Source: Octopus vulgaris
Lineage: Eukaryota
Direction: 5' to 3'
Length of the DNA: 64,000 bases
Assembly (NCBI GenBank): GCA_951406725.2
Contig: OX597827.1
Span: 49,724,001-49,788,000 of the forward strand
In this document: positions 1 to 64,000 of the stretch, piece by piece
Layout: the number at the start of each line of letters is the position of its first letter
Position numbering within the stretch: the stretch's first letter is position 1
The notes under the pieces: model-generated
Database searches by the model: none
Seen by the model: only the letters and a program-made list of their open reading frames with translations
Told to the model about the DNA's origin: nothing
Program-made: the position numbers and the translations under genes

Positions 1-247
1 GTTTGTCTGTCCTTGTTTATCCCCTCTGTGTTTAGCCCCTTGCGGGTAGTAAAGAAATAGGTACTTCGTCTGCTGTTATGTTCTGAGTTCAAATTCCGTC
101 GAGGTCGACTTTGCCTTTCATCCTTATGGGGTCGATTAAATAAGTACCAGTTACACACTGGGGTGGATGTAATCGACTTAATCCGTTTGTCTGTCCTTGT
201 TTGTCCCCTCTGTGTTTAGCCCCTTGTGGGTAGTAAAGAAATAGGTA
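1..247 (+). mobile_element. tRNA-derived SINE family A (Nin/Deu-type central domain), tandem partial units
   Basis: B-box-like gagttcaaattcc, central gtcgactttgcctttcatcct...gtcgat..aaataagtaccag and tail tttagccccttgtgggtagtaaagaaat. Many copies in the window. Confidence 0.85.
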
Positions 248-603
248 TGCCTTGCCAAAGGGCAACCCATAATTATGCAGAACATAGTCATCACTTAAGG
301 AGGTATTTTCAAAGTACTAGCATAGCCAGACACACATACAAAGTATCAATAAAGTAATGCTGGAAAAATACATCATTTGTGGCCTCATACCTCTGTTAGA
401 AATTATTTTTATTCTTAGTTTAAACTCTGCAAATACTGACTTTGCTTTTCAGCCCTATAAGTTTGATAGAACAAGTTTCACTGATGCATTTTAGGTGAGG
501 TTGGAGGTGGCTAGTGCAGATACTAATAAAGTTATCCATACAATTTTGTGTTTATTTCTACCATCCTAATTTTAACTTTAAATTTTTTTTTCTACCTGAT
601 CAG

Positions 604-787
604 ATAAAATTTCGGTCGCAGATCCTGATGTGACTTCTTCAAACCATTATTCTGTACATCTTGATTGGTCTTCTTCTCTGCTCCAGTTCAAATACCACAT
701 TCTAAATGAAACTGAGAGAATCTACACCATTGCACAGCAATGTGAAGGTCATATTGAACACGAAGATGGCTGGAAAAATGTATATAT
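604..787 (+). CDS. FANK1: FANK1-like coding exon, first half of the FN3 domain (internal exon; start exon lies upstream of the window)
   Basis: cag acceptor at 601-603 and gtatgt donor at 788. Reads KISVADPDVTSSNHYSVHLDW...GWKNVY, resembling human FANK1 PVVGKVTHHSIELYW...YGIIY (recalled sequence). Phase 1 in, phase 2 out. Confidence 0.8.
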
Positions 788-2205
788 GTATGTACACTAA
801 TATGTGCTGATTTATCTTGTAGGATAGTTAACTTTAAAATTTAAAGACGATTTCATTTATATGAAAATAGTTATTGCTGTTGTTTAATCCAGTTTAGCCT
901 TGATACAGGAGACATATAATCAAAGACATTCCAGCTGTGACATTCCTGTTTTTTTTATTCTTACAGAGTGTATTTATGTTAATATTATCTAATGTGTCTT
1001 TCTTTGTCAGACCTGATTCAGTAACCTTATTATTAAAGACATTCTAGTTTGAACAATCTGTGTTTTATTTAATGTGATTTTCCATTTTTTTTAAGATGAT
1101 AGGATGTAAGATGAAATAAATTTGGCTGCTATTTCAGGTAGATTGAGCAGATGCATAAATGATTCTATATTCCTTCTCTCCATTGATGAAATTGCATTAC
1201 TGCTGCTGACCTTAATCAAATAGTACTGTTCAGTCAAGGTCAGCTGCACATTAAACATTACTGAAAACAATATAAACTATTGAGTGTAACTTTTATTGCT
1301 TTTTGCTGATGTGGTATAAATTAGATACAGTGGCTCTGAAGTTAAGGTGATTCACAACTGATTGCATAGCCACATGTCCAATTCTTATTCCATATAGATG
1401 CTAATCATTTACTTTCATCAACTGAATGATTTTCTGATAACAATCTTCACAGCAAAACTAAGTATATTTACATGCACTCTGATATACAGTGTGGTACAAT
1501 ATATGATTAAGCTTTGTATGTATCAGAATATATTTTTTAGGAGTTTGTGCCTAAATTAGAGAATATAGTATTTTATACCAAGCCTGAAGACAGTTTTTAC
1601 AAAGACTCAAAATTACTAGAAGCTAGTTTTTTATCACCAAATTTTCTCCACAACAAGACTTAATATATTTACATACCTACAATAAACATCTGCTGTAACC
1701 ATGCCATCTTTCCTGGAGGTTTGCATCCAGAGCTTGGACATCCGGTATATTCATCTATTTTTAAGACTGTAGGATAAAACTTGGAGCAAATCTAAGAGCT
1801 GTTGCATGCACAGAATATATCATGTAATGTACTAGTAATAATACTTAAAATCATAAAAGAAAATACAAACCTTATTTTAATTCACACTATAGAACTTACT
1901 CTAAGCCAAACTTTATTGTAGAGTGGATATAGTTGATGTTAGTAAATCACTGATACTTTCTTAGTTGACACTGTGTGAAGATGGAAGGCAAGTTTGACAA
2001 CCGCAACATCTGAAGTCAGAGCTAAGATTAAATACAATTAAATCTTATATCTAGCAGCCTACTATTTCTGCTAACTCATTGTTCCATCATCCTCTTGTTG
2101 TGGTATTGTCATAATTACTCAATGCACTACACTGGTGTGTATGTGTGAGAGAGAAAGATGACAACCAAATAATAGACAAACTATATTATCTATCTTTTTT
2201 TACAG

Positions 2206-2333
2206 AGGATATGGTGAACATACAGTTGTGATGGATCTTAATGCATGCAGTCAGTACATGTTTCGAGTTCGATTTCATCGAAGTGATGATGATTACACTT
2301 ACTGGTCACCTCCAGCAAAAATTTTCACAGCCA
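2206..2333 (+). CDS. FANK1: FANK1-like exon, second half of the FN3 domain
   Basis: tttttacag acceptor and gtaagt donor. Reads GYGEHTVVMDLNACSQYMFRVRF...WSPPAKIFTA, matching [21 protein letters not shown]. Phases fit both neighbours. Confidence 0.85.
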
Positions 2334-2351
2334 GTAAGTAAACAGTTTTCA

Positions 2352-2780
2352 TCTTTTTTCATTTCATCTCATCTAGTTTCAGCTCACAAGCTGTGGCCAT
2401 GCTGGGGTACCGCCACTCGGTGTTGCTACATGATTTTACTTCATGAATGCTTTTTAGCAATTGACATTTGGTGCATGAGAGAGTTTGATGCAGCTGCCCT
2501 CATCTGCACCTCCTGCCGTAAAGTTGGTTCATCTGGGACACCTGACAGGAAGAGGTCCAGCTTTATTTTAAAGACATCTGCATCCACCCCATGCAGGTCT
2601 CTCAGGTCCTTCGGGAGGATATTGAAGAGCTGTGGACCTCTGAAGCCCAGGCTATCGCAGTATCTTGTCCTACATCTTGATGGCGAATTTGAAGTCCTTG
2701 GCACTATGCAGTGGCGCCCAGTTCTAGTATTTGTGTAACTCTCGATGCCAAAGTTTGGGACAAGTCCTTCCAACATCTTA
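2352..2780 (-). mobile_element. 3' end of a CR1-group LINE, 5'-truncated
   Basis: ORF 2441..2776 (LEGLVPN...GPQLFNILPKDLR...FKIKLDLFLSGVPDEP) is a typical ORF2 C-terminus. It is followed by the tail ggcggtaccccagcatggccacagc...tgaaactag and an A-rich end. Confidence 0.8.
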
Positions 2781-3989
2781 AATTATTTTATTATTTTTAC
2801 TGTTTTATTGGTTCCAGGGAGTTAGAAAGTCTTCATGCTGGGCTTTTTCTTGTGATTTTTTTCTTCACATCTCTAATATTTACAAATTTTCTGTGAATGT
2901 TAAATTTTTGGAGGATTGGGTTGATATTTTGGCTATGGTTAACATTTATGGTTCACTTAACCTGAATGAGCTCTTCATCTTCATCACTCTGAGAGGTGGA
3001 GCTAATGTTTGATGAGGAATACATTGTTAACATGACGAGCCCCTTGATTCCAAAGGTCTTCATGGATTGTTATATTGAGTGAGTGAATTTTAATATTTGT
3101 GTGTGCATAAATGTATATATTTGTTTTCTCTTTAACAATATTTCACTTCTTTGTGCATGTGAGTGATTACAGATTAGGATGTGTGAACATTTATCACCAC
3201 CATACCCATTCTCCTCTTCATCCTCCTCCTCATCATCATCATTCTAGTCATTGCTAAACCCTACTTCTTCCTTGCCCCTTTGTCCTCCCTTTAATTATAA
3301 TCAAGATCATCATTTCTGCCATCATCATTAATTTTTAAGTCTATTTTACCAGTCTGGCATCAATTGGACAACTTTACAATTCATTCACTCACTGTGCATC
3401 TTGGCTTTACTTCATCTCTTCTGTGAGATATCCCATGTTCTCAGTCAAAAGTTTTGACTGGCTTCTTCCCAAGTCCACCTTGTATCTCAGGTAATTCCTG
3501 TTTCTACTCTGAGGGCACATTTGGAGGTGTTTTAGTTACTTACTCTCTCTCAGCTAGATGTTCTTCTTATTGATAAGCACTCAACCATGAACTAAGAATA
3601 GAAACTGTGGTTGTCAGTCAGACAGACTAAGACAGACACACACATTCATGCACACTCTGCTCAAGCTAACAAGAGACCTGCACAGTTGCCTGAGTTGCTA
3701 GAACTAACAGCAAATTTTCCTTCACATACACTGCACCGTTATAAAAAAAGGAAAGAACACACAAGATAATATAGTCCTAGATACCTGGGATGGTCACATT
3801 TTGGAATGCCTTCACTTACAGGTCTTCTCTATCAAGGTTGACCTAAAGTACAATACAAAGAACAACAGCAACATAGCTCTATTTTCATTTATTCTTTTTT
3901 CATTATTAATTTAGATAATTAAAATTGATCCACAACAGACTCCAGAAGTAATTTTTGAAAATTCTGGTGATTATATTTAATTAAAATTA

Positions 3990-4208
3990 AGGTGGCAAGC
4001 TGACAGAAACGTTAGCATGGGCGAAATGTGTAGCCATATTTCGTCTGCCGTTACGTTCTCAGTTCAAATTCCGTCGAGGTCAACTTTGCCTTTCATGTTG
4101 ATTAAATCAGTACCAGTTATGCACTGGGGTCAATATAATCGACTTAATCCGTTTGTCTGTCCTTGTTTGTCCCCTCTGTGTTTAGCCCCTTGTGGGTAGT
4201 AAAGAAAT
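3990..4208 (+). mobile_element. SINE family A copy
   Basis: Aligns to the 24067 copy. Flanked by a probable TSD, aattaaaattaag. Confidence 0.85.
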
Positions 4209-4284
4209 ATATATTCAATTAAAATTAAGTTAGTGATTAAATATATAAATTGATTTCATCCATTCAAATTTCTTTTTTCTATAG

Positions 4285-4366
4285 AGGAACCATTCTATGG
4301 AGAGAACTTACACAAAGCTGTACGTCGCCAGAAAATTCCCGAAATTGTGGATGTGCTAAATTCTGG
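4285..4366 (+). CDS. FANK1: FANK1-like exon, FN3-to-ankyrin linker
   Basis: ctatag acceptor and gtaaag donor. Reads KEPFYGENLHKAVRRQKIPEIVDVLNSG, resembling REPISSEHLHRAV...ILQGG. Confidence 0.85.
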
Positions 4367-4847
4367 GTAAAGCACTGACATTTCCTCTCTGAGTTTTTGC
4401 TTCTTGACCATCATTATTATTTATGCTAATATTTCTTCTCTTAATTTCATTTTGTTAACTTCTGTTTCATTGTTGCATTGTTAACTCTTGAGTATCTTCT
4501 CTCATCATGTTTAATACCTCTGCTATTGTTGTAATCCTGGATTTTCAATTGACATCTTTAACATCATATTAATCATCGTCACTGTATCATTACCACTTGT
4601 CTTTAATCAATGCAAACACAATCACCATAACCACTACCACTAGCACCATCCTCATTTGTCATTATCGCCACAATTAAGCACATAAATACTACCATTGCTA
4701 TCATTATTTGCAGCAAAGGTAGCATCATCATCTAGCCTAGCAAAATGGTACTTTGAAAGTAATTGAAATTGCTCAATATAGCAAAAAAAAAAAAAAAAAA
4801 AAAAAAAATTCCTATGCCTTCTGTTTTTTCAATATTAGGAACAACTA

Positions 4848-5060
4848 AGGTGACGATCTGGCAGAATCATTAGCATGCTGGGTGAAATGTTTGGCAGCAT
4901 TTTGTCTTTCTTCATATTCTGAGTTCAAATTCTGCCGATATCAACTTTGCCTTTCATCCTCCTGGGAACAATGAAATAAGTACCAGCTGAGTACTGGGGT
5001 CACTGTAATTGATTTACTCCCCACCTCCAAATTTGCTGGTCTTGTACCAGAATATGAACT
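4848..5060 (+). mobile_element. Older SINE family A-related copy
   Basis: Degenerate head and central domain (actttgcctttcatcct...aaataagtaccag). Confidence 0.7.
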
Positions 5061-5216
5061 CAATATTAGGGACAACAGTTTATGAAACTACTATCTATAA
5101 AGGGGCCCTTGGGCCAAACCGGTTTATGACCTTATTTCATCTGGTCTGACATCTTCATTGAAATATGTAACGTTATATAGAAAAATTGTTTGTTTTCCTT
5201 ATCTATCTTTGGTTAG

Positions 5217-5390
5217 TCATCATCATCATCATCATCATTTAACGTCTGCCTTCCATGCTAGCATGAGTTGGATGATTTTGACTGAGGGCTGGCGAACCAG
5301 ACGGCTGCACCAGGTTCCAATCTTGATCTGGCAGAGTTTCTACAGCTAGATGCCCTTCCTAACGCCAGCCACTCCAAGAGTGTAGTGGGT
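5217..5390 (-). mobile_element. SINE family D 3' part with (ATG)n tail
   Basis: Minus strand reads ggcgttaggaagggcat...catgctagcatggaa.gc.gacgttaaatgatgatg. Related copies at about 6455-6670 (+), 27655-28200 (-), 40850-40955 (+) and 56925-57132 (-). Confidence 0.75.
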
Positions 5391-5731
5391 CAATAACGAA
5401 ATTCAGTATCAAAAGATGAAGCAGAAGTCTAATTTTTGCATTTGCCTGAAATGAATCAATGTTTTATATTAATACGAAAAAAAGTGATAAAAAATGAAAA
5501 CTTCTCCAGGTACAGTATTTTAAACAGTAAATTTTTGCACCTTCCTAGATGAATGAAGCAACAGAGACTAACACAATATTATTTACACAAAACATTAAAA
5601 TAATTTTTAAAAAAAGAAGTATTGATTGTATGATTTTAGTTTAATTTATTATTTGCTTCGACCAACAGAACTCAAAAACATCTCTTCTACATCTTTCTAT
5701 CTTGCCCCCCACTCATGGTTCTTGCATTGTC

Positions 5732-6148
5732 TACCTATTTCTTTACTACCTACAAGGGGCTAAACACAGAGAGAACAAACAAGGACAGACAAACGGATTA
5801 AATTGATTACATCAACCCCCCCAGTGCGCATCTGGTACTTAATTTATCGACCCTGAAAGGAAGAAAGGCAAAGTTGACCTCAGCGGGATTTGAACTCAGA
5901 ACGTAATGGCAGATGAAATACCTCTTTCTTTACTACCCACAAGGGGCTAAACACAGAGAGGACAAACAAGGACAGACAAACGGATTAAGTCGATTACATC
6001 GACCCCAGTGCGCAACTGGTACTTAATTTATTGACCCCCGAAAGGATGAAAGGCAAAGTCGACCTCGGCGGGATTTGAACTCAGAATGTAACGGCAGACG
6101 AAATACAGCTACGCATTTCGCCCGGCATGCTAACTTTTTTGCCAGCTT
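5732..6148 (-). mobile_element. SINE family A head-to-tail dimer
   Basis: One full unit (about 5921-6148) plus a headless second unit (5732-5920). Confidence 0.85.
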
Positions 6149-7326
6149 GCATCATCTACCTGTCAACCCTACCTGTTTTGGCAGTCTGCTTCATTCTTCT
6201 CATACAATCTTGCAAACCATCCTCACCCACTTCTGAGTTTGTGCCTTGTGGTGACACCTGGACACCTTATCCCCATTATCTATCTTTTGCAGCTTCTACT
6301 GATCATTTTCTCTTTCTTCCTCCTTTCCCTCTTTCTCCTACTTGATGTCAGTAGCCATGCAGATCCCTCTGCAAGAGCCTGTTATTCTCCTCCCTAATAA
6401 TTCCCTTATCCCCTGGCATGAAGCTACCCCCCCCCCCCACCACCACCTCACCCAGGGTTTGTAGTCTTGCAAACTGCATGGCAACCCCAATAGTGTAGGT
6501 GGCACAAAAAAAGTATCCACTCCATGCTATAAAGTGTTTGATGTTAGAAGGGCACCCAGCTATAAAAACTATGTCAAAGCCAACATTGGAGCCTGATGCT
6601 GTCCTTGGACATATCAGATTTTGTCAAACCATCTAACCTGTGCCAACATGGAACATGGATGTTAAATAATGGTGGTGATAGTGTCGGTGGCGGTCGTGGC
6701 AGTGGTGGACAATAAGAAGAGCACAATGCAGTTGTAATAGATTGTTTATTGGCTTGAACAATATTTCGACAGCTCAGCTGTCTTTTTTCAAGTTCAAAAT
6801 CTAAAATGTTTAGCAAGTTCTGTCGAACTACTGCTATTGTGCCTGACATCATACTTGTGCCCATTGAGTCTTTTGTTTAGAAAGGTACAATGACAAGTAT
6901 GATGTTAGGCACAATAGCAGCAATTCGACAGAATTTGCCGAACATTTTACATCAAGTACATGTTCTCAGAAAATATTCTGAACCTATTACACTTTCAGTT
7001 CTCAAAATGCAAGAGGACAAATATGTTTGAGACATGTACTCCTGTATGATAATATTTCAAGAACTGGTAGCTTCCTTTCTACTATAAATATCAATTAGCC
7101 TCAGTCTCATATTTTGTGTTATTTTTTTTTAAAAAACAAAATCTTGTGTTCCTTATTCTCCAGTAACTAATGATGACAATATGGTTGCAGTGAAAATGAA
7201 GATGAATATGAATGCTAATGATGATAAATACTAATGATAATGATCTTAGTTATGGCCATGAAGATCATTAATCTGATTATTATACTGAAAGTGATGAGGA
7301 TTAAGATAGCGATGGTTAACAATGAT

Positions 7327-7764
7327 GGATCTTTGCCGTTTGAACGGCAGTTTTTTAAAATAATTTCCACGTAACTAAACACTTTTAAACTTCGTATACT
7401 GGTAGAATGTGCTTATAAAGCATCTTTTTCTCTTGCCTTTATTGAGAAAATTCTATAGTTTGTAAGATATTTGTTGTTTTTTTCCTTCAATTTCTGCAAT
7501 TTCAACCAATCAATGACCGTCTATTGAGGTGAAAACATTCTGTGCCGTATGAATATGTCTCTCGTTTAAGAAACAGATTGGGTTTATTTACATTTCTGAA
7601 GAAAAAAAGATACCCTTCCCCCCACTCCTAACCCTAACTTACCCTAACTAACCCTAACCCTAAAACAGATTGAAATGCAATAGATCGATACTAGGGTCAT
7701 AATTATGGGTGACAATTTCATATGACACCGCTAGAAAAAACTGCCGTTCAAACCGAAAAGATCC
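7327..7764. mobile_element. MITE with GG...CC termini and 8-bp TSD (Merlin-like), carrying telomere-type repeats
   Basis: TIRs ggatcttt..gtttgaacggcagttttt and aaaaactgccgttcaaaccgaaaagatcc. TSD ACAATGAT at 7319-7326 and 7765-7772. Internal CCCTAA repeats near 7626-7663. Confidence 0.9.
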
Positions 7765-7856
7765 ACAATGATTGTGACAGTAAGATGATGTTAATGAAAA
7801 TAACAATGATTATGATGATTATATAACTGGTGATAGTTTTCTATAATGTATTACAG

Positions 7857-7931
7857 CCATATCACAGTTGATGTGCCAGATAATCATGGTCTAAGTGCAC
7901 TAATGAATACGGCAAAACGGGGCCAACCTGA
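7857..7931 (+). CDS. FANK1: FANK1-like ankyrin exon
   Basis: ttacag acceptor and gtaagt donor. Reads HITVDVPDNHGLSALMNTAKRGQP, resembling [21 protein letters not shown]. Confidence 0.88.
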
Positions 7932-8269
7932 GTAAGTGCCTATTGTAAATATATACTCTTGTGGTGTGTATAATATCTGACACTGAAGTGAAATAGCGAA
8001 GTGGATAAGGTATAAAACTACAAGCTCATAAGTTTTTGAGTTCAAATCCATTTCAGGTATTGTATTTTGTATTTTGGATAGCACAGTTAATTCTAGTCTC
8101 GTTCAGTTTTCTTAGATGTCAGAAATAAGAACTAGAAATACAAAGATAGACCAGCATCATATGAGCCAGAAGCAGATGCACCTCACACTAAAATGATGTC
8201 ATGACACCAAAGATAAATAGTGAAACTTAAAAGCCACTGACTTAGGAATCATTTACATTTGACAGTTAT

Positions 8270-8870
8270 GATACCTTGTGTATATAAAGTCTTTTGATGT
8301 GTACAGTGTGTTGTGGTTATGGAGTGTATATGGTTTTGTGATTATGGTGTGTATAAGATCTTGTAATTATAGTGCCAGCAAAGTCTTTTGTTTGTGGTAC
8401 ATGTGAAGACTTTTAGTTATAGGGTTTCTGTTATGATGTGTATAATGCATTGACCTTATAATTACATGGTGTATAAAGTATTGTTATAACAGTGTGTTTG
8501 AAGTATTGTGATAATGATGTACCTGAAGTCTTATAGTTATGTTGCGTATTAAGATCTTGTATTTATGGCATGTTTTCTCTTTTGTGGTTTGGATGTGTAT
8601 AATGTCTTATTATTATGTGTTCAAGGTATTGAAGTTATGCTTTGTATAGGGTTTTGCAATTAAACCATATCTATATAAGGATTTGTGGGTATCTTCAGTG
8701 GTTAAGATTTATGAAATCTTGTGGGTATCTTTTTGTTGTTAAGATATATGAAGTCTTATGGACTGATGTGGTGTGTATGGAATTTAGTTGTATTCATAAG
8801 GTGTATTCTTGAAAAGTGTTAAATATTAATCTTTTGACATGTGTTAAATCTTATTGTAGGTATAAAGTAT
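8270..8870. repeat. Highly degenerate GT-rich minisatellite with units of roughly 20-30 nt
   Basis: Recurring units resembling aagtcttgtggttatggtgtgtat. Confidence 0.5.
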
Positions 8871-9391
8871 AGTAGTGTGTGTGTATGTGTGTGTGTTTGC
8901 GCACAATCTAGAAATTTTATTTCAAGATATGAGGTCTATGTGTATTTTATGTATATATACAAATCTTGGTATGAGTCTCAACTGTTGGAGCTATAAATTG
9001 TTTTCAGGAATGTCACCTCTAGGCCTTCAAAATATTCTGTGCTTAGTTAGGTTAAAACATTAAATATTAATTATTAAATATTTGAAGTATGTGGTTTTCA
9101 ATTCATATAAAAATACTGATTTAATGCATGAAATTTGAAATTCAATGTATAATTCAGTAAATACTTAATATTTTGAGGTTAGACTTTCTTCCTGCCTTTC
9201 AACAGAAACATACATACATAAACACACATACAGATATGCATACTGAAGTACATGATATGAATAGAGCAGAATACCTTTATTTAATTGGCTAATCTACTGA
9301 CTCTGTAATTCACTGTTTTTTGTATTTATTGTACCATAAGCTCTAGTAAGTAACTGCATCACATTCTGAAATGTCTTCCTTCATATTTCAG

Positions 9392-9457
9392 AATTATGAA
9401 AGTATTGTTGTCTTATAATGCTTCTGTTTCTTGCAAAGATGAAGCAGGGAAAACAGC
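9392..9457 (+). CDS. FANK1: FANK1-like ankyrin exon
   Basis: tttcag acceptor and gtgagt donor. Reads EIMKVLLSYNASVSCKDEAGKTA. Confidence 0.88.
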
Positions 9458-10572
9458 GTGAGTATTTAGAATCAATTCCTTTTCATTCAAAAATAATGAT
9501 GGTACAGGAACAGAAGTTTGATAACTGCATTTTGTCTTGACACATTATAGTAATAACACTAACTTCTCAAAACTTATCACTGGTCAGCTGCCTTCTTTCC
9601 CTAGATTTTCACCCTCTTTGTAGTAACATATTAAATTGGAATAAAATGGCTTGGGATGGTATTTCTCTGGTAGAATGACATAAAATATTTATTTTCCAAG
9701 ATTAAAAGCAAGCCCTGGGTCAACCAACATGAATTTAGAATGAATGAATTTAGTAGACATAAACTGAAAGAAGTAATGTGTGTGTGTGTTTGTGTGTGTG
9801 CGTGCATGTGTGTGTGTGCTTGCGTGTGAGTGTGTCTCCTTGTCTTGCTATTGTGATAGATGTAAATGTATGCCCTTATCATTCAAATGACATCATTCCT
9901 TTCCAATCTTCCCTGAAAACATATCCCAGCTTGGAGGAAATATTAACTTGCTTGAAAATAGGGAAGGATTAGAAGCAGGAAGTGCATTCAATAATGGAGA
10001 AACTGCTTTAATGGATTTTATTTGATCATGCAAGCATGGAAAAGTGGACATGAAACAGATAATGTTTGTGATGATGTTTGTGTGTGAGTGTGAGTTTGTG
10101 TGTGTTTGCAAGGAAATATATTTAACATACTATTAGCATAAATTTTATGGGATCATGCCAACTTTGTGTCCTTCAGTAATAAAAAGATACAATCATTGCA
10201 CATATCAAGAAAGCATTATTGCACTCCACTAAATATGAACAGTGTACTACCAGAAACTCCATGATTATTTCAGATGCTAGGTGTCTCTATCCTGTTAAAT
10301 GCACATCTTCAACATAGCAAAAACTGCAGCACAATGACATGAAAAAAAACAAAAAAAAAACATGAAACAAGAAAACAAACTGAAACTTGAATTTAAAATC
10401 ACAAAAAAATGTTATCATATTTGGATATGCTTGAATTTTATTTTCACCTAATCATTTTTATATAGGGAAATACTTCATCTTCACGTATTTGAAATTTCAA
10501 ACTGAGACAAAAAAAAAAGTTTAAAATGATAGTGAAATATTTTTTTTTTCTATTTTTTTGAGGTTACCCTAG

Positions 10573-10787
10573 TCTAATGCATGCTTGCATTTATGGCCAG
10601 CTATCAACTGTAAAACTCCTGCGCACACATGGTGCAATCTATGAAGATTATGATTTGGGTGGGACTACTCCATTGCATTATGCCATTGACAGCTGCAACT
10701 GTGATCTCATTGAGTGGATGATTACAGATGGAGCAAATGTGAACATTCAAGACAGAAATGCTGGTTGGACTCCATTGATGCGATGTG
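10573..10787 (+). CDS. FANK1: FANK1-like ankyrin exon
   Basis: ccctag acceptor and gtgagt donor. Reads LMHACIYGQLSTVKLLRTHGA...DLGGTTPLHYAID...IEWMITDGA...GWTPLMRC, a close FANK1 match (ORF 10577..10798). Confidence 0.93.
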
Positions 10788-11053
10788 GTGAGTTCTGAAT
10801 TTGTAGTTTCACTCTGTGTTTTGAACATTTTAGGGACCTTTTTATGTGTGCAAAACTGTAGAGTTTAGGGTACATATTGCAGAGATACAGCTACCATCTT
10901 CAATGAAATCTTTTCTGGGACTATACATCATGGATTGAATGTACATCAAGATATGAGTTCTGATGAGTTTTACACAGAAGTTTATGCCAACAGTCTTCTT
11001 GCAAATTAAAGTAACTATTATATTCTCATAGTACATAGCAAATGAACAAATGC

Positions 11054-11092
<39 letters not shown>

Positions 11093-11160
11093 TAATGCAA
11101 TACAAAGTATTGCCTTCCAGTAAAATATCGGTACTTAGTTGTGCCATTTATTTACTAATT

Positions 11161-11195
<35 letters not shown>

Positions 11196-11201
<6 letters not shown>

Positions 11202-11411
11202 TGTTGTGTCTGGGGAGAGTCATTCTTTTAGTGCCTTATAATTTAACACACTCACCGGTAAAATTTTGTGAGTCAAAACTATTGAAAAGTTTGCAAGATG
11301 CAACGAAAATTTTAGAAAAATAAAATAGAAATAAGTGTAAATTTTACCAGCGAGTGTGTTAAATTATAAATCACCAAAAGAGAATGACTCTCCCCAGACA
11401 CAACAGAATAT
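11196..11411. repeat. Fold-back inverted repeat embedded between (TA)n arrays
   Basis: Arm 11196-11267 (tattctgttgtgtctggggagagtcattct...ataatttaacacactc) is the reverse complement of arm 11340-11411. Confidence 0.85.
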
Positions 11412-11463
11412 GCTTCAACACACAAACTCACATAAAAAATCTTACCAACCAAACGCCAAAACG

Positions 11464-11498
<35 letters not shown>

Positions 11499-11921
11499 GA
11501 GAGATTGACAAACAATACAATTCATATAATATCTTGGATCTGAAATTAGATGCATTTATTTAGGTGGTTAATTGGACAAGATCAAAAAATGCACTTAGTT
11601 AACTTCCAGTCCAATTCTATTTGGTAGTAAAAATTCATGACACTTAAAGCCGGTTTAGAAGAAATTAGATATGATATGTGCAGGTAATCACGGATCAATA
11701 TCATAATTGTAAATTTCTGAGTTTGTGAAATTAATTACTCAAAATTTTGGGTTTCCTAAAATTCTTACAAAAGCACTCCTAACCCTTCCCATTATCAATG
11801 TATTCATGCAAAATATTGTTTTAACACTAAATAATGATATAAAAAAACAAGGAAGTAAAACAGAAAGGTGATGACATGGGTACTGTCTTGAAACATACAT
11901 GCTATGATAAACCCATCAAGT

Positions 11922-12299
11922 TGTGGAATTGTGGAAGCACTCCGTTGGTTACGACGATGAGGGTTCCGGTTGATCCGATCAACGGAACAGCCTGCTCGTG
12001 AAATTAACGTGTGAGTGGCTGAGCACTCCACAGACACGCATGCCCTTAACGTAGTTCTCGGGGATATTCAGCGTGACACAGAAAGTGACAAGGCCGGCCC
12101 TTTGAAATACAGATACAACAGAAACAGGAAGTAAGAGTGAGAGAAAGTTGTGGTGAAAGAGTACATCCCTGCCGGAGCCTCGTGGAGCTTTTAGGTGTTT
12201 TCGCTCAATAAACACTCACAACGCCCGGTCTGGGAATCGAAACCGCAATCCTACGACCGCGAGTCCGCTGCCCTAACCACTGGGCCATTGCGCCTCCAC
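11922..12299 (-). mobile_element. tRNA(Arg)-like SINE family C (octopus OR-type), tail type 1
   Basis: Head gtggaggcgcaatggcccagtggttagggcagcggactcgcggtc...ggtttcgattccc. 13-bp TSD AAACCCATCAAGT at 11909-11921 and 12300-12312. Confidence 0.9.
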
Positions 12300-13026
12300 A
12301 AACCCATCAAGTAACTTCCTCTAATTCATCACATACAGATTATTAAACTTAATTTCATTTTATCACCCTGTTTTATAAGTATATTTTGAAATTTTCCAGA
12401 TCAGTTTAAAAAAAAATTGAAATAGCAACCTGCTGGGCTAAAAAGGTTCACCATTTAGCTGAATGTTTTATCATTCTCCAGTGTATCTCTCTCTCTCTCT
12501 CTCTCTCCCCCTCTCTCTCCCTTTCCCCCCCTCTCTCTCTCTGAACAGGCAAACAAAGGAAGGGAAAGATTATAACTTTGAGGTAAAGACTTAAAATATG
12601 TAATTTGTGGCTTTAATGTTACATGTGATATTTCGGGGTACTAATTGTGATTTGTCTAGTTTTCCATAAAAATTAACTTTGCATTTTAGTCACAGGTTAT
12701 TGTTGTTCTTTTTATTATTTAATGGGTCTATACTGACTATGCTTTTAAAATTTAAGGACAGAAATTTTTGATGCTTTATCTGTGGCAGAGTAATCCAGGA
12801 TTATAAGTAGAGTTCTCTGCAAATTACCATAAGTGGTCACTCCACTCCTCATTGGAGACCTTCTTTGGTAAAGTGCCATAGAAATTTGTGAGCTTTACTC
12901 AGTTCATATCAGGTGTTAAAAGCTTTTTGCTTTGCAATAACTCATCATGACTGCCTTTGTATTCTGAATTCAATTCCCACTCTATGCACTTTGCTTTTAA
13001 TTTTCTGAGTGATCAATGAATTAAGT

Positions 13027-13335
13027 GTAGAGGGACATGGCCTAGTGGTTAGAGCAACGGACTCGCGGTCGAGGGATCGTGGGTTTGAATCTCAGACCAG
13101 ACAATGTGTATGTTTATGAGTGAAACACCTAAGCTCCATGCGGCTCTGACAGAAGGTAATGGCGAACTTCTGCTGACTCTTTCACCACAACTTTCTCTCA
13201 CTCTTTCCTCCTGCATCTTGCATCTCACCTGTGACGGACTGGCGTCCCATCCAGGTGGGGAACCTATACACCAAGGAAACCGGGGAACTGGCACTTATGA
13301 GCCAGGCGTGGCTCGAGAAGGAACAAACAACAACA
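13027..13335 (+). mobile_element. SINE family C, tail type 2 with a V-SINE-like segment
   Basis: Same head as above. Contains tgtgacggactggcgtcccatccaggtgg. TSD AATGAATTAAGT at 13015-13026 and 13336-13347. Confidence 0.88.
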
Positions 13336-14099
13336 AATGAATTAAGTACTAATCAAATATCGCCTTGACAATTACTAGCTCACAAAATTTGTAGACTGGA
13401 GAATCATGAGAGAGTACTCCCAGGCCAAGTAGAAAGTGGTATATTAGAAAGTGCATTCAGCAGTAAAAGCTGCACCAAAAAGAAAAATACAGACATCGTA
13501 GGGTTGTGAGGGGTCTCTTTAGTTTTGTCATGTCAACAACCTCTTTCTTGCTGGTGGTAGAATAAAATACATCTAGTCTACACTGTCAAGTGGTTGGTGA
13601 TAGAAAGGCATTTTGCTATAAAAAAAAAACACAATCAAAATAACAATATACACAACAAAATAATTGAAGGATTTCTCCATGTTTTTATGTGTGCCAAGTG
13701 ATGAAGGATGGCAGCAGATGGAGATACAGAGCACCATGGGAGTGGTAAGACAAGGGACCGTTGCAAGTAGTGAAACAAAAGGTTTCTATTGGTGATGAGA
13801 CAAAGGATTATAGCAAGTGTTGAAATGTTGTGAAACCCATCTAACCAATACCAGCATGGAAAGACATGAAACAGTGATGTTAATGATATAATTTATAATA
13901 ATGATCTTGGTGTATACAGTACAAAGGTGCACTACAACTAATCAGAAAAAGTAGCTTAAAGTGCATGTACAGTCCATAGAATAGTGTACAGAAAGTGAAC
14001 ATTGAATGAGTTATTAAAATAAAAAGGTAGGGGTGCTGACATCAGGTGTACTGCTGGAAAGATGATAGAATCAACTAAATTGTGAATAAAATGTCTTGA

Positions 14100-14870
14100 A
14101 TTATTTTTAGTTACAGCCCTTTGTATCTGGAGTTCAGATCCTACTAAGGTCAATGTTACCTTTCATCCTTTTAGGGCCAATAAAATAAAGTATCAGTCAA
14201 GTACCATGATCAAGAATATTGACTATTCCCCCTCCATTAAAATTTCTAGCATTGTGCTTAAATCAGAAACAGTTGTTAAAGGCAGCAAGCTGACAGAATT
14301 GTTACAGCTTTGGAAGAAATACTTTGAAGTATTTCTTCCAGTTCTTTACATTCTGAGTTCAAATCATGCCAAGATCAACATTGCCTTTCATCTCTTTCGG
14401 GTCAGTCAAGTAAAAGTCAAGAACTGGAGCACAATGGTATAGAATAACTCACTTCCTTAAAATTGCAGGCTTATGCCAAAATCAGAAAAAGGAGGTGAAA
14501 TGGCATAATTGTTAGAGCATTGGATAAATGATTTGCCAATGTTTCTTCTGACTCTACAATCTGAGTTCAAATCCTACGGAGTCTACTTTCATTTTTTGTG
14601 GTTGATAAAATAAGTACCACAGCTTTAGGGTCAATGTAATTAACCTGCCTTTTCCCCACCAAAATTTGACCTTGTGCCAAAGTATGAAACTAAAAATGGT
14701 GAACTAGCAGAATCATGGCAGCATTTCATTCATCTTTACATTCTAAGTTCAAATTTCACTAAGATTGACTTTGCTTTTCATCTTTTCAAGGTCAATAAAA
14801 TAAGTAGATGTTTAGCACTGGAGTCAATGTGATCAACTTATATCCTCACACAAAATTCAAAACCATTATT
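14100..14870 (+). mobile_element. Cluster of about four old, degenerate SINE family A-related copies
   Basis: Repeated gagttcaaat...ttgcctttcatc...ataaaataagtac motifs. Confidence 0.7.
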
Positions 14871-14944
14871 ATGATGATGATGATCATCATCATAGAAATT
14901 TAGAGCACTGAATTGCTTGAAACAGTGGATCACCAATCTGTCAA

Positions 14945-15331
14945 CTCTTTTACTCTTTTACTTGTTTCAGTCATTTGACTGTGGCCATGCTGGAGCACCA
15001 CCTTGTAGTCGAGCAAATCGACCCCAGGACTTATTCTTTGTAAGCCTAGTACTTATTCTATTGGTCTCTTTTGCTGAACCGCTAAGTTATGGGGACGTAA
15101 ACACACCAGCATCAGTTGTCAAGTGATGTTGGGGGGACAAACACAGACACACAAACACATACACTCACACATATATATATATACATATATACAATGGGCT
15201 TCTTTCAGTTTTCGTCTACCAAATCCACTCACAAAGCTTTGGTTGGCCTGAGGCTATAGTAGAAGACACTTGCCCAAGGTGCCACGCAGTGGGACTGAAC
15301 CCGGAACCATGTGGTTGGTAAGCAAGCTACT
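14945..15331 (-). mobile_element. tRNA-derived SINE family B with internal (TA/TG)n and (GTAAAAGA)n tail
   Basis: Matches the 26666 and 30480 copies; the 5' few bases are missing. Confidence 0.88.
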
Positions 15332-15960
15332 CCAACTGTTGACATTTTGTGATCTAATTTCACAGATTTAACTAGAATGTTATACCAGAGGTCTTTTAAA
15401 GAAAGAATGGAATACATCCTGTTTCTGATGTATCTCTAGTATGATTATCAAGAGAATTTCTTTCTAGAGATAGCACTATATATAGTTTTTATTGTATTGT
15501 TAAGTCTTATTGGAAAATAATGCCTTGTGATCATTTCAGGAGCATCAGCAACTGCTCCAAACGTGAAAGTCTTTGTAGAGAGTCAACAACTGATAAGAAC
15601 TAAAGTATTTTTGGTCCTTGAAGCAGAATGCTAGTTTTGGGGATAAAATATTAACTAAATTGTGGTCATCAGGGAAGACCATCAGAGATGGTGAGGCTGA
15701 ATTTTTGTAGAAATGTTTGAATGTTTTAGTGGTGTGTTGTTCAAGACTTGACAGAGCAAAGAACACAATTCCTTCCTTGACATGAACAGTGGTTTTGAGT
15801 TCTTGTGCTGTTGAAAGAAATAAGATTATCATGTACCAGTTAAAATATATGTACCGATGAATAAGCAGCATATTTGTTAAATTAAGTAATCTTTCTACTA
15901 AGAAATACTTATCTATGCATATTTGACATGATGCTTACTATTTTTTTCTAATATTCTCAG

Positions 15961-16133
15961 CTTCTCTCCATGGTAACAAATTAGTTGCTTATACATTGAT
16001 CCACAATAAAGCCGATATTGATCTCAGGGACATAAATGGAAAGACCTGCTTAATGATTGCTGTCGTCAATGGCTATCTACCACTTGTGGAACTGCTCTTG
16101 GAGAACAATGCTAATATTACAATATACAATACA
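15961..16133 (+). CDS. FANK1: FANK1-like ankyrin exon
   Basis: ttctcag acceptor and gttagt donor. Reads ASLHGNKLVAYTLIHNKADIDLRDINGKTCLMIAVVNGYLPLVELLLENNANITIYNT. Confidence 0.92.
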
Positions 16134-16676
16134 GTTAGTAGATTGCCATTCTATTTGTTTTTCATGTAAGGTCATAATTATTGTTGTTGCTATTTAGTGA
16201 TGCAAAGTATTCCAGCTTATCCAGTCCAGCATTTTGTATGTCAGGGGCTAGCAGCTCAACTAACAATATAGAATCTCTCTCACATATTAGTCAATATTAT
16301 TGCTGTACTAAAGAATTGTAGGAAATGGAACTTAAGATTAAATATGCACATTACATCATCTAATTGTTTTTTAATTTTCTAGGCCTAATCATAAGAAATT
16401 TTTTATTAATTTCCTCTTCTACTATCTTACAACCATTTTCCTGCCCATGGTCCCATTTGTGGGTATGATTCCTATTGGAACAATTTTCACAGCTAATGCT
16501 ACTCATACTATTAACCACTCAACTGAGAAGTAGACGTGAGAATTGCTTTCTCTTTTTGTTCAGTCAGGAAACCTTATGCTAGGAGAGTTATGTACCTTGC
16601 TCAAAAGCATAACACTAAGGCTACACTAATTTTCATTTGAACGATTATCATGTGGTATAGCTTACATTTATTATAT

Positions 16677-16677
<1 letters not shown>

Positions 16678-16721
<44 letters not shown>

Positions 16722-16800
16722 TTGATAACGGGTTGTCTCTTGGGATCTCTGGGTGAGATTTGGAGTCAACTTGTACAAATACAAAGGAAAAGTCAAACAT

Positions 16801-16839
<39 letters not shown>

Positions 16840-17426
16840 GCCCCGATGCAGTACCAGACACTCGCTCTCATGGCTTCTGATCTTAATTGATTGGTAGTTT
16901 TTGTACATGTACATGTTTTGTCTTGGTATAAAAGATGGGCTGCAACAAATATTCTGCTCAGTACCACAGATTTGCTTGTCAGTTATTTGACCTTAACCAG
17001 TTGAGTGTGTCCCTTAGTGGCTGATGATATGTGTATCTCTGATCATGTGCAAGAGTAGTGGGAGAGCATCAAAGCCATGTGTTGAGAGGAATTCTTTGGG
17101 GTTTGAATAATTCATCTCTGGAAACATGGGTGTTTTGTTCAACATCCTTAAACAACCTTTATTCAGGGACCTTTTGAGCAGGATGGGCTACTTGACCTGA
17201 AGAAAATTCTAACTGAGCCCCCACCTGCAAGGTCATGCACTGTTTATCTTGATATGAGATCACCATGTTGCGCGCATATGATTGTGATGCATGTGCCTAG
17301 TGTACCCTTATCAGACAAGTAGTCATGATGGGTATACTGGGCTTCGTATATTTGTACCCCAGTGTCTCTTTGATGGCATGCACTGCTCTCTCTCACTCAA
17401 TAATAATAATAATAATAATAATAATA
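16678..17426. mobile_element. Two repeat-like fragments inserted into (TAA)n arrays
   Basis: Unique-looking blocks 16722-16801 and 16838-17398 are each flanked on both sides by TAA runs. Family not identified. Confidence 0.5.
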
Positions 17427-17954
17427 CTGAGAATTACTTACATAGACACAGGGAGTTCAGGTAGTTGCATTTCAACAAACCCTAGTATATGACTGGTTCT
17501 TTATTTTATTGATCCCAAAAGGAAGAAAAGCTAAGTCAACTCTGGTAGGATTTGAACTCAGAATGTAAAATAATATTAACTAAATACCTGCAGTAGTGAG
17601 GGTGTCAGCTGTGGTAATTAAGAGACTGTCACAATTTTAAAATATATACTGAATTATAGAAAACTCAGTATAAGTGATAGGCATGGTTATGTGCATGTGT
17701 ATTGCTGAGTTATCTTTTACACATATCACTGTAAACAGCCTTCCATTGTCGATGAATTTTCTTATACTTAATGATGATGCACATTATCTGTGGCAGGTGG
17801 AGACAAACTGACTATCCACACCACTGATTACCATATGGCATTTTTGTCTGGTGTTTTGATACTCATTTGCTCATTAATAATACTGATTTGAACCAATAAA
17901 TTTATAAATTGTTGCTGCTATTATTATTGTTGTAGCTGCTGCTGCTGTTGCTGC

Positions 17955-18330
17955 TGTTGAGCAAAACGGTCTTCGTCCCAGAGCTCACAAGATGGGAGAA
18001 GTCCCAAAACATGGTCCTTTGCTATTCGTAAGACCCGCAGAAGAGAAAGCAGGTCAACCCCCCGACACCGAGAGCATCGATGGATGGATGAATGCACATC
18101 CAGGCTCAGCGGTTGCATAGGAAGTCGGGGACAAGAAACAGGAAGAAAGAGTGAGAGAAAGTTGGAGCGAAAGAGTACAACAAGGGTCACCACCACCCCC
18201 TGCCGGGAGCCTCGTGGAGCTTAAGGTGTTTTCGCTCAATAAACACACACAATGCTCGGTCTGAGAATCGAAACCACGATCCTCCGACCGTGAGTCCACT
18301 GCCCTAACCATTGGGCCATTGCGCGTCCAC
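17955..18330 (-). mobile_element. SINE family C, tail type 3
   Basis: Same head and body. The tail (ctgagcctggatgtgc...gacgaagaccg) is shared with the copy at about 25170-25540 (-). Confidence 0.88.
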
Positions 18331-18720
18331 TGTTGTTGCTGCTGCAGCTATTGTCATTGTTGTCAATTAGTGTAATGGAATGGTAGACTTAATACCTTCA
18401 GGGATTTCCCTATGTCCCTTTATTTTCTAACTTCAAATAAACTCAGTGTCAAGACTACTGTTATTCAATCCCAGGCCTATAAAATCAGTGGTAGTCAAAT
18501 ACTGAAGTTGGTTTGTTGACTGCTCCATCTCCTGAAATTTGTGGCCTTGTGCCTATGGTAAAAATCATTATTATCATTATTACTATTATAGAAGGGTTGA
18601 TTCAACTGACACAATACCCATTCTGCTACTAAAGATGGCCTTATCATTTAGAAAAAAATCAATATTATATATGAACAACTGTTATCTCTTGTATTGCATT
18701 TTTTTCCCTATCTTTTTCAG

Positions 18721-18765
18721 AGCGGCCGTACTGCATTTGAAATAGCTGTTTCCCTTGAAAGAAGA
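18721..18765 (+). CDS. FANK1: FANK1-like small exon
   Basis: tttttcag acceptor and gtgagt donor. Reads SGRTAFEIAVSLERR, resembling FGKGVLEMARVFDRQ. Phase 0 at both ends. Confidence 0.85.
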
Positions 18766-19257
18766 GTGAGTAGATACAACATTGAAATTAAATTTTACTG
18801 GTGGATTGGATCATAATTGTCATGGTTCTTCTCAACTCTTTCAAATCTAACTCTGGGAAAGCACAGCTGCTGCACATACACTGATTACCAAATATTCACT
18901 CAGCCAATATTCTGTTACCTCTAGCATGCTGAGGTACTCTATCCTCTCACTCTCTCTACATATATCTATGCTCTGTCCCTCTGTCTTTTCTACTGAAGTT
19001 ACAGTGATTTCTACCTCCCTAAAATAGCAAGATATGTACAACCTTCCCTTCATACGTCCTCATTCTGTTACTCTTAACACAACCTTAAATGTCCTACTCA
19101 GATTTATAACCTTTTGAACCCACATTTCCCCCTACAAACATCACCACACTGATTTAATCTACATCAGGAGGGCTGTTAAAGACCATGATTACTGTCTTTC
19201 TTCCTTAGAGTTCTTCTTCATCATCATCATCATCATCATCATGATAATAATAATAAT

Positions 19258-19322
<65 letters not shown>

Positions 19323-19324
<2 letters not shown>

Positions 19325-19637
19325 TCTTTTATTAGCTACAAGGGCTCACATACAATAACATTAAATGACATGACACAGACATTAAAGACAACCTAACAAG
19401 ACAAAGGGTTTTACAGCATGTAAACAATACATTACTCTTTTACTTGTTTCAGTCATTTGACTGTGGCCATGCTGGAGCACCGCCATTAGTCGAGCAAATT
19501 GACCTCAGGACTTATTCCTTGTAAGCTTAGTACTTATTCTATTGGTCTCTTTTGCCGAACTGCTAGGCTACGGGGACGTAAACACACCAGCATCAGTTGT
19601 CAAGCGATGTTGGTGGGGGACAAGCACAGACACACAA

Positions 19638-19671
<34 letters not shown>

Positions 19672-22600
19672 GCGACGGGCTTCTTTCAGTTTCTGTCTAC
19701 CAAATCCACTCACAAAGCTTTGGTCAGCCCGAGGCTATAGTAGAAGACACTTGCCCAAGGTGCCACACAGTAGGACTGAACCCGGAACCATGTGGTTGGT
19801 AAGCAAGCTACTTACCACACAGCCACTCCTACACCTATATATTACAATAAAAAATGAAACAAATTAAAACTCCTAATAGGGGAGGTGCTTTAAGGTACTC
19901 ATGGAAAAATCCACAAAAGTCACGGGTGTTTGATCAACAGGGCAAGAGCCCTTCACCTTTAATTTTTTACAGGTGTATGCTCAGAAGTGGTCCTTTCACA
20001 TTGGCCATTCTACCAACATTCACCCACCTTTAACAAACTTGCTAGAAGGTAACACTTCCCTCTCCACCCTCAACTTCCTTTTCAAGTGAAACTTGAAAAA
20101 GTCGTTGAGGGCTTGGCCAAAGAGGAAAGTGTCTGTCTTTAGCCCTTTCAAACAGGTCTGCCATACTACCTCTTTCACTACAGCCACTAGACAAATAAAA
20201 AATTGCCTGCCCCTCTCGGCTAAAAGAAGGCATTGGAGCAATCTTCACAATGGATTCAGCTGATAGTTGGATCCATCCTATATGTGACAGCAGGTGGTTG
20301 ACATAAACCCACAGTTTAGCAATATTCGGACACTGGACGATGGCATGTAGAACAGTTTCATCATTCTACATACACCTCAGGCAAGCCTGGCTGATGGCAT
20401 TTCCATGCCTGTACAGTTTATCTCAAACACACAGCGCTCCTTTGTAGCACTGCCAGGCAAGGGATTTCTGGAAGTTATCCATATGCTTAGACCTGAAATT
20501 TCTTTGAAACAGACCGGTTAGTTGATCTTCATCAACACCCAGAGTTTCCCCAAGAATGTTGACACACTTTCCCTCCACTAGCCCTCTGTAGAAAGCTAGA
20601 GTGGAACTACTACCAATGACATTGCACACCTGGCAGAGAGCTGTGAGCGCTTGACAGCACTCACGGTACCAAGTGCCCCTCCTCGGTCTACGCCTAATCC
20701 AGGTTTGCAGCTCAGTCAAAGAGACAAGCTGTAGAAAAGTGTGCCTGACAAACGGTGACCACACCTGCTTACCATCTAGGAAATGCTGTAGCCTGAGTGT
20801 ATATCTGTGCATCAGCAACTACGACATGCCCATCCCTTCATTCAGCGGCTGTTGACAGCAGATGGAGCACCTAACCAGTGGAACATTCCCCTTCCACAGA
20901 AAGTGGAAGAGTAAACACACCAGCTTGGTCAACCAGCAACAGGGCAAGTGATGACGGTCAAGCGATAATAGATAATGGATATGATGTATGCATTCGCCAC
21001 CTTGGTTTGACCTTTCAGCGACAGCGTCCTCTCAGCTCATTTCTGGGTGAGATTGGGTACCCTGCTCATCACTTTGTTCCAGTTTTTCTCCACCTGGAGG
21101 TCTGGACCAAAGCAGACTCTGAGCAATTTAACTGGACCATCTGTCCAGTGCGCCATGATGCTGTTGGACAGCATGGACTTGCCTCAAGTGCCGAGTTGCA
21201 AGCCCACTGACATTTTCACATTAATTTTTGCTCCTATTACCACTTCATATTCTTGTAGTGTGTCGTCAATCAGGTTTATATGCCTGTGGTTCAGCACTAT
21301 GATGGTGACATCGTCAGCGTAAGCAGACACACACTCTCACATCCTAGATCATGCGGACACCCTTCAAAGTCTCTGCCCCCTTCAGTAACAGCTCAAAAGT
21401 CAGTACATACAGAAGGGAGGAGAGAGGGCACCCTTGACAGACCAAATGCAAGATGCTGAATGATTCTGACAGGTGACCATTCACCCAAACAACCAAGTAG
21501 ATGTTGCTGTACAAAGCAGCGATCCAACCGTGGAAAACTAGACCAAAACCGGCTACCCTGAGGACAGTTGCCAAGTCTTGATGGTTGACCCTAACAAAGG
21601 CTTTAGACTGATCTAAATTGATTAGAGCCCCACCCATGCCAGCTACATTACCCTACCTCTCTATGATGTAGCGCATAAGACGGAGGTTGTCATGAATAGT
21701 CCTGGCTGTGATGGTGCATGTTTGCACCTTGCTAAACAGCTTGTCCACAACAAGCACCAACCTCTTGGCTAACACCTTGAACAAAATCTTCAACTCTGCA
21801 TTGAGCAGAGTGATGGGCTTGAAATTTTCTATAATGTTCCCCTTGTTTGGGTCCTTTCTCAGCAGTGCCACTGCACCCTGACATACAAAAATGGAAATTT
21901 TCCTATTCTGCTGCTAGTTGCAAGAGACATCTGCTAAGAGTCCTGCAAACAAGTCCAGCATCGAAATATAAAGCTCGTAGGGCAGACCATCCAAACCCGC
22001 GATCTGCCTTGTGGATTCATATAAAAAAGATTGGAGGTAGTACAGGATAATACAATACATATAGAGTAGAACTGAATCGTGTAAGAAAAGGGATAACAAT
22101 TATAACTAGTAAATCCCCAAAAAAGAGAGACTTCCAAGGGCTGCTTGTGGAAACCCCACAAAAACCATGATCACCCTGACCTCTAGAGCAAGTGCCTTCA
22201 CCACTTCATCTACTTTCTCTAGAGGTACAATGCTTAGAGCAGGCTCATACATTTGGCCATTTGCACTACGTTCACCCACCTTTTAGCAAAATTGTTGGGA
22301 GGCAGCACTTCTCTCTCTATCTTTACTTCCCTTTTCAAGGGAAAATTGAAAAAGTGGGCTTGGCCAAAGAGGAAAGTGTCTATCTTTAGCCCTTTCAACC
22401 TGGTCCACCATACAACCATTTTCACTAAGGCCATCAGACAAAGAAACACTGCCTGTCCTTCCTGGCCAAAGGAATATGGCAGGGAGATCTTTATGATGGA
22501 CTCAGCTGATAACCAGATCCATCCCACATGCAACAGTAGGTGCTCAGCATAAACCCACAAGTCAGCAATGCTTGGGCACTGGATGAGAGCATGCAGAACA

Positions 22601-23750
22601 ATTATGTTGCGTTGTGCAAACTTTGGGCAAGCCCAGCTAATGGCACTTCCATGCCTGTAAAGTTTATCCAAAACTGAAAATGTCTCCTGGAAGTTATCCA
22701 CTGGCCCTGGTCCAAAAGCCCTCTGGAACAGATCAGCTAACTCATTCTCATCAATGCCCAGTCTCCCTAAGAACATCATCACACTTGCCCGCTACTAATT
22801 CTCTTCGAGTGGAATTTCTATTGATTGCATTGCCCAACTGAAAGAGGACTGTGAGTACCTGGCAACATTCTAGGTGTCAATGTAGGTCATTTCTCAGTAG
22901 TAGATACCTGCTAAAAGGCCACCAAACAAGTCTAGCACATAGAAGTAAAACTCATAGGCCAGACCATCCTAACCAGGAGATTTGCCACCTGTGCAATTCA
23001 TTATGGCATCCCTTATTTTCACAACTATTATCGGCATTTCACAATACTCCACTCACCTTTCTGAGAGTCGTAGCATGCCATCAAGGTAAGCATTGAAGTC
23101 CATCCTGCATTCTGGACTGCCATTCATCCCAAACAGTTGGGTAAAATGCTGCTGAAATGCCACACGTGTCTGCTCAGACTCAGGTATCGTGCACCTACTT
23201 TGGTCCATCAAAAGCTGAATTGTGGTTTTGTTGCTACATTGCAACTCTTCCATTTTATTCTTCTGCCATTCAGGCCCATTGTGCGACTTTCATTCCCTCT
23301 TGTCTTAGAGTCACCCACTAACACTAAACGTCATGGCATTCCTAGGAAAACCTCCAGATATCTGAAGAAATCCTACTGCCCTGCTCCTGACAAGCATAAA
23401 CAGCCACCAATCTGAGGACACTTTCATCACTACTGTTCACATCCAGGACCATCAGCCTTCAGGGTCCAGGAAGATAGTCTTTATCTTGAGATTCAGACCC
23501 TTCCAGAACAACCCCTTCATTCCACTTCCCATTCTTGTTTGACATGGAAATAGATATATCTCATATCCACTGAAAATGGGTATGAAAGCTTGTTGGTCAG
23601 AGAGTCTGGTTTCACTGACAGTCACTGCATCAACACTTAGAGACCTGAGGTCATTGTTTCCAAGGTGACCCCAGGCCACATGCATTTATACTGCCTACTC
23701 TGAGCAAGGTCATATTAGATCAAGGTATAGAAGTGGAAAAGGCTACTTGC
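19323..23750 (-). mobile_element. Decayed L1/Tx1-clade retrotransposon ORF2, antisense in the last FANK1 intron, with a second 5'-truncated copy nested at about 22021-23050
   Basis: APE motif VTVSETRL (23452 ORF). RT motifs GLDGLPYELY, NFKPITLLNAELKIL, LDQSKAF, QGCPLS and YADDVT. The C-terminal Cys/His region appears twice (about 20000-20450 and 22234-22782). Many stops and frameshifts. Confidence 0.88.
19433..19835 (-). mobile_element. SINE family B inserted in the 3' UTR of the Tx1-like element
   Basis: Full-length match to family B. Confidence 0.9.
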
Positions 23751-24066
23751 AGTAATTTAGTTGGTGAGGAGGGGATGGAACATCCATCCCCATAGGTACG
23801 TGTGGGTGTTTCCACGAGTAGTTTTTTTTTTTTATATATTCTTTGTTTGTCTCTCTGAAAAGCCCCCTTCTCCTTCAGGAAACTTTGTTTTGCTGGTGTT
23901 GTATGTGTGTTGCAATGTTTATATGACTTTAATAAGTGTTGGTGTGTTGTTTCTTGGTGTGATGAAGTCAGTGTGTATAATGTCTGTACGTTTGTGTACG
24001 TGATCCATTAGCTTTTTGTTGTTAACGTCTTTTGTTGGTGTTGAGATGTGCGATCTGAAAGCTTTA

Positions 24067-24297
24067 AGGCGGTGAGCTGGCAGAAACGTTAGCACGCGGG
24101 GCGAAATGCGTAGCCGTATTTCGTCTGCCGTTACGTTCTGAGTTCAAATTCCGCCGAGGTCGACTTTGCCTTTCATCCTTTCGGGGTCGATAAATAAAGT
24201 ACCAGTTACGCACTGGGGTCGATGTAATCGACTTAATCCCTTTGTCTGTCTTTGTTTGTCCCCTCTATGTTTAGCCCCTTGTGGGCAGTAAAGAAAT
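24067..24297 (+). mobile_element. SINE family A, near-consensus full monomer
   Basis: aggcggtgagctggcagaaacgttagc head, gagttcaaattcc B box, central domain and tail all present. Confidence 0.9.
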
Positions 24298-24638
24298 ATT
24301 TATGTGTGAATTGAGTTGTGCTTGTGATAGTGGTGGTGGAAGCAGTGGGAATGATGTTGACAGTGCTGGTGTGGCTGCTGCTGGGGGAGGTATTTGAGAA
24401 TTTGTTTTGATGGTGTCTCCAGTCTCAGGTCATACCCGCCAGTTTTTCGTATTGATGTTGGTGTTGGTGTCAATTTGTTTCTTTTTCTTTCGTTTGATCT
24501 ATGAACCTTTTGCCAATTAGGATCTTCCTGCTCCCCCACACCGCAGGAATGTCTGATTGCTCTGACCATGGGAGGAGGGTCTATTTTGCAGTTTTTTTTG
24601 TGATTCTTCTGTTGATAATGTTGTTGTTGTCTTGGGAT

Positions 24639-25006
24639 GTGGAGGCGCAATGGCCAGTGGTTAGGGCAGCGGACTCGCGGTTTCGATTTCCAGACCGGGC
24701 GTTGTGAGTGTTTATTGAGCTAAAACACCTAAAGCTCCACGAGGCTCCGGTAGGGATGGTGGTGATCCCTGCTGTACTCTTTCATCACAACTTTCTCTCA
24801 CTCTTTCTTCCTGTTTCTGTTGTACCTGTATTTCAAAGGGCCGGCCTTGTCACTCTCTGTGTCACGCTGAATATCCCCGAGAACTACGTTAAGGGTACAC
24901 GTGTCTGTGGAGTGCTCAGCCACTTACACGTTAATTTCACGAGCAGGCTGTTCCGTTGATCAGATCAACCGGAACCCTCGTCGTCGTAACCGACAGAGTG
25001 CTTCCA
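24639..25006 (+). mobile_element. SINE family C, tail type 1
   Basis: 14-bp TSD TGTTGTCTTGGGAT at 24625-24638 and 25007-25020. Matches the 11922 copy. Confidence 0.9.
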
Positions 25007-25169
25007 TGTTGTCTTGGGATTTCTGATGCTATCAATATTGGTGGGTTCTTTGTTGCATTTCAAGCTGTGGCTCCCACTGCTCTTGTTGTGTCGGTGCTTC
25101 TATGATTTCAGTAACTATTGTTACTTTTGCTTTTTTGCAGCTCTAGTAGTCACCTGCTTTTGCTGGTGC

Positions 25170-25540
25170 TGTTTGTTTGTTTGTTGGGATGAAGCGGTCT
25201 TCATCCTATTAGTGGGAGAAGTCCGAAACATGGTCCTTTGCTTTTCTTAAGACCCGTAGAAGAGAAAGCAGGTCAACCCCTGACACTGAGAGCATCGACA
25301 GATGGATGAATGCGCACCTAGGCTCAGCAGTTGTGTAGGAAGTCGGGGACTAGGAACAGGAAGAAAGAGTGAGAGAAAGTTGGAGCAAAAGAGTACAACA
25401 GGGGTTGCCACCACCCCTGCCAGAGCCTCGTGGAGCTTTAGGTGTTTTCGCTCAATAAACACACACAATGCCCTGGGAATCGAAACTGCGATCCTCTGAC
25501 TGCGAGTCCGCTGCCCTAACCTTTGGGCCATTGCACCACC
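25170..25540 (-). mobile_element. SINE family C, tail type 3
   Basis: Matches 17955-18330. Confidence 0.87.
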
Positions 25541-25544
25541 ACTG

Positions 25545-26665
25545 CTGGTGCTGTGGTGGTGGTGGTGGCGGCGGCGGCGATAGCGGTGGCGGTGGAAACA
25601 ATGAGGGGCTCACTTCTCTCTTTTGTTGTGGGCAGAAAGCTCTGAGATGATTTGTGTCCCCACACAGTTGACATCTTGGCTTTCTGCCCTCAACAGCCAT
25701 GTGTCATCTGGTAAGCTTATGTAATCTGGGATAACCTTGATACTTGGCTGGTCAGCTTGTAATAGCAGCTGCTTCCCCTTGTCCTAACCAGTTCTGCTTC
25801 TGCATTATCTGTATCCGTGGAATTGTGGTTTTCTCTTCTATATTGAGGAGAATCACAGCTACTAAGCAGCAAATGTTTATCTCTGTGGGATGATGAGTAT
25901 GCTAACCTTAGATACTCTCTGACCAAGGTAGATAGGGATGGGGACGAGTTTGTCACTTGTTAGGGAGGCTGTTGAGTGATTTTTGGTCTCCTCCTCTGAG
26001 ACAAACCTCACTTCAATAGGTCATCTTTCTTTCTCCTGGCTATGTAACTTTTGCTCTTCCAAACTGGTTTTAAACACTCTACTATGTTGCTTGTTCTACT
26101 TTCCTAATTTTGTCCCCAGTTGTTTTATATAGAACTGTCTGCGAATTAATTTCTTGCTGGATAGTTCTATGATTGTTTAGTACTACATTTTTCTCACATT
26201 TCTCCAACATACATTTAACACTTTTGAATTCATTTTCATCTATAAAAATGTCTTCACTTACTTCACATGTCGCTCACACATGATCAAACGTCTCATTTTC
26301 GTTGTTGTCTTTTTTGTTAATGATGTTGGTAGTGGTAGTGGTGGTGGGCCTGCTGCTGCCACCAGTGATGACAGTGGCGGTGGCAGTGTTCTTGCTTGTG
26401 TTGTTGCTTTTTGTCTTTGATTTCTTTTGTTATTGCAAAGGGGATGGAAAAAGCAAGGGAAAATTGCTTTCATAGGTTTCATGTGCGCTATTGTTCTTAT
26501 TGTTGGTGGTGGCATTGGTGGCGATAGCGGTGGTGGTGGAAACAATGGGGGGACTCACTTCTCTCTTTTGTTGTGGGCAGAAAACTCTGAGATGATTTGT
26601 GTCCCCACACAGTTGACATCTTGGCTTTCTGCCCTCAACAGCCACGTAAAGCTTTGTGTTATCTT
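25545..26665 (-). mobile_element. L1/Tx1 ORF1 (gag-like) remnants with the zinc-knuckle segment duplicated
   Basis: VEGRKPRCQLCGDTNHLR.FCP (CX2CX4HX4C) occurs at about 25620-25700 and about 26560-26645. Confidence 0.75.
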
Positions 26666-27078
26666 GCGCAGGAGTGGCTGTGTGGTAAGTAGCTTGCTTA
26701 CCAACCACATGGTTCCGGGTTCAGTCCCACTGCGTGGCACCTTGGGCAAGTGTCTTCTACTATAGCCTCGGGCGAACCAAAGCCTTGTGAGTGGATTTGG
26801 TTGACGGAAACTGAAAGAAGCCCATCGTATATATATATATATATGTGTGTGTGTATATGTTTGTGTGTCTGTGTTTGTCCCCCCAACATCGCTTGACAAC
26901 CGATGCTGGTGTGTTTACGTCCCCGTAACTTAACGGTTCGGCAAAAGAGACTGATCGAATAAGTACTAGGCTTACAAAGAATAAGTCCTGGGGTCGATTT
27001 GCTCAACTAAAAGGTGGTGCTCCAGCATGGCAACAGTCAAATGACTGAAACAAGTAAAAGAGTAAAAGAGTAAAGAGT
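26666..27078 (+). mobile_element. SINE family B, full copy
   Basis: gcgcaggagtggctgtgtggtaag head, gggttcagtccc B box, ccttgggcaagt core and gtaaaaga tail repeats. Confidence 0.92.
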
Positions 27079-27654
27079 CACTGTCTTTTCTCGATGACCA
27101 TCTGTTCCTTTCAGTGGACAGACAATTCTCCTTCGCCATCTTTTTGTTTTTTAGCAAATATCAGAATAGTCCCCAAGGGCTACAAATAGAAAAGGACTAA
27201 CCAGCTCTCCAAGGTCCTGGTTAGTTTACCTAAGTAATGAAAACAAATGTACAATGCATGACAATATGAATAACAACAAAACTTACTGAGTGATGTGCAA
27301 TACGTGTCGGTGAACATATACTAATACTACTACTAATAATAATGATAACAATAATAATTATAATGATTTCTAATCCAGGCACATGGACAGCAATTTTGAC
27401 GAGAAGGAGTTAGTCAATACCTTTGATCTCAGATCTTGATATATTATTTTATCAGCCCTGAAGGGATGAAAAGCAAAAATGACCTTGCTGGAATTTGATC
27501 TCAGAATGTAAAGAACATAAACAATGTTGTTTTTTAGCCTCAGATCAGTGGTGGTCTAGCAAACCTTTGATGATCTGACTACAATTTTTACCAAGTTGAA
27601 CAATCATGTAAATGCTATCTTTTTGGCTTACATGGTTCCTGAATATGTTGGTTT

Positions 27655-28200
27655 ATCATCATCATCATTTAGCGTCCGCTTTCCATGCTAGCATGGGTTG
27701 GACGGTTCAACTGGGGTCTGGGAAGCCAGAAGGCTGTACCAGGCCCAGTCTGATCTGGCAGTGTTTCTATGGCTGGATGCCCTTCCTAACGCCAACCACT
27801 CCGTGAGTGTAGTGGGTGCTTTTTACGTGCCACCCGCACAGATGCCAGATGGGGCTGGCAAACGGCCACGGACGAATAGTGCTTTTTACGTGCCACCGGC
27901 ACAGAGGCCAGTCGGGGCGGCGCTGGCAACGGCCACGATCGGATGGTTCGCTTACTTGTCACTGGCACTGGTATCACAGCTGCAATTTCCATTGATGCTG
28001 ATCGACTTCGATTTTGGTTCTGCTTTCTGATATCTGATTTGATTTGATTTGATCTTGATTTTGATTTCCACTTGCCTCAACGGGTCTTCACAAGTGGAGT
28101 TTTGTGTCCCAAGAAGGAAAGGTATGTATAAGTCGACTGGCTACATACCAGGTAGAGGCCATGGGTTATGGTCTCACTAGTCTTGCCAAGTCTTCTATGA
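27655..28200 (-). mobile_element. SINE family D, long copy
   Basis: 3' part matches 5217-5390 and 56925-57132. Internal duplicated gtgctttttacgtgccacc motif. Confidence 0.78.
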
Positions 28201-28363
28201 TTAACTACTTATTCAAATTTCAGAAATTTATTAAATAATCTTTTATTATTATTATTATTTTTATTTTATTTTATTTTTTTTTTCTAGACTACCATTAGTT
28301 TATACTGATTCTGGTTGGTCAATGTTAGTTTTAGTTGATGTGGTTTTCCTCTTCATTTGTCAG

Positions 28364-28423
28364 ACAATAACAGAATGCATGGTGAAATATATGAACAGGA
28401 AAGGAATAAAGATTCATGAATAA
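28364..28423 (+). CDS. FANK1: Probable terminal coding exon of the FANK1-like gene
   Basis: Pyrimidine tract plus tgtcag acceptor, phase 0. Reads TITECMVKYMNRKGIKIHE*, a short basic C-terminus of FANK1-like length with weak sequence similarity. Confidence 0.62.
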   Translation, partial: TITECMVKYMNRKGIKIHE

Positions 28424-28599
28424 CTTATGGTATTTCGGTATGTACCTGCTTACATATTCTCCGGTGTGCCTAACAGCTACTAACATCTTTTTTTCTTCTG
28501 TAAGTTGTATATTATCATCATCCTCATCATTATTTAATGCCTGTGTTTCATGCTGGCATGGGTTAGAAGCTTTGACAGGATCTGATTGCAGAATTGGTA

Positions 28600-28930
28600 T
28601 GGAATGAGAATGAGACCCACAAGGAGGGGTTGAGTGTTAAAGTCACCAAAGGTGATAACTTCAGCGGGAGCAGAGGTGAGATATATGCCTTTAATGCTGG
28701 AGGAAGTGTTGTCAAAGAATTGCTGATGGTATGAGGAGTTGGGAGAGTGACAGAGGGAACAGGTATATTTGGAAGAAAGTGGAAGGGAGACGTTGAGCCA
28801 GAGTAACTGGAAAATGTTATTACTGAAATCCAGGCAAATGACAAGAAGAGTAGAGTCTACATATATACTGACACTGAGTGTAGCTTGGATGGCCAAAATG
28901 AATTGTAATTAGTTGAGAAATTTGTGCCAT
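28600..28930 (-). mobile_element. LINE AP-endonuclease fragment
   Basis: ORF 28534..28896 contains SLCHSPNS...QFFD...VITFGDFN, including the APE GDFN motif. Confidence 0.65.
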
Positions 28931-29679
28931 GTAGAGGAATAAGATATATAGTATGTGTGTAAATAAAAGACAATATATGGATTGTATGTGAAAGCAAAGA
29001 CTACAGATGTTTGAGAGAAGAGAAAAACTTGACCAGAAGTTTTAATTGTTTTTGGCAAGCATGGATAAGTCTTGGTAACCCTCTACCAGAAGCCTTGTCC
29101 AAAATTTATGAACACAATGAACTCCAGCAAAGTTACGCATAGGTCAGGTGGTTAAATATGACCGGTATGTGTGTCCTTAAGCAAGACACTTATTTCATGT
29201 TGCTCCAGTCCACTCAATTGTAAATAAGTAGCTGCCAGAATGCTCTGATGTGCTGGTAACTGACTTGAAGGTTCATTTTTTTATTGTTATTGTTATCATT
29301 GTTGTCAATGCTGCTAGTGTAGTTGATTGTTATGTATTGTAGCAGAAGATTAAATAATTTTTGTTTTTGTTTTTTGGTTTTACCCTTGAAGGAAACATAT
29401 TTGTAATGAGGCCATCATCCTACTCCATCATTTTCTGTAACTGTTCATTATTTCTTCTTTCTTCTGTTTTTTTAAAATCTCTGTTAATGCTTTTTTTCAC
29501 AGGTTTGTATCTGAGAGGGGAAGAGGTATATCTGTTTACACTAGTGTTATTACTGCTACAGCAACTACCTCTTCACCTTTCCCTATTCCTCCATAAGATG
29601 AAGCTATCTGGTATTTCTTGAGAACTTTATTTACAGAATAAGAAAACATAGATATTAAAATGTTTTTTTTTTTTTTACC

Positions 29680-30200
29680 AACCCAAAGAAAGCACATGAA
29701 TACTGAAATGCTTCAAAGTGTACTGATCAGTAAAATACACTGAAAGTAACTCTTTCCTATTGAGTACCAACCAAGACCAGTTGGTTATTGAAGTGGCTTA
29801 ACATAATATAACAGCTTGCTGTCACCCTTCAGCTAAAGTATACCATCGTTCCTGAGCCTGACGTTGCAATTCATAGCACAAAACTTAGACTGTTATAATC
29901 ATTCATGGTAACAAGTTGGGTAATAAAATATCCATAAAGTGGACAAATATATTTTCATAGATGTTGATATTTCAAATAAAATTAAAAATAAGTGTCATAA
30001 TTGAATATATACAGCGCAAAGTACAGCAAGATGCGGATGAAAATGTATGCCTTAAAAGTTACCACCAAAATTCACTACGTATAAGAAGGTCAGAAAAATT
30101 TATTGCCTGTCTGTCTGAGATTGAAAAAAACATTCTCAAAACCAAGATGGGAATTAGGACAATACAGTAACAACAACAACAACAACAACGACAATAGCAA
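29680..30200 (+). mobile_element. Very decayed R4/Dong-like LINE 3' end with (AAC)n tail
   Basis: Fragments PDVAIH and IFIDVDI resemble the restriction-like endonuclease seen at 46080-46170. Confidence 0.4.
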
Positions 30201-30479
30201 TGTTAATAATGACAACAATAGTGACAATAGCAACAATAATAACCACTCTTAAGATTCTTAAGATTATAAACCTGGAAAATTACAGGACAAGTTATTACAC
30301 CTGGAAAAGTTCAGGACAACTGATTATATCTGATGAGCTACAGAACAAGAACATTTTTTAGTTAAAATATTGCAGCTAAGGATAAAATCTGAATATTTAA
30401 AATTATTTAATTGAAATTTTCAAAGAAACATTATAATTAAAAAAGGTACCATCATTTTGTTAAAATATTGACACTTTTA

Positions 30480-30646
30480 TAGGTGCAGGAGTGGCTGTGT
30501 GGTAAGTAGCTTGCCAACCAACCACATGGTTCTGGGTTCAGTCCCACTGTGTGGCATCTTGGGCAAGTGTCTTCTGCTATAGCCCCGGGCCGACCAATGC
30601 CTTGTGAGTGGATTTGGTAGACGGAAACTGAAAGAAGTCTGTCGTA

Positions 30647-30693
<47 letters not shown>

Positions 30694-30915
30694 ATATATG
30701 TTTGTGTGTCTGTGTTTGTCTCCCTAGCATTGTTTGACAACCGATGCTGGTATGTTTATGTCCCCGTCACTTAGCGGTTCAGCAAAAGAGACCGATAGAA
30801 TAAGTATGGGGCTTACAAAGAATAAGTCCCGGGGTCGATTTGCTCGACTAAAGGCGGTGCTCCAGCATGGCCACAGTCAAATGACTGAAACAAGTAAAAG
30901 AGAGTAAAAGAGAGT
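30480..30915 (+). mobile_element. SINE family B, full copy
   Basis: Full match to 26666-27078. Confidence 0.92.
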
Positions 30916-30919
30916 TTTA

Positions 30920-31260
30920 TGTTGAACACTCGCTCTTGACGTATGTTGTTCGTGCATATCTCTTAAATATTTAAAAATGGATCATACAACTCTTTGGTTT
31001 TCTCATCCCAGACGATTTGGACCAGGATCACGACAATGTCGAGTCTGTGCCAACACTCACTCCGAGAATATTCCAATGACATTGGATTTAAGAAACTTGA
31101 CTAATGGTTAACGCAAACATGTCCTGAGGCTTGTTAAGAAACATTTAACTGGCTTAAAAGTCAATAAATTACATTGTAATATATAAAAAAAAAAAAAATG
31201 GCGGTGCCCCAGCATGGCTACAGCTCATAACCTGAAACTAGATAAAATAAAAATAAAATC
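30920..31260 (+). mobile_element. CR1-group LINE 3' fragment
   Basis: Ends in ggcggtgccccagcatggctacagctc...tgaaactagataaaataaaa, the same tail as 2352-2420. Confidence 0.65.
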
Positions 31261-31475
31261 TATTAAAAAATGAGATCCAGAAGTACCAATATAGCTAAAG
31301 TCTTACGCAAAGTAGAATAATATATATGGTAGGCAAAAAATAGGAATTGGGTCAAGACTAAAAATGTGAAGGCAATAACTTAGGCAATAACTGAAGCAAA
31401 TTTTACTGCGAATTTATTGCTATAGGTAGATTTTACTGTAACATATAACTAATTTTTGTAATATTCTATTTATTG

Positions 31476-31893
31476 GGATCTTTTCGGTTTGAACGGCAGT
31501 TTTTAACATAATTTCTAGGTAACTAAAGAATTTTAAACTTCGTATACTGGTAGAATGTGTTTATAAAACATCTTTTTCTCTTGGCTTTATTGAGAAAATT
31601 CTATAGTTTGTAAGATATTTGTTGTTTTTTTTTCTTCAATTTCTGCAATTTCAACCAATCAGTGACGTCTATGGAGTTAAAAAGCATTCTGTGCCATATG
31701 AATATGTCTCTCGTTTAAGAAACAGATTGGGTTTATTTACATTTGTGAAGAAAAAAAGATACCCTTTACCCACCCCCAAACCCTAACCCTAAAAGAGATT
31801 GAAATGCAATAGATCGATTTTAGGGTCATAATTATGGGTGACAATTTCATATGACACCGCTAGAAAAAACTACCGTTCAATCTGAAAAGATCC
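31476..31893. mobile_element. Merlin-like MITE, copy 2
   Basis: Same TIRs. TSD ATTTATTG at 31468-31475 and 31894-31901. Confidence 0.92.
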
Positions 31894-32096
31894 ATTTATT
31901 GTACTTACTAATTATGTACTACTATTATTTTTATAACCTATTTTCAAATTCCTAATTATTAATTAATAATTAAAAAAATGAATTTTTTAAAGTGCAAAGA
32001 TATTTTGAGTTTTTAAAAATATTTAATAGAAGTAACAAGTAATACCGAATAGAAGTAATAACTTGTAATAAAATTTTTAGTTTTAATAAAAGCTAA

Positions 32097-32488
32097 TCTA
32101 TATATATAAAACTGTAGTTGTGTGAGTGTCTGTCTCCTACGATTTAGATTCCTAACTACTCCCACATTTTGCGGTGCAGTTTAACCAAAACCGGGTATCT
32201 TATAGTCGTGATTCATATCGAGCCCTTCTGGGTATTAGCGCGTGTCTACGATGAGTCTACGATTTAAAAAAAAATTTACCATCATTTTTTTCCATTTTAA
32301 TGCATTTTTTCGCTATTATATAAAGGAAGTAACTCTCTAAAAATGTCTACGATGAGTCAACGATTTAAAAAAAAAATTACCATCATTTTTTATTCCATTT
32401 TTAATGCATTTTTTTGCTATAACTCTCTAAAAATGCTTATATAGTTATTTCCCTTACAAACCCGAGCAACGCCGGGCGATACTGCTAG
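32097..32488 (+). mobile_element. Non-autonomous Helitron
   Basis: A|TCTATATATATAAA 5' end, 3' hairpin cccgagcaacgccggg followed by CTAG|T, no TSD. Confidence 0.85.
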
Positions 32489-34005
32489 TATTTTCTAAAT
32501 CTAAATATTTTATTTGAAATTTTATCCTTAGCTTCAATATTTTAAGTAAACATTTTCTTGTTCTGTACTTTACCAGATGTAATGAGTTGTCCTGAACTTT
32601 TCCAAGTGTAGTAACTTGTCCTGTACTTTTCCAGGTTTATAATCTTAAGAATATTCTCTTGCTCACATTTTCCCATGTAATATACATACACACACACACA
32701 CACATATACACGCATATATACATACATACACACATGTACACATAAATACATTCACACATATGCATACATATATATACATACACACATACATATATTTGCA
32801 CATATGCATACACACACATATATCCATACATACATATATACATACATACACATATATACATATACATACACAAACACACACACACACACACACACATATA
32901 TGTATCTATACACAAACACATATATACATATATATGTACACACATACACATATACATATATATTTTCTAGTTCGTACGCACCTATATATTTGCACACGCA
33001 TTCACACCTCTATATCTATATATATACCTAAATACATATGCATACATACACATATATATATATATGTATCTACGCTACTCAAGTATTTAAGTTCACATAT
33101 ACACTGGTAGTATATCTGTGAGGGTTGTTCTTCTCTTCAACGATCGAATGATTGAAAGTGTGGGTGTCATCCACTTCTATTTGGATATATGCATCTTTTT
33201 TTTTATAGAGAGAATCCCGTTATTGAAGGGTGAAATATTATTTTTTTTTTTGTGTTCAGTGGTGGTTTGTACTTTCTAATGAAGAATTCTTCATTATATT
33301 TCTGGAACTCTTAGTTGTTCGACCATAACTTAAAAAAGGGGAAGATTATGAATTTTCCCTTTCCTCATGACGCAAAGTGTTCACTGCAAGTGATGTTTCT
33401 GACAGACGGGTCTCTAGCTTGTTGTTTATGTACACGAACTCTGTTATATAGTCCCATTCTGGTTTCACTAATGTAGTATTCTTTACATTGTGAGCAAGTT
33501 GATTCAGCACTTAGAAAAGAATTTGAAAAACATTATATTTCTTACCAAACGTCAACTATTCAAAAGGAATCAGCAGGAGAGGACTTTCATAAGCCCTTCA
33601 TAAAACACTCCTTAAACACCCCACCACCTCCAAACTCCACTGTCAGTCAATTATCATTTACTATTTTCTTTTCGCTCTTATTCATCAACACTACTTCACT
33701 CCCACACTTAACAAACCCAGCCCCACCCCAGATACACCCAATTCTCTTATACATAGAATCACACACCACAATACAACCTGAGATCAGTTTGACAATCGCC
33801 ACCGACGAATGTGAGAAAATTCTACGGAAAAGTTAACAAAGAATGTTTAAAAAACTTACCGAAGTAAACAAAGAACTTACGAGATTTATAAACCAAACTA
33901 TAAAATTATATTATTAAAAAATTAAAAAGATTAAATTGATTAAAACTACCAGTGAAGTCATTCAACTCCTTCATCAAGTACACACACACACACATATATA
34001 TATAC

Positions 34006-34048
<43 letters not shown>

Positions 34049-34049
34049 G

Positions 34050-34410
34050 GAGTATGCACATAAATGTGAAACAAGTTATCCAGGCACAGAATGTCAGTCC
34101 AAGATGTGGGCTGACGACGAAACCGTTCAGCACGCTTTTGTACAATGTCGGGAGCTGTCAAGCTTGATAAGCTATGTACAACACGTGTTGTCGCATATGG
34201 GAGGAGTACGGCTATCGGCTGGATCTATAAAAAGGATGCTACCGCCAGCTGGACTCTCAAAGGAAGGTGAGGCATGTTTTCTCTGTACGGTTGCAGTATT
34301 GAAAGAGGGCGCGCGCATGGAGATCTAGATTGGAATGTATCGTGACAGGATCCTTTGTCTCTGGCCCTGGGTTACTAACTTACTTCAGGTACCATCTGAA
34401 TTTTTGTGAG
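34050..34410 (+). mobile_element. L1/Tx1 ORF2 C-terminal fragment
   Basis: DETVQHAFVQC...LSAGSI...GEACFLCTVAVLKE aligns with ORF 22234..22782. Confidence 0.72.
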
Positions 34411-34429
34411 AGGCCACCATTGTTGGGTG

Positions 34430-34846
34430 GTACTCTTTTACTCTTTTACTCTTTTACTTGTTTCAGTCATTTGACTGTGGCCATGCTGGAGCACCGCCTT
34501 TAATCGAGCAAATCGACCCCGGGACTTATTCTTTGTAAGCCCAGTACTTATTCTATCGGTCTCTTTTGCAGAACCGCTAAGTGACGGCGATGTAAACACA
34601 CCAGCATCGGTTGTCAAGCAATGCGAGGGGGACAAACACAGACACACAAACACACACACACACACATACATATATATACATATATACGACAGGCTTCTTT
34701 CAGTTTCCGTCTACCAAATCCACTCACAAGGCATTGGTCGGCCCGGGGCTATAGCAGAAGACACTTGCCCAAGATGCCACGCAGTGGGACTGAACCCGGA
34801 ACATGTGGTTGGTTAGCAAGCTACTTACCACACAGCCACCCCTGCG
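34430..34846 (-). mobile_element. SINE family B, full copy
   Basis: Reverse-complement match to 30480-30915. Confidence 0.92.
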
Positions 34847-35014
34847 TAGTGAATTATTGAAAAATGAAAAAGTTATGCTGAGGCTACTGCAAAATTGAAA
34901 GACATTGTGAGAGACGGAATTGGTTGGTCGTTATAATTTTGTAAAGACTGTAACTGAGAAAAAATTTATTTGAAATTTTTATGGGAAAAAAAAAGGAAAA
35001 ACAAATAAATATTG

Positions 35015-37450
35015 CAACTGATTTCTTTATTACCCACAGGGGGCTAAATATATATATGGGACAATACACACATGCGGGGACACTCAACACATGAAAGAAT
35101 GGAACAGTGAAATTATACAATGAAGATGGAATGGCCACCCCAGCCCCGCTCCGGGGTGGTTACGTTATTTCGATTATTTCAACACTTTTTTTCAAAATTA
35201 TTTCAACATTTTTCAAAAGTTCTTTCCACAATTATCTCCACAGTTTTTCAAAATTTTTCAACATCAAAAGTTCTTTACAAAATTATCTCAACAGTTCTAT
35301 ACAACATAAAACTCGGATCTTTTCGGTTTGAACGGCAGTTTTTTCTAGTGGTGTCATATGAAATTGTCACCCATAATTATGACCCTAGTATCGATCTATT
35401 GCATTTCAATCTGTTTTAGGGTTAGGGTTAGGGTTAGGGGTGGGGGAAGGGTATCTTTTTTTCTTCAGAAATGTAAATAAACCCAATCTGTTTCTTAAAC
35501 GAGGGACATATTCATACGGCACAGAATGTTTTCACCTCAATAGACGTCACTGATTGGTTGAAATTGCAGAAAAAAAACAACAAATATCTTACAAACTGTA
35601 GAATTTTCTCAATAAAACCAAGAGAAAAAGATGTTTTATAAACACATTCTACCAGTATACGAAGTTTAAAAGTGTTTAGTTACGTGGAAATTATTTTTAA
35701 AAACTGCCGTTCAAACCGAAAAGATCCTAAAACTCTACTTACCATTTTATATAGTTCGTAATTTCCTCATAATTCATCACTGGAGCGCTGGGTTCGAAAT
35801 TCACCTCGGGGCCCCAGTGGGTTTATATCTGATGGGAAAGCCTCTTTTAACTTTCTGTACTTATCTTTTTCCATTAAAATCCATCTCGTCTCCTTATCGT
35901 AACCCTCCGAGAGGTCCACTTCAACAATGTCTTTCACTTTAGTTATTTTTCTTTCTATTTTTGGTGTCGACCGATATGTTATCAAATATAATTCTGTTCC
36001 TGTGTACCTCTTGCGTCTGTATGTCTGTTAATTTTTTTTGTCTTTGTGACTCAGTACTGTCACTTGTCTGTTCTTGTATAGTTATTTTATAGCTGTATGT
36101 CTGTGTATTTAATTGTCTGCGAGTCTGCATGTTTGTGTGACTGTAAGTCTGCATGTTGTGTCTGTGTGTCTGTGCTTTCGGGTTCTGTGTCTTTTGGTTT
36201 CTGCATCTCTGTGTTATCTTTTACGCTTCCGTGTGTATGTATGACTGCGTGTTAATGCGTCTGCAAATCTGTCTGTTTGTGCGATTGTGAGTTTGTATGT
36301 TTATTTGGTGATGTTCTGCCTTCATCTTCTTTCCTCGGTGATCCCATTTGATCCTGTGATTTATATTTCTTTCCTTAGTCAACTTCCTAACTCTAACCCC
36401 TCCATTCTCTCTTCCTTAACTTCCTCAAAATCAGCTCTCTGTTCCTCTTCCTGTGTCTGTTTCTTCTCCTCTATCACGGCTTCTTGCGTTTCCATTTCTA
36501 TGTTTTCCATAATTTCTGGGCACCTCTTTTGCCATATTCATAGCACTTTGCAGGTCTCCCCTCCAACAATATATCCAGCTTATCTGCGTTTGGCAGTTCC
36601 AGTGTCTCCGGTATTATAAGGTTGTCCCAAAAGTTTGTGTCATATATTCTTTGATTCGAAGCCGGCTGAATGGTACTTTGACCTGATTCGACAGCTTGCA
36701 GATCGATGGCAGAAAGTCTTGGAAAATAATGGTCTTTATTTTGAGGAATAATTTTTGTTGTTTTTGTTAGTACTTGGCGAGTAAAAATTCAATTTTCACA
36801 AGTGTTTACGAACTTTTGGGACAACCTAATATATCGTATACTGACTTGCCGTGAAAACCACCTCCAAACCATACCCTCAGCAATTTATTTGTTGGGTACT
36901 GTTATCATAACTGCTCTTGCTTCTTCTTTTGATCCAGAGAAAATTGTTGCCATTACCCATTCTGGCTCTATTTTCGGCGGGTTCCTACCCACCCTAATCC
37001 TCGTTGGACATCTACCCAGCTGATTGCTGCCTCCGCCGATACAAATGTGATCTCTACAGACGGGTATGTCTTGCCTCTTGTGAAAAACGACACATCTTCT
37101 TTCAATTCCTTCAAACACCCTTCCATCTCCTCCTTCGTTGCGCTCTCCGTTCTTTTATTTTTCGTTGAAAACGATTTATATTCCACCCCTTTAATTTCCA
37201 TTTTTGCCTTTTCCTCCTCTGATGAGGCCAACTTTACGTATGGCCCCTCTTTCTGTACCAGCTCTTGATCTTTTCCAAATTTCTCAGCCATGTCCTTCAT
37301 TCCAGCGCATTTCGTATTGCTTCAGCAGGCCCGAGACGACAGAATCCCGACTCCCCCGTCGCTGTCGCATATGTCTTCATTTTCTCCGTCTCAGCAACGC
37401 CCACCAAGCAATGGTGGCGTTATATTAAAAAAATGCTGCAAAGCAGCACA
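35015..37450 (-). mobile_element. Decayed L1/Tx1-like element retaining ORF1 and the 3' tail but apparently no ORF2
   Basis: ORF pieces at 36968..37300 and 36885..37118 (FFTRGKTYPSVEITF, IRVGRNPPKIEPEW) resemble the ORF1 relic at 25750-26200. The 3' tail at 35015-35155 matches 37765-37900 (+). Confidence 0.6.
35315..35727. mobile_element. Merlin-like MITE, copy 3 (opposite orientation)
   Basis: Same TIRs. TSD TAAAACTC at 35307-35314 and 35728-35735. (TTAGGG)4 near 35415-35438. Confidence 0.92.
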
Positions 37451-37924
37451 AAACAACTCAACCAAAAAAAAAAAAATAATAAATAAAATAAAAAGAAAAA
37501 CGCAGCGAAGCAAAAACACGTCCGAATTTATTTAAAGACTGTGAATGATTGAGAAAAAATATTTGGTTAATTTTTTTGTTTTAAAAAAAAGAAGGAAAAA
37601 AAGTAAATCCTGTAACTATTGAATGAACAGTCCTTAAAACATTTTCTTTAAGATGTAAGATGGAAAGGAAAAGAGAAGTCGCGATTAATCCTCGGAGCTG
37701 GGCTAGAAATTGTTAATTAAAATGTAAGGTTAAAAAAGAATAAAGGGAGATCACGATTTCATCTCGGAGCGGGACCGAGATTGGCCATTTCATTTTCATT
37801 GTAATTTAATTCATTTTATATTCATCCTTTCATGTGTTTTTTTGTTCTCGCATGTCTGTGTATGTCCCAGCTGTGTTTAAGCCTTGTGCCTGTAATAAAG
37901 ATTCAGCTAGCAAGCTAAGCTACT

Positions 37925-37963
37925 CAGACTGATGAAGAGCAATGACTCTGAAACTAGTCTCTG
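37925..37963 (+). ncRNA. Minimal type I hammerhead ribozyme motif
   Basis: caga-CTGATGA-agag(caatga)ctct-GAAA-ctag-TC|tctg. The core is intact, stems I and II pair, and stem III is a palindromic mini-stem. Predicted cut after 37959. Confidence 0.8.
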
Positions 37964-38184
37964 GTTGCTGGCTTTGCTGTGTGGAGGTGCTTATCTCCCC
38001 TGTTAGAAAACTCGACATAGAACGTTTGTGTCACATAGCCACTGGAAACGATGTTTCCTGGGGCTAAATAACAGTAGCATTCTTCCCTTTTCTGGGACTG
38101 CTACATTACGTTGGCAACAGACTATCACTTTATTGTGTTTCTTCTGTATAAGTCTCTCTGAGCGATTTAGAAATGCAATATTTC

Positions 38185-38217
<33 letters not shown>

Positions 38218-38690
38218 TCTAGCATTATGACCCGGCGTTGTCAGGTCTAGTGCTAATCAAGCATATTTGGTCTTTCATGAAAATCCTGCTCTCTTGTCAT
38301 TCACTTGGTCTATCTCGTTAATTATTCCCTGTATTTCTCTAATCAAAAAAGCGCGCACGTTTGAAAGCCAAAAAGGTGTGATACATAACAAAGGGAGGGA
38401 AATGCAGAGTTTTAAAGAGTTATTTCCCTTGCTATGGTTTAATATCTTGAGATTAAACTTCTGGAGTTACGTCCCTTGTAGTAAAGACTTGTTACCTGAA
38501 ACATAAGGGGTCGGTTTATCGATTTTTTTTAAATAGCTTTCAGGGGTAACTGGGGAAATGAAAAGATCTTCACAACCACCCTTGAACAGTTTTGAATGAC
38601 TATAGAAAGTGCGAGCCCTCTAACTGAAAACTGTGGATTTGTATAAAGGATACACACACACAGAGACATTTTGCCGTTTATATATATTTA
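38218..38690 (-). mobile_element. Non-autonomous Helitron between TA arrays
   Basis: Minus-strand 3' end gacctgacaacgccgggtc...gCTAG, like 32461-32488. The 5' end is tatatataaacggcaaaatgtctctgtgtg. Confidence 0.7.
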
Positions 38691-39144
38691 TATATATATA
38701 TATTCCCCTTCCTTTCTTTCCCTCTCCATCCGTCTTTCCCCCCCCCCCCTTCTACGTTTCTCTATCTCTCTCACCTCCAGTCCCCTCGATCTGTCTCTCT
38801 CTTCTCCTCCCTCGTCCACCTTCTCTCTCTTTTCATCTGTCCCTTTCTCCTGTCTTTTGTTCTCACGTGACCGCTAGCCACTGCTGAGCGCTCTTTTCGT
38901 TCCAGCAGTCGCCGAAGCAACACGTATTTGTTCGTCTCCCTGCGGCCATTAGGCACAACTTCATAAGCCAGCCCTAAACTCAACTCGTCCTGTCGAAAGA
39001 CCCTTGTCCTATGTCCTGGTTTTGTTTTGTTTTTTATTTTTACCGTTATTGTTTTTACGTTTTTGTATTCTTATTGGTGTCACGTATTCTGTATTTTTGT
39101 TCGTGTACTTCGTTCGTTTTCCGTCCTCGTGTTGTATACATTCG

Positions 39145-39354
39145 AAGCTTTCTTCCAGGGGATCTAATGCGCTTGGCTTAGATTTCCCTTGGCGGGCTGC
39201 CCAAATCGGAGCAATCTCAAGATTAATCAGCCGAAATTGCTAAGATGATCTGGTTCTTGACTGATGACTGAGGGCTTCGAATGTCCCGTCCTGTGGTTCT
39301 TGTGTCGTCTCTATGGTGTTTCATGTTCTTGTCCATGTCTGTAATTATTTTTAC

Positions 39355-39360
<6 letters not shown>
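39145..39360 (+). repeat. Structured repeat, copy 1, with hammerhead-like core fragments
   Basis: Aligns with 39853-40090. Conserved ggagcaatctc...cagccgaaattgc...gactga.ga. Runs into (TA)n. Confidence 0.7.
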
Positions 39361-39424
<64 letters not shown>

Positions 39425-39716
39425 TGTATGTATGTATGTATGTATGTATGTATGCATGTATGTATGTGCGTGTGTGTATGTATACATATATATATGAATA
39501 TGTATGTATGCATATATGCACATATCCTTTTATCTTATTTCGTTTAATGTATATACATATTTTTAAATAATATTCTTCTCTTATATTCAAGATTTATACA
39601 TTTGAATTATTTCTGTATCTTTATTATACTTATTACTCTTTCGCACCAGTTTCTCAATAATAAAAAAGCTTTTTTATTCACATCCATTTAGATCACTACT
39701 TTATATTTTAGAAAAT

Positions 39717-39748
<32 letters not shown>

Positions 39749-39852
39749 ATCAATTTTCTAACATATAACGTAGTGATGTAAGTTGATGTGAATAAAAAAG
39801 CTTTTTTTGTTATTGAGTGATTGGTACGAAAAAGTAATAAGTATAATACGCT

Positions 39853-40090
39853 GCTTTCTTCCAAGGAATGTAATACTTTTAGCTTATTTTTTCCTCGGGT
39901 TGGCCAGATTGGAGCAATCTCGAGTATAACCAGCCGAAATTGCAAAAATAACTGGAACTCGACTGAGGACAGATACTCCGAATGATGCGTCCTTGTTTTT
40001 CGTGTATCGTCTGTATATTTTTTGTGCCTTTTTTGTTTCATCTAACTATCTGGATGTTTTGCGTTCTTGTCCCATTTTTGTATTTTTTAG
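39853..40090 (+). repeat. Structured repeat, copy 2
   Basis: Diverged direct repeat of 39145-39360. Confidence 0.7.
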
Positions 40091-40140
40091 ATATAAAATA
40101 TAGCGGCGTACGTACACTTTGGTCTCTCTCTCTCTTTCTC

Positions 40141-40199
<59 letters not shown>

Positions 40200-41530
40200 C
40201 GTTGTTAGTGTCGTTCTTGGCACTAAGGCAGTTGCACGCTATTTTGTAGCTGCGAATTAATAACTAAAAGAGCTCAACTGTAAGGTAAGGTTTTTGTTTT
40301 TTGGGTCCAGTGGGGGTTTGTTGTTTGGTGTGTAATATTTTTTCCCAGGCAAGAAGTCCTCACTGGATTCTAGACATTTGTCGGCTTGCAGTTGAGCAAT
40401 ATTGTTTACTTAAGGGGAATTGTTTGGCGGGCGTATCTCGCCGCCAAAAGTTTGAACTGGTTGAACTGCTGACGGACATTTTTGTGAACTGTCTTCGTGT
40501 TCTGAAATCTTCCTGTTTTTGGAGTATGAGTTAGGCCTAGGAGTACTCAAGTGGGCGAAGATTGTGTCTGTTCATCTTTTTTTTTTATTTATTTCTTCCT
40601 TGTCTATTTTTTTTTTGTTTTTCTTCTTTCCTCTTCTATTACATATTTTCCTTCTTTCTCTTTTTATTTTTTCCCTTCATACCTTTGTTTTTTTTCCTTT
40701 CCTATCTATAATTTTTTCCCCTTTTATTTGAATTTTCTGGACTTTTTTTATGAACATGGCTGAGTGTTGTTCTTAGCTGCAAATTATCGACGAAAATAGC
40801 TCAACTGTAGGATAAGACTGATATTACTTTGCTTTGAAATAATTAAGGTCGCCGATAGGAATTGCATCCAGCCGTGCAAAATCGGCCTTAGCGAATTACG
40901 CCCGACCTATATAACCATAGAAAGAGGGACGTAAAACGATGATGATGAAGATGATTTCACACACACACAAACACACACGCACATGTATGTATTTATGTAT
41001 GTATTTAGGTCGTTGTCTATGTATATGCATCTCATTCAATTTTAGTTATCATAATTTTGCGTGTATTCTACGGACGATTTGTTATAATCGTCATGCTTCT
41101 TAAGATAGGCAGAAGAGCGCAGTTTAAACGGGAAGGGTAAATTGACATAGTATTTCACTGGTATATTACTTTATCAAGCCCAGAATGGCAAGGTTTCACT
41201 CGAAACATTAGTCAAAGGGCTTTTATTCTCACACTTTATTCCGGCACTCTACTATGTTTACCATCCACACTTCCAAACACTACCTCCACCACCACCACCA
41301 CCACCACCACCACCGCCACCGCCACCACCGCCACCATCAGTACCACCACGACCACCACCAACACCACCACCACCGCCACCATCAACAACAACAACAATAA
41401 CAATAGTAACATTTATAATGTCATTAGCATCGTAACAGATTGAATAAGTATGTTCACATGTCTGTATAAAATACATGCACACACATATATACATAAATAC
41501 ATACACACACACATATATATACATACATAC

Positions 41531-41687
41531 AGGCGTGGCTGTTAAATAACAAGCTTGTTTCTCAACCACATGGTTCCGGGTTCAGTCCCACAGCGTGGCT
41601 CCTTGGGTGAGTGTCTTCTACTATAGCCTCGGGTTGACCATAGCCTTGTGAGTGAATTTGGTAGACGGAAGCTGAAAGAAGCCGATC

Positions 41688-41690
<3 letters not shown>
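41531..41690 (+). mobile_element. SINE family B 5' half, followed by (TATG)n/(TG)n
   Basis: Head and core match family B. Confidence 0.82.
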
Positions 41691-41718
<28 letters not shown>

Positions 41719-41838
41719 TGTATGTATGTATGTATGTATGTATGTATGTGTGTATGTATGTATGTATGTGTGTATGTATGTATGTATGTATGTATGTATG
41801 TATGTGTGTATGTATGTATGTATGTGTGTATGTATGTA

Positions 41839-41882
<44 letters not shown>

Positions 41883-41894
41883 TGTATGTATGTT

Positions 41895-42781
41895 GCAAAA
41901 GAACACCATGTGTCAGAAGGAATAATCCAAAATGTTGTCCACAAAGACATCAGATGCAAATCGTATGCAATGAGAAAAGGTCAGAAACAGTGAAGGAAAA
42001 TCGCTTAATCAGATCTAAAAAAGACTCCTGAACAAACTTAAAAACCCACCAGAGAAAGATGTCATTTGTTTCTTCTCAGACGAGAAAAACTTTGGTCAAG
42101 ATGAGAAAGTAAACAGAAGAAATGACAGATGGTTATGTACAGATCCTTCGGAAGTTCCAAGAGTAATGCATACAAAATTTCCTGCAACTGTCATGGTTTT
42201 GGGGGTTGTTAGCAATGAAGGACATGTGATGCCTCCTCATTTCTTTCCACAAGGTCTTCGAGTAAACTCTGCTGCCTACATAGATGTTCTGAATACAATG
42301 GTTAAGCCACGAATCGATAATGTACGAAACAGAAGATTTTATGTGTTTCAACAAGACTAGGCACCATCACACAAGGCTACAGCAATGCAGGAATGGATGG
42401 CGGAAAATTTTCCTGATCACACAACTCCCAAAAATTGGGCCTCCTAGCTCCCCAGGTCTCAATCCATTGGACTACTATGTATGGAACGTAGTTGAGAAAG
42501 AGGTTAATGAGCACTCTCATAACACCAAAGAATCTCTAAAAACCTCCATAGTCAGAGTAATGTCCAATATGAACACAGACCACCTGATCCTAGCATGTAG
42601 GCGATTCAGACCTCGCACAGAAGCCATTATTGAGGCTGAAGGAGATTTTATTGAATAAAATGACGAAACAATATGTTTATTCTTAGCCTCAAAACCTTTT
42701 TCAGTAAAAAGGCATTATTGTCTATTTTTAAGCCATTTTTGTGTAAGTATATAACTGTCCTCAAATACGTTATACACCCTG
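41895..42781 (+). mobile_element. Tc1/mariner-superfamily maT (DD37D) transposase pseudogene with right TIR
   Basis: Motifs FFSDEK, VMVLGVVSNEG, FQQD*APSH and PPSSPGLNPLDYYVW. There are 37 residues between the last two Asp after correcting one frameshift. Ends in ...cacCCTG|TA. Confidence 0.85.
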
Positions 42782-43055
42782 TATATGTGAATGCGTATAC
42801 AAATATTTATGCATATATGTTTCTTTATATTAATAATCGATAAAAGTTATAGAGTAACACAAGGGCCAACGCACGAAACTAACTTTGTAACTTCTACTGA
42901 TTATTAATAAAAAGCGTATATATACTCATGGTTTGAGTTCTATGTTTTTGTTTGTATTACCAAACCTATGCACGTATGTATATTTTTCTGTAGGAATGTT
43001 TATTTGTTTATATGTAAGTATGTTAGTCTATCCATATCAAAGGCTATATGTTTAT

Positions 43056-44729
43056 TCAGCCTATAACTGGGTCAAGGTGCCACACTAAATGTGCCGTAAA
43101 CTCAAGGCGATTTCCCATTTTTTTCATACATTTTTTGCATGTGAATGGATCAGCATCATCAGCTGAATGTAAACTGTTATGTAACATGAACATGGCAGAA
43201 TCTTCAAACCAAATATGGCAATGTTCACATCGGGTGCCCGATGACATGTCTGATAATTGTTGCTGCTTGGTAGTGATGTTGATGTCGCTCTTGTTGGAAG
43301 TGTTGCTGTGGTACATGAGATCAAGGTAAGCAGTGGAGATAGGATAAGGTGAGAACTGCAGTCGTGGATCTAAATGTGATGTCATGTAGAATGGCCGGGT
43401 AAATGAAGATGGAACACCGAGGAGGTTACGTGTGTAAGTCATGTTGTGAAGTCCTAGCCCTTTTGACTCCCGTTTGATCAATGCTTTCAGGCTGTCTGAA
43501 CTTCTTTTAAAAGGAGGTGGGCATGGTATGTTACTTCCGGTCACTGCTGGTTGGTAATTGTCGTCACAGGAGACGCTTGGTAGTAAGGACATGTTAAAGT
43601 AGTCTGATACATGTAACCTATTCTTGCGACTGCCCTTGGATAAGCTGGTCATCATCGCTGGGTCAGGCTGGTGGGACAGGGATGATACTTCCATCTTTGG
43701 ACGATTGTTACAATCTAGTTTCTTATTTTCAATTTTGCCAGTATCTCCACGCTCTTTACTTAAATCTTCAGCAATTATTTCTACTTCAAAGGATCTACTA
43801 TCATCATTTACATTAATCTGTTGCTCTTGGTCATGGCCAGGTGACAGTTTCATCTCCACTCTCCGACTTGGTTTGTCATTGCTGTCGTGGTCGTCCCTGT
43901 CGTTATCGTTCAAACTTTTACTACCAAAAATTGACTTCAAAGCTTCTATTTCTGTACTATCATTGTTTTTACTGTTGTTGTTGTCATTGCTAGTAAGGTT
44001 GTCATCGTTATCGTCCTTGCTGCTGTTATTGTTATTACTACTCTCTGGTGGTATCTGAGACAGGCAGAACCTTGCACAACCTATCCACTTGCTTCCATGC
44101 AAGTTTGGCTTCTCATTTAAAGTTACTTGTTCTGAATGCAAGCTGCTTCCACTCTTTGGATTTACTATGTCAAGTCTCGGGTCAGCGCTCATGGGATGGA
44201 GAGTGCCTCTGCGTCCTCGTGTCGCCCGGATATTACCTTTAACGTCATGAAGTCTTTTGTGTCGATCCAATTCATCTGAAGTGGGAAAACCTTCTCCACA
44301 ACATCTGCAAAGATGAATCTGATGGATCTCATGTGTGCGCAAGTGAGTGGCCAACAAATGGCAACTAGTAAATCGGGCGTTGCATAAACGGCACATATTT
44401 TTCTGTCGGTTGGGAGAGTGAACCTTCATGTGTTGTTTGAGGTGGTCAGAACGTGTGAACCGTCGTCCACACATGTTGCAAATGTATGGTCTCTCACCGC
44501 TGTGCACTCTAACATGTCGTTGTAATTTGGAAGGTGTACGATATGATTTGTTGCAGATTGCACAGTTCAAAGGTGCATTACCTCGACTGTGTTGTAGAAC
44601 ATGGAGCTGCATGTCTCTCACTGAGGTGAACTGTTTAGCACAATAACGACACATGTAACTGGTAGCCATAGCCATCTGCTGTACAGGGTAACGACTGCTT
44701 GCACTTATTGACGGTACTCGTACACTCAT
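43056..44729 (-). CDS. C2H2 zinc-finger transcription factor, about 557 aa, with 5 N-terminal fingers and a C-terminal Ikaros/Hunchback-type finger pair
   Basis: Only long intact ORF in the window. Seven CxxC...HxxxH motifs and an SGERPY linker. Splice acceptor ttttgtag at 44746-44747 lies 16 nt before the ATG at 44729. The ORF-track extension to 44900 is intronic microsatellite. Confidence 0.93.
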   Translation of the reverse strand: MSVRVPSISASSRYPVQQMAMATSYMCRYCAKQFTSVRDMQLHVLQHSRGNAPLNCAICNKSYRTPSKLQRHVRVHSGERPYICNMCGRRFTRSDHLKQHMKVHSPNRQKNMCRLCNARFTSCHLLATHLRTHEIHQIHLCRCCGEGFPTSDELDRHKRLHDVKGNIRATRGRRGTLHPMSADPRLDIVNPKSGSSLHSEQVTLNEKPNLHGSKWIGCARFCLSQIPPESSNNNNSSKDDNDDNLTSNDNNNSKNNDSTEIEALKSIFGSKSLNDNDRDDHDSNDKPSRRVEMKLSPGHDQEQQINVNDDSRSFEVEIIAEDLSKERGDTGKIENKKLDCNNRPKMEVSSLSHQPDPAMMTSLSKGSRKNRLHVSDYFNMSLLPSVSCDDNYQPAVTGSNIPCPPPFKRSSDSLKALIKRESKGLGLHNMTYTRNLLGVPSSFTRPFYMTSHLDPRLQFSPYPISTAYLDLMYHSNTSNKSDINITTKQQQLSDMSSGTRCEHCHIWFEDSAMFMLHNSLHSADDADPFTCKKCMKKMGNRLEFTAHLVWHLDPVIG

Positions 44730-44761
44730 CTCTTGACTCAGGTGCCTACAAAATACAGAAA

Positions 44762-44800
<39 letters not shown>

Positions 44801-45109
44801 ATATATATATATATATATATGTATAAATATTTACATATACGCAAACACATGTATAAACATTACGCATATGTCTAGGGGAAATAACTGAAATTTCAATCAA
44901 TTAAAAATTAATTGAGTGGATATGAAGAGCTGTGAGTTTGATCAAATGTGGATATTTTGTGGGATGTTAGTCTGGTGAAATATGCATATCAGATGATGAG
45001 TTAGTCTGTTCTACTGTGGGTATTAGATAGTGGGATAGCCTGATATAACGTAGGCATCAGATGGGTATCAGTCTCATCTAGTTAATATAAGTATCAGGCT
45101 GATATCTGG

Positions 45110-45362
45110 ACGTTCTGAGTTCAAATTCCGTCGAGGTCGAATTTGCTTTTCATCCTTTCGCAGCCGATGAAATAAGTACCTGTTGAACACTCGATGTAAT
45201 CAATTTATCTCCTCCTCTGAATTTGCTGGCCTTGTGCAAAATTTTAAAAACGCTAAGAGCTGGCAGAATTGTTAGCACGTCGGGAAAAATGCTTAGCGGC
45301 ATTTCGTCCGTCTTTATGAGATCAAATTCCGCTGAGGTTGACTTTGCCTTTCATCCTTTCTG
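45110..45362 (+). mobile_element. Two partial SINE family A-related copies
   Basis: B box and central domain each appear twice. Confidence 0.75.
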
Positions 45363-45364
45363 CC

Positions 45365-46425
45365 ATGCTCAGAAGGAGGCTGTGGCCTGATACAGGAAAA
45401 TAACTAACTACTATAAAATAACAACAGTTGGGCTAGGAAAGTACTTAGAAACAAAGAGTGGAAGACTGCTGCATGTAGTAAAGCAACCCGAGAAAAAAGG
45501 GAGCCCTTTTCTCTATATTCAAAGAGGCGACAAAATACGAAACAGAAACAAACTACACTGACACACTGATCTTAGATAACAACATAACAGAAATGGTTAA
45601 AGAGACAAAAAACAACCTGAAAACAGAATTACAAAAGGTACTGAAGAAGAAATGGAAGAAAAAAAATCACTTCATGGCCAGTACTCTGGAAGGCTTGACA
45701 GAGAAGAAGTAAGCCTAACAATGGCTCAAAACCTCTGGACTAAAAGCTGAAACGGAAGGACTATTTCTCGCTGCACAAGACCAATACCTGAATACAAACA
45801 ATTATAAAAACAAGATAATGAAAATACCAATACCAAATGCCCTATACCAAATGCAGAAAGTGCAAGCAGCACAATGAGACAGTTGACCACATCGTCTCGG
45901 GATGCCCAGTTCTTGCCAAGTCTGAATATATATACAGACACGACAAAATAAGCAGTTATATCCGCTGGACAATATGTCAATATTACAATATTAAGGATGA
46001 CAATAGGTGGTATAAGCATATGCCAAATAAGGTACAAGACAACGACCAGGCCACAATCATCTGGGATAGGCCACTTCAAACCGACAAAGAAATAAAAGTT
46101 AATCGTCCAGACATAATAGTCAAGGATTGGGAAAAAAAAAACACCTGCTTACTGATAGACATTGCAGTCCCTTCTGATCAAAATATTGTCCAAAAAGAAG
46201 TGGAGAAATTGTCAAAGTGCAAAGGCCTCAAAATTGAAGTATTCAAGATGTGGGACATGAAGGCAAAAACAATACCAATAATAATTGGGGTATTGGGCAT
46301 GATAAAAACATATGAACAAAAACGTAGAAGCTATACGTGAATCCTCAACACTACACACTATCTCCAAAATAGTCCTGCTAGGAACAGTCCACATCCTACG
46401 CAAGACACTCTCAATTCAATAGTAC
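45365..46425 (+). mobile_element. R4/Dong-like non-LTR retrotransposon 3' fragment (CCHC finger plus restriction-like endonuclease)
   Basis: CRKCKQHNETVDHIVSGC, YRHDKI, NRPDIIV and LLIDIAVP...EKLSK. Frameshifted. Confidence 0.85.
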
Positions 46426-46754
46426 AACCGAAACAAAACAACCAACAAGCACAAGACGCACTCTATATAGCATCTACCCAGTGAAATAAACTCCCACCAG
46501 CAAACCAAATAACCAATGCATTACACACTCAACACAACACAAGCTGTAACACAACAAAAGACTGCACCACACCTCAAGAGAAAAACAAAAACTAACACAA
46601 TACAATACCGGGAAGAATTTGCATACTCACAACAGCAGAAAAGAACACACAATGCTGCACACACCTTTGCAACACGAAGGGGTGGCAGGTGATGTAGTAG
46701 AAATTTGCCTCAGACTACCAAATGTTAAACAACTATATAAAAATAATAATAATA

Positions 46755-47120
46755 ATCCTTTCTACTATAGGCACAAGGCCTGGATTTTTGTGGGGAGGGA
46801 GACAATCGATCACATCAACCCAGTACTGGACTGGTACTTAATTTATCCACCCTGAAAGGGTGAAAGGCAATGTCGACTCCGGCGGAATTTGAACTCAGAA
46901 AATAGCGGCAGACGAAATACCTATTTCTTTACTACTCACAAGGGGCTAAACACAGAGGGGACAAACGAGGACAGACAAACGGATTAAGTCGATTACATCG
47001 ACCCCAGAGCGTAACTGGTACTTATTTAATCGACCCCGAAAGGATGAAAGGCAAAGTCGACCTCGGCGGAATTTGAACTCAGAACGTAGCGGCAGACGAA
47101 ATACCTATTTCTTTACTATA
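46755..47120 (-). mobile_element. SINE family A tandem array of headless units
   Basis: Repeated junction gcagacgaaatacctatttctttacta at about 46910 and 47092. Confidence 0.85.
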
Positions 47121-48371
47121 TATAGTATATATACCTATTTCTTTACTATAAATAATTTCATTATACATCCATATTTATACAAGACCTCTATATATATGCA
47201 CATTGCTGGTTCTTCGCAGTCTCTCGCTGATACATCAATAACCGTACTATAATTGGCCTTATGTCCGTCCGTCTGTCCGTGACCTTTTCACTGCCAAACG
47301 ACTAGTCACACTTGCACAAAATTGGCAGTCTTACTAAGGACGTCTTGAGAATGGTTTATATCATGTTTAAAAAATAGTAAAATAGTAAAATCGACCTTAG
47401 CGAAAGTCGAACTCAGATCGTAAAACCAGAAGAAATGTCGCTAAGTCTTCCTCACATCCATTCTGCTGTCTTAATAAAAAGAGCATGTTAGATAACATTG
47501 TCTTCGACACATTTTCTTTGACTGAAAAGGGTGTTCACATCTAAAACGCCTGCCCCAGCAAGGATGACACAGGGTTAAACAAGGAAGAACACATTGAATA
47601 GTATTGTGCTATGTACAATGTATGAATATAAAACACGGAATGGTCATGGTTGGAAAGAAACTTGACCGTACTGCTGTCTATTCAGGTCTGATCTGGGGAT
47701 TAGCCAGGAACAAACATGAACGAAAAATAACAAAAAAAAAATTAACGAAGAAAAAAAGAAACAACAAAAATCACTGACTTGGTCTCTATGATCTGGTCAT
47801 CGGTTAGAGAAAACTGAGAAAACATGTTTAAGTCGTATACTTGTAATGGAGACTACAGATCGGTGCTTCTTTCTTCAACACAGGAGAGTTAAGAATGATC
47901 TCTGATCAAAAGGTGGTGAAGAGTTTTGTCTTCATTTTATATATGGGTGTATATGTTGATTGTAAGGATATTGGTATGGTGTTGCTGTGAGTATATATTA
48001 ATGTAGGAGTTTGTCGATATGTATGTGTGTGTGTTGGCATGTTCGTGAAAGAAAGAAGGCTGAGGAATACATGTGTGAATGGATACGCACGTATCCATCC
48101 ATCCATCCATCCATCTAGACATACACATTTACACCCAACCTTACATACATACATACATACATACATACAAACATACATACATACATACATACATACATAC
48201 ATACATACATACATACATACATACATACATACATACATACGTACGTACATGCATGCATAAAGTTATAAACACGAGTGTAGGGATGGTGATGACGATCAGT
48301 GCGTTCTTAAGGAACAAATAGGTGGGGGAAAAGAATGATGCCAAGAGTAAAGACTAAAGTTCAAGCAATGT

Positions 48372-48548
<177 letters not shown>

Positions 48549-48775
48549 TCGACGATGATGACGATAAATATCTGTCTCTCTTCTAACTTAGCATCGAAGA
48601 TCAAGGAGTAGGTGTTTTGTCCATCGGGTAGACTGAGTTCAATTATATGTTCATTGATTACAATGACATTGATACTTCTAAAGTTTTACTAAGCGGACAT
48701 GTTAAACGATGGGTTGGTGTGGTGGATAAATTGTGTATGTGTTATCATAGTTACTGAGATGTGTTGTTTTATATA

Positions 48776-49054
48776 TACTCTTTTACTCTTTTCTTTTTTA
48801 CTTGTTTCAGTCATTTGACTGCGGCCATGCTGGATCACCGCCTTTAATCGAGCAACTCGTCCCCGGGACTTATTCTTTTGTAAGCCCAGTGCTTATTCTA
48901 TCGGTCTATTTTGCCGAACCGCTAAGTAACGGGGACATAAACACACCAGCATCGGTTGTCAAGCAATGCTAGGGGGACAAACACAGACACACAAACACAC
49001 ACACGCATATATATATACATATATACGTCGGGCTTCTTTCAGTTTCCGTCTACC
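48776..49054 (-). mobile_element. SINE family B 3' part
   Basis: Matches the family B tail half. Confidence 0.87.
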
Positions 49055-49464
49055 AGATAAAAGTTGGTCATTGCTTCTACACTTCCAGGTCCAACACCAC
49101 AAAGTGTCGTCACAATTACATTACTAATTACCGCCACCAACATACTTATTTCAACAGGAAGCAGCAGCAGCAACAGCCCTACCCCCAACAACAATAACAA
49201 TAACAACACAAGCCACTCGGTCAAAGGGCAAAGTGATATTTTATATATTCCGTATTGAATAAATGAGGAGGAAAGAGGTAGAAGAAAAGGTTGAGAAGGT
49301 GAAAGAGTTGGGCAGGTGAATGTCAAATCTATTGTGTTAAAGCTAGATGAGATAGAACAAGCAACCTTCATATTTACTCACTGTCCTCACCAAGTGGACT
49401 GTTCATTAAACCCACAAATGGACATACACCATGTCCTAGTTTTAGCCCTTGAAATATATTGATT

Positions 49465-49675
49465 TCAAATTTTGGCACAACGCCAGTAATTTCGGTGAGA
49501 GGGAATAAGTCGATTACATCGATCCCAGTGCTCAACTGGTTCTTATTTTATCGACCCCGAAAGGATGAAAGGCAAAGGTGACTTCGGCGGAATTTGTACT
49601 CAGAACGTAAAGACTGACGAAATGCCGCTAAGTATTTTGCCCAGCGTGCTAACGTTTCTGCCAGTTCGCCGCCTT
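49465..49675 (-). mobile_element. SINE family A-related copy
   Basis: Head, B box and central domain on the minus strand. Confidence 0.82.
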
Positions 49676-49759
49676 CTTAGCCCTCTAAATATATTAATAC
49701 CTAGTTGTGGTTGTTCTTCTTTTAGAAAAAATATTAAGATTATCATTATTGTCAGTTAG

Positions 49760-50250
49760 GCAGGGGTGGGTGGGCAACAAGAACAATTTTCGACTTATAA
49801 TTTTGTTAAACGTAGTTTAAAATTTTGGTTAATGTGTTCGCGAAGAGGTGATAAGGAAAGTGGAAAGTGCAGACCGGTGCGATTCCCGGCAGATTCATCT
49901 TCATGCGTGTTGGGCTTGGATCAGTCATAAGCTATCGATAAAGTCCATTATCAGTACTTGACAGCTATCCGCACTGCAGTCGTTTTCCGGACCCATTTTC
50001 AGAGATCGCATGTTTTGCTGTCAGACTTAATTAGTCATCTATTGATATAATTTGGAATTTCCACTCGATCCATAAAACGCTTCCTTTTTCAGCGCTCCTG
50101 CATGATATTAATCTTGAAGTAATACTGTAGAAGCGTGAGATGCTGAGGGGTATCCCATGCGAACCGTATCGGTATATGTAGACGATGTCACTATGATGGT
50201 GTCGAATAAATCGGAAATCGAGATCGTTGATACCACATTAAAGAAATAAA
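49760..50250 (+). mobile_element. L1/Tx1 reverse transcriptase fragment
   Basis: LDQS*AIDKVHYQYL near 49916 and YVDDVT near 50175. Confidence 0.7.
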
Positions 50251-50254
50251 AGGT

Positions 50255-50565
50255 GATCATCATCATTCATCATTGTTCGACCATGGTCGAGACAATGGAA
50301 CTTACTATGTCACGCCAGACATCACGGTCCAGCATAGCATTGCGGAGATCCTGTTGCTGGATGCTTGTATCCCTGGAGATTACATCAGGATAGGAGAGTG
50401 TGCGCCCTCTGGTATTGCGAGCAGATGGCTTCCAGAGGAGAAGAGTAGAAATTACCTCGTTTTCAGCTCTACAACAATGTCCAGCAAACTGGACTCTTCT
50501 ACCTTTCACAAGAGATGATACAAGTGGTAACTTCCCATATATTTGTACTTTGGTTGGATGGTGTC
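50255..50565 (-). mobile_element. RTE-clade LINE 3' fragment
   Basis: ORF 50270..50509 (RRVQFAGHCCR...LLLWKP...AMLDRDVWR) with a (TGA)-type tail. Confidence 0.78.
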
Positions 50566-51795
50566 AAGTCAGGTCCGATGTATGCAGCATCGGATCCTGC
50601 TACTGGTAAACTGTATATATTTGTACTTTGGTTGGATGGTGTCAGGTCAAGTCCGATGTATGCAGCATCGGATCTTACTGCTGGTAAACTGTAAACCAGT
50701 ACAACCTGTGTCAGTGGGGTAGAAAGGGCTCCTTAGCCGTAGTGAAGAAGGTGATAACTGGAGAATGAATCAACCAGGACAAACCAGTGTGTGTATGTGT
50801 AATTGTACGGGGGACTTGCAACACACCACTAGGAGAAGTAAGTCCACGCTGAACTGAGGATCCTGTTAAGATACTAGTAGTCTGGCTGGTGATACAAGAA
50901 AAATAACTTGTCGAAAGTATGCCTAATTCCGCAATTAATGTAATATTCACCATATTTGCTTTGCATGGGATAATCATGTTTTTCAATTCCATTTCTATTT
51001 TGCACTCAATTGTGATAGTTAAATATTTCATGGAACATTAAACAATAGATTTGCTTTTACTTTTTACGATTCTTAAATCGTATCTTGAATGAAATATACT
51101 TGTGTAGCAGTTTTTCCCTTCATTCGAACCACCTCGCTCAAATTTCTTGTTTAGAACCACATCCTAATTACATTGCCGTAAAAGCATAATTCCTTGAACT
51201 TAATTATATTGTCAAAGTTTTTATAAGCGAATACCAAATTCTACTGCGTTAGCAGTGCAATTTACATTATTTTGTTAGGGTTATTTCTACGGATATTCTA
51301 TAGAAATTATAGCCAGTCCTGATTTTTTGCCACGTTTCGTATACGAAACGTCAGATGAAAAATGGGTAATGGGCATATATTTCGTGGGGTTTTGCTCCTT
51401 CATCAGCATCCATCTAACCCATTAATCATCCTCAAACACCTTGCTTAAATTGCCACCACAGATAGCAAGTATATGAAGGTAAAAGGAAATCACCTCAGTG
51501 ATAGCATCTCTAAGTTGTCGTCCGCGTGATATTTTTTTAACAGTTCGCTAACTGATAAAAATTTTCTTTTATGAACTGGTATACATTCAGATAAAGTGTT
51601 TTCAGCCTGTTATGAAAATTGACAATGAATAATTTAAAATGTAATAGAGAGGTTTCTTATATATATTTGGAAATTCACTTGACCGGTTTCAAATTTTTAA
51701 AGATTGTCAAAAGTAAAATGTAAAGCTTTGTATAAGCTTGTTGTGTTAAGTACTGTTTGTCACAAAAGTATTAAAATGCATATATACATCTTTTG

Positions 51796-52075
51796 ATAAT
51801 AAGAAAATGTTAAAAACAGTTTACAAGAAAGTATTTAAGAAAGTATTCAACAAAAACTATTAGGAGTTCAATAAAAATCATGTTTGTTTGGTAGTATATA
51901 TATACACAAAAGGAGGTATATTAAAGAATTTTTTAAAAAATGCCGAAAAGATTGGTCGGTTCCATTCCTTCCGTGTATATATATATACTACCAAACAAAC
52001 ATGATTTTTATTGAACTCCTAATAGTTTTTGTTGAATACTTTCTTGTAAACTGTTTTTAACATTTTCTTATTATT
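51796..52075. repeat. Near-perfect inverted repeat, arms about 105 bp with a spacer of about 60 bp
   Basis: 51796-51908 is the reverse complement of 51972-52075 apart from a small duplication. Confidence 0.88.
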
Positions 52076-52951
52076 GGAGAGGAATGTTTGCTATTTTAAG
52101 GGACAGGTTGGGGAATTAAAAGGAATTTTTTGTTTCTGGGATACTCTGTCATGGTTCAGTGGTTTTTGGGATAGGTCTCAGAGGTCTGGACCGTTTTTGA
52201 TTGGTTCCAAAGTTTATTGTGGCGTGTGTATATGGGTCTGTGTGTGTTTTATATTTGGTAGGATGGTGTGTGTATATGTGTGTACGTTTGTGTTTGTGTG
52301 TATGTGTGTGATTAATATTTGTTAGTGCGTTGTGTGTGCGCATGTATGTGTATGTGTTTGTTCACGTGTGTGTATGTGTGCGTCTGTGGATACGTGTGTA
52401 TGTTTATGTGTTTTGTGTTGGTGGCGATGTTATATGTGTGTACCTGAGTGTGTGTGTGCCTCTGTCTTAGTATGTTTGTGTTGTTATAAAGGTCCTGGTG
52501 GTGTGTGTGTGTATATGAGTGTGATTGGTATTTGTCAGGGTGTTGTGTGTGCGCATGCGTGTGTATGTGTTTGTTCGCGTGTGTGTGTGTGTGCGTGTGT
52601 GCGTGTGTTTATCTTTGTGTATTTTATGTTGGTGGGATGTTATGTGTGTTAAGTTCGCTTAAAGAGAATAACAAGCTACATAATGCAAAATTTTTACTTT
52701 TCAAAAATTCCAATTCTAAAGGGTTGAAATAAACCCGAACAACGCCGGGCGATACTCCAAGTTATATATAAAACATATAACAGTAAATCGAAATATGATA
52801 TATATACATTAAATAAGATGCAATAAGCATATAAAATCAAGGGAAACAACTCGTGTCAAATTGAAAATAACGAAAATAAATACCAAAGGCAAGTAACTCT
52901 TATATTTATATTAAGTGCAAATATACATACATACATACATACATACATACA

Positions 52952-52997
<46 letters not shown>

Positions 52998-53090
52998 CAC
53001 ACACAAAGATTTTGAACTGAACCGTAACTAATCTCCATATTTTCTGATAACTATGCATATAAGTCTATGAGTATATGTACGCATATGGGC

Positions 53091-53170
<80 letters not shown>

Positions 53171-53324
53171 ATATGTATATATATTATATATATTATATAT
53201 ATATATTTTATATATATTATATATACAGGATGCGTGGTGTTCAAACATATGATAACATAAATAATATATATATATATGCATATATACATACGTATATGTG
53301 CATACATCTATACATATATGTATA

Positions 53325-53360
<36 letters not shown>

Positions 53361-53366
53361 TGTATG

Positions 53367-53419
<53 letters not shown>

Positions 53420-53503
53420 GGAAAGTTTACGAAAATAAAAGACGAAGGCAGGTGGAGTAAAAACAAACAATTGCATTAGTATAGCGCCCAGGAATAGAAA
53501 AAG

Positions 53504-53541
53504 TCTTTTACGTTTCGAGCCTACGCTCTTCGACAGAAAGA
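53504..53541 (-). ncRNA. Minimal hammerhead-like motif with variant core CUGUCGA
   Basis: tcttt-CTGTCGA-a-gagc(gtag)gctc-GAAA-cg-TA|aaaga, inside a ~185-bp element flanked by (TA)n on both sides. Confidence 0.6.
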
Positions 53542-53602
53542 TACACAGAAAAAAACAAGGAGAGAAAAAAATGCGTGTGTAGCTAGCGATCTATCATGGC
53601 AT

Positions 53603-53681
<79 letters not shown>

Positions 53682-53938
53682 GTGGGCACAGGACGTCATG
53701 AAACGTGTACAACCAAAAAGTACGAAGTACGTGTACATGGAACATGAATTATTCTTTCGAACAACGAAAGACACAAATGGAAAACAAAACAAACAACATA
53801 AATAACGGCCCTTCATCAGTTGTTGGCTGTTTTGTTTTCCATTTGTGTCTTTCATTGTTCGAAAGAATAGTTCATGTTCCATGTACTCATGCTTCGTACT
53901 TTTTGTTGTACACGTTTCGTGACGTCCTGTGCCCACAT
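53682..53938. repeat. Fold-back inverted repeat next to (TA)n
   Basis: gtgggcacaggacgtca...aaaacaaaaca is mirrored by tgttttgttttcc...gacgtcctgtgcccac, with a central spacer of about 20-35 nt. Confidence 0.9.
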
Positions 53939-54153
53939 AATATAATAATGAGTGTAGTGTTTTTATATATTTGTATATATACATATTTGTCCAAAATCAC
54001 GCAGTAGGAGAGAGTAGGAGAAAGAGTAGTATAAGCGAAGGGAGAGGAGAGAAAATAGTAATTCAGTGAAGAAGTAGTGAGAGTAATAGCCATGACTCAG
54101 AGGGAGTGAGAATAGCAATGAGAGAGAGGAAGTAGCAAAGAGAGCGTCGTGTA

Positions 54154-55371
54154 TCTTCTACTATAAGGACACTCTTGTGTTTTTCTCCGTCACAACATAT
54201 GAATGTGAAAGAAGGGGTAATAGATGAATAAGGAAGGGGTAAAAAAAATCAAACAATGTTTCAACTTAGTGTGAGTATATGTGTGTGTATGTAAAAAGGA
54301 GGGATGTGAATGTTTGTTTGCGTGTGTATGTGTATGTGTGTGTGTAATGGAAATGGGATGGTGAACATTCAACGTTGAAAAGAAAAATCAAACAACATTT
54401 CAACTCTGTGTAAGTATATGTGTGTGCGTGTACAAGGGAAGTATGTGAAAGTTTGTGTGTGTGAACCAGCGTTCTTTCGTAACAAACCATGATCGATGTA
54501 ACACCACAAAAGACAACCACAAGATAACATTGACAAGTGTATTAATTTGATTTACCATCCATATTCTGTTATGTTAAAAGTAATTATTATAATCACACAC
54601 ACCTATACAAACTCATTAGAGAAAATAAATACGTGTATTTATATTAAGAAATTTTTACCCAGTGTTCTTTCAGTAACTACACATAAACCAGCGTTATTTC
54701 AGTAATTAACGATGATCGATGTCACACCGCAAAATACAACCACTAGATAGCATTGAGAAGTGTATTAATTTGATTTATCATCCATATTCTATGTGTTGTG
54801 TTACAAATAATTATTACAATCACTCACATCTACAAAAAAAAAAAAAAAAAACATATACAAACTCATTAGAGAAAATAATTATTGCCTGGGTGTATCAAGA
54901 ATATAAAATGACTGCAGTTGAAAGGTATATTATAAATACACATTTAGCAGTTCATACATGTGCCTAATTTATTTATATTAAGAAATGCATGTAATAAATT
55001 TTGAATAGGGAGTTTTTATAACATCAGCTATAAGTCACGGACTGCTTTTTGTGGCTTTAAGTCATATGAGTTTAGGTTGGTTTCTGTAATGGAGAGCGCA
55101 ATTGATAGGAAACGTTGCTGCGAAAAAGTTGGTATTTATTTGCCAGTTCCCATATTTAGTCACAGCCAGCTTTATGTGGCCTTAAGTTGTATAAGAAGGA
55201 AGGAATACTCAAAAATTATTACATATAAAGCAGTCATGGGATTGCGGACAGATTTTCCACAAAAAAATTTGGAAATAAAAGAATTATTAAACTAAAAACT
55301 TGGTTTTGTACCTTATTTATATATAAAATATTACAATTAGCCGCCATTTTTGACGGCACGGAGCCAGCTAG
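54154..55371 (+). mobile_element. Internally deleted Helitron with a RepHel helicase C-terminal remnant
   Basis: A|TCTTCTACTATAA 5' end, KVGIYLPVPIFSHSQLYVALS (PIF1-type helicase motif) at about 55120-55190, and a 3' hairpin followed by CTAG|T at 55368-55372. Confidence 0.75.
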
Positions 55372-56035
55372 TTTTTTTTCTATAATACCCACTTCTTGCA
55401 TATTTCAATAAATCCAAATAATATATTATAAAATACGCACGCTTGGACTGAATAGAAGAAATATTTATAAAAAGTAGCCTACAAATTTAACCTACCCAAG
55501 TACAAAGATTAACATTTCTGAAAAGCAACCAAATAATTAATAGAACAATGGTTCCCTAGAGACAAATATTCTGATCAACAACATTTACACCTACTTAAAT
55601 CCTCTTGTGAACATTAAAACTTTAGATTAACAAATTTTCAATACTATAACACTATGACATCCAAATATAAACAAGTGAAAAACCCTAAATAATACTAGCC
55701 GGCCAAAAAAGTAAAACTTACCATCGTCTTACATTCTTCAGTGAAACTTTAAATACTCATTACCTAAAAGCTGACATACCTAGTGAACACACCTAGTTAC
55801 AGAGGTTTAAATATAGGCCTGAGCTCTGGAATTTAACCTTCATATTCTCAAAACAAAGGATTAAATATCCCATTGATATCCAAACGAGAGCTAAGCAGAG
55901 TGGCAAATCTGCTGACCAACAACTTATATTCTTTTGTGAACCCCTTTGAGCTGAAAGTACAAAGTTCTACATGCATGAAGAAATTCTAAACAAATAACAG
56001 GTGCCCATATTTAATCAATAAAACTCCCACATAAT

Positions 56036-56266
56036 ACCTATTTCTTTACTAACCACAAGCGGCTAAACACAGAGGGGACAAACAAGGACAGACGAACGGA
56101 TTAAGTCGATTATATCGACCCCAATGCGTAACTGGTACTTAATTTATCGACCCCGAAAGGATGAAAGGCAAAGTCGACCTCGGCGGAATTTGAACCCAGA
56201 ACGCACCGGGAGACGAAATACCACAAAGCATTTCGCCCGGTGTGCTAACGTTTCTGCCAGCTCGCA
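56036..56266 (-). mobile_element. SINE family A copy
   Basis: Full match with a probable TSD, cataatacct. Confidence 0.88.
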
Positions 56267-56924
56267 TAATACCTTACCATCATAACCTACTATACAACCT
56301 AATTACCATCCAACAAAATTCAGCTTAGCCTGGAAAAGTTTTAACTGAACAGAGGCTGTATAAAAAAAAGATTAGCTCAAATACATTACAGTCCGATGAG
56401 GGCTTAGTCGGCAGAAAATTCGAAATCACTGTCGATACTATTCTTCTTAAAGGTTAATAAATTTGTACTCTACCCAATGGATTGAAAAATCTTTCAATTT
56501 AACGTAAAATTGTTTGATAACGAACAAGATCGCTTGTCTCTTTTCTTTTCCCCACCCTTAACATGCTCACTAACCCTGAAGCAATAAATCTTTTGAACGC
56601 CCTACCCGCTAACTAACCTCTTAATGTCTTCCCCGTTTTCCAGACCAGCCTTGGCTGGAATCAGGTTCGGTTCGCCACTGCGGTAAAGTGGGTTTCTTTT
56701 TGGTTATGATGTAATGTACTCATTAATCTATTAAAGAAAACCGTTGGAAACAGCTGTAGTGAAGTGACGCGTATCCATCGTTTGTTATCTGTTCGAATTG
56801 TTCATAATACTCCTCACTGGAATCCCGATCCGTCAGATATTCTGGAGCATACTAAACACCGTACGACCAATATAACGTACACTTTTGGATTAGCCCTTAG
56901 GCTATTAAAATACCCATTTCCTGT

Positions 56925-57132
56925 ATACATCATCATCCTTATCATCATCATCATCATCATCATCATCGTTTAGCGTCCGCTTTCCATGCTGGCATGGGTT
57001 GGACGGTGCAACTGGGGTCTGGGAAGCCAGAAGGCTGCACCAGGCCCAGTCTGATCTGGCAATGTTTCTATGGCTGGATGCCCTTCCTAACGCCATAACC
57101 TTCCTAACACCAGGATGCCCTTCCTAACGCCA
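56925..57132 (-). mobile_element. SINE family D 3' part
   Basis: Nearly identical to 27655-27795. Confidence 0.82.
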
Positions 57133-57461
57133 ATATACATAACATGAATATTTCACTGGATGTTCTTCGGTACCTATGATATTTATTTAATTAAAAGTGC
57201 TGTTTACAAGTTAATTCGACCCAACCTGGTGCCTATCATTAAGTACTTGATTCATCTGAATCCTTAATATTGCCCATACATACATACATACATACATACA
57301 TACATACATACATACATACATACATACATACATACATACATACATACATACATACATACATAGAGTTAATCCAAACAAGAAAGCACAAAAAACACAACAA
57401 CGCGAGGACGTGGAACAAATATAGTATTATTGGACGCTCAGGAAAGAAGGAAAGAAGGAGG

Positions 57462-57496
57462 GTTTTACGTTTCGAGCGTAGCTCTTCGTCGGAAAC
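57462..57496 (-). ncRNA. Minimal hammerhead-like motif with variant core CCGACGA
   Basis: gttt-CCGACGA-a-gagc(tac)gctc-GAAA-cg-TA|aaac, in a ~190-bp element between (CATA)n arrays. Confidence 0.65.
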
Positions 57497-57591
57497 ATAG
57501 GAGAAGGAAAGATCCAGAGAAGGGAAGACAGAGGAAAAAAATCGCCAACGGTACACACATACATGCATGCATGCATATATACATACATACA

Positions 57592-57624
<33 letters not shown>

Positions 57625-58209
57625 GCATACATACATACATACATACATACATGCATACATACATACATATACATACATGTGTAAAGTATATACATACGTA
57701 TACATATATACATACATACATATACATACATGTGTAAAGTGTATACATACGTATAACATATATTTAAATATAACATGCATACACACAAACACGCAGACAG
57801 GCACGACCACATACTTCATAATTATCCAGTCAGACAATCTAATTAAAACAATTACCACCATCAGCACCACCACACCAACATTCGACCAAACAATGCATTA
57901 TAGATAAAAATGAGAGATGCCAAATGCATGATTTTCTTCATTTCTTTGTTTCCAATAAACAGTTCAATAGTGAGCATACGTTTCAATTGTCTGCAAAACT
58001 GGCAACATAAGAAAATATAATGTATCAACGTGAGTGTGTAAACAAATCTAAAAAGTTTTCCGGAACAACAATATATTACTGAGGAAATGCCAAGTATTGC
58101 AACGTCTCTAACTTCTATACAATACGTATATTGATACCTACGTATATAAACACATAAATCTACACATGCATAGACACACAACTATTTGTATACATATATC
58201 TGAGCGCGC

Positions 58210-58250
<41 letters not shown>

Positions 58251-58742
58251 AATGTCTCGCTAGCTTAACATCGAATGATGCTTGTAAACGAATATCATTT
58301 ATAAACAAGCGGTGTCGATCATTTCCATTTTTCTACGGGACAATATTATCTTACTTAGAATCAGGCGAACTTTGGCGAATGAAAGAGCATCCGGTCGAAG
58401 AAAATCTGCCACAACGAATTCCACCTGCCCTGTGCAAGCAAGGAAAAAGGACACTAAAACGAAGCCAGCATAGATATGTATAAAGAAGTGTATATCCAGG
58501 TTAAGATAAATGGTAATTAGATCTAATAGTAAAAAATAAATATATACAAATACGTACGGACACACTCAAACACAGACAGACACACACACACATACACAGA
58601 GGGTAAGTGAGGGTTATGTTTGTCGTATTCGAGGCTTCGGTGAAGCTATAAAGTCTTACTCAGGTACTGCTGCATTTCGCAGCAGAAACAGCCGTAAGCC
58701 AATGAAGCTCATAAGACAATCGTTTATTCCTTTGTCATCTCA

Positions 58743-58779
<37 letters not shown>

Positions 58780-59139
58780 TTTACTTAAGCCAAAAAATCT
58801 TCACAAATATTTACTCAGAGTTTCACGTTACCGTTCATCGGACAGTTTTGATCATACTTAAATAAAAATTGTGAAGGTACATGTAATATGATATGATGTA
58901 ATATAATGTAGTCATTACAATTCAATGAATAAGCCATTGAATTTGATTCAGTGACTGATTAAAAAAAAATATTTGGTGTAGTTGGGCCTGCCAGAGGGGA
59001 TAAAAGTCAACGGTAAATAAGTGATGATCAAAGCGAAAAAAAAAAAACCTTGTATAAAAGTGAGTGAAAATGGACGGAATATATCCAGAAAAATGAGAAT
59101 TGATCTGTTCATCTCAATCACAGATTTTTTCATTAATTT

Positions 59140-59839
59140 TTTTTTTAACTAAACACTTTGAAACTTCGAATACTGGTAGAATTTCTCGCGTAGAACACGG
59201 TTTACTCTGAACGTTTTTGATAAAATTTCGTATTTTAGAAGTTATTTCGTGTTAAAGTTGTCATATTTGGGTAATTTTAACCAATCAATGACGTGTATTT
59301 AGCTGAAGAAATAAATGTACTGCTGTTTGTGGAAGAGCAACACCCTCCGGGTCATCTCTATTAAATGCATTTGGATATTTTTACTTACTGCCAGTGATTA
59401 TTTTCACCACTGTTCTATTTTAGTTTTGTTTACGTGCCTGCGTTAATTTCGGTCTTTATTTTCACCAAGTTTTGTTTACTTGCCTGCGTTAATTTTGGGG
59501 TTTATTTTTAGTTAGGGTTAGGGTTAGGGTTAGGGGTGGGGGAAGGGTATCTTTTTTTCTTCAGAAATGTAAATAAACCCAATCTGTTACTTAAACGAGG
59601 AACATATTCATACGGCACAGAATGTTTTTTTACTTCAATGGACGTCATTGATTGGTTGAAATTGCAGAAATTGAAGAAGAAAAAAAACCCATCAAATATC
59701 TTACAAACTATAGAATTTTCTCAATAAAGCCAAGAGAAAAAGATGTTTTATAAACACATTCTACCAGTATACGAAGTTTAAAAGTGTTTAGTTACGTGGA
59801 AATTATTTGAAAAAACTGCCGTTCAAACCGAAAATTTCC
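59140..59839. mobile_element. Composite or variant copy of the telomere-repeat MITE
   Basis: 59505-59839 matches copy 3, including the TTAGGG repeats and TIR. 59148-59300 is a diverged inverted arm. No TSD found. Confidence 0.75.
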
Positions 59840-60194
59840 AGCGAGGAAATAACCTCTACACCTGCTACCAGCCCAATAATAAAGAAAAACAAACATAGGA
59901 ATAGGAAAACTATCTGGCATTTTTGACGACACGAGTATACTAGTAGACTATAAGATATTTGAAATACTCTGCTGCTAAACACTTTATAATTCTCTTTCTT
60001 TGGTTTTTTTCTGTCTACCTCTTACTTCAACCATTTAAGCATGTCATTCTCCTCTTCAATTCATTATCAATTCTCTCTTTTCTCTTCCATTTCACCTCTC
60101 ACTTCCACTAACCACGTCACCATGGAATGCATCGGCTGTTAATAACGTCACTACTCTCCTCTCTCTTTATTTCTATGCCTCTCACTCTCATTAT

Positions 60195-60212
60195 TTTCTT
60201 TCTTTCTTTCCT

Positions 60213-60260
<48 letters not shown>

Positions 60261-60365
60261 TCCTTCTTTCCTTCTTTCTTCCTTCCTTTCTTTCTTTCTT
60301 TTTTTCCTTCTTTCTTTCTTTCTTTCTTTCTTTTCTTTCTTCCTTTCTTTCATTCTTTCTTTCAT

Positions 60366-60421
<56 letters not shown>

Positions 60422-60423
60422 TC
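60195..60423. repeat. (TTTC)n microsatellite
   Basis: Directly visible. Confidence 0.97.
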
Positions 60424-60677
60424 ACCTCACCACCAGAACATCGCCGCTCTGCTAAACACTATTTCTAACGCTCTTTCTCTACATTACTTTTCTTCAACTA
60501 ACTTTTTCATTACGTAATAAATATTACCTTATCCCACCTCACGTCTTTAGAACTTCTCCCTCCCTCTGTCTCGCTCTTCGCTTTTCCCTTCCGTTAAAAT
60601 CGTGATAGCGTAAATCTTAGTGTATTAATATATAGACAACATATATATTTCTATGCACACACACCCAGGTGCACACG

Positions 60678-60730
<53 letters not shown>

Positions 60731-60878
60731 AGGGTCTAAAGTCGCGAAAAGGTATGAAATTTTAATAAAATATTCTTTACTTTCTTATTTGTTTGAATGT
60801 GATTTTTCCCACCTAGCTTACATATATTTCCTATACATACATACATACATACATACATACATACATACATACATACAT

Positions 60879-60957
<79 letters not shown>

Positions 60958-60968
<11 letters not shown>

Positions 60969-61150
60969 TAAATTAGAGACAAAGCCACTATTAGGCAAAT
61001 CATACAATGAAAACCTTAAGCCAATACATAAGATTATTTAATTTATATTATTTAAATATATAATAAAATTATTAATCTTATGTATTGGCTTAAGTTTTTC
61101 ATTGTATGATTTGCCTAATAGTGGTTTTGTCTCTAATTTAATATAATATA
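60958..61150. repeat. Near-perfect ~190-bp palindrome between (TA)n arrays
   Basis: attaaattagagacaaa.ccactattaggcaaatcatacaatgaaa... is mirrored by ...tttcattgtatgatttgcctaatagtgg.tttgtctctaatttaat, centred near tttaaa at 61051-61056. Confidence 0.9.
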
Positions 61151-61217
61151 ATATTTTACTATAAAATTGGATTCAATCCTAAATCTGATTTTTCCCTGTA
61201 AGTTTGAATTTATTCCC

Positions 61218-61275
<58 letters not shown>

Positions 61276-61717
61276 TAAAAACGGTAAGATAACAGAAGAA
61301 AGAAAGAGACCTCAATATTATGTAAATAGAGGAAATTTATCTGTAAATTAAAATATATATATGATGGGAGGTATCGTAAATTCAAAATTCAAAAGAATTG
61401 AGACCTGCTTGACTTTTGGTCACCCAAAGGATTGTCAGAAAAGAATAACCAGAGAGAGGGGGAGAGAGAGAGGGAGAGAGAGAGGGAGAGAAGGTGAATG
61501 GAAAGCAGGGAAGCAGACAGTGAGATAGAAAGAGAGAGAAGTGGTTATAGAGAGAAAGAGAGAGTAACAAATTGACAATTAAGTAACAAAGATGTATGGA
61601 GAACAAGTTGATGATGCCAGAAGAAGATATGTGAGAAGATTGGAAGTCAAAGAGATTCTCGCTTCATCCTCCCCCATCATTTTATGCAGGAAGTGACTTA
61701 TTACTATCAAGAGACCA

Positions 61718-62378
61718 TATATATGTACGTATGTATGTATGTATGTATGTATGTATGTATGTATGTATGTATGTATGTATGTATGTATGTACGTACGTAC
61801 GTATGTATGTATGTATGTATGTATGTATGTATATATGTATGTATGTATGTATATATGAATGTATGTACGTATGTATGCATGTATGTACGTATGTATGTAT
61901 GTATGTATGTATGTATGTATGTATGTACGTATGTATGAATGTATGTATGTATGTATGTATGTATATATGTATGTACGTATGTATATATGAATGTATGTAC
62001 GTATGTATGTATGTACGTATGTATGTATGTATGTACGTATGTATGTACGTATGTATGTATGTACGTATGTATGTATGTATGTATGTATGTATGTATGTAT
62101 GTATGTATGAATGTATGTACGTACGTATGTATGTATGTATGTATGTATGTATGTATGTATGTATGTACATATGTATGAATGTATGTATGTATGAATGTCT
62201 GTATGTATGTACGTGTGTATGTATGTATGTATGCATGTATGTACGCGTATGTACATATATATACTACTATATGTGTGTATACACACACACATATATACAT
62301 ACATACATACATACATACATACATACATACATACATACATACACGCATGCATACATACATACATACATACATACATAC
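61718..62378. repeat. Long (TATG)n array that flips to (CATA)n at about 62270
   Basis: Directly visible. Confidence 0.95.
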
Positions 62379-62759
62379 CTATATTTGTATTTCGACACAG
62401 CATGTCGCTGTGGGTGCAACTATTCGCATTTTTAGAGACATAGAACACACACACACACATGCCTACATAGCCACCCTCATTCTACCCTGCATAAAACTAG
62501 GTTACCAGACACAGCCGAGTAGCGAGCCGGAATACAGAGCATTCTCTTCGCTGATGTAATATTAGCAGCAGCAGTAGCTGTAATGGTAAGGTCGTGGGGG
62601 TTGTAGTGGTAGTAGCGATAGTGGTGTAGTTTAGTGCGAAGATTACGGCGGAATTCTTGATTACGGAGTGTGTGGGTGCGTTGTTGGACGTGGGCCCGCG
62701 AGCTGTGACTAACAGTAGCAGTAGTGGCTGCTGCAGCAGCAACAGCAATAGTAGTACTT

Positions 62760-62835
<76 letters not shown>

Positions 62836-63204
62836 CAACAATGTAGGCTTGCAGTGGCAGCAATTTTGAGCCCTAGGCCAGCCAAGTCCGGGCAGTCCCT
62901 TAATTTTAGAAGTATCGTGTCTAAGTTTGTGGGACATGATTTGAAGGAGACTTGGCTGCTATCTCAGGTGACTATATAGAGGCCATCGAAGTTAAATTAT
63001 CAAAAAAAAAATTATTATAATATTAGTCATTAAATTAATGTCTTTTCCTCACCACATGTGTTTTTTCTAATTATTTAATATTCATTATGTTGACACTTGG
63101 CGGCTAAACAGATTTTCGTCCAACAGTAAGGAAATTGCACTTATAGTGCTGAGAACTTCATGGCTACCATTTTATATCGACGCTTATGCTCCTTTCATAT
63201 CACT

Positions 63205-64000
63205 CTTCAGGACAGAGAGTACTCACGGCGAAGTGAGAAAAATATTGGCTTCAAAGCTGAATGCCAGAAACATAATTTCGGCAATAAACTCGCGCACCGT
63301 CGCAGTAGTTCATTTATGGCGCTGGAATCCTGAAGTGGACAGAGGAGGAGCTAAAGGAGATAGACAGGAAGTCAAGAAAGATCCTAACGATGCATAGAGC
63401 CCATCATCCACGCGAAGACACTGATTGCCTATACATGAAGAGAGCAAATGGAGGAAGGGGACTTATAAGTGTGGAAGACCGCGTGCATATTGAACTCGAG
63501 TGCTTAATGAGTTACCTAGCTCAAAGTAAGGAAACCTTGCTAGTGACAAAAAAAGGGAAAACGAAGGAAGAAGTACAAAAACGACATGAAGAAGAATTAC
63601 GCAAGATGGGACTACATAATCAATTCCATGTAGCCACAAAAGAAGTTGCTGGAAAAATAGGTGGGATTGGCTGATGAAAGGAACCCTAAAAAAAGAGACT
63701 GAAAGCACTATATTGGCAGCGCAGGATCAAGCTCTGGCCACGAACTGGAGGGCCAATCTGAGGAATGAGCAAGTGTTTTCGCTGTGCCCCATCTGCAATA
63801 CAGGGGATGAAACCATTGCCCACATCACGAACGAATGCCCTAGTCTTGTCCAAAACCACTACAGATTGTGGCGACACGACCAGGTAGCGAAAGTGCAACA
63901 TTGGAAACTGTACGAAAAGTGGGGGTCAGAGTGGCAAGACGTGGTATGAACACAAACCACAGACTAGCAAAATTCTCTGGGATTTCTCAATCCAAAATGA
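63205..64000 (+). mobile_element. R4/Dong-like non-LTR retrotransposon fragment
   Basis: LYMKRANGGRGL, ETESTILAAQDQAL, CPICNTGDETIAHITNEC and RHDQVA. Frameshifted, same family type as 45365-46425. Confidence 0.85.

Follow-up and report, generated by a model that had tools for sequence, protein, structure and literature searches.

The window analysed here, 64,000 nucleotides of the Octopus vulgaris genome (contig OX597827.1), carries two insertions of microsatellite-associated repeats on its forward strand. The first (38701..39368) is a single, young, 5'-truncated unit of family A, a repeat whose full unit is 771 nt. It lies between (TA)n runs and is 98.7% identical over 668 nt to a unit of the tandem locus L001. 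The second (39841..40092) is a short and worn insertion of an older sister family, family B, whose 3' end was set by eye against locus L034. Between the two (39653-39818), a long inverted repeat encloses a (TA)n run and resembles a small foldback element. A GUC-GAAA-GAC hairpin (38990-39010), about 200 nt upstream of the motif described below, is kept in both families. The window also includes a Penelope-like GIY-YIG domain remnant on the minus strand (33251-33499), the remnant of a non-LTR element with a restriction-like endonuclease (45822-46340), and a 614-codon open frame on the minus strand with several C2H2 zinc fingers (around 43060-44900), which is probably an exon of a host gene.

Each insertion contains the same succession of conserved segments, at the places given in a preliminary description of this DNA. 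In family A (copy 1) these are GCAATC (39211-16), TCAAGA (39217-22), GAAATTGC (39233-40), TCTTGA (39255-60) and CTGATGA (39261-67). In family B (copy 2) they are GCAATC (39914-19), TCGAGT (39920-25), GAAATTGC (39936-43), ACTCGA (39957-62) and CTGAGGA (39963-69). The helix formed by the second and fourth segments, stem I, differs between copies by the two compensatory changes already noticed at the time: pair 3 is A-U in copy 1 and G-C in copy 2, and pair 6 is A-U and U-A. Both repeat copies are thus real, and they are independent insertions of sister families rather than a tandem pair. The hammerhead core is entirely present, i.e. CUGAnGA, GAAA and UH with U16.1-A15.1, these letters having doubled as search terms. 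Its parts do come in a non-canonical order, and site-GAAA-CUGAnGA is the order published as type SGC (Eckert 2023, PMC10085705).

All strands of the copy 1 fold lie on the forward strand. The motif is closed by P0, a 15-bp helix returned by RNAfold, which pairs 39138..39152 with 39270..39284 and whose 3' strand begins two pyrimidines past A9 (39267). The Pa hairpin (39155..39192, 13 pairs) stands between the 5' strand of P0 and that of stem II. The latter, GGCUG (39195..39199, with G10.1 at 39195), is displaced upstream and pairs with CAGCC at 39228-39232. The 5' strand of P4 (39201..39207) pairs with 39247-39253 in six of seven positions and is the counterpart of the helix through which stems I and II interact in type SGC. 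P4 is joined to stem III by a loop with GGA on one side (39208..39210) and 39241-39246 on the other, which, judged by eye, may be kink-turn-like, a kink-turn having a bulge of 3 nt and then tandem G-A pairs between two helices. The same pattern was seen by eye in several octopus families, in both polarities, and is not evident in most metagenomic motifs. Block S follows (39211..39216), with the 5' strand of stem III and the AUC triplet, and the predicted cut falls between 39216 and 39217. Next come the 5' strand of stem I (39217..39222, pairing with 39255-39260), block G (39228..39240), formed by the 3' strand of stem II, GAAA (39233-36) and the 3' strand of stem III, and finally the 3' strand of stem I with CUGAUGA (39255..39267), after which there is no stem II strand. 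The copy 2 motif (39898..39969) has stem II at 39898-903/39930-35, intact stems I and III and core, and a predicted cut after 39919. Its Pa, P4 and P0 are damaged by deletions.

The preliminary description had judged stem II not convincingly supported. Stem II is present, and its 5' strand lies upstream of the cleavage block and of the interval that had been considered (39195-99/39228-32). The further helices P4, Pa and P0 are also in part beyond that interval. Because this strand is upstream and does not follow CUGAnGA, the link between A9 and G10.1 is open and bridged by P0 and Pa. A9 is joined to stem II neither directly nor through one or two nucleotides. When the copy 1 junction is scored with 2-nt links it reaches 52, against 24.8 in shuffles, and none of 200 shuffles is as high. 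Scored flush, with two pyrimidines after A9, it is at shuffle level (164 of 200 as high). The trans-dimeric hammerhead that had been proposed becomes superfluous, since a single unit supplies every helix. On the other hand, the idea of a pseudoknotted, permuted hammerhead in a microsatellite-associated mobile family gains support from the pairings, the covariation and the repeat anatomy.

Several other structures were considered for these sequences. A type III or type I hammerhead was rejected, as the block order S-G-C does not fit; against type III, it is GAAU rather than GAAA that comes after CUGAnGA, and a matching stem III strand is lacking. An HDV-like reading based on a conserved CGAAUG was also rejected, this strand being the 3' arm of P0, which is not kept in other families. 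Readings as a SECIS or a C/D box were dropped once the hammerhead layout was found to covary.

The specificity of the motif comes from the combination of its parts. CTGANGA alone occurs 33 times in the window against 26.5 expected, i.e. at chance level. A descriptor requiring the S-G-C order, stems I and III and the upstream stem II has exactly two matches in the window, the two copies, and none in 40 shuffled windows. A loose S-G-C pattern returned 26,348 raw matches in the whole genome and 1,967 for a reversed control, counts that are both inflated by overlapping matches and do not represent copy numbers. Relaxed patterns revealed more families in the genome, with stems unrelated in sequence. 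Rfam covariance models gave no ribozyme match in the window, only microsatellite-driven ones. RNAfold alone gave z of -2.4 and -0.8 and did not return stems I or III.

We analysed covariation within the sister families using 22 sequences and a structure drawn from copy 1, which puts the slid controls at a disadvantage. The full model pairs 87.3% of the cells. Changes on both sides affect 22 of 48 pairs, against 11.7 in shuffled data, and none of 500 shuffles was as high. They are found mostly in stems I (four of six pairs), III and P4 (six of seven), as well as in Pa (four of 13), and in only one of the five pairs of stem II. The first pair of the upstream stem II is G-C in all 22 sequences. 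The canonical type-SGC stem II was rejected in these families because 11% of its cells are paired, compared with 10% in shuffles.

Is the layout found beyond close relatives? An alignment of reverse transcriptases (RT) led us to 52 metagenomic loci, many of which encode intact ORFs of 860-1,340 aa with an N-terminal GIY-YIG and a DKA, and which we scanned for the motif without filtering. Sense-strand matches lie behind the ORF in 20 of the 41 loci with at least 250 nt of tail, 17 being S-G-C and three CSG, and the remaining 21 have no motif match. The minus strand of the metagenomic loci gave three weak matches only. None of 80 control loci examined in viral contigs (of 120 returned) passed on stems I and III. 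In the S-G-C loci, the upstream stem II has 5-6 bp in 16 of 17 and the canonical one 0-3 bp in all 17. The flush junction of P0, Pa and stem II, with zero-nucleotide links between A9 and P0, P0 and Pa, and Pa and stem II, beats shuffles in 15 of 16 metagenomic loci and in five of five consensuses of genome families (at most five of 200 as high). Stem II with P4 does so in 22 of 22 (at most 15 of 200 as high). Seventeen Naiad loci compared with Rfam gave no hammerhead match.

The pairings are also conserved among 17 unrelated motifs with a median identity of 0.385. This set leaves out the near relatives L409, L411, L422 and L447 and takes in four clusters of the octopus genome (15 were parsed, five entered the junction test, and these four are those with at least six copies). 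Stems I, upstream II and III are paired in 16-17 of the 17 motifs at each position, with three to four pair types at most positions. Pair II.1 (G10.1-C11.1), which adjoins GAAA and involves the upstream strand, is G-C in 17 of 17. The canonical stem II positions are paired in 3, 5, 10 and 6 of the 17, which is shuffle level. Counts for P4, Pa and P0 are lenient in this set because registers were optimised per sequence. Single worn copies fit the layout less well.

We also examined 14 published Naiad consensus ends by eye, and all their names except Naiad_Ovul were taken from file order. Five are consistent with the split arrangement (two octopus, squid, hydrozoan, box jellyfish), two have an intact CSG (nematode, spider), one fits partially, and six show none or were unparsed. 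The motif lies in the 3' UTR of Naiad_Ovul as well as behind metagenomic Naiad ORFs, and the single-copy 3' UTRs of autonomous Naiads contain all the helices. One locus of the octopus genome (L210) links the motif to the remnant of a Naiad RT, located 1.45 kb upstream.

Some Naiad tails have other motifs. Intact type-CSG hammerheads are found in three loci forming one RT clade (L435:3480, L436:1696 and L438:2930; 100/100). By eye, intact-block type-SGC hammerheads, with stem II directly after CUGAUGA, lie behind the ORFs of two sister Naiads (L426, around 4640-4730, and L444, around 2420-2510). One tail in which the hammerhead is absent (L418:3076-3135) has a twister-P5-like match of 28.7 bits (E 0.051), below the gathering score of 37.6, and the nearest RT relatives of this locus (L408, L409) have the split hammerhead. 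The 3' tails of L417, L429 and L432 have a common GGGCC..UAAA motif without Rfam match at E 0.5, which is reminiscent of pistol or twister ribozymes. In the RT tree, loci labelled as split or as lacking the motif do not group by label, the root falls on a very long branch, and the labels of L444 and L426 are wrong (both read as intact SGC). Hence, we claim no order of events. The proteins of these loci also vary: a ubiquitin carboxyl-terminal hydrolase domain (PF00443) is C-terminal of the RT in eight of 16 proteins scanned (E 2e-30 to 2e-25), i.e. in the metagenomic Naiad-type ORFs of L426, L428, L430, L439, L442, L444, L445 and L447. A Josephin-like motif is mentioned for a Chlamys element in Craig 2021 (PMC8557442).

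Families A and B insert at (TA)n, are truncated in 5' and have head-to-tail copies. These are traits of Naiad Penelope-like elements (PLE), for which Craig 2021 describes (TA)n targeting, 5' truncation and partial tandems. Family A occurs as monomers, dimers and trimers, head-to-tail with a spacing of about 770 nt. Their 5' ends vary, and the 3' end is fixed and runs into (TA)n about 150 nt beyond the predicted cut. Unlike Naiads, it has no ORF (GIY-YIG, DKA, RT): the unit lacks a long ORF and is non-coding, whereas related loci with the same fold have ORFs. Copy 1 has 2,490 preliminary candidates in the genome; 40 were scored, 30 of them being 100% identical. The best other genomic copies of copy 2 are 88-91% identical. 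The published consensus of the octopus Naiad has a tail with 348 pattern matches in the 2.8 Gb genome. We detected no sequence shared by families A and B with an ORF-bearing Naiad, and no match beyond independent insertions. In this genome we found no intact Naiad ORF: all Naiad-like RT matches that we scored are broken, the longest frame having 292 aa. The most fitting reading of the family is that of a non-autonomous derivative of Naiad Penelope-like elements.

The octopus genome also encodes intact Penelope-like ORFs of 718-851 aa, with a C-terminal GIY-YIG wherever this is visible. They were rejected as autonomous partners because none of the 29 regions has the split motif or similarity to family A. 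Several young families with such ORFs (e.g. L169:1245-3590, L482, L484 and L485) have no adjacent hammerhead by our descriptor. Two antisense S-G-C matches, in L488 and L490, were attributed to chance, as they lie within GIY-YIG coding DNA and their strands overlap.

If the motif cuts, the insertions could carry a trace of it. The predicted cut, after 39216 in copy 1 and 39919 in copy 2, coincides with a step in the 5' ends of the genomic copies. In the whole genome, 112 joins between (TA)n and the element are exactly at +1, the predicted cut, and control positions have 11 (at -2), 27 (at -10/-11) and 16 (at about +32). TA microhomology is greater at these controls than at +1, and those just upstream have 4-10 times fewer ends. 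All 12 cut-flush loci that we fetched are short inserts starting at the predicted cut. In the 30 nt above stem II there are 1,448 ends joined to (TA)n, of which 92 retain sequence upstream of the cut; these are raw counts that include duplicates, the upstream side is about half of the 30-nt interval, and the upstream-retaining count is lowered because its pattern demands six more exact letters. Many 5' ends are 3-11 nt inside the predicted cut, and most long family A copies read through it. In F-type families, most of the first 100 listed ends, assessed by eye, fall at +7 to +9; about 13 are at the cut and some 5-7 upstream of it. These inner ends and the F-type peak indicate that the pattern also owes something to stalling or microhomology. 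At the scissile bond itself, the step fits a cut template best: a template ending there would be expected to stop copies that were primed 150 nt downstream.

How does this motif relate to known hammerheads? Eckert 2023 (PMC10085705) splits the ribozyme into blocks S, G and C, which are assumed to be uninterruptible and give six permutations, and reports that types SGC (HRIMA-1 and variants) and CSG cleave in vitro. In the parts of that paper used here, the SGC examples are from metatranscriptomes and none from the genome of a known organism, while CSG corresponds to two metagenomic sequences. Our motif and type SGC have in common the block order, the core letters and a short linker between stems I and II, as well as a fourth helix, here P4, which ties the outer ends of these two stems. 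The difference is that CUGAnGA runs straight into stem II in type SGC, whereas here the stem II strand stands at the 5' end, with P0 and Pa occupying the gap. Moreover, an animal genome harbours thousands of copies of our motif. Since block C (stem I strand, CUGAnGA, stem II strand) is interrupted, the motif may work like SGC but we do not file it as a member of this type. With type CSG it shares the cyclic strand order, the split form being a CSG whose stem I-CUGAnGA half is shifted to the 3' end, but as described in Eckert 2023 CSG has A9 joined to stem II, without P0 or Pa. The block order is already published as type SGC, and the upstream stem II with an open A9-G10.1 link is the new part.

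Two kinds of mobile elements invite the same comparison. Non-LTR retrozymes of animals were reportedly described by Cervera and de la Pena in 2020. Like family A, they consist of non-coding units in tandem that each contain a single hammerhead and derive from the pseudo-LTRs of PLE, but the account in bioRxiv 10.64898/2026.07.22.740005 gives them type I hammerheads, whereas the order here is S-G-C. For Naiads, the relevant parts of Craig 2021 (PMC8557442) report no canonical hammerhead and only unexplained core halves, the 'HHR_half_core' of eight elements including those of octopus and squid, with the second half on either side. In a literature search covering mostly openly available journals, we found neither the split layout nor ribozymes in Naiads described, nor any report of a natural hammerhead whose A9-G10.1 link is open.

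Because all the hammerhead parts are present, the layout recurs in Naiad tails and many copies begin at the predicted cut, we consider it quite likely that this split-core hammerhead self-cleaves after C39216 and serves a non-autonomous Naiad-type retroelement. From what is generally known of RNA structure, stem II would stack on the A9-G12 pair. P0 would stack on Pa as a four-way junction, which could fix A9 although no bond joins it to G10.1. Stems I and II may be clamped together by P4 and the 5-nt linker between them, and in octopus families the kink-turn-like loop might bend P4 toward stem III. By analogy with models of PLE and retrozymes, transcripts of tandem units would be cut to unit length. 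A Penelope-like RT, primed at (TA)n in the genome some 150 nt past the cut, would copy from 3' to 5'. If the template is cut, synthesis would end at the cut or slightly before it, and templates that are uncut, religated or circular would let it continue, giving longer and multimeric copies. Taken jointly, it seems probable that this is an active wiring outside the six permutations, in which the chain enters and leaves via the A9-G10.1 bond of the catalytic core, a four-way junction taking the place of this bond; that it is the main self-cleaving motif of Naiads across several animal phyla, swapped in other Naiads for an intact CSG, an intact SGC or twister; and that the 5' ends of insertions record cutting in the germ line.

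The motif might instead be a hammerhead-derived scaffold that does not cut, and that binds a Naiad protein or stalls the RT. The 5' ends would then result from stalling and TA microhomology, as the many ends 3-11 nt inside the cut would suggest, and the long family A copies that continue through the site would be expected. Perreault 2011 (PMC3088659) describes core insertions of one or two nucleotides and indicates that such insertions usually slow hammerheads, which also favours a scaffold. We find this explanation unlikely. The drop in ends falls at the scissile bond, and microhomology-richer positions just upstream have 4-10 times fewer. The core letters, which were search terms, and the G10.1-C11.1 pair, whose G10.1 was not, are kept while all the stems vary. 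Moreover, sister Naiads put an intact CSG, an intact SGC or a twister-like motif in the same place, and such swapping is expected if cutting is the function.

The upstream stem II could also be an off state or a storage form, the active ribozyme arising through another pairing or a trans-dimer. That units are head-to-tail and that the junction of copy 1 is imperfect is compatible with this. However, the strand following CUGAnGA fails to pair with the one preceding GAAA, both in cis and, since the letters are identical in both units, in trans. All the helices exist in single-copy 3' UTRs of autonomous Naiads, the invariant G-C pair belongs to the upstream helix, and we regard this possibility as quite improbable. 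A chance arrangement in decayed repeats, with covariation caused by common ancestry and fitting, is largely refuted and has a minimal probability. Loose descriptors do yield chance matches, including in coding DNA, and registers were optimised, but 40 shuffled windows gave no match and none of 80 viral control loci passed. The bias in strand and position behind Naiad ORFs and the shuffle tests on helices that were not used in the selection also speak against chance.

If the motif cuts, a covalent link that was assumed to be essential in the best-studied small ribozyme would be dispensable, and the permutation scheme of Eckert 2023 would need an additional class. The 'half cores' of Craig 2021 would be explained, and the argument that Naiads thrive without ribozymes would fall. 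Non-circular hammerheads, represented by metatranscriptomes and two metagenomic sequences, would enter animal genomes in thousands of copies missed by standard searches. For the role of ribozymes in Penelope-like retrotransposition, the step in 5' ends seen at the predicted cut is directly relevant.
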